From Eledone cirrhosa (lineage: Eukaryota): 64,000 nt of DNA. Position 1 is the stretch's first letter; each line of letters starts with the position of its first letter. The stretch spans positions 1 through 64,000 of the forward strand of contig CAXHJY010000593.1 in assembly GCA_964016885.1 (NCBI GenBank), written 5' to 3'. This document shows positions 1 through 64,000 of this stretch, in pieces. The notes below the pieces were generated by a model. The model worked only from the letters and a program-made list of their open reading frames with translations. It had not been told where the DNA came from and did not search any database. The position numbers were made by a program, and so were the translations under genes.

Positions 1-12
1 TATATATGGATA

Positions 13-45
<33 letters not shown>

Positions 46-98
46 GGATATATATGTATATATATATATGTATATATATGTATATATACATCTATCTA

Positions 99-698
99 TG
101 GCGCACGCATTGGTGCAATGTCCGGGCGTGGCTGATCTGTGGGGCTACGCCGAACAACTGCTGTCGCGGGTGGCGCCGATTAAATTGACCGCCGAGTCCG
201 TGATGACAATCAAACCGCCTCCCCTCTTCACAAAGGAAGCAAAGGCGGTTTTTCTGTGCGTAATAGCCATGTTGAAAGAGGTTGTTTGGTGGACACGATT
301 GAAAGGTCTGAGGTCAGGCAACTTCCTCTCTGGCCATAGTCTGGTCTACTTCTTCCGATATCACTTCGGAAGAAGGATAAGAATGGAGAGAGAGGTGCTT
401 GGCCACAGGCAGTTTTATGAAAGGTGGGTGATAGTGGCGAGAATGGCTCGTGTAAATGGGCCTTCTCTGTATACCATCCTGTAGGTAAAGAAGTAAAGGA
501 GAGGGGAGCACCTTCTCCATGTGCTCCCCGGGCAAAGGATTGCACACTTTTTCGGGGGTGTGTGCAACCCCCATCACGTCCCCTCCCTTTTGAGGTTATT
601 TTCGATTATTTTCATGTTACACCCTTTTTACTCGATTATATGTAAACTCCCCCTTTGTATTTGTCCCTTCTTTTTATGCCTTTATGGTAAATAAAGAA
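99..698 (+). mobile_element. 5'-truncated Tx1-like (L1 clade) non-LTR retrotransposon: ORF2 C-terminus plus 3'UTR
   Basis: AHALVQCPGVADLW...RVNGPSLY (stop at 484) closely matches the C-terminus of the 9335-10586 ORF; same 3'UTR ending AATAAAGAA; 9-bp TSD ATCTATCTA at 90-98 and 699-707. Confidence 0.85.
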
Positions 699-804
699 AT
701 CTATCTAAGGCGGGTAAAATTCCCGAGATCCATGGACGAGTTCTCTCCAGCGGTCTCTGTCCCTCATTATCGCTGCCATATCCTGCATCTCCAACAGACC
801 AGTT
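699..804 (-). mobile_element. Short 3' fragment of an RTE-type LINE with a (TAGA)n tail
   Basis: Minus frame [23 protein letters not shown]...YPP* is typical of an RTE ORF end (DR..WR) and is followed by TAGATAGAT. Confidence 0.6.
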
Positions 805-865
805 GTATGTATATATGTATATATATGTATATATATATATGTATATATATATATGTATATGTATG

Positions 866-898
<33 letters not shown>

Positions 899-1004
899 GC
901 ATATATATATATGCATATATATATATGCATATATATATATATGTATATATATATATGCATATATATATATGTATATATATATATGTATATATATATATGT
1001 ATAA

Positions 1005-1423
1005 ACAATTAAGTTAAAAATGTACATCCATATATGTATACTGAAATACTAGTATGCATATGAATACACACACGTATACATATGTAGATGTACCAAGTCT
1101 TTCACTGGTTACTTTACTGTGAGTATCCAGCTATTCTGTATGTAAACACACAGACAAACCGGTTTTTAGAGTCATACTGGATTTTGAGGAAACACCTTTC
1201 CTCTATTCTCCAGAAAGCCATACAAGGAATAATGAACTAGTTTCGTTGTTGTTACAACTCATCAGCAATATTTACCTATCTACCGGCCTTTCTGGAGAAT
1301 CGTAAAAGCACATATCGTTATATGCTTTTTCTATGAAAATTAGTAGTGGGCAGACTAATTTGCATAGAGTGTGAGTATGTACCGGTTCAACGGAGACGAT
1401 AAAAACAAATAACGAAACAAAAT
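1005..1423 (-). mobile_element. Solitary Penelope-like pseudo-LTR remnant carrying a hammerhead motif
   Basis: Non-coding island between TA arrays containing a minimal type-I hammerhead; the PLE assignment is inferred from the known PLE-hammerhead association. Confidence 0.55.
1228..1272 (-). ncRNA. Minimal type-I hammerhead ribozyme (canonical core)
   Basis: Minus strand AAUAUUG-CUGAUGA-GUUGU(AACA)ACAAC-GAAA-CUAG-UU/CAUUAUU: stem I 6 of 7 bp, stem II 5 bp, palindromic stem III ACUAGU, predicted cut between 1235 and 1234. Confidence 0.85.
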
Positions 1424-1443
1424 TATATGTATATATATATATG

Positions 1444-1490
<47 letters not shown>

Positions 1491-1629
1491 GTATATATGT
1501 ATATATATATATGTATATGTATATATATGTATATATGTATATATATATATGTATATATATATATATGTATATATATGTATATATATATATATGTATATAT
1601 ATGTATATATATATATATGTATATATATG

Positions 1630-1772
<143 letters not shown>

Positions 1773-1785
1773 GTATATATATATG

Positions 1786-1918
<133 letters not shown>

Positions 1919-1959
1919 GTATATATATATATATGTATATATATATGTATATATATATG

Positions 1960-2011
<52 letters not shown>

Positions 2012-2060
2012 CATATATATATACATATATATATACATATATATATATATACATATATAT

Positions 2061-2482
2061 ACCCCTTAGCCCCGGGAGAGATGACCCCTTAGCCTTTGTC
2101 AAGGCAGAATTCTAGGAGAAGGAAAACTCTGATATAACACCTGCAACCCTGATGGTATCCAATGATGTTGACTTGTTCTTCTTTTTGGTAAATATCATCT
2201 TGGTTAAGAGAGTGGGACTGGCTTTGTGCAGTGCCTTTGCTCACTATAAAAGCTTCACGGCACAGGCATTGCTTTATATCTGGAGATCTCTCTGCATTTG
2301 TCGTCACATGGTACCATGGGCCCAGCACTATGTGTCAATAATTGTCACAAGTGTAGTGTTTGTACCAGAGCTTTCAAGTCGCTGGCTGGACTAAAAAGTC
2401 ACACTCGTTCAGCGCATCAGTAGGGGTTCTCCTACATGGATATAAAGTAGTGGCCGTACTCGAAAACGAGTTGGCAGCCACC
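2061..2482 (+). mobile_element. 5'-truncated copy of the 605-bp non-coding TA-inserted retroposon
   Basis: Near-identical to the 3' two-thirds of 17199-17803 and 34071-34677; same 3' end GCAGCCACC followed by (AT)n. Confidence 0.85.
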
Positions 2483-2487
2483 ATATG

Positions 2488-2578
<91 letters not shown>

Positions 2579-2579
2579 G

Positions 2580-2694
<115 letters not shown>

Positions 2695-2699
2695 GTATG

Positions 2700-2964
<265 letters not shown>

Positions 2965-2983
2965 GTATATATATGTATATATG

Positions 2984-3014
<31 letters not shown>

Positions 3015-3027
3015 GTATATATATGTA

Positions 3028-3094
<67 letters not shown>

Positions 3095-3139
3095 GTATAT
3101 ATATGTATATATGTATATATATATATATGTATATATATG

Positions 3140-3264
<125 letters not shown>

Positions 3265-3696
3265 GTATATATAAATATGTATATATATATATGTATGTAT
3301 ATATAAATATGTATATATATATATGTATGTATATATAAATATGTATATATATATATACATATGTATATATATATATACATGTATATATATGTATATATAT
3401 ATATGTATATATATATACATATGTATATATATATGTATATATATATATGTATATATATATATGTATATATATATATGTATATATATATATATGTATATAT
3501 ATATGTATATATATATATGTATATATATATATGTATATATATATATGTATATATATATATATGTATATATATATATGTATATATATATATGTATATATAT
3601 GTATATATATGTATGTATATATATGTATATATATATATGTATATATATGTATGTATATATATGTATATATATATTTATATGTATATATATATATGT

Positions 3697-3751
<55 letters not shown>

Positions 3752-3787
3752 TATGTATATATATATATGTATATATATATATGTATG

Positions 3788-3898
<111 letters not shown>

Positions 3899-3980
3899 GT
3901 ATATATATATATATGTATATATATATATGTATATATATATATATGTATATATATATATGTATATATATATATATACATAT

Positions 3981-4197
3981 GAAGGCGTGTGGCTGAGTGG
4001 TTAGAGAATTGTATTTTTTATCGTAAGGTTGTGAGTTCGATTCCTGGACCAGGCGATGCGTTATGTCCTTGAGCAAGACACTTTATTTCACGTTGCTCCT
4101 TCTACCTGGAGTTGCGACCGACAGATAGTATTAGCAATTGGAAAGACCAACGGAAACATTGTTCCCTCGGTCCGATTTGACAAAAAAGTCGATCGTT

Positions 4198-4212
<15 letters not shown>
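3981..4212 (+). mobile_element. tRNA-derived CORE-type SINE with poly(A) tail
   Basis: Box A TGGCTGAGTGG, box B GTTCGATTCC, CORE-like GTCCTTGAGCAAGACACTT, A-tail; second copy at 34825-35050 (-). Confidence 0.85.
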
Positions 4213-4244
<32 letters not shown>

Positions 4245-4461
4245 GTATATATATATATATGTGTATATATATATATGTATATATATATATATGTATATAT
4301 GTATATATATGTATATATGTATATATATGTATATATGTATATATATATATATGTATATATATATATGTATATATATATATGTATATATATGTATATATAT
4401 ATATGTATATATATATATGTATATATATATATGTATATATATATATGTATATATATATATG

Positions 4462-4510
<49 letters not shown>

Positions 4511-4511
4511 G

Positions 4512-4542
<31 letters not shown>

Positions 4543-4569
4543 GTATATATATATGTATATATATATATG

Positions 4570-4754
<185 letters not shown>

Positions 4755-4807
4755 GTATATATGTATATATATATATGTATATATGTATATATATATATGT
4801 ATATATG

Positions 4808-4950
<143 letters not shown>

Positions 4951-4963
4951 GTATATATATATG

Positions 4964-5032
<69 letters not shown>

Positions 5033-5033
5033 G

Positions 5034-5200
<167 letters not shown>

Positions 5201-5519
5201 GTATATATATGTATATATATATGTATATATATATATGTATATATATATGTATATATATATATGTATATATATATATGTATGTATATGTATTTATATATAT
5301 ATGTATATATATATATGTATGTATATGTATTTATATATATATGTATATATATGTATTTATATATATATGTATATATATATGTATATATATATATGTATAT
5401 GTATATATATATGTATATATATATATGTATATATATATATGTATATATATATATGTATATATATATGTATATATATGTATATATATATGTATATATATAT
5501 ATGTATATATATTTGTATA

Positions 5520-5550
<31 letters not shown>

Positions 5551-5558
5551 GTATATAC

Positions 5559-5609
<51 letters not shown>

Positions 5610-5900
5610 CATATACATATATATATACATATATATATATATACATATATATATACATATATATACATATATATATATATACATATATATATACATATAC
5701 ATATATATATACATATATATATATACATATATATATACATATATATACATATATATATATATACATATATATATACATATATATATATATATACATATAT
5801 ATATACATATATATACATATATATACATATATATATACATATATATATATATATACATATATACATATATATATATGTATATACATATATATGTATATAC

Positions 5901-6041
<141 letters not shown>

Positions 6042-6050
6042 CATATATAC

Positions 6051-6664
<614 letters not shown>

Positions 6665-6782
6665 GTAGAGGGTGATTTCCAGGTATCCCATGACTAGGTT
6701 GGCATAAGTGGGGGCTGTTTTCGTTCCCATAGCGGTCCCAGATTTCTGCCTGTAGGGTTTGTTATTGAAAACGAAGTAATTG

Positions 6783-7945
6783 CAACCTAGTCATGGGATA
6801 CCTGGAAATCACCCTCTACACAAAAGTCCTAAACAAATTTGGAAACACCCTCCACTTACACATTGAAAGGAACTGGAAGCGATATCTAGATGACTGCTTC
6901 ATCCTTTGGCACGAAAACATCGAAAAACTTAAAGAATTTCACACCCTTATAAATGGGCTCAAAAACAAATATTAACTTCACGATGGAATACAGCCATCAA
7001 CAACTCCCCTTCCTCGGCATCCTCATTAAGATCCATAACAAAAAAATAGAAACAGACATATACTACAATCCCACAGACTCCAAGCAATATCTCCCCTTCA
7101 ACTCTTGCCACCCTAGACACGTTAAAATTAATATTCCCTACAACTTAGCCAAGAGAATCTGTACTATAGTCTCCAATAAAAACATCTGCTACTTACGGCT
7201 ACAAGAACTAAAGGACACACTCATAGGCAGGGACTACCCTGCATCACTAATTGACAATGGAATCCAACGTGCCCTAAAACTCAATACCCAGGACCTTAGA
7301 CACCCTAAAGTAAATCAACCAAAACTAAAAGCTCTTCCATACATCTCCACACACAACCCCCTCAACAATGAGGCCTTTGACACCATCCTCCAGAACATCC
7401 CTGTATTGAAAAAGGACCATAGAATGAACCAAATTCTACGAACATATGATATCATAAAGAGCAAAAGACAATCCAAGTCAATGAAAAACATCTTAACACA
7501 TGCCAAAGTACTGCCAACCACAACAACGAAACCCACAGTAAAAAAATGCGATAGACCCAACTGTGGCATTTGCATCAACCTAATAGAGGGTTCGGAATTC
7601 TATTTCAAAGATGGACAACGTTTTATAGTAAAACACAATTTCACATGTGCATCGGAAAATCTAATATATGTATTAACTTGTTCAGGTTGTCGAGAACAAT
7701 ACATAGGCCAGACCAAAAACAGCCTCCGCCAACGCATGACTGTCCATAGATCCCAAATCAAAATACGGGAATACAGGAAAATACCACTGAGTGAACACAT
7801 TGATACCTGTGCCGCCCAAAATCATCCCAACTTCAGAATCTTTCCCCTCTACAAATTTAAAGATAATGCCACCCACACCCAGCGCATCAGCAAGGAATCT
7901 TACTTCATTAACAAATACGGACCCCGTCTAAACACTTCTCCCTAA
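6783..7945 (+). pseudogene. PLE reverse transcriptase-GIY-YIG endonuclease, truncated, one frameshift near 6960-6975
   Basis: ORFs 6793-6975 (WKRYLDDCFILW) and 6953-7945 (IYVLTCSGCREQYIGQT...RQRMTVH...ESYFINKYGPRLN). Confidence 0.9.
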
Positions 7946-8620
7946 GACGAACCCACGACATACACACGTCAACATACATACCTACATCAGCACACATCTC
8001 TACCCACATATAAACACAACGACATACATAAACACACATGCTCTATGGTGCAACACAAAAAGATATATGTGCATATATATATGTGTGTACATGTGTATAT
8101 ATATATATATATAGTGAATATATGTGTGTGTGTGTATATATATATAGTGAATATCATTTAGCACCTTTTATTGTTAAGATTTTTGATGTTCTATTAAAAG
8201 AACCGATTTTACTGAAAAAATCGAATAATGTACACCATTTTACCAGGGGGAAAAAAATACTGGTCCCCCCCCCCCCACACACACACACATATATACACAC
8301 ACACATACACACGCGTACATCAACATACAAAGAGACTTATATATACACACCACACACACACGCACTTCTCCGTATAAGACAAAAGCTGAAAAATATCTTT
8401 TGACATTCTAAAATACCCCCCATTGCTTTCAGACACATTCTTACTGACCATCCCTGCCACCACGAATTACTCTGCTATACACACACACACACACACTTAT
8501 CTTAATAGCCATTTGACACACATCGCTGCTAACCATTATCACAACATCGAACACCTTACTACTACTACTACTACTACACACACACACACACATATTTTTT
8601 GTGAAAGAGTCATTTCTCAA

Positions 8621-8838
8621 TCTTGGCGCAAAACCAATTTTTTATTCACATGACCTCCACCGACCAATCAAAATTGTTTTGACCACAAGAATTTTTGCTG
8701 GAGCCACTTTTTTAACATAAAAACAGTCTTGGCGCTAAATCAATTTTTTACATTCACATGACCTCTACCGACCAATCAAAATTGTTTTGACCACAAGAAT
8801 TTTTGCAAATTGGAGCCACTTTCTTAACATAAAAACAG
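8621..8838 (+). promoter_or_regulatory. Two ~110-bp tandem units (8621-8726, 8727-8838) with promoter-like motifs in the PLE pseudo-LTR
   Basis: Each unit has TTGGCGC (E2F-like), CACATGAC (E-box), GACCAATCA (CCAAT box) and CATAAAA (TATA-like). The duplication is seen directly; function is inferred. Confidence 0.45.
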
Positions 8839-8899
8839 GTAGAATTCCCAAAACTAATCAGATCAGAGCAAACAGCACGGACACTCTATCTCAAAATTA

Positions 8900-8936
8900 T
8901 TTTTGAAAAGCATTTAGAAATGCGCAACCGGTAAAA
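8900..8936 (+). ncRNA. Hammerhead-like motif, U3-A8 core variant (A13C in this copy)
   Basis: UUU-UUGAAAA-GCAUU(UAGA)AAUGC-GCAA-CCGG-UA/AAA; homologous to the 36300-36337 motif, with covarying stems. Confidence 0.6.
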
Positions 8937-9106
8937 ACTTAAAACCACAACTGAATACTAACCCATACAATCACTAATACTCTTTTATTCCTAATTAAAC
9001 CATTTTTCAACTGTGAACAATTTGTCAGCATTTTCTATTCCGTTTACTATTCCGTTTACCAATATATATATATATATATGTATATATATATGTATATATA
9101 TATGTG

Positions 9107-9138
<32 letters not shown>

Positions 9139-9160
9139 TGTATAAATGTATATATATATG

Positions 9161-9195
<35 letters not shown>

Positions 9196-9276
9196 GTATA
9201 TATATATGTATATATGTATATATATATGTATATATATATGTATATATATATGTATATATATATGTATATATATATG

Positions 9277-9308
<32 letters not shown>

Positions 9309-9334
9309 AATATGTATATATGTATATATATATG

Positions 9335-10847
9335 CACGTGGAGGGGCAGACCGATGCCCTCCGATAGCGTCGTCGGACGCTGGACGGAGGGCCCGGTGAA
9401 GTTGCTCGGGGTCTGGTTCGGACCGGACCTCCAGGTGGAGAAAAACTGGGCGGAGGTTACGAACAGGGTGTTTGCACTGACCCAGAAGTGGGCCAGTTGC
9501 AAACTATCCCTGAAAGGTCGGGCGGAAGTGGCGAACACCTACATAGCGTCCGTCATCTACTACCGCCTGACCGTAGTGCCCTGCCCAAGGGAAACCCTCA
9601 CCAAGATGGAGCGCGCGCTCTTCCAATTCCTTTGGAAGAGGCGGGCTCCTATGGTGAGGAGATCCATCTGCTGTCAACACCCTTCGAAAGGAGGGCTGGG
9701 GATGCCGTGGCTAATGATGCGTAAACACGCATTAAGGCTACGGCACCTCTACGTATTCCTCACCGGACAACCGGTGTGGGCCTCGTTTGTGAGACGAACC
9801 TTTCCCAGACTCGTCTCACTCACCGAGCTGCAATCCTGGGTCAAGCAAAGACCGAGAAAACTGGGCGCCTGGCACACTGAGTGTGCCCAGGCGCTCACCG
9901 CCCTCTGGCAGGCGGATCCGGTTATCAGTGGAGACTCCACCGCAACATTCTATAGAGGGCTGGTACGCAGCAGGTGCGACGACGCCCTCGGAGAAGCCCT
10001 AGACATGGAGGAGGACGAACTGGCCAGCCTGTTCGGTAGGACATTCAGCCCAGGACCTATGGACAACTTCCAGAAGTCCCTGGCCTGGCAGTGCTACCGA
10101 GGGGCTTTACCCGTTCGAGAAAGGCTCTACAGACACGGGCGCCCGGGTCGGGACCCCGCCAAAAAGATCTGTCCCAGATGCGTGTGCGACGAGGAAACCG
10201 TTGCACACGCATTGGTACACTGCTCGGGCGTAGCCGATCTGTGGGGCTATGTCGAACAACTGCTGTCAAGGGTGGGACCGATCCGGTTGACCACCGAGTC
10301 TATTGTAATGATCAAGCCGCCTCCCCCCTTCAAAGATGAAGCAGAGGCGGTGTTTCTGTGCGTAATAGCCATGGCGAAAGAGGTTGTATGGTCGACGCGT
10401 CTGAAAGGACTGAGGTCAGGCACCTTTCTCTCTGGCCAACAACTGGTCCGTTTCTTCCGATATCATTTCGGAAGAAGGATCAGGATGGAGAGAGAGGTGC
10501 TGCACCCCAGTCGTTTTTATGAAAGATGGGTGAAAGTGGCGAGAATGGCCCGTGTGAATGGGCCTTCACTCTACATCAGACTATAGGTGAGGAAGATGAA
10601 AGACCAAGGGAGCACCCCTTCTCTGTGCTCCTGAGGAGAAGGGTTGCACACTTTTTTCGGGGGTGTGTGCGACCCCCCAAGGCGCCTCCTCTCTATTGAG
10701 GATTTTGTTAAAAATTTTATTTTTTGTTATATCTTATTTTATTTTTATATTTTGTTATTGCCTCCTCCTTATTGAGGACGCCTTTTTGTGTAAACTCCCC
10801 CCTTTGTACTTGTCCCACTTTTGATGCCCTAGTGGCAAATAAAAGAA
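9335..10847 (+). mobile_element. 5'-truncated Tx1-like (L1 clade) LINE: ORF2 C-terminal half with CCHC zinc knuckle plus 3'UTR
   Basis: Open frame to 10586: [28 protein letters not shown]...[10 protein letters not shown]; 3' end AATAAAAGAA; flanked by ATATATATG on both sides. Confidence 0.9.
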
Positions 10848-10868
10848 ATATATATGTATATATATATG

Positions 10869-10903
<35 letters not shown>

Positions 10904-11012
10904 GTATATATATATATGTATATATATATGTATATATATATGTATATATGTATATATATATGTATATGTATATATATATGTATATATATATATGTATATA
11001 TATATATGTATA

Positions 11013-11052
<40 letters not shown>

Positions 11053-11055
11053 TAC

Positions 11056-11554
11056 AGAAAAACCTGGGACGGCTTGATAAAATCTGACCTCACACACTTA
11101 CACCTCTCCAAGACAATGTCACTGGCCGAGATCTTTGGGGCTACGTAGTAATACAGAAGACCCGCCTTGCCTGAGCACAAAGCACAACCTACAATCAGTA
11201 GGCACCTCTTAAGCAAAATACACCCACAACCCCTACCCCCACCCCATCTACACCAGCCCTTTCAATGTAAAGCTATGTTGGTACCACAACGTCCAGTCCT
11301 AAATAAATGAGGTTGTGTAGGTGTCACGACAAAAGAACACAGTCCACGCTGTAATTTGGCCGTGTATGTAACACAGTAAACACTCCCAGTCCACACTGTA
11401 AACGTGGTTGGTGTTAGGAAGGGTATCCAGCCGTAGAAAACCTGCCAGATAGTCCTGAGCAAGACAACCAATCTTGCCTCAAGTGGGACAATTCCGGTCC
11501 AGACCCATGCTAGCGTGAAAGATGGACGTTAAATGATGATGATGATGACGATGA

Positions 11555-11555
<1 letters not shown>
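11056..11555 (+). mobile_element. RTE LINE family A 3' fragment
   Basis: [23 protein letters not shown], 3'UTR shared with the 13532-16921 copy, (TGA)n tail. Confidence 0.9.
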
Positions 11556-11636
<81 letters not shown>

Positions 11637-12030
11637 GAGAGTATTGAAGTTTGCTTGAAGCATTGTGGAACAATAAGTAAATATTTATAAGTCGTTTGGA
11701 AGCCTTGACAATGCAAATGGGTAAATCTCCGGGTAACAAGGTCCGGTGGTGGAGAGAGAGATATGTAAGTGGGTGTACGTTGAGATGCGTGGTGTGTATA
11801 AGATGTGTGAGATGTGTAGGATGAAGGGAAGAGTAAAGAATAAAAATAATAATAACAACACAAGAGAGAGAGAGTTACCTTGGGAGAGATTTAATAGTCC
11901 CTATATATTTCGGATTCACATCCATCAACTGGGGTTTTTTCCGGGGTGGGGGAAAAGGTTGTCTGTCGGACAATTCGGAACGCGTCTTTCGCTGTCTGTT
12001 GATTTGAATATCATGATTTGAATATCATGA
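11637..12030 (-). mobile_element. Probable PLE pseudo-LTR remnant with a degenerate hammerhead (11899-11934)
   Basis: CCC-CAGUUGAU-GGAU(GUGA)AUCC-GAAA-UAUA-UA/GGG; 14-bp tandem duplication at ~12000-12027 at its boundary. Confidence 0.4.
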
Positions 12031-12036
12031 GATATG

Positions 12037-12089
<53 letters not shown>

Positions 12090-12098
12090 GTATATATG

Positions 12099-12195
<97 letters not shown>

Positions 12196-12210
12196 GTATA
12201 TATATATATG

Positions 12211-12257
<47 letters not shown>

Positions 12258-12258
12258 G

Positions 12259-12317
<59 letters not shown>

Positions 12318-12330
12318 GTATATATATATG

Positions 12331-12437
<107 letters not shown>

Positions 12438-12476
12438 GTATATATATATGTATATATATATGTATATATATATATG

Positions 12477-12507
<31 letters not shown>

Positions 12508-12566
12508 GTATATATATATATGTATATATATATATATGTATATATATATATGTATATATATATATG

Positions 12567-12611
<45 letters not shown>

Positions 12612-12718
12612 GTATATATATGTATATGTATATATATATATATGTATATATATGTATATGTATATATATATATATGTATATATATGTATATATATATATA
12701 TGTATGTATATATATATG

Positions 12719-12767
<49 letters not shown>

Positions 12768-12954
12768 GTATATATATATGTATATGTATATATATGTATA
12801 TATATATATATATGTATATATATATGTATATATATATATATGTATATATATATGTATATATATATATATATATGTATGTATATATATGTATATATATGTA
12901 TATATATATGTATATATATATATATATATGTATGTATATATATGTATATATATG

Positions 12955-12991
<37 letters not shown>

Positions 12992-13057
12992 GTATGTATA
13001 TGTATATATATATACACATACATATAGATACATACATATATATATATATATATACAC

Positions 13058-13089
<32 letters not shown>

Positions 13090-13099
13090 ATATATACAC

Positions 13100-13190
<91 letters not shown>

Positions 13191-13481
13191 ATGTAAAGTT
13201 ATGTTGGTCCCACAACATCCAGGCCGAAACAAATGAGATCGTGTAGGTGTCACGACAAAAAACACACACTCCACGCTGTAAATGTGGCCGTGTAGGCAAC
13301 ACGGTAAAAACCTCCCAGCCCCACACTGTAAATGTGGTTGGTGTTAGGAAGGGCATCCAGCTGTAGAAAACCCGCCAGACAGTCCTATGCGAGCAAGACA
13401 ACCACTCTTGCCTCAAGTGGGAAAACTCCCGTCCAAACTGATGCAAGCGTGGAACAAGGACGTTAAACGATGATGATGATG
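13191..13481 (+). mobile_element. RTE family A 3'UTR fragment with (TGA)n tail
   Basis: Matches the reverse complement of 13533-13839. Confidence 0.9.
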
Positions 13482-13531
13482 ATATATATATATATGTATA
13501 TATATATGTATATATATATGTATATGTATGT

Positions 13532-16500
13532 ATCATCATCATCATCATCATCATCATCAACGTTTAACGTCCGTGTTCCACGCTTGCATGGGTTTGGACG
13601 GGGGTAGTCCCACTTGAGGCAAGAGTGATTGTCTTGCTCGCATAGGACTGTCTGGCAGGTTTTCTACAGTTGGATGCCCTTCCTAACACCAACCACATTT
13701 ACAGTGTGGGTCTGGGAGGTTTTTACCGTGTTGCCTACACGGCCACATTACAGCGTGGACTGTGTGTTTTTTTGTCGTGACACCTACACGATCTCATTTG
13801 TTTCGGCCTCGATGGCGCGGCACCAACATAACTTTACATAGAACGGGGTGGTGTGGATCGGGTGGGGGTGGTGGGACGGGGTGTATTTTGTTAGAGATGC
13901 CTACTGGCTGGAGTAGGTTTTACTATATATTTAGGTAAGGCGGGTCTTCTCTGTTACTGAGTACCGCCAAAGGTCTCGGTCCAGTGACATTGTCTTGGAG
14001 AGGTGTAAGTGTGTGATGTCGGAGTTTATCAGCTCGTCCCAGGTTTTTCTAGGTCTGCCTATTCCGTGACTACCGTCTATCTTTATTGCCCTGCACTTTG
14101 TTATACAGCTATCGACTTTCATGCGCATCACGTGTCCATACCAACGTAGCCTTCTCTCGAGTAAACAACATCTGATCCCTCTTATCTCTAATTTATTCCT
14201 TAGTTCGTTTATGCTTTGCCGTTCACGTATATTACTGTTACACATCCAGCGGAGCATGCAAGCTTCGTTCCTCTCTAGTCTGCGTATATCCTCTGCACAC
14301 AATGCCCAGGTCTCACTGCCATGCAGCATTGCTGTTCGTATGCAGGCATCGTACAACCTGCCTTTCATTTTTAGTGAGAACCCTTTAGCAGCTAATAGTG
14401 GTATAAGCTCTCTGAACTTTTTCCAACCAGTTCTGACTCTAGCTACAGTACTTTCAGAGCACCCTCCCCCACTGCTGATTTTATCGCCCAGGTAACGGAA
14501 GCTGTCCACTATTTCTATAGAACCCTCTGCGCAATTGAAAGAGCTAGTAGTTTGTGGGCACTTGCTGCTACTTATTGCACCAGAGCACCGGCCACATGTA
14601 AAATCTATGTTCTTAGTTAGCTTACCTGTGATCCCACTACATCTTTTATGCACCCATACTTTGCATTTAGGACATAAAATGGAGTTTCTACCTACGCCTT
14701 TCCTACACACCGAGCACGACCATTTCCCAGAAGGGACCGCCGCCTTGTTTTCTTTCCTACAAACTAGTACTTTGGTCTTAGCCAGGTTAATTTTAAGTCC
14801 TTTTGACTCTAGGCCGTGCTTCCATGTTTGGAATTTCTTCTCTAGCTCGGCCATTGATTCCGCTATGAGTGTCAGGTCGTCTGCGTATAGGAGTTCCCAT
14901 GGGCAGCCTGTCTTGAACTCCTCTGTTATAGCCTGAAGGGCAATAATAAATAGTAGTGGACTGAGAACAGAGCCCTGATGGACGCCGACTTTTACGCTAA
15001 ACTCTTCACTATATTCGTTGTTAATTCTAACCTTGCTGACTGTTTCTTTATACATGGCTTGTATAGCCCTCACAAGCCATTCGTCAACGCCTAGTTTTCT
15101 AAGAGCCCACCAGATAATGGAGCGGGGGACTCTGTCGAAGGCTTTCTCCAAGTCGACAAAAGCTAAGTAGAGGGGTTTACCTTTAGCTAGGTACTTCTCC
15201 TGTAGTTGTCGTACTATGAAAAGAGCGTCTGTGGTACTTTTGCCTGACACAAACCCGAACTGCATTTCATCTAGGTCAATTCTCTCTCTGATTAGTTGCG
15301 CTATTACTCTTTCCGTGACCTTCATGACCTGGTCGATTAATTTAATGCCTCTATAGTTACTCCTATCTAGGGCGTCTCCTTTACCCTTATAACAGTTAAC
15401 GATGATGCTGCTATGCCAGTCCTTCGGAACAACCCCGTTCTGTACGACTTGGTTAACTATGCGGGTGACCATGGTGTGTCCCACCGTGCCAGATGCCTTC
15501 AGCATCTCAGCAACTATTTCCGAAGGCCCAGCCGCCTTACCAGTCTTCATATCCTTGATTGCCTTACTTATTATACTCCCCTCGACTAACACTGCTGGTC
15601 CCTCTATTGGGTCGATATGGGGGAGACTGCCTTTCTCCCAATTATTCTCCTCATTTAGAAGCCTTTCATAGTGACACTTCCAAGCTACCTTCTTATCAGC
15701 GTCGGTGATGGCAAGTGTGCCATCGTCGTTTAGTACACACTTCTCCCCGACAATATCACGGTTTTCCTTGACGCATTGCCTAGCAATCCTGAACACCTCA
15801 CGTTTTTGGTCATCGCGTTGTAGAACATGCTTGAACTTTCTTTCCTCAGCTTCCCTTCTTGCTAAGTACACTTGTCTCCTAGCTTCCCTCCTGGCCACTT
15901 GATAGTCCTCTCTACTTCCCCCATCCCGCCATACTTTCCAAGCCTGCTTTTTGGCCTTAATTGACCCCTCCACCTTACTGTTCCACCACCATGTTACTCT
16001 CCTCCTGCCTACAGGCCTGCTCCAGCCACAGACCTCGTCTGTCGCCAACAGCAGGTTTGCTTTCAGAAATTCCCACTCTCCCTCTATATTGTCCGACTCT
16101 AAATGTTCTTCCTTACTGTCGAAAGCATCAAGTAATATGCTTTGAAATTTATTCCTGGCTGTGGGGTCCTTTAGCTTCCATATTTTCCTCCTGAGGATAG
16201 TCCTCTTCTGTTGTCGAGTACGTCTCGTCCTGACTATGAGGTCGCTAATTATCAGTCTATGTTGGGAGGTGCATTCTTCATGGGGGAGGGATTTAGTGTT
16301 AACAACAGACACTCTGTCACGTCTTCTGGTAAGGATATAATCTACCTGGCTTGTGTGTTCCCCGGATCTATAGGTGATCAGGTGATTGTCACGTTTTTTG
16401 AAGTTAGTGTTACAGATAGTTAGGTTATTTGCATCACAGAATTCCAGGATTCTGGAGCCTTCCTCATTTCTAGTACCAAACCCATAGCCTCCATGGATTT

Positions 16501-16920
16501 CGTCGTAGCCGTCACAATGTTGTCCAACGTGACCATTTAGGTCGCCTGCGATAATTATATAGTCACTGTCGGATATTTGGGAGGTAGTTAGCATCAGTGT
16601 CTCATAGAATCTGTCTTTTATAGTGCCGGGCAGTCCGGATTGGGGTGCGTACGCAGATATTACTGTCACCGTAGTTCTATTGAGGACAAGTCGTATTTTA
16701 ATTATTCTGTCGTTCACTCTATTTACGTCTATTATCTTATCTGCCCACTTTTCTGCTACCATGATTCCTACTCCACCCAGCCCATCGTCGTTTCCCACCC
16801 AGAAAAGCTTATAACAACGTTTTTTACCCTCAATGAACCTAGCAGACCCACCCCTCCACCTGGTCTCTTGAATACAACAAACATCGACCTCCTTACGTTC
16901 AAGCATTTCTACAACCTCGT

Positions 16921-16921
<1 letters not shown>
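13532..16921 (-). mobile_element. RTE-clade LINE family A, nearly complete, truncated inside the APE N-terminus
   Basis: (TGA)n tail at 13532-13558, ~370-bp 3'UTR, long intact ORF. Confidence 0.95.
13931..16921 (-). CDS. RTE ORF: APE endonuclease, reverse transcriptase and PHD-like C4HC3 finger (no start codon within the element)
   Basis: [73 protein letters not shown]; no stops over ~996 codons. Confidence 0.93.
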
Positions 16922-16984
<63 letters not shown>

Positions 16985-16992
16985 TGTATATG

Positions 16993-17026
<34 letters not shown>

Positions 17027-17034
17027 TGTATATG

Positions 17035-17068
<34 letters not shown>

Positions 17069-17079
17069 TATAGTATATG

Positions 17080-17188
<109 letters not shown>

Positions 17189-17198
17189 GTATATATAT

Positions 17199-17803
17199 GT
17201 CAGGTCACCAGTTGGTGCTACTGGTAACATGTATCCCAGTACAACCTGTCTCATGGTCGGGTCGTTGGCGACTAAACTGGCAACCCCACCAAGGTTTCTT
17301 GGTGAGGAGGGTGACTTTGGACATCCTGCAGGACTAAAAACAAAACCTGTCAAAGGGCAAAGGAGCTCTTAAGAGTCAATGGCCATCCAAAATCACCGGG
17401 AGAGATGACCCCTTAGCCTTTATCAAGGCAGAATTCTAGAAGGAAAACTCTGATATAACACCTGCAACCCTGATGGTATCCAATGATGTTGACTTGTTCT
17501 TCTTTTTGGTAAATATCATCTTGGTTAAGAGAGTGGGACTGGCTTTGTGCAATGCCTTTGCTCACTATAAAAGCTTCACGGCACAGGCATTGCTTTATAT
17601 CTGGAGATCTCTCTGCACTTGTCATCACATGGTACCATGGGCCCAGCACCGTGTGTCAATAATTGTCACAGGTGTAGTGTTTGTACCAGAGTTTTCAAGT
17701 CGCTGGCTGGACTAAAAAGTCACACTCGTTCAGCGCATCGGTAGGGGTTCTCCTACATGGATATAGAGTAGTGGCCGTACTCGAAAACGAGTTGGCAGCC
17801 ACC
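17199..17803 (+). mobile_element. 605-bp non-coding retroposon-like element (full-length copy)
   Basis: Same termini (GTCAGGTCACC...GCAGCCACC) as 34071-34677; TA arrays on both sides; RTE-5'UTR-like motif (TCTAGGAGAAGGAAAACTCTGA in the other two copies, TCTAGAAGGAAAACTCTGA here); 3' stem-loop. Confidence 0.85.
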
Positions 17804-17898
17804 ATATATATATATGTATATATATATATATGTATATATATATATGTATATATATATGTATATATATGTGTATATATATATATATATGTATATATATG

Positions 17899-17929
<31 letters not shown>

Positions 17930-17930
17930 G

Positions 17931-17979
<49 letters not shown>

Positions 17980-18046
17980 GTATATATATGTATATATATA
18001 TATATATGTATATATATATGTATATATATATATGTATATATATATG

Positions 18047-18093
<47 letters not shown>

Positions 18094-18158
18094 GTATATA
18101 TATATATGTATATATATATATATGTATATATATATATGTATATACGTATATATATATG

Positions 18159-18191
<33 letters not shown>

Positions 18192-18250
18192 GTATATATG
18201 TATATATATATGTATATATGTATATATATATGTATATATATATGTATATA

Positions 18251-18408
<158 letters not shown>

Positions 18409-18480
18409 TATCTATATGTATATATGTATATATATGTATATATATATATGTATATGTATATATATGTATATATATATATG

Positions 18481-18517
<37 letters not shown>

Positions 18518-19205
18518 GTATATATATATGTATATATATATATGTATATATATATATGTATATATGTATATGTATATATATGTATATATATATATGTATA
18601 TATATGTATATATATATAATGTATATATATATGTATATATATAGTGTGTATATATATATGTATATATATATATGTGTATATATATATGTATATATATATG
18701 TATATATATATGTGTATATATATATGTATATATATATGTATATATATATATGTATATATATATATGTATATATATATATGTATATATATATATGTATATA
18801 TATATGTATATATATATATGTATATATATATATGTATATATATATATGTATATATATATATGTATATATATATGTATATATATATATGTATATATATATG
18901 TATATATATATATGTATATATATATATGTATATATATATATGTATATATATATGTATATATGTATATATATATATATGTATATATATGTATATATATATA
19001 TATATGTATATATATGTATATATATGTATATATATGTATATATATGTATATATATGTATATATATATATGTATATATATGTATATATATATATGTAATAT
19101 ATATGTATATATATATGTATATATATGTATATGTATATATATGTATATGTATATATATATATATGTTATATGTATATATATGTATATGTATATATATATA
19201 TATGT

Positions 19206-19251
<46 letters not shown>

Positions 19252-19475
19252 GTATATGTAATATATATATATATATATGTATATATATGTATATGTATAT
19301 ATATAATAATATATATATGTATATATATGTATATATATGTATATGTATATATGTATATATATGTATATATATATGTATATATATATGTATATATATGTAT
19401 ATATATATGTATATATATATATGTATATATATGTATATATATGTATAAATATATATATATGTATATATTTATATG

Positions 19476-19508
<33 letters not shown>

Positions 19509-19684
19509 GTATATATATATATAGGTATATATATATATAGTATATATATATATGTATATATATATGTATATATATATGTGTATATATATATGTGTATATG
19601 TATATATATATGTGTATATATATATTGTATATATATATACATTAATATATATTATGTATATATATATATGTGTATATATATATG

Positions 19685-19744
<60 letters not shown>

Positions 19745-19750
19745 TATGTG

Positions 19751-19805
<55 letters not shown>

Positions 19806-19888
19806 GTGTATGTATATATATATATGTGTATATGTATATATATATATGTATATACGTATATATATATGTATATATATATGTATATATG

Positions 19889-19945
<57 letters not shown>

Positions 19946-19946
19946 G

Positions 19947-19982
<36 letters not shown>

Positions 19983-20119
19983 ATATGTATATATATATAT
20001 GTATATATGTATATATATATATATATATGTATATGTATATATGTATATATATATGTATATATGTATATATATATATATGTATATATATATGTATATATGT
20101 ATATATATATGTATATATG

Positions 20120-20170
<51 letters not shown>

Positions 20171-20179
20171 GTATATATG

Positions 20180-20210
<31 letters not shown>

Positions 20211-20219
20211 GTATATATG

Positions 20220-20254
<35 letters not shown>

Positions 20255-20784
20255 GTATATATGTATATATATATATATGTATATATGTATATATATATAT
20301 ATATATATGTGTATATATATGTATATATGTATATATATATGTATATATGTATATATATATATGTATATATGTATATATATATGTATATATATATGTATAT
20401 ATGTATATATATATGTATATATATATGTATATATGTATATATATATGTATATATGTATATATATATGTATATATATGTATATATATGTATATATATGTAT
20501 ATATGTATATATATATGTATATATATGTATATATGTATATATATATGTATATATATCTATATATGTATATATATGTATATATATGTATATATGTATATAT
20601 ATATGTATATATATGTATATATGTATATATATATGTATATATATCTATATATGTATACATATGTATATATATATGTATATATATGTATATATATATATGT
20701 ATATATATATATGTATATATATGTATATATGTATATATATATGTATATATATGTATATATATGTATATATAATATATATGTATA

Positions 20785-20850
<66 letters not shown>

Positions 20851-20853
<3 letters not shown>

Positions 20854-21721
20854 GGTGCAGACGATATTTGTTCGCAATTTTCAACTGCTAATGTTATATC
20901 AAATTATTTTTACTTCCGTTGTCACTCTTGTCTTCATAAAAACAGTGACTATATTTCCATTATTTATTTTCAGAATAATTGATTATGAATAATTTTGAAC
21001 CTCCAAATTTGTGGAAGAGACACAGAGTTCTTTTTGGAATCTGCGCCGGGATGACAAATAAGGCCAGAAGATCAACTCCCAGAACAACAGGTGGCTCGCT
21101 GTCTCATCCAAAGACGTGCCCAGAGTCATGCAGACAAAGTTTCCAGCGACAACGTTGGTCTTAGCAGTCAAGGTGATGTCATGCCACCTCAGTTCTTCCC
21201 TGAGGGCCTCAAGCTGAACACAGATAGCTACATCTGCGTTCTGAGCGAAGTAGTAAAGCCCTGGATCGACCAGGTAGCTGCAGGTAGGCCGTACGTGTGG
21301 CAGCAAGACTCAGCGCCCTGCCATACCAGCCGAAAGACCCAAGCCTGGCTGTCAGAGAACTTCGTCGACCACACTTCACCTGAAATCTGGCCTCCCAGCT
21401 CGCCTGACTGCAACCCCCTCAACTTCTCTGTGTGGGGCGCAGTGGAACGAGACACCAACAGATCTAGCTGCAATACGAAAGACGATCTGAAGGCCAGGAT
21501 CACAAGTGCTTTAGGGGCCTAAGTTGGGAGACAGTGATGAAGGCGTGTAGCCGGTTCCGAGGCCGTCATCAAAGCCAATGGCGGGTTTATCGAGTGAGAT
21601 CGAAAGAACAAGTCATGAAGCCAAACTGACCCAAGTTTCATAAATAAATCATAAAGAATAAAACTAGTGTGTTATTTTTTCCTAGACAGTAATCTTGCAA
21701 ACAAATATCGTCCGCACCCTG
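20851..21721 (+). mobile_element. Internally deleted Tc1/mariner DD37D (maT-type) DNA transposon
   Basis: 27-bp TIRs CAGGGTGCRGACGATATTTGTTYGCAA (2 mismatches), TA on both sides; transposase WQQDSAPCH...WPPSSPDCNPLN with 37 aa between the second D and the third catalytic site (N here); N-terminus from 20984 fused to the catalytic region. Confidence 0.92.
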
Positions 21722-21723
21722 TA

Positions 21724-21817
<94 letters not shown>

Positions 21818-21820
<3 letters not shown>

Positions 21821-22477
21821 TAATATACGTGAACGGCAAAGCATAAACGAACTAAGGAAAAAATTAGAAATAAGAGGGATCAGATGTTGTTTACTCGAGA
21901 GAAGGCTACGTTGGTATGGACACGTGATGCGCATGAAAGTCGATAGCTGTATAACAAAGTGCAGGGCAATAAAGATAGACGGTAGCCACGGAATAGGCAA
22001 ACCTAGAAAAACCTGGGACGAGCTGATAAACTCCGACCTCACACACTTACACCTCTCCAAGACAATGTCACTGGACCGAGACCTTTGGCGGTACTCAGTA
22101 ACAGAGAAGACCCGCCTTGCCAGTAGGCATCTCTAATAAAATACACCCCGTGCCACCACCACCACCACCCCCACCCCATCCACACCACCCCGTTCTATGT
22201 AAAGTTATGTTGGTGCCGCGCCATCCAGGCCGAAACAAATGAGATCGTGTAGGTGTCACGACAAAAAAACACACAGTCCACGCTGTAATGTGGCCGTGTA
22301 GGCAACACGGTAAAAACCTCCCAGCCCCACACTGGTGTTAGGAAGGGCATCCAACTGTAGAAAACCTGCCAGACAGTCCTATGCGAGCAAGACAATCACT
22401 CTTGCCTCAAGTGGGACTACCCCCGTCCAAACCCATGCAAGCGTGGAACACGGACGTTAAACGTTGATGATGATGAT
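21818..22477 (+). mobile_element. RTE family A 3' fragment
   Basis: [13 protein letters not shown]...RLRWYGHV...TEKTRL nearly identical to the 13931 ORF end; (TGA)n tail. Confidence 0.92.
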
Positions 22478-22480
22478 ATG

Positions 22481-22725
22481 TATAAAGTAATTCCGTCGGA
22501 AAGGTACAGGAAAAAAGATTGCTCTATGTAGGTTACAGAGCTTGTTAGTTACGTAATAAACAACATAAGATAATTATTTCATTTACCAGTGGTTTCTTGA
22601 AAGTAAATAAATTTGCTTTCAGTCGTCAGAATGAAAAAAACATGGTGTTTTTATTAAATGTGGATTTGAAAACAAAAATATAAGAAATATGAAAGAGAGG
22701 CTGAGGAAACAGGAAAAAAAGAATT
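22481..22725 (-). mobile_element. Solitary PLE pseudo-LTR remnant carrying a hammerhead
   Basis: Non-coding island containing the 22577-22636 hammerhead; PLE origin inferred. Confidence 0.5.
22577..22636 (-). ncRNA. Type-I hammerhead ribozyme (canonical core CUGACGA)
   Basis: UUUCAUU-CUGACGA-c.UGAAAGcAAAU(UU)AUUUaCUUUCA.a-GAAA-CCACUGG-UA/AAUGAAA: stem I 7 of 7 bp, long stem II with a C.A first pair, near-palindromic stem III. Confidence 0.8.
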
Positions 22726-22744
22726 ATATATATATAAACACACT

Positions 22745-22780
<36 letters not shown>

Positions 22781-22919
22781 CATATATTCATATATATATA
22801 TATATTGTTATACTTAAAAAATAATATTTTTTAAGTATATGCACGCGTATATGTTTGTTTATTTATTTTTATATATATATATATGTGTGTGTGTGTGTAT
22901 ATATATATGTATATATATG

Positions 22920-22958
<39 letters not shown>

Positions 22959-22976
22959 ATATGTATATATATATAT

Positions 22977-24330
22977 ATCATCATCATCATCATTTTACGT
23001 CCGCTCTTCCCTGCTTGCAAGGGTGGGACGGGTCTTATTCAGCACAGCATCTCTCCACTTGTCACGGTCCTTCGTCATCTCCACCGTGAGCTTCAGCGAT
23101 CTGAGGTCTGTTCTCACCACCTCCGCCCATGTTTTTCGTGGTCTACCTCTACCACGTCTTCCTTCAACTGGCATTTCCTCGCACTTCTTCACCCATCGGT
23201 CATCCTCCATGCACATCACATGTCCATACCACACCACCTCAGTCTCCTCTCTCGCACACTACATTCTATCCCTCTCAGAAACCCTTCTTCGTCAGCAGAG
23301 GAAGCAGCTTCCTAAACTTCTTCCAACCCGTCCTTATTCTAGATACTATGGCCTCGGAACACCCTCCTCCCATGCTAATCTGATCTCCTAGGTACCGGAA
23401 GCTATCCACCACTTCTATAGCGCCCTCTCACACTCAATCCTCTTGCTTCCAACTGCTGTTTCCATAGCCAGAATTTATTCTCTAGCTCCCCTACTGATTC
23501 TGCTATAAGAACCAGATCGTCAGCATAGAGAAGTTCCCATGGACAGCCAGTCTTAAACTCCTCTGTTATGGCTTGGAGGACTATAATGAACAAGAGCGGG
23601 CTGAGGACCAAACCTTGATGTACTCCTACTTGTATCTGGAATTCTTCACTAAACTCCATTCCTACCCTAACTTTACTGACAGTACCTCTGTACAAAGTTT
23701 GCACTGTCCTTACAAGCCATTCCTCAACACCCAGCTTCCTTAGGGACCACCAGATGACAGATCGGGGTACCCTATCAAAGGCCTTCTCTAGGTCAACAAA
23801 GGCTAAGTATAGTGGCTTATTTTTCTCTAAGAACATCTCTTGTAATTGTCTCACCAAGAAGAGGGCATCTGTTGTACTTTTCCCAGGCACAAAACCAAAC
23901 TGCATCTCATCTAGTTTGACCCTTTCTCTAATGAGTTGTGCTAATATCCTTTCTGCCACTTTCATAACCTGATCCATCAGTTTTATACCCCTATAATTGC
24001 TCCTCTCCAGAACATCCCCTTTACCTTTGTATAGCAATTTATGAGAATACTGCTGCACCAGTCTTTGGGTATGACACCACCATATATAGCCTGATTAATG
24101 ATGCGTGCAACCAGTTTAGTGCCTACGTTCCCTGATGCCTTCAGCATCTCAGCAACTATCCCCGATGGTCCAGCAGCCTTACCATTTTTCATTTCCTTAA
24201 TCGCCTCTTGGACCCTATATTCATCAATCTCAATAGCTGGTCCCTCTGTCGGATCTACTGAGGGTAATTTCTCCCATTCGTTCTCCACATTCATCAGTCT
24301 CTCATAATGACATTTCCAGGCCTCCTTTTT
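22977..24330 (-). mobile_element. RTE family B, decayed (frameshifts, internal deletions); ORF ends directly at the (TGA)n tail
   Basis: RT motifs in 23402-24058; C-terminus ...[13 protein letters not shown] immediately followed by AATGATGAT. Confidence 0.88.
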
Positions 24331-24379
24331 TTTTGTATATATGTATATATTTTGTTTATATGTATATATATATATATGT

Positions 24380-24911
24380 GTATATATATTGTTATACTTT
24401 GGGAGGGTCATGTTGCCAATAAGAAACATACGCACCAGTTGCTTTCACTCCAATTTATTATAAATTTAAAAAAAAAAATTTTTTTTATAAATTTCCGGTT
24501 GGTTGTTTGTTTCCACAACCGGACGGTTGTTTATATATTGTCAAAGTTCTTTCGTCACACATTCTGTGACCTCTTCAGTGACTGGGGATTCTTTTCTTTG
24601 TTTTGTGCCTCTCCTTTGTTCTGTCCTACGCCATCTTGTTTCTGCTTGTGTTGTGTGCTTAGTTTGCGCATGTGTTACATCCGGGTGTCTGTGTGAGTTT
24701 TTATTTGTTTATTTATTTGTTTATTTACATGTTGGTTGTTTGTTCTATGTGTGTGTGTTTTCATTTTGTCCTTAATTGTAAGTTGTGATGTTGCTATTCC
24801 GTTCATGTTTTCTATTTAATTTGGTTGGTGTTCATTTATGTTTATTGCCTCTGTGATTTGTCTAAACATTGCATCTTTTCTGTGTGTAGAATTTGTGTAG
24901 ATTTTATTTTA
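24380..24911 (-). mobile_element. PLE-like 3' region/pseudo-LTR (CA-rich on the minus strand) with a hammerhead
   Basis: Ends ...CATGACCCTCCCAAAGTATAACAA then TA; the same terminus recurs at 27866-27891 and, diverged, at ~58030-58058. Confidence 0.55.
24540..24582 (-). ncRNA. Minimal type-I hammerhead ribozyme (core CUGAAGA)
   Basis: GUCA-CUGAAGA-g-GUCACA(GAAUG)UGUGAC-GAAA-GAAC-UU/UGAC: stem I 4 bp, stem II 6 bp with one extra G, 2-bp stem III. Confidence 0.72.
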
Positions 24912-25066
24912 ATGGGCGGAGGTGGTGAGAACAGACCTCAGATCGTTGAAGCTCATGGTGGAGATGACAAAGGACCGTGATGAGTGGAGAGATGCTGTGC
25001 TGAATACGACCAGTCCAACTCTTGCGAGCAGGGAAGAGCGGACGTAAAATTATGATGATGATGATA
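24912..25066 (+). mobile_element. RTE family B 3' fragment
   Basis: Matches the reverse complement of ~22980-23130; (TGA)n tail. Confidence 0.88.
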
Positions 25067-25114
25067 CATACATATATATGTATATGTATATATATGTATG
25101 TATATATCATTTGC

Positions 25115-27785
25115 CATCATCATCATCACCGTTTTACGTCCGTTCTTCCACGCTAGCATGGGTTAGACGGGTTGTCCTGTTGTGGGCAGTGTCTGGTCGG
25201 CTGACCATGCCTTGCTCATACAGGAACTGATCTGGCTTGATTTCTACAGCTGGATGCCCTTCCTAACACCAACCTCATTTACAGTGAGTGCTGGGTGCTT
25301 TTTCGTGGCGCCTACACGTCCACTTTACAGTGTGGGCTGGGTGCTTTTTTGCCGTGGCACCTCCACGACCACCTTGCGGTGGGAGGAATGGGGGCATATT
25401 GTTTATATGCTTCAGCATGTACCCATGGGAGGTCGGGTACCCTGTATTACTGCGTGACGCCAGAAGTCAACGGTCGTGTGTCATTGACTTTGAGAGGTGT
25501 AGTTGGGTAAGGTCGGCTTTTATCACCTCATCCCAAGTCATCTTGGGTCTCCCCACTCCGCGGTTTCCATCAACTTCCTAGTGCTCTGCACCTTTTTATG
25601 CAGCTGTCATCCTTCATACGCATCACATGTCCACACCAGCGTAACCGCCTCTCCTGCACGCAGCATTTGATTCCTCTTATGCTCAGTCTCTCTCTCAATT
25701 CCTTTATGCTTTGTCGTTCACGTATATTACTGTTACACATCCATTGGAGCATGCAGGCTTCGTTTCTCTCTAATCTACGTAAGTCTTCCACCTTCAGCGC
25801 CCAGGTCTCACTACCATGCAACATCGCTGTTCGGATACACGCATCGTACAGTCTGCTTTTCATTCTGAGGGAGAAGCCTTTTGCAGCTAGCAGTGGTAGT
25901 AGTTCCCTAAACTTCTTCCATCCCGTTCTTACCCTAGTTATTGTACTTTCTGAGCACCCACCTCCGTTGCTAATTCGGTCACCTAGGTAGCAGAAGCTGT
26001 CTACTGTTTCTACAGGGCCCTCCCAGAGATTGGTGGTACTTGTTTCCTGTGGCTGTTTGCTTGCTGTTTCAGCACAGCTGCTGCATGTGAATCCTACATT
26101 CTTAATTAAGCTTCCTGAGATCCGCTACATCTCTTGTGTACCCATTGTTTGCATTTGGGGCAGAGAATGGAGTTCCTACCTACACCTTTCCTACATACTG
26201 AGCAAGGCCATTTCCCTGAGGGGATCTGGGTTCTGTTTTCTCGTCTACTTACAAGGACCTTAGTCTTTGCCATGTTGACTTTGAGGCCCTTTCTCTCTAG
26301 TCCCTGCTTCCAGGTTTGGAATTTATTCTCTAGTTCTACCATAGATTCAGCTATGAGTGCGAGGTCATCAGCATACAGGAGTTCCCATGGGCATCCGGTC
26401 TTAAACTCCTCCGTTATTGCCTGCAGGACTATGATGAACAGGAGAGGGCTAAGAACAGAGCCCTGGTGGACCCCAACCTGTACGCTAAATTCCTCGCTAT
26501 ACTCATTGCTAATCCTAACTTTGCTGACTGCTCCCCTATACATGGCTTGTACCGCTTTCACAAGCCATTCATCTACTCCTAGTTTTCTAAAAGCCCACCA
26601 GATTACGGCACGTGGAACTCTGTCAAAGGCTTTCTCAAGGTCGACAAATGCCAAGTAGAGTGGCTTACTTTTAGCTAGGTACTTTTCCTGTAATTGCCTC
26701 ACAAGGAAGAGGGCATCAGTGGTGCCTTTCCCTGGTACAAACCCAAATTGCATCTCGTCTATATTCACCCAGTCCCTAATCAGCTGTGCTATAACTCTTT
26801 CTGTTACTTTCATGACCTGGTCCATCAACTTTATACCTCTATAGTTTCCTCTATCTAGTGCATCGCCTTTACCTTTGTAGCAGTTGACAATGATGCTACT
26901 GCACCAATCTTTTGGTATAGCCCCTTCTAGTATTACCTGGTTAACGATACGTGTGGTTATAGTGTGACCTACAGACCCAGATGCCTTCAGCATCTCGGCA
27001 GCTATACCCGATGGACTGGTTGCCTTCTCTATCTTCATATCTCTGATTGCCTTACTTACTACGCTGCCGCTGATTTGTACTGCTGGTCCCTCTATAGGGT
27101 CTACGTGGGGTAGGGTCTCTTCTTCCCATGCATTCTCCTCATTTAGTAATCTATCATAATGACTCTTCCATGCATCTTTCTTCTCAGCACTTGTGAGGGC
27201 AAGCTCACCTTTATCATTCCGGATACACTTCTCTCCAATGACATCACAACTATCTCTGACACACTGCCTCGCAATCTTGAATACCTCCTGTTTCTGGTCC
27301 TCACGTTGTAAAACATGCTTGAATTTTCTATCCTCTGCTTCCCTCCTAGCTAAGTATACTTGTCGCCTAGCTTCCCTCTTGGTCTCTATGTAATGTACCC
27401 TGCTCCCCCCGTTCTTCCATTCTTTCCATGCCTGTCTCTTGGCCTTGACTGCTTCATCTACCTTATTGTTCCACCACCAAGTCACTCTCCTCCTGCTTGA
27501 GGTCTTACTCCAGCCACAAACCTCATCCGTCGCCTCTAGTAAGTTATTTTTTAGGAACTCCCAGTTCTCTTCTACGTTAAATGTCTCTATCTGTTCTTCT
27601 TTACTGTCGTAGGCGTTGAGTAAAATATCTTTAAATCTGTTACTGGTTGTGGGGACTTTCAGCTTCCAGATCTTTCTTCTCCAGGTTGGCCTCTGTTTCC
27701 GGGTTCGTCTAGTTCTGACCGTGAGGTCGCTGACAACTAAGCTATGTTGGGATGTACATTCCTCACTAGGGAAGGCTTTTGTGTT
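25115..27785 (-). mobile_element. RTE family C, 5'-truncated, with frameshifts
   Basis: ORFs 26106-27785 (RT, LLYADD, start of the PHD) and 25570-25863; (TGA)n tail at 25115. Confidence 0.92.
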
Positions 27786-27792
27786 GGTTTTG

Positions 27793-27950
27793 TGTTGCCA
27801 ATAAGAAACACACGCACCAGTTGCATTCACTTCAATTTATTAGTAATTAAATTTATAAATTTAGGAACATGACCCTCCCAAAGTATAACAATATCGGTTT
27901 CATCACACGTTTTCAGATAAAGAATCTTGCTAAACAAATTCATAAACGAA
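27793..27950. mobile_element. Rearranged PLE-like terminal fragments (inverted plus direct piece of the 24380 family)
   Basis: 27793-27843 matches 24411-24461 in the same orientation, while 27866-27893 matches 24378-24413 in the opposite orientation. Confidence 0.7.
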
Positions 27951-28007
27951 ATATATATATGTATATATATATATATGTTTATATACATGTATATATATAT
28001 ATATGTA

Positions 28008-28091
<84 letters not shown>

Positions 28092-28142
28092 TATGTATGT
28101 ATATATATATATATGTATATGTATGAATATATATGTATGTAT

Positions 28143-28447
28143 GGAGGCACATGGCTTAGTGGTTAGAGCATTGGCCTTCCAATCGAAAGGTTGTGAGTTC
28201 AATTCTCAGACTGGGTGATGTGTTGTTTCCTTGAGCAAGGCACTTTATTTCACATTGCTCCAGTTTACTCAGCTGTAGAAATAAGGTCGTGGGGGTGCCA
28301 CGGCAAAAAAGCACCCAGCACTCACTGTAAATGAGGTTGGTGTTAGGAAGGGCATCCAGCTGTAGAAATCAAGCCAGAATCAGTTCCCGTCCCACCCTTG
28401 CAAGCAGGGAAAAGTGGACGTAAAATGAAATGATGATGATGATGATG

Positions 28448-28449
<2 letters not shown>
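28143..28449 (+). mobile_element. tRNA-CORE SINE with RTE-derived body and (TGA)n tail
   Basis: Box A TGGCTTAGTGG, box B GTTCAATTC, CCTTGAGCAAGGCACTT, GGTTGGTGTTAGGAAGGGCATCCAGC module and family-B-like 3' end. Confidence 0.85.
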
Positions 28450-28484
<35 letters not shown>

Positions 28485-28620
28485 TATATGTATGTATATA
28501 TATATATATGTATATATATATATGTATATGGATGAATATATATGTATGTATATATATGTATGAATATATATGTATATATATATATATATATGTATGTACA
28601 TATATGTATGTATATATATG

Positions 28621-28766
<146 letters not shown>

Positions 28767-28838
28767 GATATATGTATATATATATATATATAGATATATA
28801 TATATATAGATATATATATAGATATATATATATATAGA

Positions 28839-28870
<32 letters not shown>

Positions 28871-28874
28871 GATA

Positions 28875-28932
<58 letters not shown>

Positions 28933-28967
28933 TATATGGATATATATATATATATATATATATATGG

Positions 28968-29144
<177 letters not shown>

Positions 29145-29176
29145 TATATGTATACATATATATATGTATACATATA

Positions 29177-29222
<46 letters not shown>

Positions 29223-29704
29223 TATATGTATACATATATATATGTATACATATATATATGTATATATATATATATGTATACATATGTATATGTATATATA
29301 TATATATATGTATATATGTATATATAGGTATATATATATATATATAGGTATATATATGTATATATAGGTATATATATGTATATAGGTATATATATGTATA
29401 TATATATATATAGGTATATATGTGTATATATGTATATATAGGTATATATATGTATATATATATATATATAGGTATATATATGTATATATAGGTATATATA
29501 TGTATATATGTATATATAGGTATATATATGTATATAGGTATATATATGTATATATATATATATAGGTATATATATGTATATATGTATATATAGGTATATA
29601 TATGTATATATATATAGGTATATATATGTATATATATATAGGTATATATATGTATATATATATAGGTATATATATGTATATATATATATATAGGTATATA
29701 TATG

Positions 29705-29737
<33 letters not shown>

Positions 29738-29777
29738 GTATATATATATAAAAATAGATATATGTATATATATATAT

Positions 29778-32700
29778 TCCTCTTTTTTAGCCATAATGAA
29801 TCTGGCAAAAGAACTGGAAAAAAACATTCGAGCTATCACCCAGCACCACCCTCCACTATCACCCCACTGCACAAACTCCCATTGCTGCCATTAACAAACA
29901 AACAAATTAACAACACACCAAAACAATTAAAACCATCCACTCTCGCCTCTACATTTTTGCTTAACGCCCAAGGCATCAGCCCTTCCACCAATACTCAAAA
30001 ATGGAAGATCAAATTCCTGGAGGACTGGATTGATGTCCATCCAAACCACATCCCTTTCTTCGTCCTCACTGAAACCCATCTCAGTAACCTCCACTTGGAA
30101 GCCGAGGTGAAAGTGAAAAATTTCAAAGCCATCCGTGCTGATCGCGCTGGCAGAAGAAAGGGCGGAACTGCCATTTATGTCCATAATTCTTTCTCAACAG
30201 AGGCTATGAACATATTCACTAATGGATACTGTGAGGCAGTCACTGTATTCAGTCAAACCAACAACCTATTAGTAGTTGGGCTCTATAGGCCACCCCAAAC
30301 GCCTGTACCATGCTTCAAGGAATGCCTCAACAGCATAAAGTGTTTCATCCAAGAGTGTCACCCTGACAACATCTTAATGATGGGGGACTTCAACCTCCCC
30401 GGAGTTGACTGGTCCACAAACACCCTGCCACCAGGTTCTTCTGCCTCAACCTCTGACAGGGAAGCTGTGGAATCACTTCTTGACTTCATGGATGATTTCT
30501 TCCTATCCCAACTAGTGCTCGAACCAACGAGGTGCCACAAAAACGTCCTAGACTTAATTTTCAGCAATCACACTGACAATATCCACAATATTGCAGTGGA
30601 GAAAACTCTACTCTCTGATCATGACATGGTTCTCTGTGATCTGAGATTCCACCGTCCAATATACAAACCCAATGTCATCTCTCCTGTCCATCCGTTTGAC
30701 GCTATGGATTTCCACAATGCAAACTGGGAAGCGATCAGTCATGATCTTGCACATGTCGACTGGTCCTTCACGCACACTCATACACCCACTAACATCAAAA
30801 AGTCCTGGCAGACATTTGTGGACACTGTTACAAACATATGTGCTAAACACACCCCATTAAGAACTATAAACAAATCTAAGAGCAGAATCCCTAGAAATAG
30901 AAAAACGCTCATCAGAAAAATTAAGAGAACGAACAAAAAAATCAACAAGCTGAAATACTGTCAGCAGCAACACATCAACTTGACTGCCATTTCATCACTA
31001 GAGATTAAAAAACATAACCTCCAAAACAACATAATGTCCCTCATCAACAATCAGAGAAGAGCTGAAGAGGCCTGGGCCATTGAGAAGATCAAACTCAATC
31101 CCAAAGTGTTCTTTTCATTTGCAAAAAAACACAAAATCACTGGCTCTACTGTTGGCCCTCTAATTGATGAAAATGGCACTCTTCAAGACAATGCTAAAAC
31201 CATGGGTGAGATACTGCAGAAACAATACTGCTCTGTTTTCAGCAATCCTTATATGGCCGATCTGGGCTGTATCGGCGATGTTACTCCCCATTACACCTTA
31301 TCGGACATAACGTTTGGCGCCCCTGATGTCTTGGCGGCAATAAAGGAAATCAAGCATAATTCAGCAGTAGGTCCCGATAGGTTCCCTGCTTGTGTCCTGA
31401 AGGCGTGTCAACACCAACTTGCTTCTCCTCTTGCCAATCTGTGGCGGAACTCACTGGATGCTGGATATGTGCCAGAAAACCTTCTATCCCAGTCTGTTGT
31501 CCCAGTTTTCAAAAAGGGAAACAAATCCCTTGCCGTGAATTACCGTCCAATCTCACTCACCTCTCATATCATTAAGGTATTTGAGCGAGTGGTGAGATCG
31601 CGAATGACCCACTTCCTTGAGAGTAACAATATGCTGAACTCCAACCAGCATGGATTCCGTAATGGAAGGGATTGCCTGACGCAACTACTGCATCACTTTG
31701 ATGACATTTTGAGAGCCTTGGGAGAGGGTTCCAACACTGATGTTATCTACCTTGATTTCAGCAAGGCCTTTGACAGGGTTGATCATAACATTCTACTGAG
31801 AAAGCTGTCCAATATTGGTGTCACTGGAAAGCTGCTGCAGTGGATCAAGAGCTTCCTGTCAAACAGAACCCAACATGTTGTAGTTGAGGGAGTCAAATCA
31901 AGCCCAGCCAAAGTCAGTAGTGGAGTCCCACAAGGCACTGTGTTGGGCCCACTTCTCTTCATCATCTATATTAATGACATCACTGACATCATCAAACACA
32001 GCAACATTAAAATTTTCGCTGATGATTCCAAGCTCCAAAAGGTCATCAATGGCGTGGATGACCGGATAAGCCTTCAGTCAGACCTACTGGCTGTTACCCA
32101 ATGGGCAGAAAAGAACAACATGTTACTGAACGAGGACAAATTCGAACTGATCCACTTTGGAAAAGAGGATGCTCTGAAACTCCCGTACTCCCTTCCCTCC
32201 GGGGAAACTCTCGTGGCATCTAACAACATCAGAGACTTGGGAGTAACCGTGGACAGCAACATAAGCTGGACCACGCATATAAGCAGCAAAGTTGACATGG
32301 CCCGCAGAATGTGTTCCTGGATCCTCAGAACCTTCCAGTCGAGAGATTCCCGCACCATTATCCTTCTCTTCTCTACTTTCGCCCGACCACACCTTGAATA
32401 CTGTTGTCCACTGTGGTCTCCCCACACGAAACAAAGTATCATGAAACTTGAAGCTCCTCAAAGGGCAATCACGAAAAAGATAGATGGCATGTCAGACCTT
32501 GACTACTGGGGTCGATTGGAAAACCTGAAACTTTACTCACTCCAACGTCGCCGTGAGCGTTATATTATCTGCATGATGTGGAAAATGTTCCATCATCACT
32601 GCCCAAATGATGTTGGCATCGCCTTCAAGATACACCCAAGGCTTGGGCCCCGTGCTATCCGTCCCATTCAAAAATCTAAATCGCAACTCATAACAACAAT

Positions 32701-32902
32701 ACGGCACAATTATTTCACCTCAATCGGCCCTGCTCTCTTCAACATCACACCAGGACACGTCAAAACAGAAACTGACCACTCAAAATTCAAGAAGTCTTTG
32801 GACAAATTCCTCCAAGTAATCCCGGACAAACCACCCACACCCGGATATGTCTCCGCAAACAGTAATTCTCTTCTCGAATGGGCCATGGTGCCCAAATCCT
32901 GA
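29778..32902 (+). CDS. CR1-type ORF2: APE endonuclease plus reverse transcriptase
   Basis: LNAQG, LTETHL, GGTAIYV, LYRPP, GDFNLP, SDH; [62 protein letters not shown]; no stops. Confidence 0.93.
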
Positions 32903-32990
32903 ATTGAAAGACTTCGCCAGGTGGTGCTATTAAGTTAGACATGGCCTGGGCCAATACTGGCCAAAACATTTCAAAGTTATTCAAAGTTAT
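29778..32990 (+). mobile_element. CR1-clade LINE, 5'-truncated near the ORF1/ORF2 junction
   Basis: Intact ORF2, short 3'UTR with hairpin TGGGCCA..TGGCCAA and a (TTCAAAGTTA)2 tail; long TSD. Confidence 0.9.
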
Positions 32991-33003
32991 ATATAAAAAT
33001 AGA

Positions 33004-33043
<40 letters not shown>

Positions 33044-33045
33044 GA

Positions 33046-33093
<48 letters not shown>

Positions 33094-33095
33094 GA

Positions 33096-33138
<43 letters not shown>

Positions 33139-33751
33139 ACATATATATATGTATACATATATATATGTATATATATATATATATGTATACATATATATAT
33201 GTATATGTATATATGTATATATAGGTATATATATATATATATGTGTATATATGTATATATGTGTATATATGTATGCATATATATATGTGTATATATATAT
33301 ATGTGTATATATGTATATATGTATACATATATATATATATGTGTATATATATATATGTGTATATATGTATATATGTGTATATATGTATACATATATATAT
33401 ATGTGTATATATGTATATATGTGTATATATGTATACATATATATATATGTGTATATATATATATGTGTATATATGTATATATATATATATATGTATACAT
33501 ATATATATATGTGTATATATATATATGTGTATATATGTATATATATATATATATGTATACATATATATATATGTGTATATATATATATGTGTATATATGT
33601 ATATATATATATATATGTATACATATATATATGTGTATATATATATATTTGTATATATGTATATATATATATATGTATACATATATATATATGTGTATAT
33701 ATATATTTGTATATATGTATATATATATGTATACATGTATATATATGTGTA

Positions 33752-33788
<37 letters not shown>

Positions 33789-34028
33789 ATATATATATGT
33801 ATACATATGTGTATATATATATAAATGTGTGTATATATATAATGTATACATATATATATGTATATATATATATATATATGTGTATATATATATATATATG
33901 TGTGTATATATATATATATGTGTGTATATATATATATATATATGTGTATATATATATATATATGTGTATATATATATATGTATACATATATATATGTGTA
34001 TATATATATATATATGTGTATATATATG

Positions 34029-34062
<34 letters not shown>

Positions 34063-34070
34063 TATATTAT

Positions 34071-34677
34071 GTCAGGTCACCAGTTGGTGCTACTGGTAAC
34101 ATGTATCCCAGTACAACCTGTCTCATGGTCGGGTCGTTGGCGACTAAACTGGCAACCCCACCAAGGTTTCTTGGTGAGGAGGGTGACTTTGGACATCCTG
34201 CAGGACTAAAAACAAAACCTGTCAAAGGGCAAGGGAGCTCTTAAGAGTCAATAGCCATCCAAAATCACCGGGAGAGATGACCCCTTAGCCTTTGTCAAGG
34301 CAGAATTCTAGGAGAAGGAAAACTCTGATATAACACCTGCAATCCTGATGGTATCCAATGATGTTGACCTGTTCTTCTTTTTGGTAAATATCATCTTGGT
34401 TAAGAGAGTGGGACTGGCTTTGTGCAGTGCCTTTGCTCACTATAAAAGCTTCACAGCACAGGCATTGCTTTATATCTGGAGATCTCTCTACACTTGTCGT
34501 CACATGGTACCAAAGGCCCAACACTATGTGTCAATAATTGTCACAGGTGTAGTGTTTGTACCAGAGTTTTCAAGTCGCTGGCTGGACTAAAAGTCACACT
34601 TGTTTAGCGCATCGGTAGGGGTTCTCCTACATGGATATAAAGTAGTGGCCGTACTCGAAAACGAGTTGGCAGCCACC
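34071..34677 (+). mobile_element. 605-bp non-coding element, third copy (full length)
   Basis: Colinear and nearly identical to 17199-17803. Confidence 0.85.
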
Positions 34678-34824
34678 ATGTATATATATATGTATGTATG
34701 TATATATATATTGTATATATATATATATGTATGTATGTATATATATATTGTATATATATATATGTATATATTGTATATGTATATATTGTATATATATATT
34801 GTATATATTGTATATATGTATATA

Positions 34825-35050
34825 TTTTTGAGGAACGATCGACTTTGTTGTCAAATCGGACCGAGGGAACAATGTTTCCGTTGGTCTTTCCAATTGCTAA
34901 TACTATCTATCGGTCGCAACTCCAGGTAGAAGGAGCAACGTGAAATAAAGTGTCTTGCTCAAGGACATAACGCATCGCCTGGTCCAGGAATCGAACTCAC
35001 AACCTTACGATTGCGAATACAATTCTCTAACCACTCAGCCACACGCCTTC
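34825..35050 (-). mobile_element. tRNA-CORE SINE (same family as 3981-4212)
   Basis: Near-identical reverse complement; ends GATCGTTCCTC followed by A5. Confidence 0.85.
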
Positions 35051-35148
35051 ACTATATGTATATATGTATATGTATATATTGTATATATATATGTATATAT
35101 ATATTGTATATATATATATGTATATATATGTATATATGTATAAAGTGT

Positions 35149-35262
35149 CAGACAGTCCTATGCGAGCAAGACAATCACTCTTGCCTCAAGTGGGACTACC
35201 CCCGTCCAAACCCATGCAAGCGTGGAACACGGACGTTAAACGTTGATGATGATGATGATGAT
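35149..35262 (+). mobile_element. RTE family A extreme 3' end
   Basis: Matches ~22370-22477. Confidence 0.85.
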
Positions 35263-35851
35263 GTATATATGTATATGTATATATATATATGTATATGTAT
35301 ATATATATATGTATATATGTATATATATATGTATATGTATGTATATGTATATGTATGTATATGTATATATGTATATATATATGTATATATATGTATATAT
35401 GTATATGTATATATATGTATATATGTATATGTATATGTATATATGTATATGTATATATATATATATGTATATGTATATATGTATATGTATATATATGTAT
35501 ATGTATATATATATATATGTATATATATATGTATATATATAGACATATATGTATATATATATATGTATATATATATATGTATATATATATGTATATATAG
35601 ATATATATGTATATATATATGTATATATAGATATCTGTATATATAGATATATATGTATATATATATGTATATATAGATATCTGTTTATATAGATATATAT
35701 GTATATATATATATGTATATATAGATATCTGTATATATATATGTATATATATATATGTATATATAGATATATATGTATATATAGATATGTATATATTGAT
35801 ATATATGTATATATATATTGTGTGTGTGTATATATATATATGTATATATAT

Positions 35852-35914
<63 letters not shown>

Positions 35915-35924
35915 TGTGTGTGTG

Positions 35925-35972
<48 letters not shown>

Positions 35973-35979
35973 GTGTGTG

Positions 35980-36056
<77 letters not shown>

Positions 36057-36111
36057 GTGAGGTTTTTTTTACACAATGAAAAATAACCGAGGTGTCCTAC
36101 ACGAGTGGAAG

Positions 36112-36412
36112 TATAAAGAAAAAGGGATGAAATCGAAAATGCAACTGAAGTCTTATTTTTTAAAAAAAATATATATTTATTTGGTTCCTTTACCGGTTTC
36201 GCAGTTCTTCTGCTTTTCAAAAGGTGAGTTGAGATGGAGGGTCTGTGGTTTTTCTCACATCTGATGTGAGAAAAACCACAGACCCTCCATCTCAACTCAC
36301 CTTTTGAAAAGCAGAAGAACTGCGAAACCGGTAAAGGAACCAAATAAATATATATTTTTTTTAAAAAATAAGACTTCAGTTGCATTTTCGATTTCATCCC
36401 TTTTTCTTTATA
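36112..36412. repeat. Perfect 301-bp palindrome (150-bp arms, 1-nt spacer at 36262) built from a PLE pseudo-LTR
   Basis: Arms checked by eye as exact reverse complements; the minus-strand copy extends to 36050; similar to 8885-8940 of the Neptune element. Confidence 0.93.
36300..36337 (+). ncRNA. Minimal type-I hammerhead, U3-A8 core variant (mirror copy at 36187-36224, -)
   Basis: CCUU-UUGAAAA-GCAG(AAGAA)CUGC-GAAA-CCGG-UA/AAGG: stem I 4 bp, stem II 4 bp, palindromic stem III ACCGGU. Confidence 0.78.
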
Positions 36413-36447
36413 TATATATATATATATATATTGTGTGTGTGTATATA

Positions 36448-36555
<108 letters not shown>

Positions 36556-36857
36556 GAATGTCTGTGTGTATATATATGCATTTGTTTTTTTGTGTAGATA
36601 TATATGTGTGTATATATGTATATATATATATATATATATTTTGTTTTATCATTTATTTTGGTTTGACCTGTTTAGCTTGATTTGGTTTATGGCTTGGGTG
36701 GTTAATGCCTCCTTGACCACCTTTTCAGTTTTGTATGGCTTCTTAACACATTGTTTAGTTCTGGTTTTTAACTATTGAGCACTTTGCCAGTACCATTTCT
36801 GACTTTTGCGTTTTGCTTCGCTTTTCCTGCCTGCCGAAATGCGATTCTCAGTGAATC

Positions 36858-36922
<65 letters not shown>

Positions 36923-37489
36923 TGTGTGTGTAGATATGTATATGTGTGTGCCTTTTATGGTTGAATGGCTGTCTGTTTAATACGGGTTTGTATGTGATTG
37001 TATATGGTTATAAACATGTATGCATTCGCACAGATTTTGCTGTCTCTGCAGAAAATGAGTATACATAAAATATAATTTAAACCTTGAATTTAAAAAAATG
37101 TAAATGTACCAAAAGGTACGATGATGCAGGCATCCTACTGTGTATATGTTCAAGGGTGATGGCGGGTACTTCTATGTTTGTACGTGTTTATTTGTGTATG
37201 AATGTGAACATTTTAAAATTGCTACACACATCCATAGTGGATGTGTTTGTAAATGAGTTTGTGTTTCCTAAGTGTGTAATAGAAACATCTATGTGTAAAC
37301 GTAATTGTTAGGTACATATAATGATATATATGATATGTATGTATGTATGTATGTCAGGAAACTAAGGGAAGACAAATTGCAGTAGCTGCTACATAGGAAA
37401 GTGTGTAGATTTAACATTTATCGAATTTTTACATATTACTTCCTTATATATATTTATATATAATATAACTATGGGGAATATTATCACTT

Positions 37490-37900
37490 CATTCATTTAT
37501 TCATTATCTCTCATTTCCTTTTTTTTTTCTCTTCTATACCCTTCTAATACCCTTCATCTCTTTCTTTCAAACTCAGCTTTTTTCCTTTATATTCACTGAT
37601 TCCCCATCATGTGTCTTTTTATTCCTTCCTTCCCCTTATTCCTTTCACCTCATTGTCCAGGTCTGCTCCTTCCTTTTTCTCACTCTCTTACTATTTCTTC
37701 TTGCTCTCCCTCATGCTTTCTATCTGTTCAACTTCACTTCTTTTCTTTCTTTCCTTTTCTCTTTTCTCAATCTTTCCCTCTTTTCACACCTTCTTCTTTC
37801 ACCATCTGCCCTTCCTCATCAATTTCACATTCCTCTTTTTCTTACTGCACAGATTCCCTCACATCCACCTTTTCTTTCTTCCATATTGTTCAATTATTAA
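37490..37900 (+). repeat. Polypyrimidine low-complexity tract
   Basis: Almost entirely C/T on the + strand. Confidence 0.8.
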
Positions 37901-37931
37901 TGATTTTTGTTTAATAAATCTATATTAATAA

Positions 37932-38112
37932 TTGTTTCTACTTTTGGCACAAGGCCAGCAACTATACCAGTGCATTACTGGTACTTTATTTTATCAACCC
38001 CTCAAGGATGAAAGGCAAAGTTAACCTCAGCGCAATTTGAACTCAGACCATAAAGGGCCGTAACTCTAGGCTATAAAGCATGGCATCCGACCCTCTACCG
38101 ATACCGCCAATC
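37932..38112 (-). mobile_element. tRNA-derived SINE with (ATT)n tail (family of 50794-50971)
   Basis: Shared CTGAGTTCAAAT...CTTTGCCTTTCATCC...GGCCTTGTGCC..AAGTAGAAACA; further copies or fragments at 38627-38689(-), ~39880-39975, ~43170-43378, 46360-46444, ~55545-55700, 57614-57663, ~58820-59035, ~63150-63330. Confidence 0.8.
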
Positions 38113-40029
38113 CACAGAAATAATTACATGTAGAACTATGATATTCATGCTGCTGGGTTTTTTTTATCATGAAAGGTTAATAAAAAAAATCTCTTGTATT
38201 TTGATGTGTATTTGGTCAAGATATACTTTCTTTCAGTATAATAGCTGATTGTAGTGAGTTGGTCAGTATGGAAGAGGAGATACCCAGCTAGATTGAGGGA
38301 GATCTAGATGTATAGTAAGATAAGAGATAAAAATAGTGATAGATTGACTTAGGGACTAGAGATAAAGCTAGACTTCTAGGTTGAGAGATGTAGGGAGAGG
38401 TGTGTGTCTATTTGAGTGGGTGCTTTAAAACAGTGTACTTGAAACATTCACACATTAATACCAGTGTACTTGAAACATTCACACATTAATTGACTAAACA
38501 CTCTATACATGTGAGCAGTGCATGAGATTTATTTCCTGAAGATAAATGTGACAAAAAAGTACAACACATACACAGCTAGCTAATTTCTGAAATGGAACAC
38601 AGACATGCTTGACAGAGATAAATAATTGTTTCTACTTTAGGCACAAGGCCAGCAATTTACCAGTGCATTACTGGTACTTTATTTTATCAACAGAGATAAA
38701 TAATGATAGAATGGGCTTCCTTATAGTTTCCATCTACCAAATTCATTCACAAGCCATTCACATGTTTAGTGGTATAATAGAAAAACCTGGCCAAAGGAGC
38801 CACGGTGTCATACTGAACTTGAAACTATGTGGTTCTGAAGTAAACTTCTTAACCACACAGCGACACCTGCCTATACATAATCATCATCATCTTATGTCTG
38901 CTTTCCATGCTCATATGGATTATACAGCTTGTAATGAGTCAGAGGAAGATGTTTTGCTCATACATTCCAGTTTGGGGTATGGTTTCTAGGGCTGGATGCC
39001 TTTCCCATCACCAAATATTTTATATGGTGTATATTACCATAGCTTCAGTACTCGCGAGGTTGTCATATTCTCAACAAAACTAAAAGAAAAAAACAAAACA
39101 AAACCACCTCTCTACTTTGTTTTCTCCATTCTCTCTCTGGAAACATGGAAGGGCATAACATGTACAGATTCAGAATAGATTTGATACTTTCAATGGGTTT
39201 CAAGAGCAAAATAATGAAACAAACAAACCTACCGGCAGTAAATTACTGCTTTATATGGTTAAGCATGAAAATATTACCCTTACAGAAAGCCTAATGAGGT
39301 ACCTTTATATATGAACATCAATTTCAACCACCCTTCATTAGTCATTAAGAACCTAGTCAGCAACATAAGTTGGAGAATTTCCAAAGTATCATCTGATAAA
39401 AGAATTAGTTGACAAAGCAACACCTTTCTATGATGAAGCCCTGAAAGTAAGTAGATTTAAAGAATGTAAATACATACCTTAACCCATACAAACAAATAAC
39501 AAAAAAAAAATGTAAAAATGAGCATAATATGTCAAGATGTGAATATCTGGTTGTGTGTGGGTGCACAAGAATTTTGAATTGAATAGAAAACAACTGTAGA
39601 TTTCTCTAAGAAAAAATTATATCAGGAAACTAATATCCCCCAAAAGGTCTTACAATGATTGATAACTGCATGCATGACTGCTGTTAAATAGCTGATAGAA
39701 TACAAAAGAATGGAAATCAAAGATTATTATTGCTGACATGTGTAAAAGTAACTAAATCAGGATGGGGGGGGGGGGGGGGGGGGCAATTTGACTAATTCCA
39801 AAATGAATCCTCATTCTTCGTTCATCCTTTTTTCTTATACAAATGAAGTAAAAAGCAGCAAATTGACCAGGTTGTTACAGCATCAGAATAAAACACTTCA
39901 TGGCATTTGTTCTAGCCCTCTGCACTCTGAGTTCAAATCTTACCAAGTTTAACTTCACCTTTCATGCTTGATAAACTACCTACCTAGGATAGTATAAGTC
40001 TAAAGTCTGTCTCAAACTAGGAGCCTCGT

Positions 40030-40235
40030 CAGGCCAGTGCTTATCCTGGTTTTGTGGTTTGAAGTGACTGAGAGTACAATACTCCCCACTGGACAGGACA
40101 CCAGTACATTGCAGGGTTAAGCCTCCACCTATTGCTGGTACTCATTTTCAGCTGAGTATACTGGAGCAATGTTAAATGAAGTATTTTGCTCAAGAACACA
40201 ACACACCCCAGTCCAGGAATTGAACCCATACCACT
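40030..40235 (-). mobile_element. CORE-type SINE (second copy ~43555-43826, -)
   Basis: Minus strand GGTTCAATTCC box B, GTTCTTGAGCAAAATACTT, shared body with the 43.6-kb copy. Confidence 0.75.
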
Positions 40236-40299
40236 AAGTAGTAGATTTGTCAAATTGCTAGAGCTTTGAACAAAAGATACTTTGTAGTATCTTTTAGCA

Positions 40300-41430
40300 A
40301 TTTGCATTCCAAGTTCACTTGAGGCTGTATTGGTATTTGCTTTTCCATTGAACAACATCAATGACATGGAGAGGGGAGTCTTGCACACATAGGTAATTGC
40401 TGGTCTTCCTCAAAAACACATTACACCTTGCAGATGAAGAATTTTCCAGGTGCAAATTTTAATACAAAAGAACTCTAAGAAATATAAAATATTTACACCA
40501 ACTTCTATTCAACAATTTGAAGTTGACCTGAAATAGTATTTTTTATTCTTTGAAAGTCATTGTCTAGCTACTACAGGCTCTATTTAAGCTAGTCCAACAG
40601 CCACCACATCTTGAAAATATTTATTTTTAAAAATCTTTAAATAAAGAGATAAAATAAAATTATTTTCTTGTTTTTCTTGGTTTTGTTCTTGTTCTGTTCC
40701 ACTAGTTCTGGATGATTTCAGTATTCATCCTGCCAGTTGTTTATACATTATTGACATCTTAGTAATATGTGCATGAATGAATGCACTATTTATTACTCAT
40801 ATTGACCCACATGTCATGCACTGATTGTAACTCTAGTTTGACAATCTCTTCTAGCCCTCTGTATACTGATTTTCATGTGTATGACAGTCAATAGCAGAGT
40901 ACTTGAAATTTTCCATCATTAAATTGTTTTTAGATATTTGTGTGGATTCGTGACAACATAGGTTACTTGTTTGCCTTTGATACTTTTATATCATCAGCAT
41001 AGCTAGTACGTGGTCACTCATATAAGTGAGGGCATATCTATGAGAGGTTCTATGAAGTGCAATGCCCCCCCATCCCAGGCATTTCCCTAAAAATCTCCAT
41101 TCAGAATTAATGTTTCCTTTAAAGGAGCACTACTGATTGCAACGCTGGACATCTATTTCTTGAAAGGTCCTGCAGTCACTTTTCTAGTTTTCCAACTAAG
41201 TCAGCATCAACTTTGTTAATAGCTTTTCTGCATTCAAGAATGGTTGAACATCTATTTCAATACATAGTTGTATTGCTATAAACACTTTGTGAAGCCATTT
41301 TTCCTGGACAGAAGCTGTGCTGAGTCTCGGGTAGAAAGTCATTTTCTTCAAAGAACATAATTAGTTGCCCTCTGGAAATTAGTTTCATAACTTTGCTGAT
41401 ATATGAAGTCAGAAAGATGAACCAAACATT
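40300..41430 (-). pseudogene. Highly decayed CR1-type reverse transcriptase relic
   Basis: Minus-strand remnants LTSYISKVM, ETQHSF and YADDIK (~41000), with many stops and frameshifts. Confidence 0.6.
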
Positions 41431-42495
41431 TTAAACCATCTATATAGATGGAGCATACTATGTCTTCTTTTAACTAGTGTGTGTGTGTGTATATAGGCTG
41501 TTGATTTGGCAGGGTAGTTACAGCATTGGTTATTTGTTTTGAGTATCTCTATTCTCAGTTTAAGCACTGCCAAAGTTCAGGTTGCCTTTCATCTTTTTTG
41601 GGGGCAATAAAGAAAGTACTAGTTGAATGCAAGTGCAGCCCATACAGTTGCGAGCAGAAACAGGTATCCTCTCAACCCTTTCTCTTTTGATCCAGGATGT
41701 GACATCTAGCTGTATGGGCAACTGTATGGCAACTGTATGGGCACCTAAAACCCTTAGCAAAAACATGGTTACACACTACCTAATCAGACTTAATTTTAAG
41801 AGGTGTAGTTTATGAGATTGTTGTTAATGGTGACTGTTTACTTCGAAGTTTTAACAATGTTATTGGGTTATCAAAGCAGTAAAAATGAGATGAAACTTTC
41901 ACTATATATAGCCTGAACCAAGAGTAAGTGATGTAAACAGGAAATAGTGTGGGTAGAATGAGAATGTTAGGTTTGGAGTAGGCTATACAATAGGTATTGC
42001 AAGAATAAAACAGATAATAGGAAATGGGAGGGGAAGTATCTACCACCTGTTAGCTTAGTAAAAAAAATGTTTCTTTTGTTTAGACTTGATGGTGCATATT
42101 ACAAATATTTACTTGTTTTTAATTAAAATTTTATTTTGTTTTTAAGTAAAATTTTTCATGTCTTTGAATAAAAAGAATATTGACAGTTAAAGTTGAACTT
42201 GTCAAAATAAAAAAACAGCTGTCATATACACATAAGAAACCTTGCTAGTTATGCAAATTAGAAAAGTATGAGATACTATTTGCAAATGACTTATTAAATA
42301 TAAATTTGAAACTCGTCTCTTTATGCAGGCATAATATGTACTCTTCCTCACAAGTTTTCAAGCCGACAGTTAAAATCTGTTCTTTCCCAAATCATCCCTG
42401 TGTCTATATAGCCTTTATACAGCAAAATGCCTTCACAAATGATCTGGTATATATGGCTACTGTGAATATAGATTTGTGTTCTTGATTGTATATAG

Positions 42496-42943
42496 CAGGG
42501 GTGGGTAAACTGCGGCCCGTGGGCCAAATGCAGCTTGCCAAAGAGTTTTGCGCAGCCCGTGGAAGCATTCGGCAAATTAATAAAAAAAAAAAAATAACCA
42601 AATTTTTGTATATAATACTTAAGCCGAGACTAGATCTAGTTAGGTTTTTTGTTCTGGTATGTTTTGTGATGTACAGACACAAATAAAAAGAAAACTTTGT
42701 TTTAAGATTTTTGTATTTAATCATTTTATTAATTTATGTATTATAATGATGCAGTTTATATTTTATATTACCCATGCTAGCATGGAAGATAGACGTTAAA
42801 CGATGATGTTGATGATTTTCTAAATTCTAACTGAAGAAAAGTAAGGTTACTGGCACACTATATCCAATAATAAATGGTGCAGTCCTCTTGTGTTCATGAC
42901 CCAGTCAATGTGGTCCCCGATCCAAAAAGTTTGCCCACCCCTG
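42496..42943. mobile_element. hAT (Charlie-like) MITE
   Basis: TIRs CAGGGGTGGGTAAACT / AGTTTGCCCACCCCTG; 8-bp TSD GTATATAG / GTATACAG; contains a small RTE tail at ~42770-42815. Confidence 0.88.
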
Positions 42944-45387
42944 GTATACAGAGTTTACAGCCAACACTTTTCAGAAACATTATTACCAACATATTCATTT
43001 AAATACAATAATAGAAAGTTTAGCAACTTACTACTGATATATGCCTGACAACTTAAAAATATGAATACACAATTTATCATCACATGTTACTTTACATAAA
43101 ATAATGTTTCCCTAATACTATTATAGTTCCATAGATACTAAAAGTTAGTTATATACTAATATTTTGAACATGGTAGAATTATTAAAGCATTGGACAAAAT
43201 GCTAAACTGTATTTAGATATAGCCCTTTACATTCTGAGTTCCAATCCTGAAGAGGTTAAGTCTGCCGTTCATTATTTCAGGGCCAATAAAATAAAGTAGC
43301 TGCCAAGTACTGAGATAAGTAAAATTGACTAACCTCTTTTCACAAATTTTTGGCATTGTGCCTATATTAGAAACAATTTATATACTATAAACAGTTAATT
43401 TTAAACTTAATTAAGCTTCAGTAAAATAATGTTTTTTTTAAATTCTAAACAAGACCAATACCATCTTCTGGTCCCTATCTCATTACCTTGGATAAAATTG
43501 ACCTCAGAGAGATAGCAAAATGTACAGTATAGTATTTAAAGTCTGTCTTAAGCCAGAAGGCTCGTTAGGCTGGTGCTTATCCTGGTTTCATGACATGAAG
43601 TGACTGAGAGTTCAAGACTCCTTGCTGGACAGGATGCCAGCCCATCACATGGTTAAACCCTCAGCTATTGCTGGTACTCATTTACAGCTGAGTATACTGG
43701 AGCAATAGAGCTACGTGAAATGAAGTGTTTTGCTCAAGAACACAACACGCAACCCAGCCCAAGAATCAAATCCACGACATTATGATCATAGTCCAACACC
43801 CTTACCACTAGGCCATGCGTCTCCACTAAGTAAGAGTGCATTAGAAGTAAATCTTAAGATGAACATTGCATTTGTAATTAGAGAAATAATACTCTGAATG
43901 AGGCTCTGGTATAGTTCATAAACTCACAGTATGTCCACAGTACAAACCAATAACCCTGAAAATTAGTTAGGTATCTTATCTATATAGCTGTTTTGTCTTA
44001 TAATATCTGATCATAATAAATATGGTTTTGTTGTGCAGCACAAGACTGTGATTTTGTTGATGGAGAAGTATTATAATTGATTAATACAAGAACACTGTTA
44101 TATGTACATTTTGTTGTATTTGAACACATTGACATTGAATTCATTTTAATTATCAACATCTCAACATATTTTTCTTTTTTTCTTTTTTTCTTTTTTTCTT
44201 TTTTTCTTTTTTTCTTTTTTTCTTTTTTTCTTTTTTTCTTTTTTTCTTTTTCTCTCTTTTTATCTTGCATCTTACATTTTCCTTTTCTCATATTTGAATT
44301 GTATATTCTTCTTCATTCACACCTCATAAACATTCTGCTTATACAGTATTCATCCCTCATTATTATCAACACAATTGTTTACATCTCTGATTTTGTATGT
44401 AAATGTGTGTACTTTGTTTAAATGAAGTTCATTCAATTGAACAAAAGCTGGTCTGAATGTGTCTGTTGAAATTGAGACAACAATAGCTTCAATCAAATGC
44501 TGAGCTTTTGGAAAGTTTCAAATATTTCTATTGTATCACTAACAGTTTGAATTTGGAGAATCTGGATCAGTTAATAATACTCTTGAAATGTTTGTAATTG
44601 CAAACAAATGCTTCTATGGTTACAGGAATGGATTAAAAAATGTATAATCATGGTAAAAACCAGTGAAGTCTGGATCAGTTATTCAAAATTATTCTTTTTC
44701 ATAAACCTCTTGTTATATTCCCATCAACCAATTAATAAACTTCCTCCTCCTTTTTTTTTTCTTTTTCTTTTTTTCTTCTCCTTTGCCCACTTATTCCTGA
44801 GTGGGTCATTGGGGGCAGAATTCTCAAACATTCCTTCCAGTGCGTCCTGTCTGAAGCATCCATTTCCAAATGATACAGCTGTATCCCCAAGTGAGACCAG
44901 CTGATTAACAAACCTCTATATTTCTTTTTGTCATCAGTCCCAGAGAACAATGTCTATCCTGTTGAGGTTGCAACAAAAGCATTATCTTCCAAAACAGCTA
45001 TAACAGACCAGATATTGATTAGACTAATATTGCTTGTTATCAGAAATATAGATACATTTAAGGTGTGTGTGTTTGTGTCTTTAATAAGTGTCATACTGTA
45101 CTGAATGACATTTATATATCAGCAGAGCTGGTCTGGTTGGTTGACTTAGATCATTGTCTGACTATCATCTCTATTAAAAAATTTCCCCCTCCCCCCTTCT
45201 CCATTTGCACTTTTTTCTGTGCAACTCAATTTTTCACTTTCTCTCTTTTACCTCTACTTTTTATTACATCGCCATTGGCAGTCTAACAAGCAAACTGGTT
45301 AAATATTAATAACATCCAACTTGTTTTTGCCAATTTTTTTTACCTTATCAATTTGATGTTGAATACTACTGCTACTACTGCTGCTGC

Positions 45388-45419
<32 letters not shown>

Positions 45420-46537
45420 TAGAAAAAAATGAAATATTTCTTAGATGTTGAAAACAGTTCTTATCTAGTGCAAAAAGAAATGCTTAGAAAATCATCTTCA
45501 AACACCTACCAATAGTCTTCAACACATTATTTTGTATCTTACCTTGTATCAAATTACATATTGAAGCAAATATGTTTGAACCATTTTTCCTATGATCAAG
45601 TTCCAGTTATGTATTGTATATGTGTATGCATGTCAACACATGTACATTTGAGATATAGTTATTGTAAACCTATTTAAAAAAGAAAGAAGACAAAATATTG
45701 TGTATAAGCAGACATAATTTCATATTCTATGACTTCCTTATTTGGTTGGAAGAAAGAAGACAATCTGAAAGAGAAATTTACCCATCATATATGTATCTAT
45801 GTAGGTATGTGTGTATATATATATCTATATATACTTTTTATTGACTAACAATGGTTGTTCATATTTATTACATTGAGAATGTGCCTTAAAGCATTTCTGT
45901 GTGTCTTCAGTGCTAACATACTTCTGTGAATTGCATTCAACAACACCTGTCTGTTTTCTCATCGTTTTTATGCAGGCTCTTTTACAATTTTGAACTTGAT
46001 ATATCCATGATCCATTTATTAATTGCATGCAATTTCTTTTGCGTAAGTCTGTGTATGTTGATCATTGGGAGTGCTAAAAATATCCAAACACACATTGCAT
46101 ATTTGTGTTCACACACATTATAATGTCTTTGTGTGATATTAAATTTGTATAAATTTAGTTCTTTACACAGTAGAATTAATCTTTGAAATGAATAAGTGAA
46201 AGAATATATAACATTTTAAAATAGGTTCATTCTTGAGATTGTTAATTTTCAACAAAACAGCCACCACTTGTATTCTGGTAAGGTTAACAAACTTTCCTCA
46301 AGTATACTAAATTATTTAACTATATATTCATTAAATTAATTTCTTTTATTATTTAACTGAGTTCAAATCCCACCGAGGTTGACTTTGCCTTTCATCCTTA
46401 CGGGGGTCGATAAAATTGCTGGCCTTGTGCCTAAAGTAGAAACAATTATTTAACTGGATTATGCTAGAGCACTACCTTCACAGGTTTAGACAATCAAATC
46501 AAACCAAGACCCACTGATTTATTGCATTAGAGAGATA

Positions 46538-46998
46538 TCATCATCATCATCATCACCGTTTTACGTCCGTTCTTCCACGCTAGCATGGGTTAGACGGGTT
46601 GTCCTGTTGTGGGCAGTGTCTGGTCGGCTGACCATGCCTTGCTCATACAGGAACTGATCTGGCTTGATTTCTACAGCTGGATGCCCTTCCTAACACCAAC
46701 CTCATTTACAGTGAGTGCTGGGTGCTTTTTCGTGGCGCCTACACGTCCACTTTACAGTGTGGGCTGGGTGCTTTTTTGCCGTGGCACCTCCACGACCACG
46801 TTGCGGTGGGGGGGGGGGGCATATTGTTTATATGCTTCAGCATGTACCCATGGGAGGTCGGGTACCCTGTATTACTGCGTGACGCCAGAAGTCACGGTCG
46901 TGTGTCATTGACTTTGAGAGGTGTAGTTGGGTAAGGTCGGCTTTTATCACCTCATCCCAAGTCATCTTGGGTCTCCCCACTCCGCGGTTTCCATCAAC
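46538..46998 (-). mobile_element. RTE family C 3' fragment
   Basis: Nearly identical to 25115-25575. Confidence 0.92.
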
Positions 46999-47229
46999 CA
47001 TATCTTTAAATAGATTTAAAGATATATATCTCTCTTTTCTGCCCAAAGAGAGATATATGTGATTTTTTAAAGGAAAACAACTAGATCCAAAGCCAGTCAT
47101 GTCAATCCTCTTTTATTTCTGTCTTTAAAAGAGATAAAACAGACAGTTGTTACATTTGCCCTGTGCCTCACGGTGGCAGCTAAAAAAACATTAGGTTTAC
47201 ATTAATACACATCTATGATATAAGTCTCT

Positions 47230-47790
47230 ATGTACTTGCTTTTTGTCATATACACCATCTAGTACCACTTTGAACATATGTCTGGCTCAGGTATTTTTCA
47301 GCTTCCATACTTTCCTTGTCTAGATTGTCTTGTGTCTCTGTGCCTGTCCAGCACCTATTCTGAGATCACTGATCATTAGTGATAGTCTTCCCTGGGGAAA
47401 GACTTAATATTCACAATCAGTCGCCTACCCTATTTCCTGTTGAGTGTGAAGTCTATTTGGCATGCATGTTAGCTTTATCAGATAGTTGCTTGGTTGGTTT
47501 GCTAAAGATTTTGTTGCACATGGGTCATTTGTGTTGTAGAACTGTTGGAGCTTTGATCCTATCTCATTCCTCATACAATATTCATAACTTCTATGTATGT
47601 CGGAGTTGATGTCATGGTGTTACCCAACATGTTCATTAAAGTCATCAGCCACAATAACTTGGTTGCCATTTCAAGGTAATCTGCAAGGTGGTCTCGTAAA
47701 AATGATCTCTCAATCCTCATTGTGGTGTATATGCAGAAGTAACTGTTGCTGCCTTGTTGTCCACTCTTTAGTCTAAGCTTAATTATTATC
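47230..47790 (-). pseudogene. Decayed RTE APE-domain relic
   Basis: IIKLRL and DFNEHVG remnants across frames. Confidence 0.5.
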
Positions 47791-50039
47791 AAATACTCAC
47801 TACTTCAATTACATTATCCATTTCTCTACCATTAATATGTGTACACTCATCCAAATGCTATTTACCCATCCAGAAGGAATCTATATTAAACTGCTCTCCA
47901 TCTTACTTGTTGTACACTGCACACATCTACTCGCCTTTGCTCCAGCATCTCTACACTCTCTCTTACATTTCATTGAATCAATATCGATGGTGGCAGCCCT
48001 AAAGTTATATTGGATTTTCACAAACTTAGCAAATTTCTTGATATCTCAAGTTCTTCATATTGAATCATATTGAAATGTGGTACCTAGTCCCATTGTGGTG
48101 TAAGGAATTTTAAAATATTACCAAAAATATCGTATGAATAACCATTTTTGAGTTGTTTTGAAATAATTCAGAAAACACAAATTTGAAATCTTGAGAACTG
48201 CCTGGTTGATTTTGAAAATTTCTCTTGATACCGTAGTTCAATAAGGGTCAATTATATACTGAATGAAACATATTTAGTTATACTTTAATCCATGCAAAAC
48301 CTGTCTTGGGTTCTCATGTGCTTCATTATATATGAGGTGTTAACCATTAGATAGTGATTGTAATGAAAAATAAAAATGAGTAAATCCTACTTTAATATAT
48401 CACTAACCTTTTCTTGTTTAATGAAACACTTCATCCTCACAATGTCCAATTATATCAAAATTATAGTAGAGTTTTATATTTAAATTCTCTACTTAACATA
48501 GGGTTTAAAATAAGGTAAACTATTATTGCTTTAAGGTAAGATTATTTTGTGTTCAATGCTGATATTTCAAATAGAGTAATAATGACACCAATATGACATA
48601 TAAGTAAATTTATATACAAGTATGTACAGAAAAACAAAACATAAAGACATATCTCTTCAAGGTGGTGTAGAAAATTATTTCAATCATAAGAATAATTGTG
48701 TATATAGTTTGATGATTGGTCAATACTATCAATATTATTTGAATCATGGCCATCTTGAAAATATTGTTGTGCAGGTGTTGAAAAATCAATGGTGTTTTTA
48801 TGGTAGAAATGATATTTGTAATTGGCATCCAACATACATCTTCACATCTTGGCCATGAAAAAAAAATGCTTGGGTATTGAGGGTGTGTGAATTTAATTGA
48901 TAAATCTTTGTGATCATCATTCCAATCCATTTCTGTGCATTGTAAAGGCATGCTACAAACATCTGGTAATTTTATTTTGGATACATAACTGTCTTCCAAC
49001 TTAAACTGCTCAGTATGGCCTCAGAAAGTCCTTTAGTAGCAATACATGGTGAAAATTTTGTCAACCAAAGTCATGGTAGGTTTTGTCAAAATTTGAAGTC
49101 TGCAACATAAGCTTTATATTTTGATGATGGGTACACACATATACTGAGCTCTTGCAATGATATACCACTTCAGCTGCAGGGAAAAGCGGGCGTAAAATGA
49201 TGATGATGGATGATTATAACCGTTTTTATAAAGTCAATGTCACACTTTGCATGACATCTTTGTTTACAAACATGAAGCTAATGCCATTTATGTTTTGTTG
49301 GCAAAACAGGAACAGTGGTAAGAAACTTTCAGGAGAGCTGGACAGTAGGTCTTTAGAGAAGAAACTTCCCTCAAGTGAGTGTTTCAGCCCTGTTGGCAAA
49401 ACGGGAACATATCTAATGCTGAGAGAATTTGATCACTTGATACATGTTGTAAACTAGCTTTCGCTGTTATTCATTTTGTGATACTACTGATTTCATCGCA
49501 AACAAACTTCCCATGATTTATAGCTAAAAAATTCTACCTAGATTTGATATGAAAATCTTCAAAGTAGTGACATGAATTAAGAAAATGCTTACATAACTTT
49601 CTAAACAAAACACACATCATTTAATAATATACATCAACTGGATTAACTGCATATACTTAACCATTGCTTAGAAGTTTACATATATATTTCTACAACTGTT
49701 AATCCTGGACAAGATATATCATACAAATACGCTTGTTATGGTCACAAAGAATCATGTCAACCAAGTCACGGTAGGTTTTGTTAAAATTTGAAGGCTGCAA
49801 CATAAGCTTTATATTTTGATGATGGGTACACTACACACACATACTGAGCTCTTACAATGATACACCACTTCAGCTGCAGTAATGTAAATGTTGAAAAGCC
49901 TATCTCTACATATGGGTATTTCACCTTAAATTGTGAATATAGCACTGAAAGGTAGCAAAACATTAGGTGCTTTGACACGTGCTCCTTTTTCCAAAGACTT
50001 ACATAATCCTTTTTACGAGGCATTAGCTGTGAGCATTCA

Positions 50040-51012
50040 TCTGTATATATATAAAATTAAGTATGTGTGTGTCTGTGTATTACCTATAGGGACCTACATC
50101 TTATGACCGATTTTCATGAAACTTTACAGGCTCATAGATTAGTCATCGGGGAGTGTTTTCTATATATCAGTGTATCGTTTTTTATTCCGGGATCATTCTG
50201 CAGATAAAAATCTAGGGGGGTCACCTTTTTTTAGGTATCGAAAAATAAGATTTTTGGCTCTAGCTCCCACATTTTGCCACCAATTTCGTTCAAATTTTAA
50301 GGCAAAATAGAATTTATCATTGCACATCCTGTAATGGCTTTATATTTTGGATTTGTTGTTCAGGGACGGCGTGGCAGCCGCTTAAATATTCAAAAATACC
50401 ACTTTTAGACTCAAATTTCCACTTTTTCGGCTCTAGCTCCCACATTAATCAACCTACTTTGTTCAAATTTTACACTAAGCTAGATCTGATTATTTCACGT
50501 CTTAAAGTGGCTTTACATTTTGGATTTTTTGTTCAGGAACGGTGTGGCAGCCGCTTAAATATTCGAAAATACCACCTTTTCGGCTCTAGCTCCCACATTT
50601 TTCAACCAATTTCGTTCAAATTCGAAACTCCCTCCCCCAGATTGCCCTTCGTCAGTCACCCGAAATTCTCAGTGATAGAGGTCATCACCACCCTCCCCCG
50701 CATGACCTGTGTGTGGCCATAGATGAGTCATCGAGAAGCAGTCGCTAAGATCAACACCTTTTCATCAAAGCAGATATTATTTTACCTACCCAGTGAATTG
50801 GCAGTATCAGTAGAGGGTTGGACGCCATGCTTTCTAGTAGAGTACATCCCTTTATGATCTGAGTTCAAATCCCGCCGAGGTTAACTTTGCCTTTCATCCT
50901 TACGGGGTCGATAAAATAAAGTACCAGTAATGTACTGGGTAATTGCTGGCCTTGTGCCTAAAGTAGAAACAATTATTTTACCTACCCAGGCAACGCTGGG
51001 TCCTGCTGCTAG
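50040..51012 (+). mobile_element. Non-autonomous Helitron
   Basis: 5' TC(TGTATATATATAAAA), 3' hairpin CCCAG-GCAACG-CTGGG followed by CTAG, inserted between A and T with no TSD; internal repeats GGCTCTAGCTCCCACATT x3. Confidence 0.9.
50794..50971 (+). mobile_element. tRNA-derived SINE inserted in the Helitron
   Basis: 18-bp TSD ATTATTTTACCTACCCAG at 50776-50793 and 50972-50989; box B GAGTTCAAATCC. Confidence 0.9.
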
Positions 51013-53979
51013 TCATTACAATAAAACTCTTTCACAAGGGTTTTAGTTTCACTACTCAATTGCTTTCGAACAGTAAGATCTGGTATAGCCAATATTTTCC
51101 TTTGTTCACTCAAAGTCATGGCCTTACACATGGTACCCATGGATACTCCAAATTCCTTGGCTGCATACATAATTGACTATGATCTGGGGTTAATATCAAT
51201 ATTTGAAGCTTTTCAAAGCATGTTGAAGTGATGTGTTTTTTCCTTCAGTTCACAAACTAAGTGATCAAGATATCAGCTTTTATTTTCAACTCAGTTTACT
51301 TTCTTTCTCTATCCTTTCATGGTTAAAGATGTTCTGGATCTAGCTTCAGCATTGTAGCAACTTCCTTAGTTACTGCTTCCTCTACTTGTTCAATATTTCA
51401 TTTCCCATAATTTCTCACTTTTATAAATAGCTAGTTGTAACTTGTTAAGTGTTCTTAAATCATGATGCAATAATTTAACTATATTTATCAGTACTTCTGA
51501 ATGTAAAAAGCAAAATAACGTTGAACTCCAATAATTTAAAAAATCATCTAAATATCTCTTCTAAACCTATCTCAAGTTTCATTGAGATGATGAGATTACA
51601 TTTATGTAAACCTGGTGTGCAATATAGAGATCTTATGGGAAAACAATACAAAATATTTATGTACCATAACCTTTGAAAGAAGTGAAAAGCCAAGCTAATG
51701 TTTTGTATGAAATTAGCACAAATAAGTATTTTCCATTTTATGTGAAAAAAATGACAATGCATTTGAGAAAAGCTCAATTTAAGTGACAAGGTTCGCTAAA
51801 CCTGAAATTTGAATGCTTGTATCACTTGGGGAGGAGGAGGCATTCCTCCCCTGAAAATCAGGGCAGATACCAATTTTCATAGTGACTGGAAAAGTAGAAG
51901 TAAAATTACCTTGAAATCTGTAAATGTAAGAAAATGTGTGTCAAATTAAGTGTTCATACCCAAATTTCAAAAACCAATATCTTAAGAACCACTCATTATT
52001 TGGACCTAATATTTGACCAGGTTTGTCATCTTAGTAATCCCTAATATTTAGCCAAATTTCATTGATTTCTGAGGTAGTGGATGTAGGATCAGAAAAATGT
52101 GACTACCTTGATAGGGAATTACTCTACTGTATACAGCAATATTGCTGGATGCCCTTCCTAACATCAACTACTTTACTATTACATCTTTGGAATTCTTGAT
52201 GAGCATTCTTCTATATTGATTTAGTTTTACTTTCACCATCATCATACAGGATATTATTACATCTTTAACTTAGCATTCATAGAATTATATACAGCTTTAG
52301 AAAATCTGTTTCTTATGTCTAATAAATACTTAACCTTGTTTTGAAATGAACTCTGTGACAAACACAAATGGTGATGACAATTTTATATTGAACTATTATA
52401 AATGCATTAGTGACAAACACTAGGCTCAAATGTAATATTCTGGTAAGTCAAGTCTACAAACTGTTTGTTTGTTTTTATTCCTGATTCAAGCCATTTCAAT
52501 TCATTTATACATATGAAGCCCTTAGGAAAGCATAGATGACGTCATTAAATTCCATTACTCTTTGCTCTATAAAATTTGTGGTCTTATGTGTGTTTAAAAA
52601 TGTAAATTATTGAAAGTGCTGAAAGATAAGTTGTAGCCATGTGTGGACTAATAATTATTTTGTGATAATAATTAGATTCAAGGTTTATTATTATTTATTC
52701 AAAGTTGGGGGATATCATAATGCACCTGTGATGTTCTCAACAAGTTGAGTCTATGAGAGTTTCAATTCCCAGTTGGAATTATTTCAGTTATATTGCTAAA
52801 GGCTTTAAAAGTAGAAGAAACCATGAACATTGCAACATATGTCTTCCTCTAAAAGAATCCCAGACTTTGAAGCTATATAAAGAAAATTCTATTTATTCAA
52901 TGAAAATTGTATGATAGAATTTTGCTTCCATCTGTCTTTTATATTATAATATAATGTGTGTATGAGATTTTATGCAAGCTAGCATGGGTGGGTTGGCTTT
53001 TCAAACTACATATCTACTGGAATTGGTTGTTCAGATGTTTCACTATTGAATGTTTATTCTGATGCAAATCAATCAACTAGTGGGTGCAGTATCTGTTTTA
53101 TTTTAATTAATTACTCTGTCATCACACTCACATACACACATACAATCGAACAATTGGTACATCACAAGATTTCTACTAATATATATTGTGTGTATGTATA
53201 CACATATTAAAATACACCAACAGAGAAAAATAAATCAAAGTTGTTTTATGTGCATTGTGAAATATGTGTATTTCTGTAGTGTATAAAGACATTTGCTTTT
53301 GTAAAAGTCATCTGTATCCATACTTAATTTGATAAAATACCTATTTATTTTTTGTTCAATCAAACCTTAGTCCCAAAATAGTTATACAATTATATGTGCA
53401 TAATGTGTGTGTCCCGGTTTTTAGTATAGGTACACTGTATCTTTGCATGTAAAAAGATTCAACTAAAAGGGATGGCGTCAGGAAAGCTTCCAGCTGTAAA
53501 ACATTGTCTCAAACCATCCTGTAACAACAGATGCCAGTATGGAAAAGTGGATGTAAAAATGAGGATGATGATGATATTATTTATAGATATATAGTAGGAT
53601 GGATATTATATCATGTTTAAGAATTTTAGTGGTTTTTCTACTGGGTGTTGTACTAATTGTGTTTCTATGTTTTATATATAAATCCAAAGAGATTGTGTCA
53701 TTTCTCTCTGCTCTTTACAAATTTCTAATGCTTTTATATCTATATGTCGCTACTTTTTATATATCATCAATAATTTTCCTAATATATGAAAGTTATTAAT
53801 AATGTAAAATTCTTAATGTTTCAAAACTTTACATTTATTCGTTATATATATGTTATCACCATATTTTCATATTTGATATCTTTCTTCAAATTTCTCCATT
53901 ACCAAATGAATCATTGGAGAATGTATTTTACAGTTGAGTGGCTTTCCACTCAAACTGTCTTTTTCTTGATAACAAAAGA

Positions 53980-54725
53980 AAAAGGATTAATGATTGAAAC
54001 ACAACAGAGCAGCCAATATCCAGCTCAATATCTTAGTGACTTGGATTTTGCAGTCAACCTTACACTCATTACTTAAACCATCAACAATGCTGAAGCTCTT
54101 CTTCAATGATTGGAAATTGCAGCAAATTTAATAATTCTATACAGCACCTCAACCAACTGAAGTGAAATTTCTCAACAAGTCAATGACTTTAAATATCTTG
54201 GATCTTATATCCTGGATTCACAAAAATAATTTAACATCTGGAAAGCTTTGGCATAAGAAGCATGTAGCCAACTTGACAAAATCTGGAAATCAAATTTCCC
54301 AACCTCTTTAAAAATTAAAATAGTTCAGACATTAATTGAGCCAATTCTCTTATATGGCTCAGAAACCTGGACACTCACCACTCACTTAGAAAACGCTTAA
54401 ATGGTACATACTCCAACTTTACTTAAAAGAGTAAAGAATCTGAGCTGGTGGTCACATCTAACCAGACAAACAATCTATGGAAGTCTGTGTCCAATATCAC
54501 TCAGACTTAAACAAAAAAGGCCCAGTTAGCAAGCCATTGTTTTAGGGTCAACAGGTGAGTAATTCCATTGCTTCTCCAATGGAAGCCCTGTAAAAGTATT
54601 TATTGTCAAAAATCAACTTACCCAGAAACTATCTCACAAGATTTGGGAATCCACCTTGGAGAACTGGAAACAGCAATACTGGATTATACAGTGTTCTGAC
54701 TAACCAGGTCAAAGGATGATGATGA
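53980..54725 (+). pseudogene. Decayed RTE-type LINE 3' half (a distinct family)
   Basis: YPAQYLSDLDFA, FKYLGS and LLYGSETWTL remnants; short (TGA)n tail. Confidence 0.75.
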
Positions 54726-57224
54726 CCACTCAACATTGATATAGAATAGTAGAGGCATGAATACAAACATACACATGAAAAATCCTTGATGTGTGTTAAG
54801 AATGCATTGCTGAAAACCTTCACATTTTAAAATTTGCATGAAATAAACATCTTATTTAATTAAAAAAATTTGACTGTTTCTCTACCCTAAACTCAAGGAC
54901 TGTAGGCTTATGTAAGTTCTTTATAAAGTTTAACATTTTTGTTTTTATCCAGAATTTTTATATTAGAAGCTGTGAGCATGAGCAGCAATAATCCATTACT
55001 GAATTTAGATGAATACCTCTTGGATATTGCCAAGTCTGGGTGATGTATGATCGATACAGTATAAATGTAATTGTTGAATTGCTCCAGACATATCTGCTTA
55101 TGCAGACTTATGGCATGGCAGTACATGATTGAACATTTAGGTCCAATCAATATGTCCGGCCTACTGAATATATAGATAGGAAATGTTCAGTTTATCAGTT
55201 TATGCACTGGAATTTTATTAATGCTCTAACCTTCACCAACTCATCTTTATTGCAGGATATACTGTTCTAAGATTTACTGCTTAAAGCATTTGGTCCCCAT
55301 TTAAAAGGTGATAGAGAGTAAAATACCATCAATTCAGTAGGCTGAGCTAATATATAAGAAGTGCTATGACTTTCAAATATTGTTGTTTTTTTTTCAGTGT
55401 TCAGCTTGTACCAGATTTTAGCCACACACATACATAAAATATTCACAAGTATTTTATCCTTTGACTTGATAATCTTCTTTGGATGTATTTTTGTTTTGAG
55501 CTTCAAGGTACTTAAAAGTTAAAATGACCTAGTTTAAAGTACCAGTTGGTAGCAGTAAACAAATTCGCGCAATTGATAGACTAACGGTTTCTTATATTCT
55601 GAGTTCAAATCCCTGTGTAGTTAATTTTACCTTTCATCTTTCCTGAGTCAATAAAATAAGTACCCGTCTAATATGGAAGTTGATATAATCAACTAACCCA
55701 CTTTCAAACAAAAGTATATTCTATGTTACATATCATTTTATTATTACAGTGAAATATGTATATTTTATTACAATTGTATAAATTTAATAACGTTGTGAAT
55801 ATGTTTTAAATACATACATAAATAACATAATAAATGCGTAAATAACATTATAAATTGCTCGCAATTCTTTCACCAGGACAAATTTAATGTCTAAACCTTG
55901 TATAATAACACAATAATATAAATTCATTGAACAAAACTGATAAAGGAAAGAAAAAAAAAGGGGGGGGGGGGGGGCAATTCACCACTAGGTGTGATAATCG
56001 ACCGCACCTCACACCTTAGGGGTTAACTGCACGCGCTCACAGCATGACCACAGGTGATGGCTAGGCTAAATCGCTGAAATAACCAGGCACCCTCACGGGC
56101 TTCACCTGACACCTCAGTAAGGTGAGCCTCCAGTGACAACAAGAATGTCGCTGTTAATGACCCAACTCCACCGAACGCCACAGGTTGGAAAAATAATTAT
56201 TTGATAAGTCCTGGTATTTCCGGGTTGAATGGTTGAAATAGTAGAGCAGAGTATAGTATTTAACATTGTCCTGGGTTAATAAAATAAGTACCAGACATGC
56301 ACTGAAATTATTTCAGCTGACTATAGCCTTCCATTCAAAATTACTGGCATTTTGCCACTATAAGAAATAATAATTATTTTTTCATTGTAAACTAGAATAA
56401 ATTATAGATATAAAAATCATGTTTGTGAAAAAAATACCTGAAGTTGGTGTTTAATATATTCTGTTTTTACAATTAGTCTCTTTTCTATATTCTCTCTTAG
56501 CTTATAACATTATTGTTGTGCTTACTTAGTTTAAGGAGGCAGAAGATGAACAATGTCCTTCAACTCCTCTTACTCTTGGGTCTTCAATAATTGTCCCCCT
56601 TCTCCATTTATTTTTCAGACCCCCCCCCCCCCCCCCCCCCCACACACACTGCTTATTAAATTTTGCTAATCTATCTCCGGCAAAATTTATTTCAAGTGGT
56701 AGCATTATTCCTGCAACAATTAATTTTCTCTATACATTAAAAATCAGTATGCATGACAAAAAAAAGGTACATTACTAGAAATCCCACACATCATAAAATA
56801 AATAGGATGGATTGGGGGTCTTAATATGTAAACTAAACCAACTATGGTTTTTAAAAAAATCAAAAATGAACAAAATCAATCTAGAAAAATTACCGTTTTT
56901 CCAACCCCCTCACTTATTCAAACTCACCACTTATTGAAACCCCTCACTTATTCACCCCACCCCTATTATTTGGGACCCTTAAGTAGATTGAAATATAAAG
57001 ATCTAACTCTGCATGTGTGGTTCATTTAATTTTGAAAATAAAGAATTTAGTGTAACTTTCTCATAGATAAAGTGATATTTAGAACATTACTTAAGACACA
57101 TTTCTAAAATAAAATTATGATGGGAGGTTTTAATATAAGGATAAACATTTTAAAATAAAGTTTTCTATCATAAATCCATAGCAGTTTCATGCAGTTTGGT
57201 ATCAAAAGAGTTAATGCAGTTTAA

Positions 57225-57243
57225 CCCTTTAGCATTTACATTA

Positions 57244-57276
<33 letters not shown>

Positions 57277-57479
57277 GCTTTCACCGTATTTTTGACTAAA
57301 GGAATTTTAGCTTGATAACGGGGTTTAGAACCCTCAGATAAATGGAAAAAGATGAGTATTGACGTACATGTTTCAAAACATACTTACTTGATATATATAT
57401 ATATATTTATTAAAATAACAGATATATATTTATCCTTATCGAGCCCTCTTTGGATTTTAGTCTTCAAATTTATTATTAT

Positions 57480-57521
<42 letters not shown>

Positions 57522-57780
57522 TATTGTATTTTTACAATAAAGGCTTTACCTCACATAATTATCTCACATAATATTTTATCTATGAGATTTTGATATTATT
57601 TATTTTGATAACATACCAGTAATGCACTGGGTAATTGCTGGCCTTGTGCCACAAGTAGAAACAATTATTTATTTTGATAACAATATCTTAACATCAGTAT
57701 GAGTGGACAGTTACAGTCGGTTATAAAAGAAAGAGGTGAGAGAACTCTGGCCGGATATGGCTGGTTTAAATGCTAAAGGG
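57225..57780. mobile_element. piggyBac-like MITE
   Basis: TTAA on both sides; 14-bp perfect TIR CCCTTTAGCATTTA / TAAATGCTAAAGGG. Confidence 0.82.
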
Positions 57781-59039
57781 TTAATGTTCAGTTTAAATTA
57801 GTTTGGACTAATGGTTGAGAAGTAAACATGTGTATACAAGCTTTCAAAGGGCTGCACTTTTGAGGCAGGGAAATTGTGCAGTAGAATCTCTGTTAGATTG
57901 TCTGAATTAAGTAGACTAATGAAAAAATGTTGATATTTGCATATTTGCTAAATCATTTATAAAAATATACTGAAGCAAAAACCAAACAGTGAGTGTGTTT
58001 TACTATATTTTTTTTCCGACAATATTAGGACAACATAACCCTTCCCAAATATAACAATATTAAAAAAGGTTATTTTCAATTTATTTCTAAATCTTACACA
58101 TATATAATCAATTTTTGTTGATGTTCTACCTTTTTCAACAGATTTCTATGCACACCTGTTGGAGTACAATACAGAAAATGTTCCTGTGTGCAGCAAAGAA
58201 AACTGATTATATGCACTGCCAAGACTGAAATCATTGGTTATTTGTTTTCATCCAATCAACTCAAAAGGTTTGTTTTATATATTAAACTTCCATGACAAGT
58301 GCACTACAACTGGAATTGGCTTTCTTTTTTATTATTCATGTGTGTGAGAGAGAGAGATTAGTATTTTAAGTGACTTTCTTAATTTTTCTATCTTCACAAA
58401 AGATATATAAATTTGAGACATTTATATATTCCAAAGAGTAGCTTTTTGTTTATTTATGTATTTGTAACATAAATGACGATCTGCGCATTGCAATTATTGC
58501 ACTAATGCTTTTAAGAAAGACATGGTTGTCACACACTTGCCATTTTTTTCTCCCATAAACTTGAGGTTTCTCCACCAATATAAGAATGTATTAATATTCA
58601 TGTTGTTGAAAGCCTGATGGCATTTTGGCTGAGATAGTAGAGGACTTGTTACTCTATTGCATCTGGTTAAGTGTTTCACAGCTCAGAGTTGAATTCACAT
58701 TGTAGGAAATGATGGATTTTCAAAAGCCATAGATGAAATAAATACCAGTAATAAACTGCAATTGATTCAACTGAGCTATATTTTCCCCCCTAAATAAATC
58801 ATTATTAATTAGGGTGGGGAGGGCAGTAGACTGACAGTATTGGTAGAATGTCGGACAACATGCTTTGCAGCAAATAGTTACATCCCTTTACATTCTGAGT
58901 TCAAATCCGGCTGAGGTTAGCTTTGCCTTTCATCCTTACGGATTCAATAAAATATAAAGTACCAGTAATGCACTGGGGTCAATTTAATCGACTTACCCCT
59001 TCATCAAAATTGTTGACTTTATGCCTAAATCATAACCAT

Positions 59040-62000
59040 TCATCATAATCATCATCATCATCATCTTCGTTTAACGTCCATTTTCCACGCTAGCATGGGT
59101 TAGGCGGGAGTTGTCCCAATTTGAGTTAAGGTTGGTCGGGTGACCGTGCCTCGCTCATATAGGACTATCTGGCAGGTTTTCTATGGCTGGATGCCCTTCC
59201 TAACACCAACCACATTTACAGTGTGGAACTGGGAACTTTTTACCGTGTTACCTACATGGCCAGATTACAGCGTGGACTGTGTTTTTTTTCTCGTGACACC
59301 TACACAATCTCGATCTCGGTCTCATTTATTTGGACTGGATGTTGTGGTACCAACTTTACAGAGAGAGGGTGGTGTTGGTGGGAGTGGGAGGATAGGGTAG
59401 GGGTAGTGGATTCATCATCATCATCACCGTTTTACGTCCATTCTTCCACGCTAGCATGGGTTTTGTGGTGTATATTTGTTTAAGAGGTGCCTACTAACTG
59501 TAGGTTTCGCTTTGTATATAGGCAAGGCGGGTCTTCTGTATTACTGCATAGCGCCAAAGATCTCGCTCCAGTGACATTGTCTTAGAGAGGTGCAAGTGTG
59601 TAAGGTCGGAATTTATTAGATCATCCCAGGTTTTTCTGGGTCTACCTACTCCGTAACTACCATCAATTTTGATTGCCCTGCATTTTTTTATACAGCTGTC
59701 GTCTTTCATGCGCATCACGTGGCCATACCAACGTAGTCTTCTCTCAAGTAAACAGCATCTGATCCCTCTTATTCATAATTTCTCACTTAGTTCATTTATG
59801 CTTTGCCAATCACGTATATTACTATTACACATCCAACGGAGCATGCATGCTTCGTTCCTTTCCAGTCTGCGCAGGTCCTCTGCACATAATGTCCATGTCT
59901 CACTGCCATGTAGCATTGCTGTTCGTATACAAGCATCATACAATCTGCCTTTCATTTTTAGAGAGAAACCTTTTGTGGCCAACAGTGGTATAAGCTCTCT
60001 GAACATTTTCTATCCCGTTCTGACTCTGGCTACTGTACTTTCAGAGCACCCTCCACCACTGCTGATTTTGTCACCCAGGTAACGGAAAGTGTCTACTATT
60101 TCTATAGAACCATCTGGGCAATAGAAGGAGCTAGTATCCTGTGGACACTACTTATTGCACCAGAGCATCAGCCTCATATCAAGTCTACATTCTTAGATAG
60201 TTTACCTGTGATCCCACTACATCTTTTATGTACCCATACTTTGCATTTGGGACATAAAATGGAATTTCTGCCTACTCCTTTCCTACACACTGAGCATGGC
60301 CATTTCCCTGAGGACATCTCTTGCCCTATTTTCCTTTCTAGAAACTAGAACTTTAGTCTTAGACAAGTTAACTTTAAGGCCTTTTGATTCTAGGCCATGC
60401 TTCCATGTTTGGAATTTTTTCTCAAGTTCAGCTATGAGCGTTAGATCATCTGCATATAGGAGTTCCCATGAGCAGCCAGTCTTGAACTCCTCTGTTATAG
60501 CCTGAAGGGCAATAATAAATAGGAGGGGGCTAAGGACAGAGCCTTGATGAACACCAACTTTTACACTAAATTCTTCACAATATTCATTGTTAATTCTAAC
60601 CTTACTGACTGTTTCATTATACATAGCTTGTATAGCTCTCAAGCCATTCCTCTACACCTAGTTTTCTAAGAGCCCACCAGATAATGGAGCGGGGGACTCT
60701 CTCCAGGCTTTCTCCAGGTCTACAAAAGCTAAGTAGAGGGGTTTACTTTTACTTGTAGTTGTCGTACAAGGAAAAGAGCGTCTGTGGTACTTTTACCTGA
60801 CACAAACCCTAACTGCATTTCATCTAGATCAATTCGCTCTCTGATTAGTTGCGCTATAACTCTTTCTGTGACCTTCATGACCTGGTCAACTAACTTAATG
60901 CCTCTATAGTTTCCCCTATCTAGAGCATCCCCTTTACCCTTGTAGCAGTTAATGATGATGCTGCTACGCCAGTCTTTTGGTATGACCCCATTCTGTATTA
61001 CTTGGTTAACTATACGGGTGACCGTAGTGTATCCCACCATACCAGATGCCTTCAACATCTCAGCAACTATCTCCGAAGGCCCAGCTGCCTTGCCTGTCTT
61101 CATATCTTTGATTGCCTTACTTATTATACTACCTTTAACTTGCACCGCTGGTCCTTCTATTGGATCGATTTGGGGCAGACTATCTTTTTCCCATTTATTC
61201 TCCTCATTTAATAGTCTCTCATAGCGACACTTCCGGGCTATCTTCTTATCAGTATCAGTGAGCGCAAGTACACCGTTATCATTACGGACACACTTCTCCC
61301 CGACAATATCACGGTTTTCCTTGACACATTGTCTAACAATCCTGAACACCTCACGTTTTTGGCCCTGACGTTGTAGAACATGCTTGAACTTTCTATCCTC
61401 TGCTACCCTTTTTGCAAGGTACACTTGTCTCCTAGCTTCTCTCCTGGCCACTTGATAGTGCTCTCTACTTCCCCCATCCTGCCATACTTTCCAAGCCTGC
61501 TTTTTGGCCTTGGTTGTCTCTTCCACCTTACTGTTCCACCACCAAGTTACTCTCCTCCTGCCAACAGGTCTGCTCCAGCCACAGACTTCATCCGTTGCTT
61601 TCAGCAGGTTCACTTTCAAGAATTGCCACTGTTCCTCTATATCGCATGTCTCTAATTGCTCTTCCTTATTGTCAAAGGCATCAAGTAATAAGCTTTTAAA
61701 TTTGTCACTGGCTATGGGGTCCTTCAACTTCCATATTCTTCTCATCAAGGTAGGCCTCTTCTGTCGTCGAGTACGTCTATTCCTGACTATGAGGTCACTA
61801 ACTACTAGGCTATGTTGGGAGGTGCATTCTTCATGGGGGAGGGATTTAGTGTTTACAACAGACACTTTGTCCCGTCTTCTAGTAAGGATATAATCTATCT
61901 GGCTGGCGTGTTCCCCTGATCTATAGGTGATCAAGTGGTTTTCACATTTTTTGAAGTTTGTGTTACAGATAGTTAGGCTATTTGCGTCACAGAATTCCAG

Positions 62001-62423
62001 GATTCTGAAGCCCTCCTCATTTCTATTTCCAACCCCATAGCCTCCATGGATTCCATCATAGCCATCACTATGTTGTCCAACGGGACCGTTTAGATCGCCA
62101 GCAATAATTAAGTAGTTGCTGTCGGTTATTTGGGAGGTAGTCTGCATTAGCATCTCATAGAACCTGTCCTTTATAACGTCAGGTAGACCAGATTGGGGTG
62201 CATAAGCAGATATTATTGTCACAGTAGTTCTATTTAGAACTAGTCTTAATTTAATTATTCTGTCATTCACTCTATTTACGTCAATTACCTTATCTACCCA
62301 TTTTTCAGCTAACATAATTCCTACACCACCCTGTCCGTTGTCATTTCCCACCCAGAAAAGTTTATAGCATCGTTTTTTACCCACGATGAATCTGGCAGAC
62401 CCTCCTCTCCACCTAGTCTCTTG
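59040..62423 (-). mobile_element. Older RTE family A copy with frameshifts
   Basis: ORFs 60729-62384, 60283-60642, 59773-60006 and 59494-59718 are colinear with the 13931 ORF; (TGA)n tail; a family C tail is nested at ~59411-59460. Confidence 0.92.
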
Positions 62424-62781
62424 ATTTATTAATCAGAAATTGAAGAAATGGTACAGAGAATTTAGAGATAGCCAGAATTCAAATCTAGCTGTGAAAAATT
62501 ATACTTCGTTTTCTTGTATAAAAGAAAGATCCCTGTAACATATTGGTAGTTGATCTAATTATATTGTTCTTAATATTTGGATCATGGGAACATCAGCTAT
62601 TTTAGTGAAGTGCTACTGGGATTGATTTAATCAATGTCACTGTCTCCTGAAAAGTATGACTTTGTGTCAAAGTTAGATATTATTATAATTACTATTACTT
62701 TGTCACACAGTGTAAATGGAAAATGCAGTGAAGTATTTAGTCATCTGTAAAATCACAACAAGGACCTCAGACAGATAATCA

Positions 62782-62990
62782 TTCACTCACTCACTAACGA
62801 GTCGAGTTTCCTTGATCCAATGAACAGTACACTTTCCATTTGTCGCGATCTAACATTATCACTCCAAGATCCATTAAATTTCCTCCCACATCAGCACATA
62901 GCATATCCAGATATATTGTTGCAGGACGAGCTCTACTTCTACGCCCGTGCGCAGGCTTTCATAAACGGCTGACGCACTCGTTTTTTGCCC
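62782..62990 (-). mobile_element. RTE-type 3' fragment with (AGTG)n tail
   Basis: Minus frame ...MLDRDKWK... followed by TAGTGAGTGAGTG. Confidence 0.55.
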
Positions 62991-63448
62991 TGTAATAATA
63001 ATAATAATAATAATATCTAACTAATTCAACTAATTCAATAAATCAAGAGAAGATTCTTTAAATTTATGGGTTCCCTCACAAAATTGTTCAAGTCATTGGT
63101 GTTATGTATCAGAATACCATTTCAAAAGTCATGTCTGATGATGGTGAGGTTGATTAGCAGAATTAGTAGATCATCTGACATAACATTTAGTAATATTTCA
63201 TTTCATCTCTCTACATTCTGAGTTCAAATTCTGCCAGAGTTCCTTTACTTTTCATCCTTTCTGGGCCAATAAAATATTTACCAGTCAAGTACTTGTCTAC
63301 TGGATTTAGTTGACTTGTCTCTACCTCTTGTGTTCTTGTCTATTGTTACTTAAAGATGCACATATACATACAACTACATGTAATTAGCCAATTAAAGGAT
63401 CTCTATGTGTGGTTACATGATCTCCTACAGTATATATATATAAGTATT

Positions 63449-63745
63449 GCATGGATTAGTGATTAGGGTAATCAGCTCACGATTGTAAGGTCATGAGTTT
63501 GATTCCCAGCATCACGTTTAATTCTCATTCATTCCACTTAGCTGGCAAAAGATGAGTTGTACTTTGTAATTCAAAGGTTCAGCCTTGTCACATTCTTTGT
63601 CATGCTGAATCTTCTTGAGAACTACATTAAGGTTAGGTTTGTCTGTGGAATGCTTAGCCACCTGTTCATTAATTTCATGAGCAGTCTGTTTCGTCAATCG
63701 TATCGACTGGAATACTAGTCATCATAACAGTCAGTACCACTTTAG
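63449..63745 (+). mobile_element. Decayed tRNA-derived SINE
   Basis: Box A-like TGGATTAGTGA, box B-like GAGTTTGATTCC. Confidence 0.55.
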
Positions 63746-64000
63746 TTATGTATGTATATATATATGTATGTATATAAAGTACCAGTAGAATACTGGAGTC
63801 AATTCTTCCACTCTCTCTCTTCTTCTCTGGAAGAAACCTGCTGTATTCAGGCCTGGAGAAGAGATAGCCCCACCAGGTTTAAAATGCACCTGGAATGCTG
63901 TATGTCAATGCAACACCCCCTTATGACCACTTTAGGTGTTACGGTACCATACATACATATAAAGAACAAATTTCTTCTTCGCTTTACCTGTGTGTGTGTG

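Follow-up and report, generated by a model that had tools for sequence, protein, structure and literature searches.

A type I hammerhead motif in a solo copy of a repeat that is likely a non-LTR retrozyme

The locus and its hammerhead motif

The window analysed here, a stretch of 64 kb of DNA, carries LINE ORFs of one family with endonuclease, RT and PHD finger, a second ORF of 1066 amino acids with endonuclease and RT, and a third that corresponds to a C-terminal part (Table 1). TA-type microsatellite makes up 22.5% of the window, occupying 38% of the first 37 kb and 0.9% thereafter, with a sharp change at about 37000. A repeat of about 605 bp is present in full at 17201-17802 and 34073-34676 and in part at 2072-2481, at 96.5-96.8% identity and each time between TA microsatellites, and another repeat family (28150-28213, 3982-4197 and 34834-35049) has a tRNA-like head (Rfam tRNA, 30 bits) and is probably a tRNA-derived SINE. 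A 5'-truncated Penelope-like element (6668-9061) begins at a TA microsatellite; its ORF (6953-7945) encodes a CX4CxxC linker and a GIY-YIG domain, and an inverted RT fragment lies on the minus strand at 6668-6790, with a perfect 34-bp inverted repeat at 6668-6701 and 6783-6816. The Penelope-like protein has 101 matches, and its named relatives come from Argonauta (55% and 52%), Crassostrea (49%) and Octopus vulgaris (60% over half the length). The source animal is likely a marine invertebrate, probably an octopod, a range that a LINE protein search left as wide. Downstream of the Penelope-like ORF, at 8618-8838, about 106 bp are duplicated in tandem with 90% identity.

At a distance of 5.5 kb from the Penelope-like element, an island of about 420 bp lies between TA microsatellites. 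The original prediction had described it as free of ORFs, which is borne out, as every ORF of at least 100 amino acids that touches it begins in, or extends into, TA microsatellite. Both reading of the sequence and a descriptor scan of the 64-kb window find a complete type I hammerhead on its minus strand, at 1272-1228. The core conforms to CUGANGA / GAAA / NUH with G10.1-C11.1 and A15.1-U16.1, and the helices have canonical dimensions: about 6 bp in helix I, about 4 bp in helix II, and 1-2 bp closed by a palindromic loop of 2-4 nt in helix III, with one U·U in helix I of this copy. The intact core, the 5-bp stem II, the palindrome and the GUU triplet that had been proposed all lie where they were placed on the minus strand, and the proposed cut agrees with hammerhead numbering. 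The 13-bp inverted repeat, suggested as a distal extension of stem I, is perfect and closes a long distal helix I. The UA in loop 1 and the A-rich 6-nt loop 2, which has one variant among copies, align to positions of the Rfam family Hammerhead_HH9 (RF02275), and the loop 1 bulge would be a candidate tertiary partner of loop 2.

Two parts of the earlier description need revision. The motif had been called minimal, a term that does not apply in the sense of PMC4209133: the motif has a helix III, its 6-bp helix I carries a bulge in loop 1, and helix II is not preceded by an additional base. By that account, the minimal form in Penelope-like pseudo-LTRs has a helix II of 7-8 bp, a helix I of 4-5 bp, an extra base between 9 and 10.1, and no helix III; the motif shares with that form the type I topology, the helix III palindrome and a predicted dimer mechanism, and differs in displaying none of the helix features given there. 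Judged by its sequence, it is a canonical metazoan type I hammerhead and not the minimal Penelope type. It had also been called fully canonical, which overlooks a U·U mismatch (1268/1232) that is absent from all other contigs covering 1232 in the four runs described below.

Table 1. Positions of the repeat unit, the hammerhead parts and the LINE ORFs in the window
Feature	Position	Strand	Basis or remark
Interrupted TA microsatellite beside the unit, possibly with part of linker	806-1003		
Unique part of repeat unit (non-LTR retrozyme-like monomer), 34.5% GC	1004-1423	minus	run contigs, fold
Long AT-rich hairpin of unit	1022-1093		repeat scan, fold
Side hairpin of unit	1104-1131	minus	1110/1125 pairs as A-U in the window copy, as G-C in the majority of the others
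13-bp inverted repeat, 3' arm of distal helix I	1205-1217	minus reading	fold, repeat scan
Helix I, 3' strand	1234-1228	minus	contains U·U mismatch 1268/1232, private to window copy
Predicted scissile bond after GUU	1235/1234	minus	hammerhead numbering
Cleavage triplet GUU	1237-1235	minus	sequence
Helix III palindrome ACUAGU	1241-1236	minus	self-complementary
Core G12 A13 A14 (GAA)	1244-1242	minus	sequence; no variant row among run contigs
Helix II GUUGU / ACAAC, 5 bp, loop AACA	1258-1254 / 1249-1245	minus	sequence, fold
Helix II, alternative: 4 bp with 6-nt loop UAACAA	1258-1245	minus	HH9 alignment
Core CUGAUGA (C3-A9)	1265-1259	minus	sequence; no variant row among run contigs
Helix I, 5' strand	1272-1266	minus	HH9 alignment, descriptor scan
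Loop 1 bulge (UA) and closing GG	1276-1273, facing UCC 1228-1226	minus	UA aligns to HH9 loop 1
13-bp inverted repeat, 5' arm of distal helix I	1288-1300	minus reading	fold, repeat scan; wobble variants at 1290, 1294
Hairpin of unit, 15-bp arms	1330-1368		repeat scan, fold
Interrupted TA microsatellite beside the unit, possibly with part of linker	1424-2061		
LINE ORF	13931-17368	minus	
LINE ORFs	25434-27785, 59467-62424		
LINE ORFs	29666-32902, 9337-10586	plus	

The motif is the sole descriptor match in the 64 kb: eight core-like strings occur in the window and this one alone is accompanied by the helices, and scans by core string, descriptor and repeat find no second hammerhead there. In trinucleotide-preserving shuffles of the 49.3 kb of non-microsatellite sequence, 13 of 2066 contain any match, one of 2066 a palindromic helix III, and one of 2066 a helix II of at least 5 bp together with a helix I of at least 6 pairs out of 7, figures that are somewhat flattering given that the descriptor was composed after the motif was known. 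No ribozyme in the window reaches an Rfam gathering threshold, and the best Rfam match is RF02275 at 30.1 bits (E 1.1e-5; gathering score 52). The segment 1195-1310 folds with a z of -4.6, and none of 200 shuffles is as stable.

A many-copy repeat unit and its variants

Words of the unit are present in 20 of the 24 public runs listed, none of which is recorded as RNA. Contigs of four of the 24 (X1, X4, X6 and X14) were aligned to 1004-1423 at 80% likeness, the others, with their small shares, being left aside. Run X1, possibly the source of the window itself, contributes 774 contigs, which together span each of the 30 bins of the island with no step at any internal boundary; 231 of them are at 99% identity or more, 322 at 95-99%, 185 at 90-95% and 36 under 90%, and the summed depth runs from 1.7e5 to 5.3e5, which is not to be read as a copy number. 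Since variant contigs in such numbers extend over the whole island, the island is one repeat unit, and the 774 contigs indicate many copies, although a part of the variety may be transcript variants if X1 is RNA. The share of aligned X1 sequence that continues into unlike sequence is zero.

The arrangement of the units emerges from a joint seen in X6 and X14, runs of two studies, where a contig passes from 1379-1423 through 46 further letters to 1004 and onward. This puts the length of the head-to-tail unit at about 466 nt, made up of the 420-bp island and a 46-letter linker, and the X14 contig covers both joint and hammerhead. The joint contigs number one per run at low depth (17 and 5) in two of the four runs, with none in X1 or X4, and because the molecule type of the runs is off record the joint fits a DNA tandem and an RNA circle alike. 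The window copy itself is solo, as self-comparison reveals no second copy or array of the unit within the 64 kb. Near-identical letters recur in runs with four different organism labels, and 13 of 370 letters differ between the window copy and the contig of X14; the near-identical, low-depth matches of X6 and X14 may be carry-over or dietary DNA and are not taken as cross-species conservation.

Thirty places of the unit vary among the run contigs. Five lie inside 1226-1276, namely a U to C change at H17, one position in loop 2, and 1257, 1246 and 1232, and all are tolerated or private to the window copy. The H17 change turns GUU into GUC at 1235 in some copies, accounting for 9% of X1 depth and occurring in X4 as well. 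In helix II, a compensatory change converts U-A to A-U at 1257/1246, both letters standing at depth 30.8 in X4, which we read as one contig, while their shares in X1 differ (43% and 18%). At 1232, all of the depth in four of four runs carries the other letter, which completes helix I to seven of seven pairs in the other copies and leaves the U·U mismatch private to the window copy. A further compensatory change, A-U to G-C at 1110/1125, falls in the side hairpin outside the ribozyme and has both letters in a single X14 contig.

Elsewhere in the unit, the changes at 1037, 1186, 1277, 1290, 1294 and 1359 turn into G·U wobbles when read on the minus strand but into mismatches when read on the plus strand, with 1290 and 1294 lying in the 13-bp inverted repeat. 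Pair-keeping changes amount to 9 of 18 on the minus strand versus 3 of 13 on the plus strand, which is suggestive at most (P 0.16), and 8 of 10 uncompensated changes favour the minus strand (P 0.055); four uncompensated changes (1149, 1163, 1178 and 1378) break minus-strand pairs. The 14 core bases are free of variants, at a level that is not significant either alone (P 0.35) or when 29 nt are taken together (P 0.11). A change at 1221 was considered as a plain loss of a pair and rejected, as the window copy pairs 1221 with 1282 (p 0.71), a register shift. A-to-I editing as a source of the variants was likewise set aside, the excess of A>G changes (8 vs 4) not being significant (P 0.39). The variant mix of X4 at 1149-1186 is unlike that of X1 (at 1163, 30% vs 2.6% of depth), and may reflect another mix of subfamilies or a related species.

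Predicted folding and cleavage

The unit is non-coding, below 50% GC and highly self-paired: its minus strand is predicted to fold at -127.7 kcal/mol (z -8.1) and its plus strand at -110.8 kcal/mol (z -7.6). Within one molecule, ACUAGU can form a single pair, which leaves a palindromic tetraloop, or a second pair as well, which leaves a loop of 2 nt. Between two copies it is predicted to form a 6-bp duplex of -4.8 kcal/mol, a value for the duplex scored alone, since the inter-copy helix III is a pseudoknot for the folding program; free cofolding of two copies did not yield a double hammerhead. The core is not formed in the minimum-energy fold of the window copy, where its start is predicted to pair with the palindrome instead (p 0.77-0.99). 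The dimer-ready state has a weight of 0.0014, which rises to 0.019 with the majority letter at 1232, and the pairing of helix I rises with the same letter from p 0-0.28 to p 0.63-0.94, energies that omit tertiary contacts and thus rank the states only roughly.

The nearest possible partner copy would lie more than 62 kb upstream or past the 1 kb visible downstream. With no partner in the window and the core blocked in the predicted fold, the window copy alone is predicted to cleave little unless the second half comes from another transcript. The original prediction had named this motif the best candidate for an active ribozyme in the window. As the sole hammerhead there it keeps that place, but its private mismatch and predicted sequestered core suggest that the description suits the family better than this copy. 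For the same reason a cleavage test on the monomer could fail without refuting the family, because helix III closes poorly in one molecule and the core is predicted to pair with the palindrome. A clean-looking single motif can thus turn out to be a worn solo copy.

A likely retrozyme and its alternatives

We consider it likely that the many-copy repeat is a non-LTR retrozyme and that the motif sits in one of its monomers, solo and slightly worn. Units of non-LTR retrozymes are non-coding, low in GC and highly self-paired (PMC7229834), and solo monomers are normal in such families (bioRxiv 10.64898/2026.07.22.740005). At the level of sequence, the repeat offers a head-to-tail arrangement with a hammerhead, many copies, and non-coding, GC-poor and self-paired units, and a Penelope-like element occurs in the same genome. 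Like the animal non-LTR retrozymes described in these two sources, the repeat combines units a few hundred bases long in head-to-tail order with a single canonical type I hammerhead and with dispersed monomers. It differs from the invertebrate retrozymes described in PMC7229834 in its larger unit, in a helix III weaker than the coral and mussel types, and in lying between TA microsatellites. The same source gives repeats of 150-450 bp and RNAs of 170-400 nt, against about 466 nt here, a length inside the 51-972 bp that the preprint gives for vertebrates.

On the model of the family literature, tandem arrays would be transcribed by read-through, and the array RNA would be cut at each hammerhead, with a double hammerhead assembled from two copies that pair their ACUAGU palindromes. 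The resulting monomers, with 5'-OH and cyclic phosphate ends, would be circularised, likely by a host ligase, and the circles could be reverse-transcribed by a Penelope-like enzyme and re-inserted as monomers or multimers (PMC7229834, PMC7761336). Transcription, cleavage, circles and Penelope-like mobilisation are thus drawn by analogy, and the finding leaves the model of how retrozymes work unchanged. The Penelope-like element of the window carries a CX4CxxC linker, a feature that PMC8557442 hypothetically connects with the targeting of microsatellites by Neptune elements. It attests that such enzymes occur in the genome and nothing more, because it has no sequence likeness to the unit and a relaxed scan of 6668-9061, 3' region included, found no credible hammerhead in it.

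The predicted dependence on dimers has its closest described parallel in amphibians. The newt satellite hammerhead and HHR_Amex1 of the axolotl, to which the motif is likened by description only, have a one-pair helix III with a palindromic tetraloop, and HHR_Amex1 cleaves to 6% as a monomer and far better as a dimer (PMC7229834); the present motif differs in coming from an invertebrate and in having a dimer dependence that is predicted. Most invertebrate retrozyme hammerheads described in PMC7229834 cut as monomers, which counts against the dimer-dependent reading, and in the preprint cited above (bioRxiv 10.64898/2026.07.22.740005) one of nine tested dimers cleaved and eight did not. If the retrozyme reading holds, non-LTR retrozymes extend to a probable cephalopod, and a predicted dimer-dependent hammerhead, a type until now tied to amphibians, would have an invertebrate case with natural variants at hand. 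No report of a cephalopod retrozyme came up in the mostly open-access literature searched, where supplements, including those on further invertebrate retrozymes of PMC7229834, may name one; the sole cephalopod mention found is a genome-wide count of 235 hammerhead loci in giant squid (PMC6962438).

The alternative that survives best, though we hold it unlikely, is a hammerhead-bearing satellite, or a detached pseudo-LTR of an autonomous Penelope-like element, that spreads by unequal crossover or through truncated Penelope insertions and does not itself go through an RNA circle. According to the same preprint (bioRxiv 10.64898/2026.07.22.740005), pseudo-LTRs are relatives of retrozymes, and crossover may expand arrays; hammerhead variants with a small palindromic helix III are described in Penelope-like elements of flies, rotifers, shrimps and mosquitoes (PMC4209133); and the RNA circle is a conjectural step of the retrozyme reading. 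Against this stand the zero share of X1 sequence that leaves the unit for unlike sequence and the two joint contigs, both of which lead past 1423 to the unit start and not to an ORF. No RT or GIY-YIG ORF adjoins the unit in the window or in the aligned run contigs, which are short enough to miss rare ORF-linked copies. The canonical layout of helix I and loop 1 is moreover that of retrozymes, the minimal Penelope-like motifs described in PMC4209133 being devoid of helix III and tertiary contacts, and structure is also kept outside the ribozyme, at 1110/1125.

A more elaborate version of the retrozyme reading, to which we give somewhat less credence still, would have an invertebrate retrozyme, dimer-locked as in amphibians, whose circle of about 466 nt carries its own TA tract as an integration seam. 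Every dispersed copy would open in this tract and be inserted at (TA)n by a Penelope endonuclease of the Neptune type; in a host rich in editing, the rod-like circle might in addition undergo A-to-I editing, with the edits written back to DNA. The window copy is bounded by TA microsatellites on both sides, precisely at the position of the 46-letter linker, and two X1 contigs likewise continue into (AT)n there. The idea is weakened by the abundance of microsatellite, which fills over a third of the first 37 kb anyway, and by an A>G excess short of significance; if true, it would mean that the microsatellites filling the genome are targeted by the circle and seeded by it as well.

That the motif is instead a domesticated hammerhead at a single locus, processing a host transcript as the intronic HH9 of amniotes might suggest, seems very improbable. 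HH9 is the best Rfam match, and the motif shares with it the core, a 6-bp helix I, a 4-bp helix II with a 6-nt A-rich loop and the UA in loop 1, while near-identical letters stand under four organism labels. The motif differs in having no 3-bp helix III with a 5-nt loop and in being many-copy, as opposed to one conserved locus; hundreds of variant contigs and the head-to-tail joint speak against domestication, as do the score far under gathering, the deviation of the window copy itself in helix I and the chance that the low-depth runs contain carry-over or dietary DNA. A chance descriptor match inside an unrelated structured repeat, which the missing gathering-level match, a minimum-energy fold devoid of the core and a plus strand nearly as stable against shuffles might recommend, deserves scarcely any credit in view of the single shuffle in 2066, the Rfam E value, the compensatory change in helix II, the GUU/GUC exchange at H17 and the perfect helix I of other copies.

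Pattern scans returned no exact 24-nt match in GTDB or IMG/VR, and the looser core patterns found four metagenome and five viral loci, none of the nine with the full unit. One of these nine (L001) resembles the motif, across 38 nt only. Hammerhead-like cores with the same ACUAGU palindrome occur at 2126-2163 of this unrelated metagenome contig and at 2001-2030 of a viral contig (L005).
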